Positions 1-64,000 are shown, counted from the first letter of the stretch. The stretch: 64,000 nt of DNA from Octopus sinensis (GCF_006345805.1 NC_043014.1:26598001-26662000), one strand, 5' to 3'. A program made the numbers and translations. Notes: generated by a model from the sequence alone, not told the origin.

Positions 1-1039
1 TTTTCTTCGTCGGTGATTGTAGCAAGCACATGAAAATTTGTTTTCATTGTATGTAAATTTGCTTTTATGCCTGTATCTGCGTTTGAAAATTGAAATTTTT
101 CTTCAAATTATCAAAACTAGCAATTGAGTATGATCTGGTACAAGCCAAAGTTGGGAGCCTCTATTTGGTCGGTTAAACTTCTATAACTAATAGTCAAATC
201 TCCCTCAGATACCACCCTACGTCTTGTAAAAGGAAAAGAGACACTGGTTAATATAGTACAAGATAAACCGAAAAACATTAGCTGGACATAGTTGGAACAC
301 CTCTGGTCATATATTTACGAAACCAGAACACAAAAAAGTGATATTACAAAATAGCTATCCTCGCGAGAAATGCACTGTATAGCAAACCAAAAACGCACGC
401 AGAGAAACAAAACTAGAAATACTGAGGACACTGAAACAACAAAATATAAAGGTGCGACAATCTACCCCAGCCCCACACTCTGCAATAAACAGAATAGCGA
501 TATACATCACGACAGATCCGCCATAATTGATATTGAGGTCGAGCTGAAAGAAAGGGGGAAAAAACGAAAAGAACATTAAAGAAAAGGAATAAACAAAACT
601 CAGCATAACGAAGTACCTAAATTACAAAGGACTAAGTAGAAATATGAGGGAATAAATATAAGAGACCTGTAAAAATATATGCTCATGTGTATGTGTGTGT
701 GTGTAAATATGTAGACACGTTATATGTGTATGTGTGTATGTTGTGTGTACTAGTACGTATGCATAACTAGATGAAGATTCTTTTAAAAGCGATTAATAAT
801 TAAAAAAGAAATTTGTATTTAACAGAACGTCACTAACCTGTGTGAAAGTTATAGTTGAAAAACTAGCAGCACTTGAGAGCATATGCATTACAGTTGTAGC
901 TGAGAAAAAAGTTAGCTGACAGGGAGGAGTGGAAGCCATCTGAATTTTGGGAAAGATTTAGCTGTACAATGATGATTCGCTCCCGGTGCCAAAATGCCGA
1001 CTTCATGACTTGCTCTATGCTCTGGGGACACCGTAAATG

Positions 1040-1472
1040 CTGTAAGATGTGTCTTTGATTTCATGAGAAACAAATGGAAAACAGGACAGGTAACTTAGAG
1101 AATGACTCTTCATTAGTTGTCAGCTGTGTAAGTACCCATCATTTCGAGCATTGAACGACAATATGAGACTTCGAAGACAGTTGCTCCCATAAGTACCAAA
1201 ATAAAATTTGGGATTTGTGGAGGGTCAAAGCTGGGGAAAAAAACAGATCAGTGGAGACATACAAGGGAGTCGAACGAAAACAAACACGGAAATTCGTATG
1301 TCTCCACTGTCCTGTTTTTGACCCTCTACAAAGTAAAAAAGAAATATTTTGGAAGTTATGAGAGCAACTGACTTCGGTCGGTCGTTCTTTATATTACCTG
1401 TCCTGTGTCCTCATTTCTAATTGCTTCTCTCGTTGTCTGCGTATTGAACTCATTTGTTCTCGTATTTCATGC
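1040..1472. repeat. Old imperfect inverted repeat centred near 1280
   Basis: 1178-1262 mirrors 1296-1372 (cagttgctc..gagggtcaaa..cagtggagacatac vs gtatgtctccactg..tttgaccctc..gagcaactg); acaggacaggtaa vs ttacctgtcctgt further out. Confidence 0.55.
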
Positions 1473-1510
1473 TGTTTACTGCTGGTGACGTTCTGTACCC
1501 ATATTTTAAC

Positions 1511-1589
<79 letters not shown>

Positions 1590-1671
1590 ATATACATCAC
1601 CGTGATCACCGTGACCGACCAGGCTATCAGATTTGCTACACATCGCTGGTCACAAGGCGCTTCGCATTGTT

Positions 1672-1912
1672 TTAGTCTTCAAATGACGCCACCCCGCTGG
1701 CTAAGTGAGCAGGCCAACAGAAGAAAGAGTGAGAGAAAGTTGTGGCGAAAGAGTACAACAGGGGTCGCCACCCCCACCCCTCTGCTGGAGCCTCGGGGAA
1801 CTTTTAGGTGTTTTCGCTCAATAAACACTCACAACGCCCGGTCTGGGAATCGAAACCGCGATCCTACAACCGCGAGTCAACTGCCCTAACCATTGGGCCA
1901 TTGCGCCTCCAC
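1672..1912 (-). mobile_element. tRNA-derived SINE
   Basis: Minus strand starts gtggaggcgcaatggcccaatggttagggcagttgactcgcgg..ggtttcgattccc (A/B-box-like); near-identical head at 21990-22152. Confidence 0.8.
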
Positions 1913-1929
1913 ACACACACACACACACA

Positions 1930-1997
<68 letters not shown>

Positions 1998-2000
<3 letters not shown>

Positions 2001-2155
2001 TGGCTGTGTGGTAAGTAGCTTGTTTTCCAACCACATGGTTCCGGGTTCTGTCCCACTGCGTGGCACCTTGGGCAAGTGTCTTCTACTATAGCCTCGGGCC
2101 GACCAAAGCCTTGTGAGTAGATTTGGTAGACGGAAACTGAAAGAAGCCCGTCGTA

Positions 2156-2207
<52 letters not shown>

Positions 2208-2425
2208 TGTGTGTGTTTGTGTGTCTGTATTTGTCCCCCTAGCATTGCTTGACAACCGATACTGGTGTGTTTGTGTCCCCGTTACTTAGCGGTTCGGCAA
2301 AAGAGACCGATAGAATAAGTACTGGGCTTACAAAAGAATAAGTCCCGGGGTCGAGTTGCTCGATTAAAGGCGGTGCTCCAGCATGGCCGCAGTCAAATGA
2401 CTGAAACAAGTAAAAGAGTAAAAGA

Positions 2426-2426
<1 letters not shown>
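1998..2426 (+). mobile_element. tRNA-derived SINE with internal (TA)n/(TG)n
   Basis: Head gtggctgtgtggtaag..ggttccgggttc; tail ggcggtgctccagcatggccgcagtcaaatgactgaaacaagtaaaagag; other copies at 25988, 41865 and 46255. Confidence 0.85.
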
Positions 2427-2465
<39 letters not shown>

Positions 2466-2487
2466 TATATATATATACATATATACA

Positions 2488-5400
2488 GTAAGAAGGTTCG
2501 GAGATGATAAGAAGAAATAAGGTACTCAGTAGAGTTTCAGATTGAATTTTTTCAGATCTTTTCAGGCGACAGTCCTAATGAGCCAGGAGGAGAAAATTAC
2601 TCTCCTCCAGGCTGCTGTCACAGAAAAAGCTAACTGGACTGGTCAAACAGTCAATCTCCTAATTCAGACAGAACCTAAAACACTTGAAGCGCTTTCCGAG
2701 AAAACTGAGATAGGGGAGGAGGTCCTCATTGTGTTTGTTGGGGGCTGAAAACCCCGATGTTTTTGGTGTGGCCAATTAGGCACATTCGAAAGAATTGCAA
2801 CAAAAGAAAAATCCAATCAGCAACTCAACGGAGAGCGGCGACTACTACAGACCAACGACCAAAAAAGACTGCCAGAAGATTAAAGAGGGAAAAGGCATAA
2901 TAGCTGTATATACGAAAGATACCGAGCTAATGAGAGACATTCAATTGTTAAAGACTGCAAAAAAATTGATAAGATTTCGGAGAAATTTACCAACTATGAT
3001 ATGTACGAAGTTCCAAATAAGACTCATAGAATTTTACAGAACAAATATCGTAAGACAGTATCTACAATGACAATGGACATTAATAATTCTATATTTAATG
3101 GACTACCGGTCCCGATCCCGCGAGAGGAAGAAAAGGATAGGTGGAGACTCCCCCTCCACCTGATAATTCAAATCAAAAAGGTAAGACAACTTTATGGATA
3201 TTCACATTGGTTGTTTGAATGTACGCGGCCTGATGTCGAGCTGGAAGCAAGGACGCTTCCTAAATGACATCAGGTCGCGGGATTTAGATGTAATTGTTGC
3301 TACAGAAACCTGATTGGGAGGGCCAAGAGATCTACTCCCCCTTCTGAACGGCTACGAGAAATACGTTTCTCCGTGTCGAGTGGGAGGTAGGAGTGGGGTG
3401 TTGGTCCTATTAAAAAGAAACCAGGTTTCCGAGAAAAGTTGATTTTTTTCTGATCCAGAAGGCAGGCTGGTCGTTCTGGACTTGATTGTCAGTTGCGGCA
3501 AGACAGTCAGGCTGGTTGCAGTTTATGCACCCAATCTCATTGGTACACAAAGTGAATATTTTCGTGACCTAGGGAAATTTCTAGCTACATTGCATTCTTT
3601 AATTCTGTTAGGAGACTTTAACACAATCTGCGATGCGCGCGTAGATTGTGTTGGCTCGAGATCGGATAGGACATGTAACCCTGCCTTTCGGGATCTGCAA
3701 AGCTATCTCCAGCTGGCAGACCGATATAGGTTGGAACACATGGACGCTCCATTGTGGACATGGTCAAACAGCGACGGGTCTTCCCGATCATATATAGATA
3801 AGATTTTGATTAGAAAGGTAGATAAGAGTATAGTTAAATGTCCACAGTTTTATCCAGTCAGCTAAAGTGACCACCAGATGATTACCTGTAAGATGAACAT
3901 AGATAAGATACATAGACAGGGATCTAGCTACTGGAAACTCAATATGTCCCTTTTGGCGATTGAGGAGTACAGAAAGCGGATTAAGCAGTTAATTCAGAGG
4001 GCATTAACAGGTACCATCATTAATAATAAATGGTGGTACGCCCTAAACGAGCCATAAAATATGAGTCCATTGTTTATAGCATAGGTCTAGTTAGAAGGGA
4101 ACGTAAGAAAGGAAATGGTCTAGTTAAGAATTTAGAGGAAGTTATGAGGACTGGCAATGCGGACCAAGTGAAGGTGAAAAGACTGGAATTGAACCAGCAT
4201 CTCGAAGCCCAATACATGGGATGCATTGTCAGAGCTAAAATGCGTGCAATGGGCTGTGAAGGAATCAAGGCCGCTGGATGTGCCCGAGCGGTGGAAGCTC
4301 AACGTGGAAATAACTACACTCTTCGGTCTATGGGGAATCATCAAGGTGTATTGGTAAACGAACCCGAGGAAATGCGTGAGGCCTTTCAGGTGTACTTCGC
4401 CCGGCTGTTTGGGGGTGGCGGCTGATGGTAGGGGATACTTTGAGGGCTTCCTTGCCGGGCTGCTGCGTCTCTCGGGGCCGGATGCGGAGTCTTGTGAAGG
4501 GCCGATCACGCCTGAGGAGATGATTGAGGCTGTGGCGGACTGTGGCGTGGGTAGGTCGCCGGGATTGGATGGTCTTCCCTATGAGCTGTATAAGTGCATG
4601 CCAGACTTGTTCGGGCACCTGCTGGCCAATGTGTACGCGAACTGGAAACAGAGCTGTACGCCGGTGAGTGGTGACACTGGTCAGAAAGGACCCAGACCAG
4701 GGGGACGGTTTAGATAATTTCAGGCCCATCACTCTGTTAAATGCAGAAGTGAAGATTGTGGCCAAGGTATTAGCAAAAAGGTTGGCGCGTGTCGGGGATG
4801 GTCTTATCGGGGAGTGGAGTACAGACATGTGCCATTCCCGGCAGAACCATTCAGGATAATCTCTACCTTATCCGCTATACATTTGAGAGGTTTGGAGATA
4901 AATCTGGCAAAGGTGGGGCATTGGTACATTTAGACCAATCTAAAGCTTTCGATAGAGTTGACCATCGGTACATGGTGACTGTTCTTGCACAGTTTGGCCT
5001 GGGTCTTGGTGGATCGTTCAATTGTATCACAACATTGACTCGATAGTTTGGGTGAACGGTTTTCTTTCAAAACCGTTCTGTATCAAACGCTCAGCTCGTC
5101 AAGAATGTCCGCTCTCACCACTTTTGTATGTGGTGGCGCTCGAGCTGCTACTGCGAAGGTTGAGTGGCATCCCGAGAGAGCCAGGATATGAGAAATTTGT
5201 TTCGGCTTATGCGGATGACATCACCATCAGCGTCACCACAATGGCACACCTACATGAAGTAGGCAAGGCTATTGAGATTTACAAGATGGTGGCGGAAGCA
5301 AAAGATTAACCGGGAAAAATCAGTCGGCTTGCAACTCGGCACCAGGAGGGGCAAGTCGATGCCTTCAGATAGCGTCTTTGGACGCTGGACGGAGGAACCG

Positions 5401-6738
5401 GTTAGGATGCTAGGGGTCTGCTTTGGACCAGATCTCCAGGTAGAGAAGAACTGGGCTGAGGTTTTGAGCAGGGTGGCCTCCGTGGTCAAGACCTGGTCTT
5501 GGCGGTGGTTATCCCTGAAAGGGAGGGCGGAGGGGGCCAATGTATTTATCGCATCGGTCATTACCTACTGCCTCACCATCGTTCCTTGATCGGATTAGTG
5601 GTTAATCAAGTTGGAGAGACAGCTCTCGCGCTTTTTGTGGAAGAACACATCGCCACTTGTGAGACACTCTCTCTGTTGTCAAAAACCGTTAAAGGGAGGA
5701 TCATGGATGCCTTGGTTGATGGTGCGCAGACATGCGCTGAGGTTGAGGCATTTCTGGATTCTCCTGGATGGTGAACGAGTGTAGTCTCCGTTGGCAAAAC
5801 AAATGTTCCCCGAGTTTACTAGATTTTGCGGACGGAAAGACTGGTACTTTCGTAGATCGAGGTTGAGTTCATGGCATACGGAGTGCCGTAAGACCCTCTT
5901 GCTATTCCGTCGCTCGAGTAATGCCAGCGGTGGGGGTTATACAGCATTCTTCTATAGAGGGTTAGTAGAGGCTGAATGTGACGATGGCCTAGGGGAGACT
6001 CTGGGTCTCGGGTATATTCTACTTGACAGCCTGTTCCTTCGTACATTCGGGTTGAGGTCGCTGGATAATTTCCAAAAGTCCTTGACCTAGCAATGTTAAA
6101 GAAGTACCTTGCCCGTTTGGGAAAAGCTTGCAAGACATGGTAAATGCCAATCACCGACCTGTCTAAGATGTACGCGGGATAGAGAAACCGTCCCGCACGC
6201 TATTGTTCAGTGTCTGGAAGTATCGGAAATGTGGTTTTATGCTGAACATCTGTCGTCTGGCACAGCTGTCGGCAGAGTCAATCATAAAATTGACCCACCC
6301 GGATTTTTAACAAATGAAGGTAAGAATTGCTTTCTCATCGTAGCGAAAGAGGCGGTATGGAAGACAAGGATGAAAGGAGTCAAGACAGGCAGCTTTATCT
6401 CCGACCGCGCCTTACAACGGCATTTCGCTTTCCACCTCAAAAGGAAAGTGTGGCTGGAGAAGAGGTGCACGAGTGTTGTGAGTGACTGGAACCTTGTGAA
6501 TATGCTATAAAGGGTCAAAAAAGTATCCGTCGTGGACTGGGGCTCGTGGGGTCGGGGCAGAACCCAAAACACCACTCCATTTGTATTGTCCTTTTGTAAT
6601 TTATAATCATTCGTTTATATATGCTTTAATTTTTAACATCATTTTATTGTAATTACATATCGAGCATCTGACCACAAATCAGGTTGTGTTGTCCCCATCT
6701 TTGTCAGCCCCTAGGGGGCAATAAAGAAATATTTCACA
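2488..6738 (+). mobile_element. Tx1/L1-clade non-LTR retrotransposon, frameshifted, 5'-truncated in ORF1
   Basis: ORF1 CCHC knuckle (KPRCFWCGQLG/HIRKNC, about 2750-2800); AP endonuclease (VAVYAPN, LLGDFN, SYIDKI, SDH); RT (SPGLDGLPYE, FRPITLLN, LDQSKAFDRVDH, SAYADD); C-terminal C-x2-C..ET..H; 3' end aataaagaaat. Confidence 0.9.
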
Positions 6739-6744
6739 GCCTTT

Positions 6745-7600
6745 AAAATAAGTAGTTCCGTTCGGACGTGTCTTTGCTTCGCTGTTTTTTTTTTTTAACT
6801 GAGTTGTTTTGTGCTACTTTGCAGCAGCTTTTGAGTATAACGCCACTATTGTTTGCTGGACGTTGTTGAGATGGAACAAATGAAGACATATGCGGCGGCG
6901 ACGGGGAGTCGGGCTTCCGTCGTCCCAGGCCTGCTGAAGGAATACGAAATGTGCCGGGATGAAGATATGCCTATGAAATTTGGAAAATATCCAGAGATGG
7001 TACAGAAAAAGGGTCCAAACGTAAAGTTGACCCCATTAGAGGAGGAAAAGGCGAAAATGGAAATTAAGTTGGTGGATCGTTTTCAAGGAAAAAAATAAAA
7101 GAATAGAGAGCACAACGAAGGAGGAGGTGGAAGAGTGTTTGAAGGAATTGAAAGAAGATGCGCCGTTTTTCACAAGAGGCAAAACATACGCGTCTGTAGA
7201 GGTCACATTTGCATCGAAGGAGGCAGCAAGGAAATACACCAAAAAGACGTTATCTGGAAAAAATTGGATGCTCTTTCCCAATCAGCTGGGTAGACGTCCA
7301 ACGAGGATTAGGGTGGGTACGATCCCGCCGAAAATGGAGCCAGAATGGGTAATAGCAATTTTTTCTGTAACAAAAGAAGAGGCAAGGGTAGTTATTGTAA
7401 CCAGACCCCAACAAATAAATTGATGGGGGTATGGTTTGAAAGTTGTTTCCACGGCAAGTCAGATAGTGAATGATACCAAACCAAAGACACTGGAACTGAC
7501 AAACGAGGACAAGCTGGATATAATGTTGGAAGGCAGACCTCCAAAGTGCTATGAATGTGGCGAAAGAGGTCCTGTATGTGTAAGTACGTACATATAATAA
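6745..7600 (+). mobile_element. 5' UTR and ORF1 of a second, diverged Tx1-like element
   Basis: T-rich 5' UTR, then broken ORF1 ending ..MLEGRPPKCYECGERG, homologous to the knuckle region of the upstream element; ends in (TA)n. Confidence 0.7.
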
Positions 7601-7611
7601 GCATGTATATA

Positions 7612-7661
<50 letters not shown>

Positions 7662-7662
<1 letters not shown>

Positions 7663-8374
7663 CGCTCTGTGTAGAATCTGAGCAGATTGTAGCTCCTACT
7701 GTCATTTTTATATTAGCCTCAAAATGTTGCAGAACTTCTATAATTGCACGGTATATTAGCAATATTTTTTACAGTTAACTTTTAATAGAATTGGAAGAAT
7801 TTCCATGTTGTCATTTGTCTTCTCGGCTTGCGCTTTTTCTAAGAACCTCAACTCCTCGTTAGATAAACTCTCTCAACGAGACGCTAGTAAATCAACTATA
7901 CCATCCTCTGTGACTTCAAACCTTACATTATTTGTTAATATTATGATGTCTTTCCGAATTTGATGTAAACTTTCTGCTTCTGGAAAACTTACCTAGTTAT
8001 ACACACAGCCTGGCTGCATTTTGTCTCCAAGCACCATTCACTGTTGAGAGTTCCACTCAATCCCATTACTCAACTATGTTATACACAGTATCCGTTATAT
8101 TGAACTTCTTCCAGAAGTGTGTAACTACCAGTTTTTCCCTACTGCCAATTGCTTGCATGAGTCGTTTAAAATTTTTCAGATATCTTCAGGTTAGTTATCA
8201 CACCCTGATCTATTAGCTAGAGCAAAAAAACGTCTATCCTTGAGGATATATTTTATATTCTCACATTTTTAGAAAGCTCACTTAATTTCACTCAGTGTCA
8301 TTATGTATTATCTAAAATGAGCCATGCTTTGTTGGAAGTATTGTGTCTGGCACCGTACCTCTCTACAAGTTTGT
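7662..8374 (-). pseudogene. pogo/Tigger-like transposase remnant, C-terminal half
   Basis: Manual translation: KAWLILDN, DQGVI, THFWKKFNITD..VNGAW, IVDLLAS..LSNEEL, matching the Tigger DDE and C-terminal pattern. Confidence 0.7.
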
Positions 8375-8377
8375 TGA

Positions 8378-8525
8378 TTTTATTTACATTATATACAATT
8401 GACGGATATTTGTCCTCATCTTGTTTGTTGTAAACACAACGTTTCGGCTGATATGCCCTCCAGCCTTCATCAGGTGTCTTGGGGGAAATTTCGAACCTGG
8501 GTTCTTATTCCTAAGGTAGTTTTCT
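8378..8525 (-). mobile_element. PLE-type terminal repeat carrying a minimal HHR; inverted partner at 10997-11159
   Basis: About 125 bp inverted match to 10997-11159; a further 3' remnant at 20095-20165. Confidence 0.7.
8433..8478 (-). ncRNA. Minimal type I hammerhead ribozyme with intact core
   Basis: GACAC-CUGAUGA-A-GGCUG(gagggcauau)CAGCC-GAAAC-GUU-GUGUU: stem I 5 bp, stem II 5 bp, palindromic AACGUU helix III (dimer type). Confidence 0.75.
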
Positions 8526-8529
8526 ATTG

Positions 8530-8532
8530 TTG

Positions 8533-8602
<70 letters not shown>
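8530..8602. repeat. (TTA)n microsatellite at the R4-like 3' end
   Basis: Direct reading. Confidence 0.95.
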
Positions 8603-8604
8603 TT

Positions 8605-9899
8605 TTTTTTTCTTCTTTCAAATTTGCTTCCATTTCTTGCCGAGTGTCTTCCCGACTCCTAGGGCAAAGAAACTCATAGTATACATTGGTAGGCCATTAA
8701 ACCAAACTCAGTAGTTCGTTCATTTTTTTTTTTTTTTTTTTTAAATTTCAATTAAAATACATGAGCAGCAACAGTTCTCACATCGACAATGCTCTTCTCA
8801 ATACGTGTGATGTACCAGTTAAGACAATCTTTTGCAATTCTTGCAGGGATGGTAAGCCAGGGATCATTCTCATATAATTTTCGGTTCCCTTCTTGATCAT
8901 TCCTAGTGCTCCTACGATCACTGGTATTGTAACCGCCTTGAGATGCCACATTTTCTCAATTTCAATGAGTAGGTCTTTATATTTTCTGAGCTTGTCAAAC
9001 TCTTTCGCTGAGATATTATGATCACAGGGGATGCTCATGTCGATCAATAAGCAAACTTTATTGTTTTGGTCTTTCACAACAATATCTGGTTTATTGGCCT
9101 TGATGGTTCGGTCTGTATGTACTGGAAAGTCCCACATGGTTACATTTTCTCCTTCAGTTATAGCCTCAGGGTGGTGATTATACCACTTGTCGGCAGTTTT
9201 GATATTGTAATGCCGACTTATTAGCCAGTGGAGATATTGGCCAACTCTGTCATGTCTTAATTTATACTCCACTGGTGCTAAGACTTTACATCCAGAGATT
9301 AGGTGGTCCACTGTTTCAATCATGTCGTTGCAGAATCGGCATTTTGGGTCTGCTCCATTTTTCATCACATTGGCCTGGTAGTTCCGGGTTAATAGGCTTT
9401 GATCTTGAGCAGCCAGGATGAAACCTTCGCTCTCTGCTTTTAGCCCTGAGCTCCGTAACCACTGATGGGTTTGCTTCTGGTCAACATCAGCTTGTTTGCT
9501 GCGGGTCACATATTTGCCGTGTAGAGGTTTCTCCTCCCACCTATCAGCCAATTGCTCGTGCGCTTTTTTCATTGCCATCATTTTCACCTTCTTTGCAACA
9601 ATAGTTGCCGTACTTCCCTCGGGTTGTTCAGTTTGGGTATCCTGCACGAGATCAATAGCAAATGTTTTGCTTTCCTTTATGATAGAATGAAGCTTCTTTC
9701 GTCTCTCGTGATTTTCCACGAGCTTTAGCATCCAGTCATTCGATATTTCGAGATATTTGGCCAGTCCAATTGTGGTTGTTTTGTAAGCTAGTTCAAACTG
9801 GATCAGGCCTCGACCTCCTTGGGCTCTGGGAAGGTAAAGGCGATCTACGTCTGCCTTTGGGTGGTGCATTCTATTACAACTCAGCAGCTTGCGTATTTG
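8605..9899 (-). mobile_element. R4/Dong-like non-LTR retrotransposon, 3' portion (subfamily A); open frame 8778-9869
   Basis: DRLYLPRAQGGRGL, CCHC knuckle CRFC..ETVDHLISGC, RHD motif, restriction-like endonuclease NKPDIVV..LIDMSIPCD..K..KY, PVIVGALG; 3' UTR runs into (TAA)n. Confidence 0.85.
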
Positions 9900-10830
9900 A
9901 GTGTTTTTCGTACACCTAAGGCACAGAAGCTCATTGTATGCATTCCCAGATTACACACGCAAATTCACAGGTAAAATATGTATTTTAATAATAAATAAAT
10001 AAATTCATGAATGGATGTTGTTTTCACAGCGATAATACTCTTCTCAGTACATGAGTCGTTCCAGTTAACACGATTCTTTGCACTTCCTGTAAGGATGGTA
10101 AGCCTGGTATCATTTTCAAATAGGTTTCAGTATCTTTTTTTATCATTCCTAGAGATCTTACAATCACTGATACTGTAGTCGCTTTGAGATGCCACATTTT
10201 TCAATTTCTATTAGCAAGTCTTTATATTTACTGATCTTGTCAAATTCTTTCGCCGCTATATTGTGATTGCAAGGAAATCTCATGTCAATTAATAAACACA
10301 CCTTTTATGTCTGATCCGGTTTATTAGCTTTTATAGTTTTGTCGGTATGTACGAGGAAGTCCCATAGAATCAACATATTTTCTCCCTCAATCACAGCTTC
10401 AGGATGGTGTTTATACCATTTGTCAGCGGTTTTGATTTTATAATGCCGACATATTGTCCAGTATAAATACTGGCCATCTCTGTCATGTCTTGCTTTATAT
10501 TCTACAGGTGCTAAGACTCTACACTCTGAGACTAGGTGGTCTATAGTTTCAATATCATCGTTACAGAATGGGCATTTTGGGTCAGCTCAACTTTTTATCA
10601 CATTGACTTGATAGTTCCGGTTAATAAGCTTTGGTCTTGAGCAGCTAATGTGAAATCTTCACTCTCTGCTTTTAGCCCTGAGCTTCGTAACCATTGATGC
10701 GTGTGTTTCTGGTCGACATCAGCTTGTTTGCTACGGGTCACATACTTGTCATGCAGAGGTTTCTGTTCCCATCTGCTAACTAATTTTTCATGTGCTTTTG
10801 TCTTTGCAATTAATTTTATTTTATTTTCTT
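9900..10830 (-). mobile_element. R4/Dong-like 3' portion (subfamily B), frameshifted
   Basis: Same knuckle and REL motifs; 3' UTR near-identical to 44650-44790. Confidence 0.85.
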
Positions 10831-10843
10831 CTTCTTCTTCTTC

Positions 10844-10901
<58 letters not shown>

Positions 10902-10915
10902 CATCATTATTCATG

Positions 10916-10986
10916 TCACTGCATGGAATCGAACTCGGAATCTTGGGATTAGTAGCCCGCGCTCTTAACCACTACGCCATATGCCC
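10916..10986 (-). mobile_element. tRNA-like SINE head or tRNA pseudogene
   Basis: TGGCGTAGTGG (A box) and GAGTTCGATTC (B box); acceptor stem does not pair. Confidence 0.6.
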
Positions 10987-10996
10987 AGAGCATCGA

Positions 10997-11159
10997 AAAA
11001 TACCTTAGGAATGAGACCCCAGGTTCGAAATTTCCCCAAGATACCTGATAAGGCTGGAGAGTATATCAGCCGAAACGTTGTGTTAACAACAAACAAGATG
11101 AGGACAAATATCCGTCAATTGTAAATAATGTAAATAATGTACATAATTCCTCATCTCTA
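10997..11159 (+). mobile_element. PLE-type terminal repeat; HHR at 11040-11084 has lost G8 (CUGAUAA)
   Basis: gatac-ctgataa-ggctg..cagcc-gaaac-gtt-gtgtt. Confidence 0.7.
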
Positions 11160-11163
11160 ACTG

Positions 11164-11900
11164 AAGTTTGTAGATTGTTTGTAAACCCTGTTTCTAAAAA
11201 GCTCATAGTAATCTCTGCCTTCTTTGAACTCCAAATCAAAAGAAAATTAAACTTTGCGTAACCCTTGAAAGCTCTTGGGTTTTCGGGGTGATACACGAGC
11301 TGGTGTTGTATATTTCATATTCTGAACGGTAGTTTCTCCCAGATGTATTAGACGCTTCTTCGGAGTTTTAAACTCTGGTGTTGGTTTTTCTTCTCGAGAA
11401 TTAAAGTGCAGTTTTAATAATATTGTATGCTTACTCTAATGTGTAACTCCATTGATAACTTTTTCAGCTACACAGGATAATTTATTGCAATCTTTGTAGC
11501 AACACTGGCAGTTCCACCAGTTTCTTTTTATGATGTACAAATTCAAGCATTCTTTACTAGATTAAAAATGTTTTTCATAAGAAGTTTCAAGTTGCTGTTC
11601 TATACATCGTCATAAAAACTTTTGATTGTTTCTTTATCATCATGTTTACCGGCACTTTACCTCACGTCTTGTCCCGACTCTTTCATTCAAGTACTATTCC
11701 ATTTTAAGCATAACATTAATTCTATGAAGACATAAACTCTGAGCAGTAAATAGAGTAGCTTCTTAAGCATTTGACTCGGTTTTCTTTCTATTGACATATA
11801 TTTTTCCCCTCTGTGAGAAAAATGTGACATATTTTTCCTCTCTGCAATTTTTAATGTTTTGGTAATATGGCTGAGTTTTGTCTCTCGTATCAAGCCTTTT
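11164..11900 (-). pseudogene. pogo/Tigger-like transposase remnant, N-terminal half
   Basis: YHPENPRAFKGYAK..LIWSSKKAEIT (Tigger YHSENPRA..W.SNKKAW); continues the 7662-8374 fragment. Confidence 0.7.
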
Positions 11901-12599
11901 ATTAAACAAAATGTTTAATATGGTTTCTTTTCAAACTACTACCTTCAGTTCCACATTATGTCTTCGTTCTTGACATTCTAAATTATTGGTAAAAACAACA
12001 GTGACAACGGTCGACAGTTATCCACAACAACAGTTATCCAGAAAAGAAATCTGCTTTGTAACTGCAAAATATTACTCTCATATTCCTATGGATATAAGAA
12101 TGGAAATGAGAAGAAAGGGTGAAGAGGTGGGGCGGGGGAAGTAAAGTGTAAGTACAGTTAGTTAAAGTGTAGCCAGATTGCTGTGTTTGCTGCTTGTATC
12201 TCTGACTTGAGCCATGAGAATTCCTCCACCAAGAGTCACAAACACACACTATATACCATTGAGTTGACATGCAATATATGTAGCATACAGATATTGCTAC
12301 CATGTTGATGTTGCTATTGCTGATGGCAGCAGTTGTCATATCGTTCTTGTAAAATGTATGGGTGTTTCTATTTAGACTTCTTGGCTTAAAATGAAAATCA
12401 TTTCATTCAGCTATTAAATACATAAGAGCATCACATTATTTCATATAATTCTCTTTTATGTTAAATGGAGTTGCTTCTTTTGCTCATACTAGTAATGATG
12501 TTGATCGTCAAAGTTGGTGGATAGATAATGGCGGTACTTCTATTGATATATATGTGATTATGTACATCTTGATATATATATATATATATATAAATGTAT

Positions 12600-13090
12600 G
12601 TATAAATCCGAAAAAAATGGAACAAGAACGCAGCAGACGACAATAAAACACCTGGACACATAGACGATGCGAAGACGGACAGGAAAAACAATAAAAAGAC
12701 GGGCAGAAAAAAGCAAGGACGGGTCATTCGCAGCCTCCTCTCATCAGTGAAGTTACCAAATTATCTTTACAGTTTCGGGCAGTTACACATGAAATGTTCA
12801 AATCTGGTTACCCACAAATATCATAGTTTAGAGTATTATATTTTGGTGGAGAAAGCAAGGAGTGTATACGAAGACAACTAAGACAAAACAGGAGAACATG
12901 TTACACAATTCCAAATACAAACAACAACAAAATAACAACAACAGTCTTTCGACTAATAAGGACGTACCAAGTTGAGCTGGCGCCTGTAGAGTGAAAATCT
13001 TGAGGCAGGAATATAGGAGAAGAACATAAGAGATGAAAGTCAAGAGAGAGGAATATAAGAGATGCTTCGCGACCGGCAGTGGAGCTATAT
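12600..13090 (-). mobile_element. Diverged relative of the 776-bp ribozyme-bearing unit
   Basis: Shares ggacgggtcattcg..tcatcag, gtgtatac..gaagac and gtctttcgac blocks with 27865-28640. Confidence 0.55.
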
Positions 13091-13391
13091 TTGCTATATA
13101 TATTTGCTATATATATATATATATATATATATAGCAAATAAGAAAATGAAGAAGCACATTAGTTGGTTCATCAACTTTAGGACATTAAAATGTTGACTTA
13201 TTTATTTATCAAAACGACGACCATTATAACATACATACATACATATAGTATATTATTCTATGCATATAAGATAAGAATACAAGCAGTTATTAAAAAACAT
13301 GAATATAAATATAAATATGAAACAAAATACACGCACATTTGAATATATATATATAAGTATACACACACACACACACACGCGCGCGCGCACG

Positions 13392-13485
<94 letters not shown>

Positions 13486-14649
13486 TAATTATACATGCAT
13501 ATATATTTATAGACAATTAATTATATATACTGGAACATACATATGCATCCATATCTATGAGAACATATATAATATTCCTTCATTACTAATATTATTATTA
13601 TTAATAATAATATTAGACTACGTGTATTCTTCTATTCACAATACATAGTATGAGAAATTTAAAATATAGAATATAATATATAAATGTTTATGAAAGATGT
13701 AAGCTTATTAATTTTACAATCAACGTCAGTATATTCATATATCATACAGTTAATATATAGTTATTTCAGTATTAATCTGCATATAAATATATATATACAT
13801 ATATATATGGACAACAAAGACATGTATATGCATATATATACATATGCACAAATATACACCAATACATATATGAATTTTTTTCTTTTCATCATACAAAAAA
13901 TACATACATACGTATTATATTACATATTATGCGTAATAAAGTTCACAGACTATGAGATAAGAGATAAACTTTGTGAGCTTTGTTATTCGTTATACATGTG
14001 TGTGTGTGTGTGTGGTGTGTGTGTGTGTGTGTGTGTGTGTATGCATGTATGTATGTGTATGTATGCATGTATGTATATATACCTATTGTTTTAAGGGAAT
14101 TAGATTCCACCCCAAAAGATACTAGGTATTGAACCAGTATTTCCTTGCATGAAACCATCCCTCCATGAGGTTACCATTACCTCTAATCGAATTTATATAT
14201 ATATATATATATGTATGTATGCATGTATGTATGTATGTATGTATGTATGTATGTATGTATGTATATATATGTATGTATGTATGTATGTATATATATATAT
14301 ATCTGTTTTCTTGTTGAATAAACTGCTGTCTATCTATGCGCGAGTATGAGCATGCGTATGCGTCCGTGTCTGTCCATGTGTATGCGTGAACATGTCTGTG
14401 TATCAGTGAGTATTTACGTGTGTGTGTGTGTGTCTGTGTCTGTGTCTGTGTTATGCGTTCATATGTGTGTGAGTTCCTGTGTATTTGTATGTACGTGTGT
14501 ACTTATGTATCTATGTTTTGTGAATGTGCGTATGCGTATGTGTGTGTATCCGTGTGGGCGAGAAAGCATGTCTGTGTCCTTGTTTGTCTTTGCATGTGTG
14601 TGTGCGTCCATGGGTCTTTGTAAAGCCTTTGCCTATTAAGAATATTTAC

Positions 14650-15050
14650 TATTCAAAACCAGTCATGTTTCGTTTATGAAAACTGATTCTCGTATCTCTC
14701 GTAGCGACGCGTCGTCCCGGTATCTAGACAGGATTTCGGTGCTAATCTAGCTCAGCACACCACCATGTTGATCTTTAGCATGCTGGTAGAGTATCTAAAC
14801 TTGTCTTTGATCCCTGTACTCCCTCCAATGTCCATTTATGCGCTGGACCAAACTTCTCACCGTTTCACCTATGTATGCAGTCTTCCGATTTTTATAATCC
14901 CTATCCATGCAGTTTATTCGGTAAACTGCATTTTTGGCTTTGCAGTTGATACCAGGGCTATATTTGCAGTTGATACCAGGGCTATATTTGGACACTGCGC
15001 AGTTCACTGCTACACACGTAGTCAGTTATTGGTAGCATTAGTGCTGTTTT
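14650..15050 (-). pseudogene. PLE GIY-YIG endonuclease fragment
   Basis: NAVYRINCMD..TAYIGETVRSLVQRINGH; contains a short internal tandem duplication. Confidence 0.8.
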
Positions 15051-15636
15051 AATTAGCTGTGCCCATTGACTTGTCATTGAAAACCACAGACTGATAGAAC
15101 ACATTACAAAGCAGTACAATCAAGTGTAAATGTCTTTCTGTCTCTCAAGGTTAACATTTTTTTAGACTATCCTATCTGAATCTGACGTAACATTCTTTCT
15201 TTAAGATTTCGATAAGAAAGTAATTAATTAGTTTGGCTTATATTTCATGTTAACGATAGATCAATTGCTTTCTTGAATTTTAGCTTTCCACATTATTGTG
15301 ATCTTAGCCAGATATGTACTGCAATCCCTTGCGTTTCATCCAATGAGTTCATATTTTAAAGGTTACTTGGCTAAATTTTCTTTGGCAATTCCTTCAAGAA
15401 TATAAAACTGCAGAGTGAAAACCAAAGCTTCTGTGAAGGTGTTTACTCTGTCAGAGAAATGCGGCGAAATTCCGTTTTAGAGCTACAGGACAGTGTGCTC
15501 CAGGATACATTACAACAACCACAACAACGTTAAAGTACAAGCATTAAGCACGTACTAAAGCGAATGGCTTCAGTCGTTCAATGCCTATATTTTCATTTAT
15601 CGATTTAAAACACATACAAGAGTTCCTGTCTATCAC

Positions 15637-15639
<3 letters not shown>

Positions 15640-15713
<74 letters not shown>

Positions 15714-15721
15714 TTATATAT

Positions 15722-15808
<87 letters not shown>

Positions 15809-15830
15809 CCTATCTGTCTGTCTGTCTGTC
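15640..15830. repeat. (TCTA)n microsatellite
   Basis: Direct reading. Confidence 0.95.
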
Positions 15831-16772
15831 AGACTATCTTGTCGGTCTATCTAGCTCAAATCTTTTACTTACCACAGTAAGGTATTCTAAAATAATATGT
15901 TATTCTGGAGTGTGACATGTGCATTATTCCTTAATAAATACTGATATTTTGGCTTCACAATAAGGTTATCTGTTGTCAAGCATCAGATCCATTCAATCCT
16001 GTTCTAGCTGTTCTATAATAAAAAAATGCTTTTGCCATGGCTATGTCGGCTCGTTTTTTTGTTTATGTTTGTCTGAGTCCTTCATTTCTAGTTTCAAAGA
16101 CGAAAGATTGCGGGTTGTTTGGTTACTTTGCTGCTATTCAAACAGGTCGAGCGACCGCTTGGAAGCTTTCCTCGATGGACCGAGCCACAGGAACGTATTA
16201 ACGCCTGCACTACTTGACAGGTATTTCTTTTTCGTTTACTTTATCGACTTAGAGAGAATGAATGTCTAAGGCAAGAGTTTCTTAATAGTTAATGTAACTA
16301 ACAAGGTTTGTGTAGCACTTTCTCTGTCTTTAAACTACAGATGGATAATGGGTTAAATAATTTGCAATATTTAGCTACAAACCGTTTAAGTTTGCTTTCA
16401 AATATTGCCACTAGGCTTGATTTGTATTTTGTCTATTCTGAATGATCGATAAAATAAGGTCCCAGTTAAGTCAGTTTAATCAATAATACCTCTGCTCCAA
16501 ATGCGTCGCCTAGTATATGTATGTGATTGACATGCATACATGCACACAGACACACATACACACACGCACACACACACGTACACATACACACACATGCATA
16601 TACAAATATATATTAATAAATATACAAAGCTTTACATAAGTAAATATGCGAATAAATTAATACAACTTCAATTAGACTTTTGTTTACTTAAATTTTCTTT
16701 ACATGATTTTTTTTTGTTTGTTTTGAATTTGCTTTGTTTTTATATATATTTTTTTCTTTTCATTCTTTCTAG

Positions 16773-17910
16773 ATTTAAGAAGCGTGGGCTGCTCATGATA
16801 GTTTCTTTGGTTGTCATATATGGATTTATTCGCATCTACGCCGGGAATTTAGATTTTAAACTAATAGTGCCTTCAAAGTTACCAAAGCATTATTCTTTTA
16901 TAACTACCACACAGCTACCACACACCAACTTTCATCGAGGACCGGGCTATTTTAAAACGTGTAAACCTCAATCGGATGTTGTTTTTTTAAAAGTACACAA
17001 AGCTGGGAGTACGACCGTGATGAATATATTACTTCGTTATGGATTATATCATAAACTCGTATTTGTTTTGCCGAAGCACGACAATTATATCAACAGACAA
17101 TCTGAGCTGGACGTCAGTAGAATCATTCCACCACCAAAGGGCAAACGTTACAATATTCTGTGTAACCATTCCGTCTACAACAGATCCGTATTCCATAGTT
17201 TATTTCCTCCTGGTACTTTCTACCTTGCTATCATCCGGCAACCATTTGAACAATTTAAATGGGCATTTACTTATTTCAATATGGCCCGAGTTGTAAAGCG
17301 CGTAAAAATTTCTTCAACCAATCCTATCCGAGATTACTTACAGATACGAAACAAAATTTCAATTCCGAAGTTTAGGAATTATGTCAATAATCTAATGGCG
17401 TACGATTTCGGAATCGCCCCGGAGAATTTTACGAATTACAAGGCAATTAAAAACTACATTGAAATTCTTGATAAAGATTTTGACTTAGTGATGATAATGG
17501 AGTATTTTGATGAATCTCTTATTCTACTTCGTAGATATCTTTGTTGGACCATGAAGGATATCGTTTCAATAAGATTAAACGCACGCAAGAGTGAAATCGA
17601 AACATCAATGGATGACTTTGAAAGACACAAAAATGTAACCATGGCAGATTATATGATATATGAACACTTTTTCGGGACCTTTTGGAAATTGGTCGCTTTA
17701 GAAGGACCTTCGTTCTTCAAAGAATTGAGTCACTATAAACAGATACGAAAAATAATCGAAGCGTTTTGCAAAGGTGAATCAAAAGAGAGAAAGGTTGTAA
17801 TTCCAAGTTCTCACTGGAATATGGCGTTTGAAATATCTAAAATAGAATGTGAACATATTGTTATTGAAGAATTAGCTTTTGTTGATATAATCAGAAAAGG
17901 TTACAAATAA
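16773..17910 (+). CDS. Galactose-3-O-sulfotransferase (galactosylceramide sulfotransferase-like), probable terminal coding exon
   Basis: N-terminal hydrophobic anchor; 5'-PSB motif VFLKVHKAGSTT; HSVY; RQPFEQF.WAFTYF; FDLVMIMEYFDESLILLRRYLCW; DYMIYEHF. Polypyrimidine tract plus AG at 16771-16772 suggests the exon start; in-frame ATG at 16795. The longer ORF from 16540 begins in microsatellite. Confidence 0.88.
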
Positions 17911-18787
17911 CAACACTCCAAACCGTCAGTTACCAGGTTCACCTTAAGTAACCTAGAGATTTAGTTAGTGATAACAGCAATGACTGCTGCTGATCTAGAT
18001 CTATCTACAATGATTCGATACAACAGCAATTATGATATAGATAAGTGAAAATTACCTACATTCCCATAATACAAAAATTGATATATGAAAATCCCTTTAA
18101 ATTAATTTCGATATTAAATAATAAGTTTAGATCTCTTTATAACAATGCCTTTTATGGACAGCCTTACTACATGCCTCAGGTCTGCCCATAGAGACACAGA
18201 CAAAAATGACCATATTCTTTCCCCAATAGAATAAGATGTGTGTATCTAAAGTCTGTGACACCTTAATGGACTAGCCTGATTAAATAATTAACTAAATAGA
18301 AAGTGGAAAGCAACTAACAAGAAATTAGCAAAAAAAAAAATGCAGAATGTAAGCTAATTTCTTGTTAGTTGCTTTCCACTTTCTATTTAGTTAATTATTT
18401 AATCAGGCTAGTCCATTAAGGTGTCACAGACTTTAGATACACACATCTTATTCTATTGGGGAAAGAATATGGTCATTTTTGTCTGTGTCTCTATGGGCAG
18501 ACCTGAGGCATGTAGTAAGGCTGTCCATAAAAGGCATTGTTATAAAGAGATCTAAACTTATTATTTAATATCGAAATTAATTTAAAGGGATTTTCATATA
18601 TCAATTTTTGTATTATGGGAATGTAGGTAATTTTCACTTATCTATATCATAATTGCTGTTGTATCGAATCATTGTTGATAGATCTAGATCAGCAGCAGTC
18701 ATTGCTGTTATCACTAACTAAATCTCTAGGTTACTTAAGGTGAACCTGGTAACTGACGGTTTGGAGTCTTGTTGTTTGTAACCTTTT
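17895..18787. repeat. Near-perfect inverted repeat: arms 17895-18329 and 18353-18787 (435 bp each), 23-bp spacer
   Basis: Base-by-base comparison; I found about 3 mismatches; the left arm includes the last codons and stop of the sulfotransferase. Confidence 0.95.
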
Positions 18788-19637
18788 GGTGAGACATGGT
18801 GCAACCTTCAAGACGGTAAAGTTCTCTGACATTAATTTGATGTGAATGGGTAATATCAGTAGCTATCGCTCTTTATAAATTTTCAATAAAGTAAAAGCTT
18901 GAAGTATTAATTGACACATTATCAGTTAGCACAATAGCTTAGCTTGGAAAAAATATGGATTGCATGGAAAATGCTAGCAAGATAAATAATATTCTTAATA
19001 TTATAAACCTGGAGAAGTACAGGACAAGTTATTACACTTAGAAAAGTTCAGGACAAGTTATTACATCTGGTAAAGTACAGAACAAAAACAATTTTACTTA
19101 AAATATTGCAGCTAAGGATAAAATTTGAATATTAAAAATGATTTTATTTTAATTTTAAAAAAGGTAGCATCATTTTGTTAAAATATTGACACACTAGAAT
19201 ACTTAAAAAATGAGAGCCAAAAGTACCAATATAGCTAAAGTTTTACGTAAAGTAGAATAGCATATATGGTAGGCAAATTCATTATGTGAAAAATAATCTT
19301 TATACTCGCCTCTCCCTTAACCTCTCTGAACAGGTGTATCTCTCGCTGTATTGTTTAGTATATATCTAATACAAAGTTCCTATCTAACTATCTTTCCTCC
19401 ATCAGATTTTACTTTCTCATCTCAGTATTTCTTCAACTTTTGAACTGCTAGCATCCATTTTCCTTCATTATGGATTACTATCTAAGTCTTCACTCTGATC
19501 ATGAATTTACCCAAAGAATACCCAATTTCACTGGATCTAACTGGGCTTAGTTGGATATCTCCTTCTCTGAAATTAAGGAATCACATCAACTAACAATTGA
19601 AGAGAAACTTTTATTCCACTGTTACATATGTTTAACA

Positions 19638-20095
<458 letters not shown>

Positions 20096-20189
20096 TGTTA
20101 ACAACAAACACGATTAGGACAAATATCCGTCAAATGTAAATAATGTAAATAATGATCCTCCTCTTTGTTTAACAGTTGGAAGAAGGCAG

Positions 20190-20502
20190 TCTGGGTCAAA
20201 TGTTTCTTATGGCTGTCTCCACACGTATACTCGGTCTGTCATCGAGTATGACTCGTCCGAGAGGGACCAATTCTGTAGGTTTTTACTCCACTCTAAACAC
20301 TTCGCAACGATTGTTTTTGAAAGTAGTGGTTTTCTGATTGCAGACCTCCCATGAAATCCAGCTTTGTGCAGCTCCCAGTTTTTGTGGAAACTGGCTTCTC
20401 CAGGTGGTCATTAAGCTCTGCATTAATTTTGGGAGTTTTATCAATATTTCAAAATTATGATGCTATGATGCTAGGTGTTTCCATAATTTTGTCCAGCCCC
20501 TG
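20190..20502 (-). mobile_element. Tc1 transposon remnant with one TIR (20474-20502)
   Basis: TIR caggggctggacaaaattatggaaacacc; translation ELHKAGFHGRSAIRKPLLSK..SDES..RVYVWRQP..FDPDC. Confidence 0.75.
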
Positions 20503-20591
20503 AATATATGTGTCTGTGTGTGTGTGCGCGCGCGTGCGTCTGTTTGTTTGTGTGTGTGTGTGTGAGTGTGTGTGTGTGCATGTATATGTAT

Positions 20592-20675
20592 ATAAATTAA
20601 GAAATGGAGTCAAACACGTGCTATTCAAATCATTTGGATAATACCTGCGTTTGACTCCATTTCTTAATTTATCCA
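20592..20675. repeat. Short hairpin with arms of about 24 bp
   Basis: ataaattaagaaatggagtcaaac vs gtttgactccatttcttaatttat. Confidence 0.8.
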
Positions 20676-20812
20676 TGTTATACAAAAACATTTCACTTAA
20701 CCCTGGAACTTCTACCTTTATAAATAGGCTGAATATCCTTGGTACATGTGAATTTTTGCTACCCTACTAACTATTTTTTTTTTCGTCTTAATTGTATACA
20801 GTGAAAAAATCC

Positions 20813-20908
<96 letters not shown>

Positions 20909-20976
20909 AGCCTTTACATAAATAAATAACGTGAAATACACGAAGGGACGAACAAAAAAACAAACGAGTCATTCAA

Positions 20977-21044
20977 AGCCTTCATTCTTCAGTCAGAAAC
21001 TGATCCCTCGTCGCAGATTTCGGCTGTTTAATTCTGAGATCTGC
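20977..21044 (-). ncRNA. Hammerhead-like motif with strands in reversed (non-nested) order
   Basis: GCAGAU-C-UCAGAA / CAGCC-GAA-AUCUGC / UUCUGA-CUGAAGA-augaa-GGCU. Confidence 0.55.
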
Positions 21045-21380
21045 TCTGAATCAGCCAGCCACAGAAGGAAAGAATGAGACGCAACAGAGACGAACATGAA
21101 ATGAAAAATCTTTTTTGGGGACAGTAACGGTTAAAAACATGGATGACACGGGCGCGATTACGGCTTTGAGACAAACAGAGAGACACAAAAACAATATCAA
21201 CAGCGTGGAAAAATAAGTACCTTTTCGGTGATAAGACATGTTGAACAAGCGGCCGATGGAAACGAGGCAGCAAGTTGCAAGAGGATAAGAGAGAGAAGGG
21301 GGTAAGAGAGAGAGGGGACAGTGACCGAGAGAGAGAGGGGGAGAGAAGGAATCGAAGGAAAGAAAATAGTTTAAAGACAT

Positions 21381-21471
21381 CATCTCTGACAGCTGTTTCT
21401 GGGATGTCCCAGCTAGTGGAACATCATACAGAGCGAAAACTCATATGCTGAGTATTTCGTCAGCAGAGATG
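21381..21471 (-). ncRNA. HHR-like motif with atypical domain II; inverted twin at 22589-22678 (+)
   Basis: CAUCUCU-g-CUGACGA..GAAAC-AGCU-GUC-AGAGAUG; extra G before the core; no simple 10.1-11.1 pair. Confidence 0.4.
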
Positions 21472-21597
21472 GTAAGAGATATATATGTTTGTATAAGTAT
21501 ATATATATATATATAGGTTATAAAATGAGATAGGGGTTGAAAATTCAACCCACCATGGGATAACATATATCCAATTTGGTGCAAACTTAACTGTATC

Positions 21598-21628
<31 letters not shown>

Positions 21629-21939
21629 ATTAATAGTAATTTTTATTGACTTTTATAGCTTTATAATTTTATGAACTGAACCATGGTTTTAATTATTATT
21701 TTTCATCTCCCTATGTGTTAGTTTTTTTTTTAAACTATTAGCCAAATATGTATAATAACTGTGCTTATTAATATTAATATATACACTGATATATATTTTG
21801 TTTTATTTTGTTTTGTTTACCTTGCATTATTGTACCAATGAGTATTATATTATACAAGTGTAGCATTATGAAGTTTATGCATAAGTTTTTATATTTTACA
21901 TTTTTATATTTTTATATTTATATGTTTGTTTGTTTGTTT

Positions 21940-22152
21940 TTGTTTTTCCAGTTTCAGCTCTTGAGCTGTGGCCATGCTGGGGCACCGCCATTGTGGTGAA
22001 AGAGTACAGCAGGGATCACCACCCCCTGCCGGAGCCTCGTAGAGCTTTTAGGTGTTTTCGCTCAATAAACACACACAACGCCCAGTCTGAGAATCGAAAC
22101 CGCGATCCTGCGACCGCGAGTCCGCTGCCCTAACCACTAGGCCATTGCGCCT
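21940..22152 (-). mobile_element. tRNA-derived SINE
   Basis: Same head as 1672-1912; tail ggcggtgccccagcatggccacagctc. Confidence 0.8.
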
Positions 22153-22203
22153 CTACGTATGTATATGGAAAAATAATTTTTTCACAATTATAACAAATTT
22201 AAT

Positions 22204-22313
22204 TCTCTGAAGAGGCCGTGGGGCATCCTTGTTAATGCCTCATTTATACCTGCCTTTATGGCTTATAGGTTAAATGAGGTATGACTGCCCTTGCTGCCGA
22301 AACAGCTGTCAGA
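22204..22313 (+). ncRNA. Type I HHR with a long rod-like stem II
   Basis: UCU-CUGAAGA-GGC..(about 80-nt hairpin incl. augccucauuua/uaaaugagguau)..GCC-GAAAC-AGCU-GUC-AGA; stem I only 3 bp. Confidence 0.6.
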
Positions 22314-22499
22314 TATGATTTAATTACATATTATATTTGAAATTTTATACTTATATCTCTTTGTCTATTTACCTTTACTGTATATTTTGTATAATGCCTT
22401 TACTGATATGTAATGGTGTAATAAAGTATTGATTGGGTATCATCTGATAGTTGATGTTTTATTGATTTAAGTATGTTTCTCCATTTTCTAATTTTGTAG

Positions 22500-22544
<45 letters not shown>

Positions 22545-22588
22545 AGTATATATACATATATACTTATACATACATATATATCTCTTAC

Positions 22589-22678
22589 CATCTCTGCTGA
22601 CGAAATACTCAGCATATGAGTTTTCGCTCTGCATGATGTTCCACTAGCTGGGACATCCCAGAAACAGCTGTCAGAGAT
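22589..22678 (+). ncRNA. Inverted twin of the 21381-21471 HHR-like motif
   Basis: Near-identical inverted copy; arms of about 130 bp. Confidence 0.4.
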
Positions 22679-22954
22679 TATCTCTTCCTATCATTATATA
22701 ACTAAATTAAATTAGATATCCTTGTCAAATCTTGCCAATTCTAGCCGCTTTGGAATTGCAGTCACAAAACCAAAACTTCAACTGCCATTCACACCGGAAT
22801 TTTAGTGGCATAACTATTTGAGCACTCAGAGCGCATACTTATTACTTTCAGTGACTATTGACGAAAATACCTTGTATCTTTTATATATAGCCATTAAATT
22901 TTAATTGGTATCAGAAGCACACACATATGGAAATATACATATATATACATATTT

Positions 22955-23034
22955 TTAGATAGATAGATAAATAGATAGATAGATAGAAAAAAAGAAAGAA
23001 AGAAAGAAAGAAGGAAAGAAAGAAAGATGGATTA

Positions 23035-23129
<95 letters not shown>

Positions 23130-23130
23130 C
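22955..23130. repeat. (TAGA)n/(GAAA)n microsatellite
   Basis: Direct reading. Confidence 0.95.
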
Positions 23131-23366
23131 GCGTGTATCTACACACATGCACACACAGAGGATTTACTAAGGATGTAAAGAAATTATTCTTCAAGAAATG
23201 TGCAAAATCCTTATTAATGCACTTAGAATGACAGACATTGGCAGTTGCATTGAAGCTCTCAGCTAGCAAAATTACTGGATTTAATTTCGTCCTTATAGAT
23301 TTTATGCTTCATTTGCGTTAAATTTCAATTCCACTTCCATCTGAAATCTCTAAAGAAATAACAAAT

Positions 23367-23409
<43 letters not shown>

Positions 23410-23559
23410 GTGTGTGTGTATGCGCGCGCGTGATGGTAAAATAGTGAGATCACTTTACAGAAAGTGTTTATAATCAAACATACAATGAGGGAGATGTTGA
23501 ACAATGTTACTGTAGGGATATGAATATCCTGTGTCAGTTCTGCCTGGTCAAACATTTTA

Positions 23560-26500
23560 TATCTGAGAGACCTTCTGGCAGCGACTTTACGATAACTGCT
23601 GCTACTGTTCGAAGAGAATTTCTAGAGTACTTGAAATCCCTAAAGTCAGATATCAATAACTCTTATCATGGAAATTTCAAAAAAATCATCAAGTCGTATA
23701 ACTCTGCATTGGTCTTTACATCGATGGAGCCTCCTGGAATGAGCTCATATTGTTTCAGTATTCATGAACAATTGTACCGTAGAACATCACATATGTGTCC
23801 AGCTGGTGGTCAACGAAGACAGTTTGCTCCACTGTATATTGTTTATTCTGTAGACTCTCATAGTACAAGAACAGTAAATATTTTAAATAAAACTTAAACA
23901 CCTGAATAGCAGTGGCATTAGATAAAAATGTCACCATTATTACATAAAATTAACATCTATGCAGTAGCCTTTAAAACTATTAAAGAAGTTGAAACAAGGA
24001 AAACGTGTACGTTATAAAGGAAGCCCTCTACCTATTATAAATATAGCTTTTAACATAAACCGCAGTCCAAACAAGAAGCGATATAGTTTAATCCATGCTA
24101 CAGGCGACTCAAAGATACAACAATATAAGCTGTTACCTGTGCAGTTGGTAACAGATATGCGGTTCCTATCTCTTAAATTCAAGACTTATGTAAACGTGGA
24201 AATATGTTGGGTACGATACCGTTAAACTCGGTGTTATTAAAAGGACAATGAAAGGTGAAGTAAAAAACTATTTTGATGGGACATACGTGAATGCACCTGA
24301 AGTTATGTTTTACTTAAAAACAAAATGCATGACAGATCCCCTTCTTATCATTCACCTTCTAGTGCATTTGCAACAGCAGGAACCTATCTTTTTTAGAGAA
24401 GGTGATGAAAAAAGGAGCGCTGGAGATATCTGCTCCTTGTAACACCCTTCAAGCAGAATGACTTATCGATACCCAACAATATATACGGAAATGCACAGTA
24501 CCTATCATAACTGATATTCTTTATCATCATGTTTGACAAAGAGGTGACTATCTGGAAACCACGCAAGAGACGAGGAAAGAAAATTGTCAAGACTTTATTT
24601 CAAAAGGAAACAAGGATTTCATCTGAGGTTGTTATTGTTACACGTTAAAGGAGTTTACAAATTTGAGCATCTTAAAACAGCTGGTGACATACTATATAAC
24701 AATTATCATGAATCTCTAAATTAAAGTAACTCAGTACAGAATGGAAATAGTGGAACAGATGCTTGGCCGAAGCAGCTGTTGCCTAGAATCTGCACAACTG
24801 AGGTAGTTATTTGCTCTAGACTGTATTTCTGATGTTCCCAATGACTCTGCTGGACCGTGCTGTCAATCATTGAAGATTATGCCTTAACAAATACATGAGA
24901 AGTTTAGAGAGTTTTACAAGATATACATTTAATTCTTTTCTTAAATGGGTTATACTGCCCGGATTTGAATGTACTTATTTAACCCGAAATATTTTAATAT
25001 ATTTTCTGACTGTTATTAAGAGTGATGATACAGAGAAGAAACTTTTCTCTTTGGACGGTCAGGTAAAACATGCAGCTACATCACTTCTGATCATTTATCT
25101 GATTAGCATGAACTAAAGTGTTCTTTTGTATGCCACTACAGGAATAGCTGCAGATTTGCTTCTTAAAGGAAGAACAGTCCATAGGGGACTGAAACTTTCT
25201 GTTTCAATTATTGGAAACTCAGCATCACAAATGAGAATATCTTCTGAAAACTACAAAAAGTTTCTGCTTTAATAATAGTTGTATATATTGTCATGCTATT
25301 ACGTAAAATCCTCCATGATTTCCTACAATGTACGAAATTCAGTTGATATCCTGTCGAATGCAATCAGACAGGCCATTTGGTGGCAGAGCCTTTCTCTTTC
25401 TTTTGAGTAGAGACCAGTTGTGTGTAGAGGTTCAGTTGCTGCAATTTTACTCTTGCATAAATACGTAAAATCTATGGAGATATGTTACCAAAAAAACAAA
25501 AACCTTGGAGGACAAGATTTCCTGTGATGAATTTTGCAGATTGATAATGGCACGCTCCTTTAAGATTGCTATTTGAGTGAAAACTCAATTGAGATACCGG
25601 GTTATATGCTGTCTTTAAGTGATATAGTAAGAGGTATATTTAGAAGCTTCTTGATATTGTAAACGCGGATCACATGGAAGATATTGCTTCAAAAATTTTT
25701 TTCACTCTCAAAAATAAAGTGCATTTACATTGAAAGTAAACGAGTCTATTCTGAAATATTTCCTGGACAATCAAAGGAATATTCTATTCTGAATCTGAGA
25801 AGATATTTCAGCTACTACTGCTGCTAATTATTCAGTTGAAGTTTTGTATTCCTTGACTTCCACAGAAATGCTACCACAATTGTTGAAACTCAAGATTGGA
25901 TATATTGCCACGTTATTATGTAATCTGGATATATAGAGAGGGTTACTGAATGGCCCCCATTTGTTGTTAATTTTCTTGCATGACTTAAACGGTGTGGTTG
26001 TGTGGTAAGAAGTTTGCTTCCCAACCACATGGTTCCGGGTCCACTCTCACTGCTTGACACCTTGAACAAGTGTCTTCTACTATAGTCTCGAGCCGACCAA
26101 AGCCTTGCAAGTGGATTTGGTAGAGGGAAACTGAAAGAAACCTGTCGTATATGTGTTTGTATATGTGTGCTTCTTTGTATCTGTGTTTGTCCTCCATCAC
26201 CGCTTATCAACCGGCCGGTGTTGGTATGTGTACGTCCCCGTAATTTAGCGGTTCAGCAAAAGAGACCAATAGAATAAGTACTAGTCTTAAAAATAAGTCC
26301 TGGGATTGATTTGTTCGACTAAAACCCTTCAAGGTGGTGATCCAGCATAAACACAATCAAATGACCGAAACAAATAAAAGAATAAAAGAATGCATAGAAA
26401 GTTACTAAATGGAAATAAGAAAGGAGAGGTGTTTATCCTAAGAATAAACCTGTTACCAAGTGATACTTCAAATATTCTTTGTGTGATGAACGGAAGACAA

Positions 26501-26560
26501 TTTGCCATAGTACCTGCATATGCCATTAGTTTATAAATGTAACATAAAAAAATAACTAAT
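23560..26560 (+). pseudogene. Heavily decayed Helitron Rep/Pif1-helicase, interrupted by a SINE
   Basis: IKSYNSAL.F..YCFSIHEQLY..QFAPLYI; GYD..EVKNYFDGTYVNAPE; HLLVHL; LRLLLLHVKG; ATTGIAADLL..GRTVH; LKLKIG..LLCNL..GLLNG; RINLLPSD..RQF. Confidence 0.8.
25988..26392 (+). mobile_element. tRNA-derived SINE (same family as 1998-2426)
   Basis: Full-length similarity to 1998-2426. Confidence 0.85.
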
Positions 26561-27602
26561 GATTTCTTTCATAACTATATCAGCTTTACTTTTACTAATA
26601 CCGAAACGCACACTTCCCCAAAGAAGAAGGATTTAAAAAGTAGACTTATATCTTACAAATTTAGAATGGAACAACATATCGAGAGCCACTTCCTATACAA
26701 GCAATAAAAGACTCTGTGACTCACGTACTACAGAGAATCCTTAAACAACGAAAGAATTTCTTTTTTGTATACATAAGTACCGGAAATTTACTGATACTTG
26801 AAACCCACAGACCACACTAGTCGATGGCAGTCATATGTGAATTAAAACCAGGTAATCAAATTCAACTATCATGACTTGAATAATATTTGTCACCAAATTT
26901 CACCCTCAAATGAACTTCTTCACTCTTCCTGACTCTCAAAATACGATAAGTTTTTTTTAACGATAATAGCTCGTTTGATGTTCATAATCTAGCAAGGATT
27001 TTCGGTATCCACAATTCATTCTCAACTATTGAAACTCACTTTTTATACACACCTCACCAATAATAGGAAATTTTCTCGGAAAACAATAGAAACCTAGTGG
27101 CCATATTAAAATAAACACGCGCTATTCCAACTTTATTTCCAAAACCTAAAGAGATCGTTCCCTTTTTTTTTTTTTTGATGAGTATAACCTCCCGTAGTCA
27201 AATATTGGAATCCTGACTACATCCAACTTACCTTGATTTATCTAGGATCTAATTTCTCCCTTATTTATCATTCACTTTAAAATTCACTAGCCTGTTCATT
27301 TCATTTTCAAATTACGTATATTTGCTCAACAATTATAATTTCTGTCTATTGCCACAAAGAAATTGTATGTAAGTATATATCTGGATATTTACAATCTCAT
27401 TATATATACATTCACACACACGCACACGGATACACACACTCACATATAATATGTGTGAGTGGTTTTGTTTAAAGTACATATGTTTAAAAGTATATGTGCG
27501 AATATATATATATATATATTATATATATATATATTGGTAAAACGGTAAGATAAGAAAAGAAAGAAAGAGACCTCAATATTATGTAAATAGAGGAAATTTA
27601 TC

Positions 27603-27829
27603 TATGCAATAATATGTTACATTACTCGATAGTCAAGATAAAACTCTGAGTTTCAGATGCCGAAGTAGGAATCTACGACATCTCTTCGGTTATCTGGCTA
27701 TTTGAAAACGCTATCTCATAGCGTTTTCAAATAGCCAGATAACCGAAGAGATGTCGTGGATTCCCACTTCGGCATCTGAAACTCAGAGTTTTATCTTGAC
27801 TATCGAGTAATGTAACATATTATTGTATA
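27603..27829. repeat. Near-perfect palindrome (112-bp arms, 3-nt loop) with a degenerate HHR in each arm
   Basis: AGAUAA-CCGAAGA-GAUGUCG..CGGCAUC-u-GAAAC-ucaga-GUU-UUAUCU at 27737-27796 (+), mirrored at about 27636-27695 (-). Confidence 0.85.
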
Positions 27830-27864
27830 TATATTATATATATATATAATATATATAATATATA

Positions 27865-29617
27865 TATATAGGTAAACAGTAAAATAAATACAGACATGGA
27901 CAAGAACATGAAACACCACAGAGACGACACAAGAACCACAGGACGGGACATTCGAAGCCCTCAGTCATCAGTCAAGAACCAGATCATCTTAGCAATTTCG
28001 GCTGATTAATCTTGAGATTGCTCCGATATGGCCAGCCCGCCAAGGGAAATCTAAGCCAAGCGCATTAGATCCCCTGGAAGAAAGCTTCGAATGTATACAA
28101 CGAAGGACGGAAAACGATCGAAGTACACAAACAAAAATACAGAATACGTGACACCAATAAGAATACAAAAACGTAAAAACAATAACGGTAAAAATAAAAA
28201 ATAAACAACAAAACAAAACCAGGACGTAGGACAAGGGTCTTTCGACAGGACGATTTGAGTAGGGGCTGGCTTGTGAAGTTGTGCCTAAAGGCCACGGGGA
28301 GACGAACAAAAACGTGTTGCTTCTGAGGCTGCTGAAAACGAAAAGAGCGCTCAACAGCGGCTAGCTGTCACGTGAGAACAAAAGACAGGAGAAAGGGACA
28401 GATGAAAAGGGAGAGAAGGTGGACGAGGGAGGAGAAGAAAGAGACAGATCGAGGGGGCTGGAGGTGAGAGAGATAGAGAAACGTAGAAAGGGGGGGGGAC
28501 GGATGGAGAGGGAAAGAACGGAAGTGGAATAAGGGAGGGAGAGAGAGAGAGAAAAAGAGACAGATTAAGAGTCGTATCAAAGCTTGAGAAAAAAATATAC
28601 TTATCGTATAAGGACAATTGTGGATACGTAGCCGCCGATTATATAGGTAAACAGTAAAATTAAATACAGACATGGACAAGAACATGAAACACCACAGAGA
28701 CGACACAAGAACCACAGGACGGGACATTCGAAGCCCTCAGTCATCAGTCAAGAACCAGATCATCTTAGCAATTTCGGCTGATTAATCTTGAGATTGCTCC
28801 GATATGGCCAGCCCGCCAAGGGAAATCTAAGCCAAGCGCATTAGATCCCCTGGAAGAAAGCTTCGAATGTATACAACGAAGGACGGAAAACGATCGAAGT
28901 ACACAAACAAAAATACAGAATACGTGACACCAATAAGAATACAAAAACGTAAAAACAATAACGGTAAAAATAAAAAATAAACAACAAAACAAAACCAGGA
29001 CGTAGGACAAGGGTCTTTCGACAGGACGATTTGAGTAGGGGCTGGCTTGTGAAGTTGTGCCTAAAGGCCACGGGGAGACGAACAAAAACGTGTTGCTTCT
29101 GAGGCTGCTGAAAACGAAAAGAGCGCTCAACAGCGGCTAGCTGTCACGTGAGAACAAAAGACAGGAGAAAGGGACAGATGAAAAGGGAGAGAAGGTGGAC
29201 GAGGGAGGAGAAGAAAGAGACAGATCGAGGGGGCTGGAGGTGAGAGAGATAGAGAAACGTAGAAAGGGGGGGGGACGGATGGAGAGGGAAAGAACGGAAG
29301 TGGAATAAGGGAGGAGGGAGAGAGAGAGAAAAAGAGACAGATTAAGAGTCGTATCAAAGCTTGAGAAAAAAATATACTTATCGTATAAGGACAATTGTGG
29401 ATACGTAGCCGCCGATTATATAGGTAAACAGTAAAATTAAATACAGACATGGACAAGAACATGAAACACCACAGAGACGACACAAGAACCACAGGACGGG
29501 ACATTCGAAGCCCTCAGTCATCAGTCAAGAACCAGATCATCTTAGCAATTTCGGCTGATTAATCTTGAGATTGCTCCGATATGGCCAGCCCGCCAAGGGA
29601 AATCTAAGCCAAGCGCA
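27865..29617 (-). mobile_element. Non-coding tandem array, about 2.25 units of 776-777 bp, each with a hammerhead-like motif (retrozyme-like)
   Basis: Units nearly identical; motifs at 27956-28022, 28732-28798 and 29509-29575; (TA)n on both flanks; no credible protein. Confidence 0.75.
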
Positions 29618-29759
29618 TATATATATATATATACATGTATAATTATGCGAATATCGCTATGCCAAATCCTAGATTGACAACATATAAGTTAAAGAAACAA
29701 ATTTGTAACGATTAGTTTTAACTATTTTAAATGTAGGATTATTATTATCATTGTTATTA

Positions 29760-29895
29760 AGGCGACTACCAAGCAGAGTCGTTAGCACTATGGTAAAAAC
29801 GATTAGTGGCATTCACTCGTCTTTGCGTTTTGAGTTCAAATTCTTAACGCCCCCTCCAAAATTATTGGCCTCGAACCAAAATTTGAAACCATTAT
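29760..29895 (+). mobile_element. Internally deleted tRNA-derived SINE
   Basis: Head ..gcagagtcgttagcac..ttgagttcaaattc and tail caaaatttgaaacc; related to 35335-35490 and 58920-59110. Confidence 0.6.
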
Positions 29896-30299
29896 TATCA
29901 TTATTATTATTGTCATTAGTAATTTATTCAGAATGTAAATAAATTAAGTGATTTCCAACAAATGAATGATGCTATGGCAAGCATCTTCAGGGGGGCAATG
30001 AACTGACTGGTACTGCACTGCCTGCGATCAGATAAGAATTACGAGGCCACTGTTACAACTTGATCTGGAAGAGAACTTATTAGCCACTTGGTTATATGTG
30101 CATGTAAAACTCTCTCTCTCTCTCTCTCTCAGTATGTGTGTGTGTTACTCCGGTCGTCACTTGCAACTGAAGATGACATGGTAGCAAGGACCATACCTAT
30201 GTTCATAGTTTTTAGCTGTCGAAGCAGTCGTGAGTAGACATGGCCACGATCTCAGTCTGTCCACCATTGACCAAGCGGAATATAGCTAAAATATACAGC

Positions 30300-30450
30300 T
30301 GGAAGAAGTGAGAGCTGCACAAGCTAAATAGGCAAGAGCAATGTGAGATGGACTAACTTGCTCAAGGACACACGAATCGTACGGTCCAGGATTAAAGTCT
30401 GCAACCTTATGATTGTCATCCTACAACCTAACCACTAGGCCACGCCCCTT
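30300..30450 (-). mobile_element. Degenerate tRNA-derived SINE
   Basis: ggggcgtggcctagtggttagg.. followed by gtgtccttgagcaag. Confidence 0.55.
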
Positions 30451-31379
30451 TAGCGTAAGTGTATGAGAAACAAAAGCAGAGAGAAAGGGAGAGTGCGTGT
30501 GTGTCGTGCGTGTGTGTGAACTGATGGTATATAACGTTATTTTCTGTGGCTTTGACTGAGTCAACTGACACTGAGTGAAGTAAAAACTGTCAGCGTCTAG
30601 ACACAAGATACGTTGGGTTTATTTTTGTTTATTTTTACATAAGTTTGTGTGATGTGTGATATCTTTCTCTTTAGTTCTAATTCAGTTGTGCACATTTCAT
30701 ATAGAAAATCGTTGCTTTTTAAGCATTATTTCATACCTAATCGACACTTCTTGTGAAAATGTACGTAGTTGACATGGTACTTGTGGCAGTCTGTCGAATC
30801 TACAGTCATGTGTTATTAATATATGTATGTTTGTGTGTATACATACATATATATATATATATATATACATATATATACTTTATTTAAAAGCAGCAGAAAT
30901 ATAACAAATATATACATATATATATATATATACTTTATTTAAAAGCAGCAGAAATATAACGAACGGGAACGTGAAACTCTGAGTAACAGCTTTTGTTATA
31001 TTTCTGCTACTTTTAAATAAAGCCTATTACTCTACCTCTGGTATTTGAGTACTCCTTTTTCCAACTTGTTTCACATTTATGTGCTTACTCCGGTATATAT
31101 AATTGATTAAGTAACTAGAACATGGATTTGGTATTAGTCTTTATTTTGTACGACGATCGTTTCCACCCATCCTGCTACTGTCCCTTATGAGTGGGACTCC
31201 GTGCAATATGTTGTGTTGATTCCATTTTGCAATCTGGGTCACATCAGGTACATCCATACATAAAGTGGTGTTTCGATCAGAAGTAGGTACATGAGAAGCA
31301 ATAATGGCGTAGAGGAAAATAGCAACAGACAACACATCAGCAGCGTTAAACATAGAATACCACAAAATCGCTACACCTC

Positions 31380-32430
<1,051 letters not shown>

Positions 32431-33030
32431 TACAATGGAAACCATACGTAATCAATACAAATCAAACACACAGGAAAAACACATAACCCCGACCATTCGA
32501 ATTCACCGCTCCACCTCCCTGAGTGACAACCTAATAAACAACAATCACAGAACCTATAACAAGGAGGAACCGAATGAGAACGCTACATGTATTTAGGTAC
32601 GTTCATATAAGACAGAACCGTTGGTCACAAGAGTATAGTTTGTTTCTTTGTTTGTTTTTTCAAAAAATGTAATAGACAGATTAACTAAAGAGGCAAAAAT
32701 GTTTTATTTTGTTTACTATGTTTACATACAGTTATATATGTTCATATATGATACTTTTGAATGCAACCATGTGTCAATAAAATATGTTAACAAAAAGTTT
32801 CTCGAGAATAGCTTTTTTGGAAACGTAATATACGAATTAACTAAAGAGACTTTATGTTTATATACAGTTATACATGTTCATGTATGTGACTTTAGAATGC
32901 AACGGTACGTAACTAAAATATGCTAACAAAAAGTTACTCATTGAAAAACTAACGAGGCAGTTAAAATATATACATCTAGATGGGTATGTATGCATGTGTG
33001 TATATTATGTGTGTAGGTATGTGTGTGTAA

Positions 33031-33068
<38 letters not shown>

Positions 33069-33226
33069 ACAGACACACACACATGTGTGTATGTAAATAT
33101 ATGCGTGTATGTATATGTGTGTGTATGTGTTTATGTATATACATATGTTTTTGTGTGTCTATATATATATGTGTGTATATATGTGTGGGGGGTATATGTG
33201 TGAGTATATATATATATATATAATAT

Positions 33227-33260
<34 letters not shown>

Positions 33261-34509
33261 GATGAGTGTGTGCATATATATGTGCATGTGCGTATATGTG
33301 GGGCTGTTGGTATATGTACAGGTGTATGTATGTGTGTGCATGTATCTATATAAGTAGATATGCATGTATGTGTCTGTCCAGTCATCTGCTGTTGTTGAAT
33401 GTACCATTGATCCGACGTGATATAGATAAAAAATGCATGAAATTTTCTACATCCGGCCCTCATCTTAAAGTAACTGTGATGACAGACCTTTAATGTAGTT
33501 ATCTTTCGACTATAAATTGTAGGAATTACGGCTGAAATTGGACAGATGGTGGGGTGTCGTCGTCTTTGTGAGGGTGTATGTGCGGATGTGTGTGTATATG
33601 TGTGTATATATACCTATACGCATCCCAACCTAGGTTAGCATGTATACCAACCTCTTGCCCCCCCCCAGACATTTTCGCCTGCATATATATTTTTTCTTTC
33701 TTTTCTCTTTATTTTTCTAGTACCATTCCCTCGTCTTGAATTTAATGTAACTTAATCCCTCCTTTGTCCAACTCCTACTTACTTCTCCTGCATAGTTTTT
33801 CTTTTTTTCTTCTTTCTTGTCTACAGTTATGTTTATATTTACAAATGTTTACCGTTTTTGTGATGGTAATAGTAAGTTAATGGTAATGAAAATTGTAGCA
33901 ATGTTTCATTCCCTAATTCGACGGAAAACTAACAACATAAGCACCCAAACTCCAGATCTTTAGCGAGGCAATTCTTTATGTATGCATGTACCTTATTTGA
34001 CCCAGACTGCAAAATGAATGCAGCACAACATGTTGCACGGAATCCCACTCGTAACGAACAGTTGCTGGATGGGGCGAAACGATCATCGTATGAAATGAAG
34101 ACTAATACCAAATCCATCTTCTGGTTACTTAATCAATTATTATCATCTCAACTAACATTGCAGGATTCCAGTAGATCCAACAGAAATATACCCCAACTAT
34201 GGAGGAATCAGGTACTCAACACTTGACTACACTGATCGATATACACGCATTAGTCCAAAATATTACATATACACACTGTTGGGAAATTAAGGTTTTCTTA
34301 AAACTTATGCCTGTTTTGTGAGTATATTATGAAATAATATTATTATTGGGCAGTGTTACCTACACTGCATTATAAATTTTAACAGGTAAACAGACGGTTT
34401 TGCATGCTGTACTGTAAGGTCACGATGAAGTCCATTGTCAAAATGGGGAAAGTTAGGTAAATAGCCAAACTATGATGAGAAGACATACCTAAAACAAAAA
34501 TAATATATA

Positions 34510-34815
34510 GAAGCCAAAACAAGAAGAGTGCCATTGTTATCAAGTGAATGATATTTCAGCATCTAGTGTGCCTTCCACAGATTCAAAAAATAAACTTGTC
34601 AATCTAATTCATTTTTGGTAATGTTTTATAGGATTCAGGAAACTCCTCCAGTAGGTATACAGAAGCAAAAAATGAAGTAGATTGACAAGTATATTTTTGA
34701 ACCTGTGGAAGGCACACTAGATGCCGAAATATCGTTCACTTGATAACAATAGCACTTTTCTTTTATTTTTTGCTTCTGTATACCTACTGGAAGAGTTCTC
34801 TCAGTCCTATGAAAT
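34510..34815. repeat. Imperfect inverted pair carrying A6U-variant minimal HHRs (34545-34585 -, 34698-34738 +)
   Basis: UGAAC-CUGUGGA-A-GGCA(cacuaga)UGCC-GAAAU-AUC-GUUCA; the other arm has UGAAU/AUUCA. Confidence 0.65.
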
Positions 34816-34824
34816 AATAATAAT

Positions 34825-34857
<33 letters not shown>

Positions 34858-34867
34858 AATAATAATA

Positions 34868-34901
<34 letters not shown>

Positions 34902-34902
34902 C

Positions 34903-35325
34903 GGATCTTTTCGGTTTGAACGGCAGTTTTTTCTAGCGGTGTCATATGAAATTGTCACCCATAATTATGATCCTAGTATCGATCTATTGCATTTCAATCT
35001 GTTTTAGGGTTAGGGTTAGGGTTAGAAGTGGGAGGAAGGGTACCTTTTTTTCTTCACAAATGTAAATAAACCCAATCTGTTTCTTAAACGAGGGACATAT
35101 TCATACGGCACAGAATGTTTTTCACCTCAATAGACGTCAGTGATTGGCTGAAATTGCAGAAATTGAAGAAAAAAAAACAACAAATATCTTACAAACCATC
35201 GAATTTTCTCAATAAAGCCAAGAGAAAAAGATGTTTTATAAACACATTCTACCAGTATACGAAGTTTAAAATATTTTAGTTACCTAGAAATTATGTTAAA
35301 AACTGCCGTTCAAACCAAAAAGATC
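34903..35325. mobile_element. MITE with TIRs of about 28 bp, 8-bp TSD (TAATAATC) and internal (TTAGGG)n; possibly Merlin-like
   Basis: ggatcttttcggtttgaacggcagtttt vs aaaactgccgttcaaaccaaaagatcc; GG..CC termini. Confidence 0.65.
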
Positions 35326-35334
35326 CTAATAATC

Positions 35335-35490
35335 TTATAAGCACAAGGCCTGAGATTTGGCGACTCAGCTGGTACTTAATTTACCGGCCCCGAAAGGATG
35401 AAAGACAAAGTCGGTTTCGGCGGAATTTTTACTCAGAACGTAGCTACAGGCTAAATAACGATTCTGCCATCTCACCGCCTTCACCGCCTT
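35335..35490 (-). mobile_element. tRNA-derived SINE fragment
   Basis: ctggtacttaatttaccggccccgaaaggatgaaagacaaagtcgg..actcagaacgta. Confidence 0.7.
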
Positions 35491-35517
35491 AATAATAATA
35501 ATGACGATTATTATCTC

Positions 35518-35569
<52 letters not shown>

Positions 35570-38500
35570 TTCTTTATTGGTCGTAACGACAGAACTCAAA
35601 ACATACTGGACAATACACAGTGCATTTATATGTGTAAATAGCAAAACAACAATTAGCAAGGAAAATTACCCAACAATAGTGGCGAGATCCACTGAGTGGT
35701 GACCAAAGCAACCTCACCCACTTTGGGCTCCTAACACAAAGGCACCTGAAGTAGGCACCCCCTCCTCCTCACTCCATCCGGCCTACAGGCGCACACTTAG
35801 TGTAGGCCCATTCACACGAGCCATCCTTGCTACATTCACCCACCTTTCGACAAACTTACTGGGTGACAGCACCTCCCTCTCCAGTCTCACCTTCATATTC
35901 GCTTAGCCTAGCGCCGACCATCTCTGTTTCAGAGACATTCGACACTATCACGGTGACATCCTCTGCATACGCTAACACATCTCTTCCGCATACTAGCTCA
36001 CACGGGATGCTCCTCGAAGCATCCAGCTTCCTCAGTAATGGCTCGAGTACCAGTACGTATAGAAGGGATGAGAGTGGGTATCCCTGATGGACCGAACGGG
36101 CGATGCCAAACGATTCCGACAGGTGGCCATTTACTTTGACCAGCGAACAGATGTCGCTGGACATTGCAGCGATCCAGCCTCTGAAAACGAGATCGAAGCC
36201 AGTCGCTATATGAACAGCCTCCAAGTACCGACGGTCAACCCTATCGAAGGCTTTCGGCTGATCCAAATTGATCAGGTCCCCACCCATGCCAGGTTCCTTA
36301 TCAACCTTCTCCGTGGTTGTCATTCATAGATCTGTTGGGGATAGCGCAAGTCTACGCATAACCCACCAGTCTGGCCACGACAAGCGTCAACCTCTTTGCA
36401 AATATCTTGGCCAAAATTTGTAATCTACATTTAGCAGAGTTATGGGCCAAAATTTGTAATCTACATTTAGCAGAGTTATCAACAATGCCCCCCTTGTTCG
36501 GATCCTTTAGCAGTAGCGTCACCACACCTCTCCCGTTCTGCTGCCAGTTGCGGTAGACATCTACCAAAATCTCACCGAACAAGTCTGGCATATGAGTATA
36601 AAGTTCGAAGGGCAGACCATCCAATCCCGGAGACTTCGCCTTCGCGCAACTATCCAGTGCGTCACGTATATCTTCCGCTGTTATCGGCATTTCACAGAAC
36701 TCCACATCCCTGAACGAAAGCCGCGGCAGTCCATCAAGGGAAGAGATGAAGTTCACCTCCGCCTCCGAACCACCGCGCGCCTCTTACAAAGTGCCGCTGA
36801 AATTCTGTATAAATCTGCTTGGACTCGCGTAGCATGCGCCCGTCCCGACCCCTCAGAGGCCGAATTGTGGTTTTATTTCCACGTTGCTCCTCGGCAACCC
36901 GGGCCCATCGAACGGCTTTCATTCCCACGTGCCTTAAAGCACGTTATCTAGCTCTGACAATGCAACCTTCATACTTGGTGGTTCCGAACCAACCTCGCTG
37001 CCAGCACGTCGGTCACTGTGTCACTACTGAGTGCCTCTTCTAATTTCCTAACTAGTTCTCCCTCTACACTAGTATTCTTTATCCCTAATTCCCTGCTAAA
37101 TTCTACCGCTTCTACTCTAACCGCCCATTTTAGGGCTGCCCACCATCGGTTGTTGACGACTGCACGCATTAATTTTTGATAGACTAATTTACTAATCCAG
37201 TCTCTGAAAGTTTGGCGCACCGGGAAAGACGCATTTAGCTTCCAGTATCCGCGGCCCTGCCTATGGGGCCTACATAAGTCGACCATACAGATCATAAGTT
37301 TGTGAGCCGTATAGCTGCCAACTTCAAATTGTGGACAACCTATGCTATCCTTATCTGCTGGCCCACAAAATACCCTAGATAAGATCTGGATACCCAACGC
37401 TATTTGTCCACGTCCACACTGGAACATTCGGGATATCTAGTCTGAACCTGTTAGCCAATTGGAAACGATCGAGCAGGTTTGCGAGGCTTGCGCACCATCT
37501 TTTCTTATCGGCTAGCACCACCCAATCCATACGTGCATCCAAAATGACGTTCCAGTCTCCCACTTACACTAAGGAGCGAGACGTCCTAAGAAAGACCTCT
37601 GGCTGTCCCGCTCCGGTCGGTGCGTACACAGCGACCCGTCTGCCTTCGTTATCATTCGCGTCCAGGACCATTATCCTACCTTCCGGGTCCAAGGAGACCG
37701 ACCTATCTCGAGACCCAGGCCTTTTCCCGGGCAACTAAGAGATGCAAAGATCCCATAATCATCAAAAATGGGCGCTAAGTCTCATGAATTCGAGATCCTG
37801 GTCTCACTGGCAGCTATTACGTTTAATTTTCGCCACCTGAGATTATTGAGCAAGCGACCTTGCTTCCATGACGACCCCAAGCCGAATACATTTATACTGT
37901 CCACTCTAAACAAGACCATGTTTGACGATGGGAATGTGTAAAGGCTTTGTAGGGAAGTGGGAGTGCTTACTCTCTCCCTCACGTTGGATGCGAGGTTTTT
38001 CCCCCAGCAGTATCTTGTAAATTCTGATATTGAGGTTCATTTGAAAGACCCCTACAAACTGGGGATATCTAGATTTCAAAGTTTTGTAGTCGCTTTGAGT
38101 AGTTTTGAATATTTTTATGCGTGTCGGTATATTTATGGTTGGCGACATAAGTGGATTCATTAATATCCATATTTGTTGATGTGTTCTATTAATTCGTTAT
38201 TTTTTGTGCTTATAGCTGTAAGATTTATAATGTCTGGTTTATGATCATTTGGTGGAATGCAGTCCATCTGTTGTGTATGTAGGCTATGTTGTTTTTGTGA
38301 TGGTTGTGGAGATTGTGGTGGTAGTGGTGGGTATGATGCTATTGTTGCCTCTGTGTGTGTACTGTTGTTACTGTTCGTTTCCTCTTCCATTTTCTCGTGC
38401 CTGCCTGTCTTTTCTGGTCATCGTTTGTGCTCTTCCGTCTTTTCCATCATTTTCGTGTGACTGTTTGCAACGCTTGTCCCTCCTTATTTCCATAATTTTC

Positions 38501-40030
38501 GTTATCTGAATATGGGAAGGATAGTTCTTCCGCAGGTATTTGTTTTATGTTGGCGTTGTTAATGGTGTTGTCATTATCTTTGTTGGGTAGTTTCCTGTTG
38601 CTGCCGTTGTTGTTCCCGTTTGTGATGTAGTTGTAGCTGCTGTTGCTGGTGGTGTGCATTCTGCTTGACGCCGTGCAGTTGTTTCCATTCCAGTCGTTGT
38701 AACTACGGTTGCTACCGGCGCTGTAATGGTTTTTGTGGATGCTATTGTGTCCAATTGTCTCTGTTGGTGTTGCTGTTTCTGCTGCTTCTGCTGCCCTTGT
38801 TGTGGTGTCTGTTGTTATTGTTGTGGTCGTAGTGGTGTTAATGGTTGTTGCGGCTCATTTTCCCCTGTTCCTTCTTTCTTTGGGCAATAAACTCTGATTT
38901 GACCTGAATCGCCACAGAAGTAACATCGCGGCCTTCTTCCTTCCACGATCACCTGCAGATGCTGGCCTCCAAGGATTTCTAATAGGTCGGGAATTTTCCC
39001 TACAGTTTCTAGTTTTACTTGCAGTAGAATTTCTAACCCTATCCCAACCCAGTTCTCGTTTTGGGATTCTTGGATTTTGGGATTTCTAGGAGTCTTCTAG
39101 GATCTTTCAGCACTATGGCTTTTGCTACCCACCAGAAATCGATTTCTAGTGGCATGTTACTTTTATTCGGATCACTCTCTGTCCCAGATAGATGGAAATG
39201 AAAGTGACCTCCTCTGTTATTAATGGGACAGCTTGATTGTTTTTGTGCTAGTGATTCCGACTAAAATATGACCTTGATGTAGCCGTACTTTGGGGCGTGG
39301 CAGACAAAGCTGATTTTTCCCCATATATATTTTTGAGACAGAGCTCGGCTTGGTCTGATGGTATTTTTTCCAGTCTTCTTTTCATGAACAGACATCTGTA
39401 CATGATTGTATTTTTTTATTTTTTCGGTTGCCTCTAGCAGGTTTTGTGGCACATTTAGTGGTGTGGTCTTTCTTTCTTCGCGTCTAATAATCCTCTCAGT
39501 TTCCTTTAAATGTTTTTCCTTTTCCTTTAGCGACATAATTTCAAACTTATTTGTAACTTTTGCGAAGGAAATCCTATTTCTATTTTAACCTTCTATTTCT
39601 TTGTTCGAAGTTTTACTGACTTTTGTGGTGGTGGTGGTGGTGGTGGTGGTGGTGATGGTGGTGGTATTTTCCTTGCACAATTGGCTACTGCTAGTTATAT
39701 TTCGTGCTTTCTTGATCGAATTCTCATTACACCTGACACTTGCTGTCATGTTGTTGTCGTTGCTGTTGCAACTCCTCCTGCTACTACCACTATCATTTAC
39801 ATCTAAAGTGAGTGGGGGGAGGCTAGTAACGGTGGAAAACAATTTCGCGTTCCACATCGCATCCTATTTCCCTCTCTTGTTGACTCACTGGCAAAGACGA
39901 CGACGCCATATTAAATTTTGCATTTTGCAAATTTTGAAAGGAAAATTTTCTTTTCGAGTGGTTTTTGTCCCACAAGGCAAAAACAAAAAATAACATTGTT
40001 AATCTGAAAACTATGGTCTACTTTAAGTTG
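35570..40030 (-). mobile_element. Tx1-like LINE, end-to-end but internally deleted and frameshifted
   Basis: T/N-rich ORF1 with VEGRRPRCYFCGDSGQIRVYC (about 38880-38960); APE from about 37915; RT (SPGLDGLPFE, KAFDRVD, YAED) jumps to the ORF2 C-terminus; 3' aataaagaaatt+(TTA)n. Confidence 0.85.
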
Positions 40031-41182
40031 GTCGCAAGTTATAACAATAAAATGTAACAATAACAAGCTTTTTAGAGGTAAACAAAGCACACATTTATGG
40101 AGCTCTGAAATGCATATCCAGCTCTGATGACAACAACAACAACAGCAACGACGACGACGACGACGACGAGGAGGAGGAGGTGGAGGAGGAGACAGCTATA
40201 ATAATAATAAATCAAATTAAAGACAGTTATTGTTGATGTTCTTCTTCAGACCCACGTCACCTTTAATGGGATAGATACATGTACGAAAATGAATGTAGTC
40301 CTTCCCTTATTTTTAAATATAGAAATGTATTTGAAGAATATTTGATTGCTATTTCTAGCAGGTGCAGTGATTACGTAGACTCTTTTGTGAATAAGGTTAG
40401 TTGGCTGTGCACGTTTTCGCGCAATTCGCACGCATAAATTTCTTGCATGTGTAAAGAGACCACGTTAATTACAACAAACGTGTTGGCTCATGTGTTAAAG
40501 AAGGACAGACTCCTAAACTTATGAGATGTCTAAGCTATCCATGGTAACAGCAAATATCGAATGCGTCAACTTTTCTTTGTTCAGCATGCAGCCTTAATAT
40601 AAGAATGGAAGCCCTAAGAAAAGGAAGGATCTTAGGTATATCAATATTTAATTTACCAACTGAGATTTTGATGTAAACATTGTATAACCTAATGCCCTCG
40701 AAAAGAACAATCTGATAGGGAAAAATTTATCCAAATACACACATATTTATGTGTGCGTGTGTTTGTATGAAAATGTCTGTGTTTATGCGTGTTTTTGTGT
40801 GAAATTGCTCGTGTGTATGTATGTTAGTGAACTTATTTTATCAATGTTCTATGCGCGTGTGTGTTTTTGTGCGTGCATCAATATGTGTGCGTGTGTGTTG
40901 GTTTACTTGCATGTTTGTGTATGTGTATCAATATGCGTACATGTGTTTGTGTCTGTGTGTAATTATACAAATATATGTTTGTGTGATAACGTGCATGTTC
41001 GCGCGTGTGTGTATGTACGTCTTTATACGCGCGAACTCAATGTTGGTGCGTTTGTCGAAAGAGAAAGGAGGAAGCAGAGGAATAACAAAGGAAGAGAAGA
41101 TGATGAAGATATTACAGATAATACAGTGTATTGACTGAATACTTGCAGAAAACCATATGGCCAGACACTATAATAGTGCTGT

Positions 41183-41213
<31 letters not shown>

Positions 41214-41228
41214 CGTGCGTATGCGTGT

Positions 41229-41267
<39 letters not shown>

Positions 41268-41470
41268 AAAGGAGGAGACTGATAGTAAAAGAGAGAGATG
41301 CAGTAACAATATAGCATAAACTCTAAGGCCACCACCTCCGCTGCCGCTGCCGCCGCCACCACCACATCCACTACTACTACCACAAGTAGTAGTAAGAGTA
41401 TAGCTGCGACTACTACAGATACTACAACTACAACTGTTACCACTATAACTACTACATTAGCTACTACTAA

Positions 41471-41551
<81 letters not shown>

Positions 41552-41864
41552 TAAAGATGCTGTGGTGATAGTTTCGGCTACTGTTAAAGGTGTAAAGCAG
41601 GACTTAAAAAACAGTTTGATTTTATGAATTCTGCAGTTGATGACAGGTAAGTTGCACTGCTACTGTTGTTGTGTGGGGGGGGGGTTGATGGCGATAATTT
41701 GGCTGTTACTGTTGATGATGATATTTATGTTGTTATTGTTGTCTTTGTCCAGATCAACCTCCGATTCAGCAAACCTATGATCAAAGACATTCCGACCGTG
41801 ACGAGTTCCTCTTTTTTACATTAAGGCTCATACAGAAATGCATATTATTACCTTTTTATTTTAC

Positions 41865-41993
41865 GGGCTACTTCCTTGAATCGACCCCAGTACTTTTTTA
41901 GCCTAGTTCTTGATATTGGTCTTTTTTGCCGACCTGCTAAGTTGTCAAGCGGTGATGGTGGACAAACACACACCACACACACACACACACACA

Positions 41994-42037
<44 letters not shown>

Positions 42038-42145
42038 TATATATATACACTCACAAGGCTTTGGTCGGTCTCAGGCTATAGTAGAAGACACTTGCCCAAG
42101 GTGCCACGCAGTGGGACTGAACTCTGAACCATGTGGTTGGGAAGC
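41865..42145 (-). mobile_element. Degenerate SINE (1998 family)
   Basis: Head and body match with internal microsatellite. Confidence 0.75.
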
Positions 42146-43069
42146 TGTTGTAATTTGTTTTTCTTCTTAAGTTTACTCAGTAATGTAGGGTGCAGTCAGA
42201 GAGAGGTTTAACTGTTATTTCTAGCTTCTTGTTGTTAACGTTGCTATTGCTATCGCAGCTGAAGTTGTTGTTGTTACCTCTGTTATTGTTGTTATTGCTG
42301 CTGTTGTTAAGGATGTGTAGTTTGACAGCGGATTCTTTCAAATTCTTAACGTTTTGAGTTAAAAATCCACCGAGGTTAACTTTGCATTTCATACCCTTGG
42401 GGCAATAAAAACAAGGTACTAGTCATGTAGGTGTAGGAACAGGCGTGGCTATGTGCTAAAAGGCAGTTATTCCTTCTCTTTTTTCATGGCAGAAGTATGA
42501 TTTCTCGGAGATTTGGTTGCCATTTCTAGCCTTTGGATCATGTCCACATCAACGTCACATATTGTCTCTGTATCTCAAATCCAAATAAGAGAGGAGATGC
42601 ACGTATAAAATATAACTTCTTTGTCATATACTTTTTTTTTTGTATTTTATATATCTTTTATTCAGGAGAAAATAATTTTGATATAGATCTATGTGTATTT
42701 TAATGTCAGTTGAGTTTTATATATCTTTAATGTCAATTAAAAACGGGTATACGTGTGTGTGTTTTTATGCATGTATAGTTAGATAGATTACGCATGCGTA
42801 TGCAAGCTTGTACATACATGTGCATTTGCGCAAAAGTGTTTATATGTGTGAATTTGTGAGGATGTAAACTAAACTCGTACGAGATGAATACGTGTGCGTT
42901 AGTAGAAATGTGCACATGTACGGGGAAATATATATACATAAAAGTAAAAGTATATGTGACCGGTATATATATAAGCATACACACACACGCACGCATACGC
43001 GCACACACACACACATATTGTTATAGTTGGAGTTGGTCATCTTCTGTCAATTAAAGACAGGCACTATTT

Positions 43070-43520
43070 ATTTACCCATCATAACTGCCCGTCTGATAAG
43101 AGTACACCAGGAACAGGCATCACAACCATATGTGCGCGACGTAGTGATCTCCTATCAAGATAAACAGCGCATGACCTCGCAGGTGGGGCCCAGTTAGAAT
43201 TTTCGTCAGGTCGAGTAGCCCATGTTTAAGGATGTTGAACGAAACACCCGTGTTCCCAGAGGTGAATTATTCAAACCCCAAAGAATTCCTCTCAATACAT
43301 GGCTATGATGCTACCCACTACCTCGGCTCGTGATCAGAGATGCACATATCGTCAGCCACTAAGGGACATGCTCAACTGGTTAAGGTCAAGCAACTGACAA
43401 GCAAATCTGTGGTATTGAGCCGAATATTTGCTATAACCCATGTTTTATACCAAGACAAAACAATGTACATGATAATTCTTAAGATCAGAAGCCATGAGAG
43501 CCACTGCCTAGTACATTATT
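43070..43520. repeat. Probable interspersed repeat of unknown class
   Basis: GC-richer non-coding block between microsatellites; single copy here, so recognition only. Confidence 0.3.
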
Positions 43521-43529
43521 AAAAGAAAT

Positions 43530-44352
43530 CATTGTCGGGAACTATCATGGATAATTTCCAGATGTCCTTGGCCTGGCAGTGCTACCGGAGAGCGCTAGTA
43601 ATCGAGATAAACTCTACAGGCATGGGTGTGCTGTCAGACGGGCTTGACCGAGGTACGCACAGAGTAACGAAACCATTTTGCACGCCTTCGTTCAGTGTCT
43701 GGGCATTGCTGATTTGTGGGGTTATGTCGAAAAGCAGCTGTCACGTGTGATCGGATCCGTCTGTTGGCCAAGTCTGGAGTGATGATCCCCCCGCCGCCCT
43801 CTTTCAATCGGGCAGGCAAGGCAATTTCCCTTTGCCTGGTGGTTGTGGCGAAAGCGGTTGTTTGGTGGACAAGGCTGAAAGGCATGAAGACACATACATT
43901 CCTCTTTGGTAGGGCTCTCAGTGACTTCTTCAAGTTTCACTTGAAAAGGAAATTGAGAGTAATACTGTCGTCGAGTGAGTTTATTAAAAGATGGGTGAAA
44001 GTTATGAAAATGGCGTGAGTGGATGGTGCCTCTCTCCGTGTAAACCTGTAAGTCAGAGAGAAGGAACTGGATAGGGCACTTGCTCTTGGGGTTTCAGGGA
44101 AATTTCGGACAGCAGGGTTCCTCGATTATCCTTAGAGGTCTTCCTGTATCAGGAGGGTCATATCTCTATCATCGTCCCCGCCACTTTTTTTTACCTATAT
44201 ATGCTATTTATATGTCCCGTTTTCTTTCTTTTTTTAGTGTATACCGTACATACTTTCTTTTTATCATTTCATTGTATGTAAATCCGCACACATTATGCCT
44301 GTCTTTGTAATGTCACCATCATCCTTCGCCCTTGTAGCGAATAAAGGAAATC
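43530..44352 (+). mobile_element. Tx1-like LINE 3' fragment
   Basis: MDNFQMSLAWQCYR, LVVVAKAVVWWTRLKG, FHLKRKLRV; ends aataaaggaaat(cat)n(tta)n. Confidence 0.85.
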
Positions 44353-44354
44353 AT

Positions 44355-44392
44355 CATCATCATTATTATTATTACTATTATTATATTTATTG

Positions 44393-44450
<58 letters not shown>

Positions 44451-44451
44451 C

Positions 44452-44546
<95 letters not shown>

Positions 44547-44566
44547 CATCATCATCATCATCATCA

Positions 44567-44613
<47 letters not shown>

Positions 44614-44630
44614 TATTATTATTATTTTCC
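44355..44630. repeat. (TTA)n/(TCA)n microsatellite between convergent LINE 3' ends
   Basis: Direct reading. Confidence 0.95.
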
Positions 44631-46075
44631 TTCTTCAAATTTTCTTCCGTTTCTCGCCGAGTGTTTTCCATACACCTAAGGCACAGAAGCTCATTGTATG
44701 CATTCTCAGATTACACACGCACATTCACAAATAAAATATGCATTTAAAAAAGTAATAAATAAATAAATTCATGAATATATGTTGTTTTCACAGCGATAAT
44801 GCTCTTCTCAGTACATGAGTCGTTCCAGTTAACACGATTTTTTGCACTTCTTGTAAGGATGGTAAGCCTGGTATCATTTTCAAATAGGTTTCAGTATCTT
44901 TTTTTATCATTCCTAGACATCCTACAATCACTGGTACTGTAGTCGCCTTGAGATGCCACATTTTTTCAATTTCTTTATATTTACTGATCTTGCCAAATTC
45001 TTTCGCCGCTATATTGTTATTGCAAGGAATACTCTTGTCAATTAATAAACCCATCTTTTTTGTCTGATCTTTTATAATAATATCCGATTTATTAGCTTTT
45101 ATAGTTTTGTCGGTATGTACGGGGAAGTCCCACAGAATCGACACATTTTCCACCTCAGTCACAGCTTCAAGATGGTGTTTATACCATTTGTCAGCGATTT
45201 TGATTTTATAATGCCGACATATTGTCCAGTGTAAATACTGGCCGTCTCTGTCATGTCTTGCTTTATATTCTACAGGTTCTAAGAGATTAGGTGGTCTATA
45301 GTTTCAATCTCATCGCTACAGAATCGGCATTTTGGGTCAGCTCCATTTTTTATCACATTGGCTTAGTAGTTCCGGGTTAATAAGCTTCGGGTTACCGCTA
45401 GGCATTTCATCCGGCATGCTAATGATTCTGCCAGCACACCACCTTAGAAGAAGAAGAAGAAGAAGAAGAAGAAGAAGAAGAGAAGAAGAAGAAGAAGAAG
45501 AAGAAGAAGAAGAAGAAGAAGAAGAAGAAGAAGAAGAATATGAAACTTTTAGCCCTGAGCTTCGTAACCATTGATGCGTGTGTTTCTGGTCGACATCAGC
45601 TTGTTTGCTACGGGTCACATACTTACCATGCAGAGGTTTCTGTCCCCATCTGCTAGCTAATTTTATTTTCTTTGCAGCAGCAGTTGGCGCATTTCCTTCA
45701 ACCTGATCAATCTGGTAGGTATCTAAAAGATCAGTAGCGACTTTTTTGCTCTCTTTCAGAATAGAGTGAAATTTTTTCGGTCTTTCATGTTTTTCAACAA
45801 GTTTTAGCATTCAGTCGTAGGTTGTTTCAAGGTATTTGGCCAGTCCGATTGTAATGGTTTTGTACGTAACTTCAAGCTGGATCACACCTCGACTTCCCTG
45901 AGTTCTGGGAAGGTAAAGACAATCCACGTCTGCCTTTGGATGGTGCATCTTATTACAAGTCAGTGGCTTGCGGATTTTTCTATCAATTTTCATTATTTCA
46001 CTGGTATTCCAGTTAAGTACATTGAAGCTATAAAGAACAACTGGGACTGCTAAGGAATTTATGGCTAACACCTTA
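44630..46075 (-). mobile_element. R4/Dong-like 3' portion (subfamily B) with (GAA)n insertion at about 45445-45540
   Basis: AINSLAVPVVLYSF..HHPKADVDCLYLPR; WDFPVHTDKTIKANKSDII; TAA-type repeats on both flanks. Confidence 0.85.
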
Positions 46076-46109
46076 TTATATGCATTATTATTATCATTAT
46101 TATTATTAT

Positions 46110-46153
<44 letters not shown>

Positions 46154-46191
46154 TTATTATTATTATTATTATTATCATTATTATTATTATT

Positions 46192-46223
<32 letters not shown>

Positions 46224-46556
46224 CCTTATGCATTCCAAACCCGAGTTACCGATTTTGACTAAAGGCGGTGCTCCAGCATGGCCGCAGTCAAATGACTGAA
46301 ACAAGTAAAAGAGAAAAAGAGAATAAGTCATAACACCCAGGCAACGCCGGGGTGCATTATAAATATATATATTGCGTAGTTGAATGAATTATCTTGTTAT
46401 GGATAATTCGGTTAACCGATACCTGGTTAGCAAATTCACATCAGAGAAGACACGTTTGAAGTTACGTACTTTCGTGTGGAAATTTGGATGTTTTTTTTTT
46501 TAAATATAAATATATGAAAGAATGGAGTTGAACGACGAATTAACAAAATTCCTTTA

Positions 46557-46639
46557 TTTTCGACATATGTTTCGAAGGCTGCATATTCCTAATTGCGAAG
46601 GAATAAGGAGTATATTATGCCGCTTTCTCATCAGGAAAA
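46557..46639 (-). ncRNA. Type I hammerhead ribozyme with intact core
   Basis: UUUUC-CUGAUGA-GAAAGCGGCAUA..UAUGCAGCCUUC-GAAAC-AUAU-GUC-GAAAA; palindromic ACAUAUGU helix III. Confidence 0.75.
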
Positions 46640-47239
46640 GCAAGGAACTTATGTCAACATCAAGATGCACGAAAAACTTTTAGATGACTGCTCACACGGA
46701 GCCCATAGTGATAATGAGTGTCTCTTTAAAAAATTCCTTTATAAGGAGTGGCGTCAAAATGGTTGGATGTAGAAGAATCTAGAAGGTTCTAAAGGTTCAA
46801 GGGTTCAAACGAAGTAGGAGAAGAGAGGCATAAGAATAGGAAGGTGAAAGGGTGCAGTTCAAATGAATGGTGAATTTTCTTTTGTGAATGAGTGTCTGTG
46901 TGTGTGACTGTATATAGCGGCATTAATGTGTGTGTATGTGTATGTGTGTGCGTGATTGTGTTTGTGGATGGGTGGGTGTCAGAAAACAGACAGTGATGAG
47001 GTGAACGGTTTGTGTCTGTGTGTTTGAATGTGCTTACTATAGATAGAGGGAAAGAGAGAGAAAGAGGAGGGCGAGGTATCGGAACAAAGGTAATACATAC
47101 CTCACTGGATTGAGTAGTAGTTCTTTGAAAGTATAAAAATAATTTTTTAACTATGGGGGTGAAATATATAAAAAAAAGTGTTATATTAATTAAAATTCAA
47201 GGGGCTATCTATATTAATCATTATTCATATGTTTGCAAG

Positions 47240-50200
47240 TAGGTAACTCTCTGTTTTAAATTTTCCGGGTTCATAGGATTATGCTCAAGGTGGCTTCGTC
47301 ATTCATACGTGCCATCCTTGCTATATTCACTCATCTTTTTTTGAAACATTCGCTAGACAAAACTTCCCTCTCTACTCTCACTTTCCTTTTCAAGTGATAC
47401 TTGAAGAAGTTGATGAGAGATTGACCAGAGAGGAAAGGGTTTGTCTCCTTTCAGACGTGTCCACCAGATACATTCTTTCGCCATAGCCACAAGGCTTGTA
47501 AAAATAGCTCTTCCTTCCCGTTTGAAGGAAGGAGGCGTGATAATATTGACGATAGACTCGGCTAATAAACCGACTCGTCCCACAGGTGACAGCAGTCGTT
47601 CAACATAAGCCCACAGGTCGGAAATTGTTGGACACTACACGAATGCGTGCAGAACGGTTTCGTCGCTCTGACCGCATCTCAGGCAGGTCGGCCCCGTGTT
47701 TCTCGAGCCCTGCCTGTAGAGCTTATCCCGAACGGGTAGCGCTTCTCGGTGGCACTGCCAGGCCAGGGATCTCTGGAAGTTGTCCATGGGCCCTGGCCCG
47801 AAAGTCGTCCTGAACAGGCGGGTCAGGTATTCCTCGTCGACGTCCAGGTTCGCCCCGAGCTCGTCGTCGTACCTCCCCTCCACTAATCCCCTATAGAATG
47901 CTTTGGTTGTGTTGAAGCCACTCAAGGTCGACCCGGGACGGCATAGTTGCTTGAGAGCAACGCGACACTCGCGGCGCCATTCGACCTTGCTCGGCCTTTT
48001 TTTGATCCACGGCTGCAGTTCGGTCATGGATACGAGTTGCGGGAAAGCGTGCCTCACAAACGGCGACCACACCTGTTCACCGTCGTCTACGTAGAGCCTG
48101 AGATGTCACAGTCTCAACGCGTGTCTGCGCATCATCAACCACGACATGCCCAGTCCTCCTTTTAACGGGTGTTGACAGCAAATGGATCGCCTGACCATCG
48201 GGACGTATCCTTTCCACAAGAAGCAAAAGAGAATGCGTTCTAGTTTGGTGATGGTAGGGTCGGGACAAGGCACGACGGTCAGGCGGTAGTAGATGACGGA
48301 CGCGATGTACGAGTTCGTCACCTCCACCCGACCTTTTAGGGACAGTTTCCTCTCGGCCCATTGCCGGGCGAGAGTGACCACCTTACTCGGTATCACGTTC
48401 CAGTTTTTATCCATTTGAAGATCCAGACCAAACCAGACCCCGAGCAACTCGACCGGACCGTCGGTCCAGCGTCCCACGACGGAGGCGCTGATGGACGGCA
48501 TGGGTTTGCTTCTCCAGGTGCCGAGTCGCAAGCCCACTGATTTTTCCCGGTTGATTTTCGCTCCTGTCACCGCTTCGTAGTCTTTCAGTGTCTCGCCAAC
48601 CAGGTCGATGTGCTCGTGGCTAGACACTATAACGGTGACGTCGTCCGCGTATGCAGACACGCTCGTCCCGCATCCCAATTCTCGCGGGATACCTCTTAGA
48701 GTTGCCAGCTTCCGCAATAATAGCTCGAGAGTCAATACGTAGAGAAGCGACGAGAGGGGCCATCCTTGACGGACCGAACGTGCAATGTCGAAAGGTCTCG
48801 ATAGATGTCCATTTACGCGAATTACCGAGCGGATACCTCTGTACAAAGCGGCTATCTAACCGCGGAAAACAGAACCGAAACCAGCCGCTCTGAAGACAGC
48901 CTCCAAGTATCGATGGTCTACCCTATCGAAAGCTTTCGATTGATCCAAATTGATCAGCGCCCCACCCATGCCAGGTTCCTTAACTACCCTGTCTATGATG
49001 ATGCGCATCAGGTGGATGTTGTCATGAATGCTCCGGCCCGGCACGGCGCACGTTTGCGCCTTGTCGACCAGTTTCTCGATGACAAGCGCCAACCTCTTGG
49101 CTAACACCTTGGCCAAAATTTTCAAGTCTGCATTAAGCAGAGTGATGGGCCTAAAATTATCTATTACATCCCCCTTGTTTAGATCTTTCTTCATCAGTGT
49201 TACGGCTCCTCGGCTCACAAAACCAGGAATTCTCCCGTTTTGCTGCCAGTTGCAGTACAGCGCTGCCAAGACGTCTCCAAACAAATCTGACATACAAATG
49301 TAAAGCTCGTAGGGTAGACCATCCAAACCCGGCGATTTGTCCCTGGAGCATTCTGCCATCGCGAACTGCACTTCCTCCGCCGTGATGGCACCTTCGCACG
49401 CCCTACCTCTCTTGTCAAGAGTCGTGGTAGGCTGTGTAGGTAGGCACTGAAATCCACCCTACGTTCTTGCCCGCCACTCGTCCCGAACAGTCGGGCAAAA
49501 TGCTGTTGAAAAGCCTCACGCATTTTACTTGACTCGAGCAATTCGCGTCCCTGTTCATCTACCAGAGACCGAATGGTGGCTTTGTTGCCCTGTTGCGCCT
49601 CTGCTACCCGGGCCTCTCGCGCAGCTCCAACACCTTCGTTCATTAGAGCACGCATCCTAGCTCTGACAACACACCCTTCGTGTTTGGCGTTGAAGTGTTG
49701 ATCGAGGGCCAACCTCGCCGCCAAAACGTCGGATGCGATGCCGCTTCTAATTGCCTCTTCTAGCTTCTTAACTAGCTCACCCTCTACTGTTTCTATCTAT
49801 GGTTAGTGCTTTGCTGTACCTAATCGCTTCTGCTTTTACTGCTCTCTTGGGGGCAAATCACCATTTGTTGTTGATGATGGCTCCCGTCAAAGCCCTCTTT
49901 ACTAGTGTGCTAATCCGCTCTCTGAAAACCTGTCTCGATGGGAAAGACGCGTTTAGTTTCCAGTATCCAGGACCCTGCCTATGTGTCTTACCTAAGTCTA
50001 GCGTACATGTCACAAGTTTGTGATCCGTGTAGCTGACTATGTGGAATTGTGGACATCCTACGCTATCTCTATATACTGTCCTACACAGTATCCTATCTAG
50101 ATACGATCTCGACGACTCGATGCGGTCACTCCATGTCCACGTTGGCGCATTTAGGTGGTCGAGTCGGTACCTGAGAAGGTCTCTGAGGCATTTGCATCCC

Positions 50201-52190
50201 CGTCTATTCCTATCTCTGCCCACGTAGTCTACATGATGTGTTCAAGGTAGCATTCCAATCCCCCACTAAGAGTAAAGGACGAGACATTCCCAAGAATACT
50301 TCTAGACGTTGAAAGAAATCCGCCCGACCTGTTAAAGGCGGTGCGTAGACTGATACGAGTCGAAAAGCGTACCCATTGCTGTCTCCGGATCTACGAATAT
50401 TGTCTTTACTTTGAGATCTAGACTCTTGCGAAAAAGTACAGCGGTGCCACTACCGCCCATCCTTGGCAGACAGGGGAAAATAAATGTTGAACTGTCCGCC
50501 AAACATGGTCTTTATGACCCGCGGATTGTGGAGTCTGGTTTCACTTATGGCTATGATTTCTAACTTGTCATTTAAGAGGTAACCTTGTTTCCAAGGGGAC
50601 CCGAAGCCACGCGCATTTACACAACCAATCTTGATCATAATCCTAGTGAATTAAAATACAAGCAAAAAGAACAGAGGGTTACTTACTGTTCGAAAGTTTT
50701 TGCTTTCTCCTCCTTTGGTTTGTCCTCGAGGAGTTTGGTTTGTCCTTTGGTTTGCCATTTACCAACCGCACTGGGGAAAATGCCTTTTAGTGTGTGGTGC
50801 AGACTTCTGGAGATATGTAGTATTTTGATGTCATCCGGTGGTGTTGTGTATGGGTGATTGTTTGTTTTTATGTCATCTTCAACGTGGTCGCCTGCCCTCT
50901 ACCACTACATAGAGTTTGTAGCCTTCTGGTAGTTCTATAGTGGTGGGTATCTTTTCTCTTGTTGTTTCATCCAATTGAAGGAGGAATTGGATTGATTTTC
51001 CCACCCAGTTTTACTGTTCTAGAATAGCGATTTCAAGAATGTTTGTCTCTGCCATTTCAAAGCAGATGGCAGAGACTAACCATTATATTTCGACTTCAGA
51101 TGGAACATTTTTTATTTGGACTTTCGTCACCCTCTAGCCTAAATAAGTTGTTATCATCACCAAGTCCTCTGAATGTGGAAAATCGTTTTGTTAGATTTTC
51201 GTTGTGGAAACGTACTTGGACTGTGCCAAATTTATGTCCCCAACTAACATACTCCTTTGAATCCTTTCAACTTTTTCCTGTGGTGCACTTTCTGGTCGTC
51301 TTGTCTTCTTGTTGATGACTTTGTATATTATTGTTTTTTTTTGTGTGTTTTCCACGATGTGTTGTGGAATGTGAAGATGCGATTTATCTCCTTCTTTGGT
51401 GAAAAGTGCCTTTGTGAGGTTTATTTCCTGTGCGGTGAATTTTACGATTGTCCTTTTTTGTTTTATGGCTTCCGCGAAGTTTGTTTTATTTTTGGTGGTG
51501 TTAGTGGCAGGGGAGTTAGTTGTAGCAGCTGAAGTTGTGGTAGTGGTGTTGGAGTTGGCGGTGTTGTCTTCGGTGGGCGGCTTTGTGCTGATTTCGTTGT
51601 TGTTGTTGTTGGTAGTGATGGTGGTGGTACTGGCATTCATGTTTGCGTCTGTATTCCTTTTTGTAATCCCTTTCTCCGTTCTTCTTTCAACGACAGGTGG
51701 TGTAGGTGGTGGAGGGAAATCTAAGTTAATGTCTTTGGTGGCGGCGATGGTGAATGGTCTTGCGATGTTAGTTTTGCTGTTGTTGTTGTTGAAGGTGGTG
51801 GTGGTGGTGGTGACAGCGGTGTTCAAGCTGCGAGGTTTAGCAGCAAATGGCAGCAATTGTGTTTCGCTATCGTTCCGCATGACTGGCGGGCTAGCCACGT
51901 GGTTTCCAGTTGCCATTTTCAAAATGAAAAATGGCTAAAAAGAACCCACGAAAGTTTTGAAACTTTTGGTAATTTCGCCCATACAGGGGCGGAATTCTAC
52001 GTGAATAATTCTCAGGTCTTTTAGTGAATGCTCTTGCACAACGATTAAAAACAAAATATTTGACAAGGAGTTTTAAACATGTAAAAGTGGCCAACTTACG
52101 TGGAGCCCATTTGATTAGCGTCCGTCCATGCTGAGATAGATAACTTAGATTGGTTTCGGCCATTATCGGCCCAGGCCATGACTAACTCAA
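47240..52190 (-). mobile_element. Near full-length Tx1-like LINE, frameshifted
   Basis: T/N-rich ORF1 51191-51922; ORF2 from 50638 (GCVNARG..SETRL); RT with SAYADDVTV; C-terminal CLRCGQSDETVLHA. Confidence 0.9.
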
Positions 52191-52199
52191 TAGCACCAC

Positions 52200-54860
52200 C
52201 TGGAAAAGTATTTTAGTTAATTATTTCGGGACACCATGGACCACTTGAGCAGAAAGTTGTTGTTGGTTGAGACGTATCCATGTGTATGTGGTTTATCCGG
52301 TATTTCCCGAAGGAATATGTCCAGGTACAGTTTGAAAGTTGTTGGGTCTTTTTCTACTTTAATTTCTTTTGGAATTACATTGAAAAGTGCAGGACCATTT
52401 GCTGTGAAGAAATTTTGTCGCAATGTTCTTATGTGATGAGATCGCGACCTTTGTAGGGGACGCATTGCACGGGGGCCTAATCTTGGGTGAATTGTAAACA
52501 TAATGCCAATATCATTTGGATAATATTGATGGAATATATTTCCACATGGTGCAAATAATGTATCGCTCGCGGCGGCGTTGCAGAGAATAGAGCTTCAGCT
52601 GTTCAAGTCGAGCCCAATAATCAAGTCCCATCATGCCATTTATTTTTCTTTGTGATTGATCTTTGTGGCGCTTCGATCCTACTAATGTCTTGTTTTTTGT
52701 AGGGGAACCACAATGGGCAGCAGTATTCGAGGTGAGACCTAGCGAATATGGAGAAGAGAAGGATAATGGTTTCATGATCTCTAGATTGGAAAGTTCTGAG
52801 GATCCATGAGCACATTCTGCGGGCAACATCGACTTTTTGTTGATGTGCACACTCCAACTAAAGTTGCTGTCGACAATTACACCTAAGTCTCTGATATTAT
52901 CTGACGCTTCAAGTAGGTCTCCCGACGGCAGTGTATATGGTTATTTGAGTGTGCCCTCTCTTCCAAAGTGGATGAGCTCAAATATTTCTTCGTTCAACTG
53001 CATATTGTTTTGTTTTGTTTTTTTTTGTGTGTGCCCACTGGGTTACTGCGCATAGGTCCGATTGAAGCATTGTTCGATCATATGCTCCCTTAAGGACTTT
53101 CTGGAGCTTAGATTCTTCTGCAAATATTTTTATGGTGCTATGTTCAATGGAATCTGCAATGTCATTGATATAGTGGTGGAGGAACTGTGTTAGACAGTCC
53201 CTCCCACCACGAAAGCCATACTGGTTGCAATTTAGGAGATGATTTTGTTCAAGGAAGGCTGTTATTCTTGATCTCAACACCTTCTCAAATACTTTGATGA
53301 TATGTGATGTAAGTGAGACTGGGCGGTAGCTTACAGGGAGCGATTTATTCCCCTTTTTAAAGATAGGAAAGACTAACTGGGAGAGAAGGTGTGCAAGTTG
53401 CAAGAGGAGCTGCAAGTTGCTGTCTGCATCCTTCTAGCACTCTAGCAGGGAATCTGTCGGACCTACTGCTGAATCAGGTTTGATTTCTTTATTGCTACTA
53501 GGATATCAGTGACATCGAAGGAAAGGACATGTCGAGGATTCACAGTAGCAAAGCTGCTTGTGTCAACTGAATCAGAGTCACTGAAGACAGAGGCAGTATT
53601 TACTTTGCAGGATCTCAGCCACATATTTGGCATCACTGTGAAGGACGCCGTTTCCGTCAACCAGTGGGCCGATAGAAGAAACTGTATTCCTATATGTTTT
53701 TGCAAAGGAGTAAAAGACCTTAAGATTATTCTTGATGTTTTTAATAGCCCAGGCTTCCTCTGCAGCTCTTTAATCGTTTATAAGGGTTTTCATACAGTCC
53801 TGCAGTTGTTGCTTCCTTGATTCCAAAGTTGCTAATGTTCTCGATTGGGGGTGATGCTGATGGTGGTATTTTAGGGTATTGATTTTTCGGTTTATTCTTT
53901 TTATTCTACTGGTGAGAGATTTTCTCTGTTTTGGAACCCTGCATCTACTTTTGTTTATGAGTTGTGAGGGTGTGTGTTTTGAACATATGTGGGTGACTGT
54001 GTCCTCAAATAGTTGCCATGCGTTTGTGTTTGTTGTGGTATTGGAGGAAGCAAGGGTGAAGGACCAGTCCACTTGCGATAAGTTTAAATGATCGCATTCC
54101 AGTTTGACTTGTGTAACATTATGTTATCAAATGGGTGCACTGGAGTTATTGATTTATGCCAAATTTTTGGATGTTGAAGATTGAGGATACAGAGTACTAT
54201 GTCATGATCGGAGAGAAGGGTTCTTTCCACTGTGATTTTATGAATAGTGTTGGCATGGTTGCTTAGCACTAGGTCCAAGACACTTTGGTTATTTCTGGTT
54301 GGTTCATGGACAAGTTGTGACAGGAAAAATTATCCATAAATTAAAAAATTAACTCCCACTGCTGCTTTGTCTGAGCTTGAGGTGAAGGTTCTTGGTTTAA
54401 CAATATTAGTGGACCAGTCTACAGAGGCTAGGTTGAAGTAACCCATCATCAGAATATTTTCTGGGTTACATTACAGGCACTCTTGGAAATAGTTTAAGGG
54501 TGCTTGTGCGAGTCTGTAGAGCCCAATCATAGACAGGTCTTTACCTTTTTTGTGTACAGAGACTAATTTGCAGTAGCCGTTGTAGAAAATGTCCTTGGTA
54601 TCTGCAAGGAGGAAAACAGCAACTCCATCCTTTCTTCGGCCTGCCCGATCAGCGCGAATGGCAGTGAAGTCTCTGATTTTCATTATAGCCTCTAAATGAC
54701 AGTCGTTTAGGTGGATCTCAATTAGGACAAAGAAAGGAATTGGATGTGAGTGTGCTGCAATCTATCCCTTAATGTAGGGTATTATCCACTTTTGAGCTTT
54801 GATGGCTGGGTTGAAACCTTGGGCATTAAGGAGGAAACCCACTTTACGCGAAGTGGAAAA
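52200..54860 (-). mobile_element. CR1-group LINE ORF2 (APE-RT), degenerate, with an RT deletion
   Basis: RADRAGRRKDGVA, LDLVLSN, LSDHDIV; PIFKKGNK..YRPVSLTS, QYGFR, FAEE (YADD position), HLEYCCPLW, LYSLQRRRERY, GPALFN. Confidence 0.85.
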
Positions 54861-54949
54861 AACATTTACACGGAGAGAATAAACTAATTCACGTGCAAAA
54901 TTAAATAACTCGACAAAAAGAAACAAAATTTTTGTTGGGTAAACTTACG

Positions 54950-55880
54950 AAAATCGTAAAATATGGAAGACTTGTTAGCTGGGGTAGTTGAGTTGCAAAA
55001 ACAGCAACAACAACAACTCGAGAACAACAACAAGGAGTGCAGCAGCAAATGTTACAACACGTAGAGTTGATAACCAAACCGGAGAATACATTTTCATCTA
55101 AACACGTAGCAAATTCTATAAGCGAATTCAAATATGACCCCGAAGAAGGAGTAACCTTGAGGCTTACTTTCGAAGATTTGAACAAATTTTTGGAAAAGAT
55201 TGTCAAGATTGGACGGACGAAATGAACACGCGTTTAGTTTTAAGAAAAGTAACGACAGCAGAGCATGATACTAGATGGAAATGTTTAAACATAGAAAAGA
55301 GCGACGATGAAGACTTCACTACTTACACGGGCAGAGTCAACAAAGAGTGTGAAATATTTAGGCTGGATATTATTACTCCAGATCTTTTCAAGTCTTGGAA
55401 TTTTGCACAAAGATTGTCAGATAAATGGGATGCAGAAATCCGAACGAAAATTCTAGTAAAACAGGAAATGAACCAGGATTTGACATTACAGAAACTGTCG
55501 GAAGATATTTCTGATATTAAAATTAAGAAGAAATTCAACGGAAAGTGTGTTTTCACATAAGACCAGTGCAAGGAGTTGGAAGACAAATAAAGTGTAGCAG
55601 GAAAAACAGAGAAAATATTGGAATGTAGACCCATGTATGGCATGTGGTGAGATGCAGCTGATAAAAGATTGCCCGTATAAAAAAGCAAAGTGTTTTCGCT
55701 GTAGGTTTACAGGGCATATAAAATCGCACTGCAAAACCAGAATGATAGGAAAATGGAATAAACAACAAAAAAGGAATAGTTTGTCAGCAGGAAAAACTGT
55801 GACTACAACAAATAGAAAATTCGTGAATGTGAGAATTGAAACCACTAGTGTCAGGATGCAATTAGACACAGATATCTGGG
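54950..55880 (+). pseudogene. Ty3/Gypsy gag-protease fragment
   Basis: ISEFKYDPEEG, RLVLRK..EH, EDFTTY..VNKECE; knuckles incl. CFRC..TGHIKSHC; protease-like MQLDT. Confidence 0.75.
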
Positions 55881-57440
55881 AGCATTTCTATGAGAGGTCG
55901 TAATACCTGTGAGATGAAGTAGGACATTCTATAATTGCTGGAGATATTCGCTCCGCAAACTGGTGGGGTTGGGGAGGGGCGCATGACAGGGTTTATGTAG
56001 GGTTTATGGTCTTTGCGTAATCTGTATAGTGGTAGGAACATCATTGATGGACGCTTGGAAATTCTGTACAGTCCGTTTCTTTGGTTGGAGTATGTTGCAC
56101 CACATTCCCATGTGTGTATTGAGGAGTTTTTCCACTCTTACGTGTTCATATGGTGCAACTTCTCCCATGCTACGGATGTGTTGTTGCATGGTCTGGACAT
56201 AGTTCTGTGGACTGTCTATTGACAGTCTGCTAGACTTGTCCGTCGGGAGGCACACCAATTTCCTGTTCGTAATTCGCTGTTTCAGTTTTTGTAAGCTTTT
56301 TGGCAACAAATGAACTGAGTTGGTGGTCCCCTCCACATTGTTTTTAGTGGATTTGTTGTACTGGTTTAAGATGTGTCGAAGTTTGTTTCTAGCTAAGGAG
56401 ATTTTTGCTTCTGTTTCACTGTCAGTTTGGGATGGGATACATACCTTTCTGTTGAAGGGTAAATCTGTGGGGTAGATCCTCGTCATGTCATAAGATTTGT
56501 TAAGGTTACGGAAGACAGTGTAGAGTATTATTATCATTGTGGTTGTTATTATTGGTGGTGGCAGTGCTTGTACTGTGCCCATTTTTGTTGTTGTTGCTAT
56601 TGTTGTGGGTGGTGTTGTTGTTGGTGTTGACGTGGGTGGTGTTGTTGGATATGGTGTGGATGACATGGTTGGTATTATCGTCTGCGTGGAGGATGTTGTT
56701 GTCATTGTTGCTGTTGCTATTATCATCGTTATTATTGTTGTTTCGGTTTCGTATGTTTGTGTTGTTGTTGTTATAGGTGTTTGAGTGGGGAATGTTGTGG
56801 TTATCATTATTATTGTTATTGCCACTAATGCTGTTGTCATCAACATCGCTATTGTTATTGTTGTTGTTTCGGTTTCGTATGTTCGTGTTGTTGTTGTATT
56901 GTCTTAACCTCCATCTTAATTTTAAGAACATTGTTTTTCAATTTCAGATAGACAATCCATTTTTTGACCTTTTTATACGTAGCGAATTTCGGTGCTAACT
57001 CTAAAGCATGCATTTCATCTGTATCTAGCTGTACTGCACCGTATATTCCAAAAGTGTAATTGTTGTTGTTGTTGTTGGCGGTGGAAGTATTGTTTTCCGG
57101 TTTCCTGGCGCCGAAGTCGCCTGGTAGTTTACATTCCGACATACACAATCCCGTCCATATTGTTTGAGTATTTGTATTGATTCTTACCATGCTGGGATCG
57201 TTGTTGCTGCTGTTTCATCCACTTGAGTTTGTTGTTGAAGTGTTTGTTACAGACATGGATTACTCGGTGGTATTCTTGTTGGATGTTTGTCACCGGTAAA
57301 GTTGCCAATCATTTACTTATTTGTTTTTCTAAAATTTTCGTTGCGTCTTGCAACCTTTTCAATAGTTGTCGACTCTGTCCGTTATCCGAGCTGCGTTCTT
57401 TTTGTTTGTTAGTGCGCATGTGTGTGGGTCAGTGTGTGTG
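55880..57440 (-). pseudogene. PLE N-terminal domain and start of RT
   Basis: LELAPKFA, LKLRWR, CLPTDKS, YRLRKDHKP..MRP..CGAN; partial inverted copy at about 57850-58015. Confidence 0.7.
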
Positions 57441-58919
57441 CACATACACATGTATTTATGTATGCATGAATGTAAGTGTGTGTACCTCTGTCTCCTTGTG
57501 TGCGCATATCTGAGTGTGTCTGTGTATGTGGGTGGGGGGCTTGTAACTATGTTCTGTGTCTATGTATGGATGTGTATCTCTGTATGTGTGGATGCATGTC
57601 GCCATATGTGTCCTTGTGTGAAGTGAAGTGTGTGTGTGTGTGTATTGTCATGCACACACAAGGAGACAGAGGTATACATATACACACATGCAAACACACA
57701 CACACAAATACACAAGCACATGAATATGCAGAATGCCTACATACTAATGTACACTCATACATACATAAATACACACGTACACACACATACATACAGGCAT
57801 ACATGCACACATACATGCATGCATGCATACATACACACACACACACATACATATATATGTGCACACACACTGACCCACGCACATGCGCACAAACAAACAA
57901 AAAGAACGCAGCTCGGATAATGGACAGAGTCAATAACTATTGAAAAGGTTGCGAGACGCAACGAAAATTTTAGAAAAATAAATAAGTAAATGAATGGAAA
58001 CTTTACCGGTGAGTGTGTTAAATTACAATGCACTAAAAGAGAATGACTATTCCCTGACGAAATATATGTGTGTGTGTGTGTGTATGTGTGTGTGTGTGTG
58101 TGTGTATGTGTGTGTGTGTGTAATCATACAAAAAATATATACATAATTATATACAAGGTAAGAATTCAGATTCATTTTCTTCTAGTGCATTTCTAATCTA
58201 TAAAATTACGTAGCAAAAGAAAGTATATATAGTGAATGAAAACAAACGGTGCTCTTCCATTTATTTTGCACTGAGTCACACAAATTTTTTCCTTTTCAGC
58301 ATCACCTTCGTAAATGCAGAAGACCGTGATTGGTCTACTAGATACTTATACATAATTAATGTAACATTCAATATAAATTTAATAAATGAATGTATTTATA
58401 AATCTTTCACAAACAGTGTAAAATCATATATTTATACTTTATATTCTGCGACGATACACTCTTGAAGGTTCTATATATGTGCACACACCCGCGCGTGTGT
58501 GGTTGTACAATTTATGATACAAAATAAATATATAGATAAAAGGATTTCTCGTAAATATCTTAAAAGTTTGCATTTGCACTCAATATTTTTCAGAGTCTGG
58601 CTGATGGTGGACAATATTTACCGGAAGCAATAATACATGTGTAGTAATAAATTAAAGTAACATTTGAGAGTATAGTTGAAATCAATCGAAAATAAAAGTA
58701 TCTGTTCCTTGGACAACGGTGACGACGGTGATAAAGGTGACATTGCCACTTCAAAATATATAAACAAGGAAAGGCAACGAAACAACTAGTAGTTAATATG
58801 CTGAATCATTTCAGTGTGATACAAGGGAATGCCTAAAGGAAACCGAAGACTACTGACACTTTGGTCTCTACTGACACCCAATGTATATACGAGCGCGTCT
58901 GGGTTTATATACATTATAT

Positions 58920-59110
58920 AAATATCGATTTCAAATTTTGGTACAAGGTCAGCAATTTCGGGGAGGAGTAAGTCGATTACATAGACCCTAGTGATCTACT
59001 GGTACTTATTTTGTCGACCCCTAAACGATAAAATGTAAAGTCGACTACGGCGTAATTAGAACTCAGAACGTAAAGAGGTCGAAATGTCGCTAATCATTTT
59101 TCCTGGCATG
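58920..59110 (-). mobile_element. Degenerate tRNA-derived SINE
   Basis: caaattttggtacaagg..ctggtacttattttgtcgaccc..actcagaacgtaaag. Confidence 0.7.
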
Positions 59111-59309
59111 CCAGCTGGCTGCCTTGCATTATATAAACATTACATTACACACACGTATGTGTGTGTATACATGTGTATAAATATATTTATATGTATGTAA
59201 ATATATATATGTATTGAGCCATCAACTATGCATTTCGCCCCATATCCTGCTACACACACACACATGTATGTATGTGTGTGTATGTATATATATATATATA
59301 TACATACAT

Positions 59310-59392
<83 letters not shown>

Positions 59393-59451
59393 GCTATGTA
59401 TATATATATATATATATATACATATATATACATAGCTATATATATATATAT

Positions 59452-60125
59452 AACATAAGGGGGATCAGCCATCTGAATGTGGCTAGGGTCAGGGCGGGGT
59501 GGTGGGGGTGTTACTGATGCATTTAGCCCCAGGCGAACATCAACGTCACCAGAAGAGCTGACACCATCTCGGTGTCCTTGCCAGCCTGCAAAGGGAGATC
59601 AGCCTCCCCGAAGATACGGATACTACACACGGACCGGTTTCGAGGTTATTGCCTCTTGTCAACCTATGGTAAGCACCGCTCTTCGTTGAGGGACTCTCTC
59701 TACAGGTTGGATATATAGATTTTCACAGTAACCACAGTCACTGGCGTAGAAAATCCGTTCGAAAACAATAATAAATCTCTGAGCGAGATATAAACAGTAA
59801 CTGCTCTACAACATAAGGGGGATCAGCCATCTGAATGTGGCTAGGGTCAGGGCGGGGTGGTTACCATACGTTGACAAGAGGCAATAACCTCGAAACCGGT
59901 CCGTGTGTAGTATCCGTATCTTCGGGGAGGCTGATCTCCCTTTGCAGGCTGGCAAGGACACCGAGATGGTGTCAGCTCTTCTGGTGACGTTGATGTTCGC
60001 CTGGGGCTAAATGCATCAGTAACACCCCCACCACCCCGCCCTGACCCTAGCCACATTCAGATGGCTGATCCCCCTTATGTTGTAGAGCAGTTACTGTTTA
60101 TATCTCGCTCCGAGATTTATTATTG
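59452..60125. mobile_element. Non-coding rearranged inverted element with two U3-A8 HHRs
   Basis: Block order A-B-C-A-revB-revA-revC'; flanked by (TA)n. Confidence 0.7.
59865..59907 (+). ncRNA. Minimal hammerhead with U3-A8 core; twin at 59626-59668 (-)
   Basis: CAUACG-UUGACAA-GAGG(caauaa)CCUC-GAAAC-CG-GUC-CGUGUG; palindromic ACCGGU helix III. Confidence 0.7.
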
Positions 60126-60152
60126 TATATATATATATATATATATATATAG

Positions 60153-60187
<35 letters not shown>

Positions 60188-60231
60188 AGAACAAGATGTA
60201 CGTTACGCCACAATAATATATGTATAAAAAA

Positions 60232-60460
60232 TATATATAAAAATACAAAATGGGACAAGAAAGCAAAACACTCAAAGAGACGACACAAAAATCGGACGGG
60301 TCATTCGAAGCCGCTAATCTTCAGTCAAGAGCCGAAATTGCGAGGATGATCCGGTTCTTGACTGAAGATAAGAGGCTTCGAATGACCCGTCCGTTTTTTG
60401 TGTCGTTTCTTTGAGTGTTTTGCGTTCTTGTCCCATTTTGTATTTTTATATATATCATTT
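60232..60460. repeat. Inverted pair (arms of about 100 bp) of the reversed-order HHR family, partial motifs
   Basis: agcc-gaaa-ttgc..tcttga-ctgaaga-taaga-ggct-tcgaatgac (+); mirror arm tcttga-ctgaaga-ttagc-ggct. Confidence 0.75.
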
Positions 60461-60461
60461 T

Positions 60462-60525
<64 letters not shown>

Positions 60526-60526
60526 T

Positions 60527-60567
<41 letters not shown>

Positions 60568-60649
60568 ATACACACACATACATACATGTGTGTGTGTGTG
60601 TAGCAGGATATGGGGCGAAATGCATAGTTGATGGCTCAATGTACGTTGT

Positions 60650-61150
60650 CGTGTATAGGGGATGAGGATAGGCGTGTTGGACATCAAAGGAAAACAATGA
60701 TGAAAGTATCAGGATGTAGTTTAGATAATTTATTTGATCAACAGTCGCATCTACGTCTTGGATACACAAAGCTTGGTTCGAAATGTCAATAAAGGCCGCT
60801 ACATAAAGTAAACTACTTCGAGTGGACAAAAGGAAAAAGAACAGGAGAAATAGAATGTTGATTTGATGAGATAGTACATCTTTTGTGTATTTTTGCAAGT
60901 AGAAAATGAAGACACTGTCATTAGAAAGCTATCTACTTAACTTCAGATGTCAGACTTCCTACATTAGCCTTTGCCTATAACGCTACAGTTTTAAGTGTTA
61001 ACAGCATGGCAGGTCAAAGACCTGCGAAAGTTGGTCTAAAATCATTAAATCAAAACCCAAATCACAATCATATGTACCGTTTCAGAAGCGCAGCCTCCTG
61101 TAGTAACAGATTTTTGTCGTTTTGGATATGGCTTAGCAAACAAAGACGCT
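60650..61150 (-). pseudogene. Degraded PLE-type RT fragment
   Basis: LAKIHK.. followed by LCIQDVDATVDQINYLN..LFSFDVQHAYP, resembling PLE RT motifs. Confidence 0.45.
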
Positions 61151-62399
61151 GATTAACATCAGTAGGGGCACGCAAACTCTATTTTATTTAGAATTTTTCA
61201 ATCAGAATTATAATTTTCAAAGTTTGCGCTGAAATCATTCTTTTCTTTCGTCACAATGCCTGGATAATGATAGAAACACTAGTTGAAGAGCTACATTCTT
61301 GACATCGCTCTCTATTATAATTTACAGTTGGAGTTCGTTTTCCAGAAAAGAATAAATAATGAACGGCAAGTAGCAAGAGTACAGATTGTCTCAGATCATG
61401 GCCTTTTACGATTATGCTAAATCTGAGTAGACAAAATATACCACTAACCACTCTCTTTTGAATCGAACAATAAGGATACAGGGCTTTATTATTTTGGAGA
61501 AGATTTACAAAAAATATTTCCTAGATTAATGGTGACTGAAACAGATATAATGTTAGAACAAATAAAACTATTGATCTTGTCATAGATAAGGATCAATGAC
61601 GAAAGCTGAATGGTCAATGTTGAGTATACAATAAATCTTTTTGTTGTTGTGGCTTGAATATGACCTGAGCGATGTTTAGATTTCATTTCTAGAATTGTCA
61701 AGCATCTGTGTAAATATTCCGTCATTGGAACCATTGAGAGATGAGCTACGTGCCAGGTACATAGCTCATCTCAGTGCCGACGATATAATGCCTACCACTG
61801 CCTTCGTATTCTATATACACTGATACTGACTCTCTGACATAAATAACTCACTAATTAAATTTGTATCTTTTGAGGATTCTAATTGAATTTGTATGTTTTC
61901 ATGCGGGGGAAGTAAAATACAAATCAACAAGTAGATTTTTCATTTCTAATTACCGTGAAGAATACAATAATCTCAGGTTTCATGTCTTCATAGGAAAGTG
62001 TTCACATTTATTTTTCTGGCCATTCTTATCAACGGCGTTTTCAATCTTTGACTTTAGACGTGTCCACTCACGCCTTCTTTAATCTATTATATTCACATCT
62101 ATGCCCCTCTCTCTCTCCCTCTCTCTCTTTCTAATATCCTTTATATACATAGAGATATGTATATACATGCACATATCTACATATATATTTCTATGAGTGT
62201 GTGTCATTATCATGGCGATATCATAACAAAAACATGTGTGTATACATACATACATACATACATACATACATACATACATACATACATACATACATACATA
62301 CATACATACATACAATAAAGATAGCGCTGTCAACATCAAGCTTGCAAGCGTAGAGAACCGTCTGAAATTTCTCTTTAACGTTTTCCCCATTTATGCCGA

Positions 62400-63830
62400 C
62401 TCCTCCTGTCTAAATTTGTAACTGGTTTATTCCTCTCATTATAAGAGAAACACTTCTTACTTATCATCGTATCATTATTCAGACCGGAGTTTGAAAATAT
62501 ACCTTATATCACGTGGAATTTGGTTAATACGATAATGGCTGAAATGAACAACACCATCACCAACGAGAGCAGCACTACTACACCAGTAAACTATTCCCTT
62601 CATTTTACTTGGACTCTGCATCTAAACCAAGATCTACTCCAATACTACGAAAAAGGCCGTGAAAATTCTTCTAACGGACAGATAAAGCGGTTTAAAAAAG
62701 TACAGGGATGCAGATCGTCCCCAACTTAAGCACGTTCACAGTGAATCAGCGTCGGCAATGAGCATCTTTCTTTTTAAAAACAATTGCTTGGTCTTGTGAT
62801 GTAAACCGATCTCCTCAAAACACAGAACTGACCAAAACTGGCCAGAAGAGAAATCGAAAATAGTGTAAACAAACTCTTGCCGCCATCATTAAATTCTCGA
62901 ATCTACCCCAATATAGCTGAGTCAACTGAGAAAACAGTGGAATGTATTCAACTTAGAAACATCCTAAAACTACAGGTGGTAGAGCACTTTTCTACCTTTT
63001 CGAAATTATCGTTAAACGACAGGCCATTCTTAACAAGATTATGAAAAAATCCAACAACAATAATATTGAAAGTTGTCGACGATGTCATTGAACAGCACAT
63101 GGAATCGAGATGTTAATTACTGGAATATTAATACTCTCATATAAACAGCTGCTATCACTCTTATTAAAGAATATCTAGTAGAAATCTACAGTATACATGG
63201 TAATCAAGGTACTGAACGGAAGCAACATGAAAACAAAACTTACAAAAATCATCAACAATCTGCGTTGCTATATTGGATGGGTAACCACGATAATAAAATG
63301 TAAGAGGAATAATGAGTTTACACTTCATCATGAGGGAAGGTTAATTACTCTAAAACACGAACTCAAGGTGCTGAGTGAAAAATCTTCGCTACCGCAGGCG
63401 AATTTTTTAACACTCCTGTATAAACCGCAAATTTACTTCGAACCCGTAGACATTATACAGAGAGATGAGGAAGGAAAATAGTACGGTTAAGAAAGCCCCC
63501 TCCCAAGAAGATCTTGAATTATTTTGGATGGAAATCTGGAATGCAAAGAGCTATTTCAACCATAAGGCATTGTGGCTAAATGTAGTGAGCGAATACTGTA
63601 CCAACATCACAGTAAAATATATGCAATAGACCCGGAATCTTTCGCCATAGCTGTAGGCAAACTACATATTGGGAATGCATCCGGAAGGGACTTAATGGTT
63701 GGATACTGATGCATGAGACCGACATTTTACAGGAGACTACTTATATGTATATTCAAAAGGACTATGGAAGGTCAGATTTACACACCAAATTGGCTTGCTA
63801 TAGCACAGACGAATCTTGTAGCCAAGTAAG
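62400..63830 (+). mobile_element. R4/Dong-like element, 5' portion, degenerate
   Basis: FTWTLHLNQDLLQYY; PSQEDLELFWMEIW..FNHKALWL; AVGKL..ASGRD..GY..PNWL..TNLVAK, matching the R4 N-terminal and pre-RT pattern. Confidence 0.6.
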
Positions 63831-64000
63831 TAAATGCCTAAGTGTGAATCTGGATGAGCTTAGATTTTCAGAAAAAGGAAATCAACCAACTAATTCGCAC
63901 ATTACAAATACAGTCTGTAAGTAGAACAGTAAAGAATATATACAAGACTTTTCTCAAGTTTAAAATGTGACTGTTTTTGTTATCTACAGTTCAATGATGA

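What the first reader, a model, noticed from the sequence alone, without database searches (positions are those of the whole stretch)
17895..18787. 435-bp near-perfect hairpin built from the host gene's own stop codon and 3' UTR
Seen: the arms are not recognisable TE sequence, begin inside the last codons (..RKGYK*) and differ at only about 3 sites. A read-through transcript would fold into ~435 bp of dsRNA covering the stop codon. Established: long dsRNA is a substrate for ADAR (very active in coleoids) and Dicer. Inference: a possible cis-regulatory hairpin or endo-siRNA source acting on this gene or its paralogs.
Basis: partly seen in the sequence, partly recalled or inferred. Interest (0 to 1): 0.7.

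Follow-up and report, generated by a model that had tools for sequence, protein, structure and literature searches.

The report
Inverted duplication rewrote a gene's end
The 435-bp hairpin is really in the Octopus sinensis assembly, but it is a young mutational scar: a backwards copy of nearby downstream DNA replaced the last five codons, stop and 3' flank of a recently duplicated sulfotransferase gene, with no evidence yet that it regulates anything.

Summary
Arms 17895-18329 and 18353-18787 are 435 nt with 3 mismatches and a 23-nt loop; the predicted RNA fold is -760 kcal/mol.

The window is Octopus sinensis CM016876.1. The host ORF is exon 2 of XP_029647236.1, a Gal-3-O-sulfotransferase family gene.

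Its paralogue (O. sinensis, O. vulgaris) and the O. bimaculoides and Argonauta genes end ...IIRK(F/L)QYP(I/K)*. Homology to the paralogue stops at 17898.

O. bimaculoides has one copy of the arm, about 3 kb past its stop, in right-arm orientation. It runs straight into the window's post-hairpin sequence. So the right arm is native. The left arm plus loop is an inverted copy that replaced about 3-4 kb, with 4-nt and 1-nt junction microhomologies.

All three arm differences are derived in the left arm, and one (C>T at 17908) created the present TAA stop.

Best explanation: a replication template-switch event (inverted duplication plus deletion) in a young paralogue evolving at dN/dS about 1 or higher. 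An endo-siRNA role is unlikely in molluscs. ADAR editing is possible but untested. An assembly artefact is not excluded.

The parts
16773..17910 (+). Exon 2 (all but the first ~7 codons) of the Gal-3-O-sulfotransferase-like gene XP_029647236.1. The ATG of the MIVSL start is at 16795.
   Evidence: Pfam PF06990, E=1.2e-54. The translation is 100% identical to P0122 / XP_029647236.1, including the GYK* end. The acceptor ...TTTCTAG|ATTTAAG is conserved with O. bimaculoides. The exon start is inferred.
17895..17898 (.). Junction 1: AAAA microhomology shared by the ancestral gene (…ATCAGAAAA) and the donor (…TCACCAAAA|GGTTAC). Homology to the paralogue and to O. bimaculoides ends after 17898.
17895..18329 (+). 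Left arm: derived, reverse-complement copy of the native downstream segment X. It supplies codons G369-Y370-K371 and the stop.
   Evidence: It matches O. bimaculoides L003 37281-36827 on the minus strand only. It carries all three derived substitutions.
17908..17910 (+). Present TAA stop codon. It was created by C>T at 17908; the right arm and O. bimaculoides have the equivalent of CAA. Without this change the ORF would run 18 codons further (…GYKQQDSKPSVTRFTLSNLEI*).
18330..18352 (+). Loop: the 23 nt that natively lie just upstream of X. They are present only in inverted orientation, contiguous with the left arm.
   Evidence: The reverse complement TTACATTCTGCATTTTTTTTTTT aligns with the paralogue (L001 15150-15168) and with O. 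bimaculoides upstream of X.
18353..18787 (+). Right arm: the native copy of X in its ancestral place and orientation. G18353 is the 1-nt microhomology of junction 2.
   Evidence: Window 18354-19295 is collinear with O. bimaculoides L003 36840-37807 (87%), straight across the arm boundary at 18787/18788. X is single-copy and plus-strand only in the 43.8-kb O. bimaculoides locus.
18788..19295 (+). Native downstream flank (D), collinear with the outgroup. It contains the first canonical AATAAA after the ORF, at 18885-18890.
18113..18118 (+). ATTAAA variant poly(A) signal inside the left arm (a second one is at 18279-18284). These are possible early 3' ends that would prevent hairpin formation.
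   Evidence: This is a motif match only.

Best explanation
The palindrome is the product of a structural mutation, most simply one replication template-switch event (FoSTeS/MMBIR type; order 1-3-4-2 in the four-point notation). It occurred in the O. sinensis lineage, in one copy of a recently duplicated Gal-3-O-sulfotransferase gene. The ancestral order was: gene end (…IIRK-F/L-Q-Y-P-I-stop), about 3-4 kb of spacer, a 23-nt segment, X (435 nt), then the downstream flank. Synthesis left the template after …AGAAAA (codon 368) and re-primed on the opposite strand at the TTTT that ends X. It copied X and the 23 nt backwards (458 nt), then returned to the start of X. The net result is loss of the last five codons, the stop, the 3' flank and the spacer, and gain of an inverted copy abutting its source. 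That gives a 435-bp palindrome with a 23-nt loop. The new copy then acquired three substitutions, either later or during error-prone synthesis. One of them created the current stop codon. Shown: the structure, the polarity, the junctions and the derived state. Inferred: the replicative mechanism, that it was one event rather than two, and the consequences. Most likely consequence: a neutral to mildly harmful lesion in a redundant paralogue under relaxed constraint. If transcription runs through to the AATAAA at 18885, the mRNA would carry a long 3' duplex. In a coleoid that duplex would more likely be ADAR-edited, retained or destabilised than diced into siRNAs.
For: (1) Orthologues and the paralogue end …IIRK(F/L)QYP(I/K)*, while the window ends IIRKGYK*. 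(2) The 97%-identical alignment to the paralogous locus ends at 17898, exactly at the arm boundary. (3) In O. bimaculoides X is single-copy, plus-strand, about 3 kb past an intact stop, and continuous with the window's post-arm sequence. The left arm matches it only in reverse. (4) The loop is native upstream sequence attached to the inverted copy. (5) Microhomology is 4 nt (AAAA, within the homeologous TCA-G-AAAA / TCA-CC-AAAA) at junction 1 and 1 nt at junction 2. (6) The right arm differs from the outgroup at 48/429 sites and the left arm at 51/429, so all three arm differences are left-arm-derived. They lie 10, 16 and 108 nt from junction 1. BIR/MMBIR synthesis is described as error-prone (PMC4352052). 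(7) The paralogue in O. sinensis and O. vulgaris keeps the ancestral order: gene, 4 kb, 23 nt, then the first 133 nt of X. (8) Template switching is documented to create perfect hairpins in a single event (PMC5453318, PMC10710096). (9) Window copy versus paralogue: 23 nonsynonymous to 4 synonymous differences, omega 1.2-1.5.
Against: Only one assembly of this locus could be examined, and no reads or second individual. The O. vulgaris orthologue of this particular copy is not annotated and could not be fetched. A two-step history gives the same end state: a longer inverted duplication first, then a deletion trimming it back to codon 368. Documented short-range template-switch mutations are tens of bp, whereas this copy is 458 nt with a 3-4 kb jump. 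The O. bimaculoides locus has an N gap (34186-35948) between its stop and X. The clustering of the three substitutions is post hoc (P about 0.017) and rests on n=3.
Confidence: 0.75

Rival explanations
1. Assembly artefact: the palindrome and the truncated gene end do not exist in the animal and come from chimeric or fold-back long reads, or from mis-polishing of the PacBio-based O. sinensis assembly.
For: There is one assembly only. Several other near-perfect short-spacer palindromes occur in the same 64 kb. The O. sinensis assembly shows more duplicated BUSCOs than other octopus assemblies (5.2% versus 0.5%; PMC10700109).
Against: A fold-back or missed-adapter read gives symmetric flanks and arms as long as the read. 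Here both outer flanks are unique and each is collinear with relatives. The loop is native genomic sequence, not an adapter. Two separate microhomology junctions within 900 bp, plus three arm differences, are not what a consensus of many reads would produce from a rare chimera. RefSeq built a gene model ending in GYK* on it.
Confidence: 0.1
2. Functional RNA hairpin: the duplex is transcribed as the 3' UTR and acts in cis (ADAR hyper-editing, nuclear retention, stop-codon masking) or in trans (small RNAs) on this gene or its paralogue. It is compatible with the mutational origin given above.
For: The first canonical AATAAA after the ORF is at 18885, 98 nt past the right arm, and the native 3' flank is gone. 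The duplex is extremely stable. The paralogue carries 133 nt of X about 4 kb past its stop. Coleoids edit RNA heavily (general knowledge).
Against: There is no conservation: the hairpin is absent from O. bimaculoides and from the paralogous locus in two species. There are no compensatory changes: the three differences give one G·U pair and two mismatches. Molluscs showed no evidence of endo-siRNAs (PMC12479628). ATTAAA signals in the left arm may end transcripts early. The arms share only 16 nt with any CDS. All Rfam hits are below gathering scores. The host copy evolves at omega about 1 or higher.
Confidence: 0.12
3. Foldback or MITE-type transposon inserted at the end of the gene.
For: The overall shape fits: long terminal inverted repeats with a short loop. 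Other palindromes in the window sit in (TA)n tracts.
Against: There is no target-site duplication. No other copy exists in the window or in three related loci. The right arm and its flank are in place in the outgroup, so there is no 'empty site'. About 3-4 kb of ancestral sequence is missing rather than interrupted.
Confidence: 0.02

Closest known systems
Template-switch mutations (four-point model; Löytynoja & Goldman 2017, PMC5453318; Mönttinen et al. 2022/2023, PMC8794818 and PMC10710096)
   Same: An interval is replaced by the reverse complement of adjacent sequence. This creates a perfect inverted repeat, and hence an RNA hairpin, in one step at a site with no pre-existing repeat. The flanks stay collinear, and point mutations accumulate later.
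   Different: Scale: a 458-nt copy and a 3-4 kb replaced interval, against tens of bp in the described sets. It also rewrites the end of a CDS rather than producing a miRNA-sized hairpin.
FoSTeS/MMBIR complex rearrangements (deletion or duplication with inverted segments) in human genomic disorders, e.g. PLP1 (PMC4352052)
   Same: Inverted duplication next to lost sequence, 1-4 nt microhomology or homeology at the junctions, and nearby point mutations attributed to low-fidelity synthesis.
   Different: Those events span kb to Mb and are seen de novo in patients. This one is sub-kb and was found in a reference genome. The replicative mechanism is inferred here, not observed.
Drosophila hairpin-RNA (hpRNA) loci and plant proto-MIRNA genes born by inverted duplication (e.g. 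PMC10317233, PMC10292708)
   Same: A young, near-perfect inverted repeat of several hundred bp, next to or derived from genic DNA, capable of forming long dsRNA.
   Different: hpRNA arms derive from the target gene's transcribed sequence and yield Dicer-2/AGO2 siRNAs. Here the arms come from downstream non-coding DNA, no small RNAs are known, and molluscs show no evidence of an endo-siRNA pathway (PMC12479628).
ADAR-edited inverted repeats in 3' UTRs (inverted Alu pairs in mammals, 3' UTR hairpins in C. elegans; general knowledge)
   Same: A potential intramolecular duplex of more than 100 bp downstream of a stop codon.
   Different: It is not transposon-derived, the duplex includes the stop codon itself, and neither transcription nor editing has been tested.

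Membership tests
Template-switch / FoSTeS-MMBIR inverted duplication-deletion | The novel segment is the reverse complement of nearby sequence that is still present at its native site | tested here: met
   Left arm plus loop is the reverse complement of the 23 nt plus X. The right arm is in its native place, shown by the outgroup.
Template-switch / FoSTeS-MMBIR inverted duplication-deletion | Both outer flanks are collinear with the ancestral sequence | tested here: met
   The gene up to 17898 matches the paralogue and O. bimaculoides. 18354-19295 matches O. bimaculoides 36840-37807.
Template-switch / FoSTeS-MMBIR inverted duplication-deletion | Microhomology at the switch points | tested here: met
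   AAAA at junction 1 and G at junction 2.
Template-switch / FoSTeS-MMBIR inverted duplication-deletion | Arose in a single replication event | not testable with these tools
   A two-step history (inverted duplication, then deletion) gives the same sequence. Only parsimony favours one event.
Short-range template-switch mutation as catalogued in primates | Event confined to tens of base pairs | tested here: not met
   458-nt copy and a replaced interval of about 3.0 kb (O. bimaculoides, including an N gap) to 4.07 kb (paralogue).
Foldback / MITE transposon | Target-site duplication and multiple dispersed copies | tested here: not met
   The flanks are …ATCAG and GGTGAG…, with no duplication. 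There are no other copies in 64 kb plus three loci. A genome-wide census was not possible.
Foldback / MITE transposon | Whole element absent from the orthologous or paralogous 'empty' site | tested here: not met
   One arm is present at the homologous position in O. bimaculoides, and partly in the paralogue.
hpRNA / endo-siRNA locus | Long inverted repeat able to form several hundred bp of duplex | tested here: met
hpRNA / endo-siRNA locus | Transcribed and processed into about 21-nt Dicer products; arms homologous to a target mRNA | not testable with these tools
   No RNA data were available. The arms share 16 nt with the gene's own CDS and 133 nt with DNA 4 kb past the paralogue's stop. The literature reports no mollusc endo-siRNAs.
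ADAR hyper-editing substrate | Clustered A-to-G differences between RNA and genome over the duplex | not testable with these tools
   This needs RNA-seq from O. sinensis.
Known RNA families (Rfam 15, incl. miRNA precursors) | Score at or above the family gathering threshold | tested here: not met
   The best hit is MIR6024 at 45.8 bits against a threshold of 72. All hits sit at the palindrome centre and are generic hairpin matches.
Fold-back chimeric-read assembly artefact | Symmetric flanks or read-length arms, with adapter or no native sequence at the turn | tested here: not met
   The flanks are unique and collinear on both sides, and the loop is native sequence. The reads themselves were not available.
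Galactose-3-O-sulfotransferase family (host gene) | PF06990 domain above the gathering score; intact ORF | tested here: met
   186 bits against a cut-off of 27. There are no internal stops in 368 shared codons. The conserved octopod C-terminal (F/L)QYP(I/K) is missing.

The most novel reading that the evidence does not exclude
The hairpin is transcribed as the only available 3' UTR of this paralogue. It would then act as a built-in dsRNA switch: heavy ADAR editing or duplex-dependent retention that silences or tunes one copy of a newly duplicated gene. This would be a case of a large template-switch event creating a regulatory RNA structure and a new stop codon together, in an animal lineage known for RNA editing.
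Probability: 0.1. Interest if true: 0.6.

Novelty: new member of a known kind. Interest (0 to 1): 0.33.

Why it matters
This is an unusually clean, fully polarised example of an inverted duplication-deletion event. Outgroup, paralogue and both junctions are resolved to the base. The event is an order of magnitude larger than the template-switch mutations catalogued in primates. It simultaneously removed a conserved C-terminus, supplied new codons, and was followed by a point change that made a new stop. It shows how a long perfect hairpin can appear at a gene's 3' end in one step, giving raw material for dsRNA-based regulation in a heavily editing lineage. It also warns that 'a hairpin built from the gene's own 3' UTR' can be the reverse of what happened. 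As it stands it is a mutational curiosity, not a demonstrated regulatory element.

Tried and rejected
(1) I first treated L001 (P0001) as the orthologue from another species. This was rejected when P0122 proved 100% identical to the window protein and L004 proved to be the same DNA. L001 is a paralogue about 95 kb away on the opposite strand.

(2) Transposon hypothesis: BLAST of the arm against the window and loci, and inspection for a target-site duplication, found nothing.

(3) Known RNA family: only sub-threshold generic hairpin hits.

(4) Independent confirmation in O. vulgaris: only the orthologue of the other paralogue is annotated (P0121/L002). No annotated gene lies within 10 kb of the palindrome in O. 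sinensis, so the O. vulgaris counterpart could not be fetched. P0002 was not on record.

(5) A Pol-theta-type snap-back on the right-hand break end was considered. It predicts the loop in native orientation relative to the right arm, which is the opposite of what is seen (reasoning).

(6) A literature search for the gene accessions found nothing.

(7) L003 and L004 were not exposed to scripts. Parts of L003 were transcribed for BLAST and MAFFT.

(8) I ran no further search on transposon ORFs as a route to the O. vulgaris locus, because the chance of an annotated orthologous copy was low.

Full report
**1. The observation**

- Arms 17895-18329 and 18353-18787 are 435 nt each, with a 23-nt spacer.
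- A direct comparison finds three mismatches, at 17908/18774, 17914/18768 and 18006/18676. Complementarity ends abruptly at both outer ends.
- It is the longest inverted repeat in the window.
- As RNA it folds into one uninterrupted stem of -759.9 kcal/mol. Shuffled sequences give -191 +/- 8 (z = -72).
- The arm has no further copy in the 64 kb.
- Rfam gives only sub-threshold, generic hairpin hits at the centre.

**2. The host gene and the source of the window**

- ORF 16540-17910 carries a Gal-3-O-sulfotransferase domain (PF06990, 186 bits).
- The translation from the MIVSL methionine (16795) is 100% identical to Octopus sinensis XP_029647236.1 (P0122), including the ending …IIRKGYK*.
- That protein's locus (L004) is the same DNA as the window. 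The window is therefore CM016876.1:26,598,001-26,662,000 of assembly GCA_006345805.1.
- The gene has a small first exon about 22 kb upstream. Exon 2 begins at about 16773, after a conserved acceptor.

**3. The gene end is not ancestral**

- The closest relatives all end …IIRK(F/L)QYP(I/K)*. They are a second O. sinensis gene (P0001), its O. vulgaris orthologue (P0121), the single O. bimaculoides gene (P0002/P0123) and Argonauta hians (P0003).
- At the DNA level the paralogous locus L001 aligns at 97% from window 15238 to 17898 and then stops.
  - L001 lies about 95 kb away on the opposite strand.
  - Its O. vulgaris orthologue L002 is 98.5-99% identical to it.
- The sequences read …ATCAGAAAA|TTCCAGTATCCTATATGA in the paralogue and …ATCAGAAAA|GGTTACAAATAA in the window.
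- So the left arm is not 'the gene's own stop codon and 3' UTR'. It is foreign to the ancestral gene end.

**4. Where the arms come from**

In O. bimaculoides (L003):
- The stop codon at 33797 is followed about 3 kb later by a single copy of the arm. An N gap lies in between.
- That copy is in right-arm orientation and runs without a break into the sequence that follows the right arm in the window.
- Window 18354-19295 matches L003 36840-37807 at 87% on the plus strand. Window 17895-18341 matches the same L003 segment only in reverse.
- Two conserved probes confirm one plus-strand copy in the whole 43.8-kb O. bimaculoides locus, against one copy on each strand in O. sinensis.

In the paralogue (both species):
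- The ancestral order is kept: gene, about 4 kb, the 23-nt segment, then the first 133 nt of X.
- After that a reverse-transcriptase-bearing insertion interrupts X.

From the multiple alignment:
- The 23-nt loop is the native sequence immediately upstream of X.
- In the window it is attached to the left arm in inverted orientation.

The resulting picture:
- Ancestral: G(stop) – A(3-4 kb) – l' – X – D.
- Window: G(minus five codons) – X' – l – X – D.
- The right arm is native. The left arm plus loop is a 458-nt reverse-complement copy that replaced G's end, A and l'.

**5. Junctions and polarity of the arm differences**

- Junction 1 has 4 nt of microhomology (AAAA, 17895-17898). It sits within a longer homeology, TCA-G-AAAA in the recipient against TCA-CC-AAAA in the donor.
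- Junction 2 has 1 nt of microhomology (G18353).
- Over X the right arm differs from O. bimaculoides at 48 of 429 aligned sites and the left arm at 51 of 429. At all three arm mismatches the right arm has the outgroup base.
- All three changes are therefore derived in the new copy, 10, 16 and 108 nt from junction 1.
- The first (C>T at 17908) converts CAA to the present TAA stop. Without it the ORF would continue for 18 more codons.
- The clustering near the junction has a post-hoc P of about 0.017. It fits the reported low fidelity of BIR/MMBIR synthesis (PMC4352052), but with n=3 it is only suggestive.
- None of the three changes is compensated on the other arm.

**6. Mechanism**

- The simplest account is one template-switch event. 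In the four-point model (PMC5453318) the switch points fall in the order 1-3-4-2 along the ancestral sequence.
- Template switching is documented to create perfect hairpins de novo in one step (PMC10710096). The catalogued events are tens of bp, so this one is closer in scale to FoSTeS/MMBIR rearrangements.
- A two-step history cannot be excluded: a longer inverted duplication, later trimmed by a microhomology-mediated deletion.
- A snap-back fill-in on the right-hand break end is disfavoured. It predicts the loop in native orientation relative to the right arm.

**7. Timing (rough, inferred)**

- The published splits are about 34 My for O. bimaculoides and about 2.5 My for sinensis/vulgaris (PMC10700109).

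| Comparison | Differences | Divergence |
|---|---|---|
| X, window right arm vs O. bimaculoides | 48/429 | 11.2% |
| X, window vs paralogue | 4/123 | 3.3% |
| Left arm vs right arm | 3/435 | 0.7% |

- These figures put the gene duplication at the order of 10 My. The palindrome would be at most about 2 My old, and younger if the three changes arose during the event.
- Whether O. vulgaris shares the palindrome is therefore an open and informative question.

**8. State of the gene**

- Both paralogues keep open frames.
- They differ by 23 nonsynonymous and 4 synonymous changes (omega 1.2-1.5). By parsimony at least 9 nonsynonymous and 2 synonymous fall on the window branch.
- The other copy shows 1 nonsynonymous and 3 synonymous changes between O. 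sinensis and O. vulgaris.
- The window copy has lost a C-terminal motif conserved from Octopus to Argonauta.
- This fits relaxed constraint or divergence after duplication. It gives no sign that the new 3' end is under selection.

**9. What the hairpin might do**

- The native 3' flank is gone. It includes an AATAAA about 200 nt past the stop in the paralogue.
- The next signals are ATTAAA at 18113 and 18279, inside the left arm, and AATAAA at 18885, 98 nt beyond the right arm.
- Only read-through to the AATAAA at 18885 would produce the duplex.
- A survey of 32 molluscs, including O. bimaculoides, found no evidence of endo-siRNAs and suggested editing as the fate of long dsRNA (PMC12479628).
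- The hairpin is absent from the outgroup and from the paralogous loci, so it has no evolutionary conservation.
- I therefore rate a regulatory role as possible but unsupported, at about 0.1.

**10. Artefact question**

- I could not inspect reads or a second assembly of this locus.
- These points argue for a real variant:
  - The flanks are unique and collinear on both sides.
  - The loop is native sequence.
  - There are two microhomology junctions.
  - The arms differ at three sites.
- I give about 0.1 to an artefact.
- Several other near-perfect palindromes in the window deserve the same test.

**11. Verdict**

The direction of derivation is reversed, and the small-RNA idea is unlikely.
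- The feature is a new, unusually large and well-resolved member of a known class of mutation. It is not a demonstrated regulatory element.

Noticed in passing
window 27599-27833: Another near-perfect palindrome: 116-nt arms, 97% complementary, 3-nt spacer, abutting a (TA)n tract. No other copy was found in the window or the fetched loci.
   Followed up: partly
window 59449-60126: A nested palindromic complex. Arms 59449-59677/59856-60084 (229 nt, 99%) overlap a second pair, 59765-59861/60030-60126 (97 nt, 99%). There is also a direct copy of 59449-59503 at 59807-59861. The complex is flanked by (TA)n. It could be a foldback element or another template-switch product.
   Followed up: partly
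window 60226-60460 and 27886-29533: A palindrome with 109-nt arms (93-94%, 17-nt spacer). Its arm is 77% similar to three units spaced about 777 bp apart at 27886, 28662 and 29439, which suggests a tandem repeat family.
   Followed up: no
window 16795-17898 vs L001 10001-11104: The host gene is one of two inverted paralogues about 95 kb apart on the same chromosome. They differ by 23 nonsynonymous and only 4 synonymous changes (omega 1.2-1.5). The other copy is conserved between O. sinensis and O. vulgaris (1 nonsynonymous, 3 synonymous). O. bimaculoides appears to have a single gene.
   Followed up: partly
L001 11369-11470 and L002 11142-11243: The paralogue carries a copy of a CDS segment (window 17257-17359), about 100 nt long and 82-83% identical, about 250 nt downstream of its own stop codon.
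   Followed up: no
L001 15292-19230 (likewise L002): In the paralogous locus the native segment X is cut after 133 nt by an insertion of about 3.9 kb. The insertion encodes reverse-transcriptase-like sequence (…DQSKAFD…). The outer 300 nt of X are absent there.
   Followed up: partly
window 18461-18585 vs L003 36599-36731: Part of X is 73% similar to sequence just upstream of X in O. bimaculoides. This points to an older direct repeat in the ancestral downstream region.
   Followed up: no
window 8778-9869 (-), 35856-37427 (-), 48106-49724 (-): Several retroelement-like ORFs with reverse-transcriptase-type motifs lie around the gene. One is intact at 363 aa. None is annotated as a gene within L004.
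   Followed up: no
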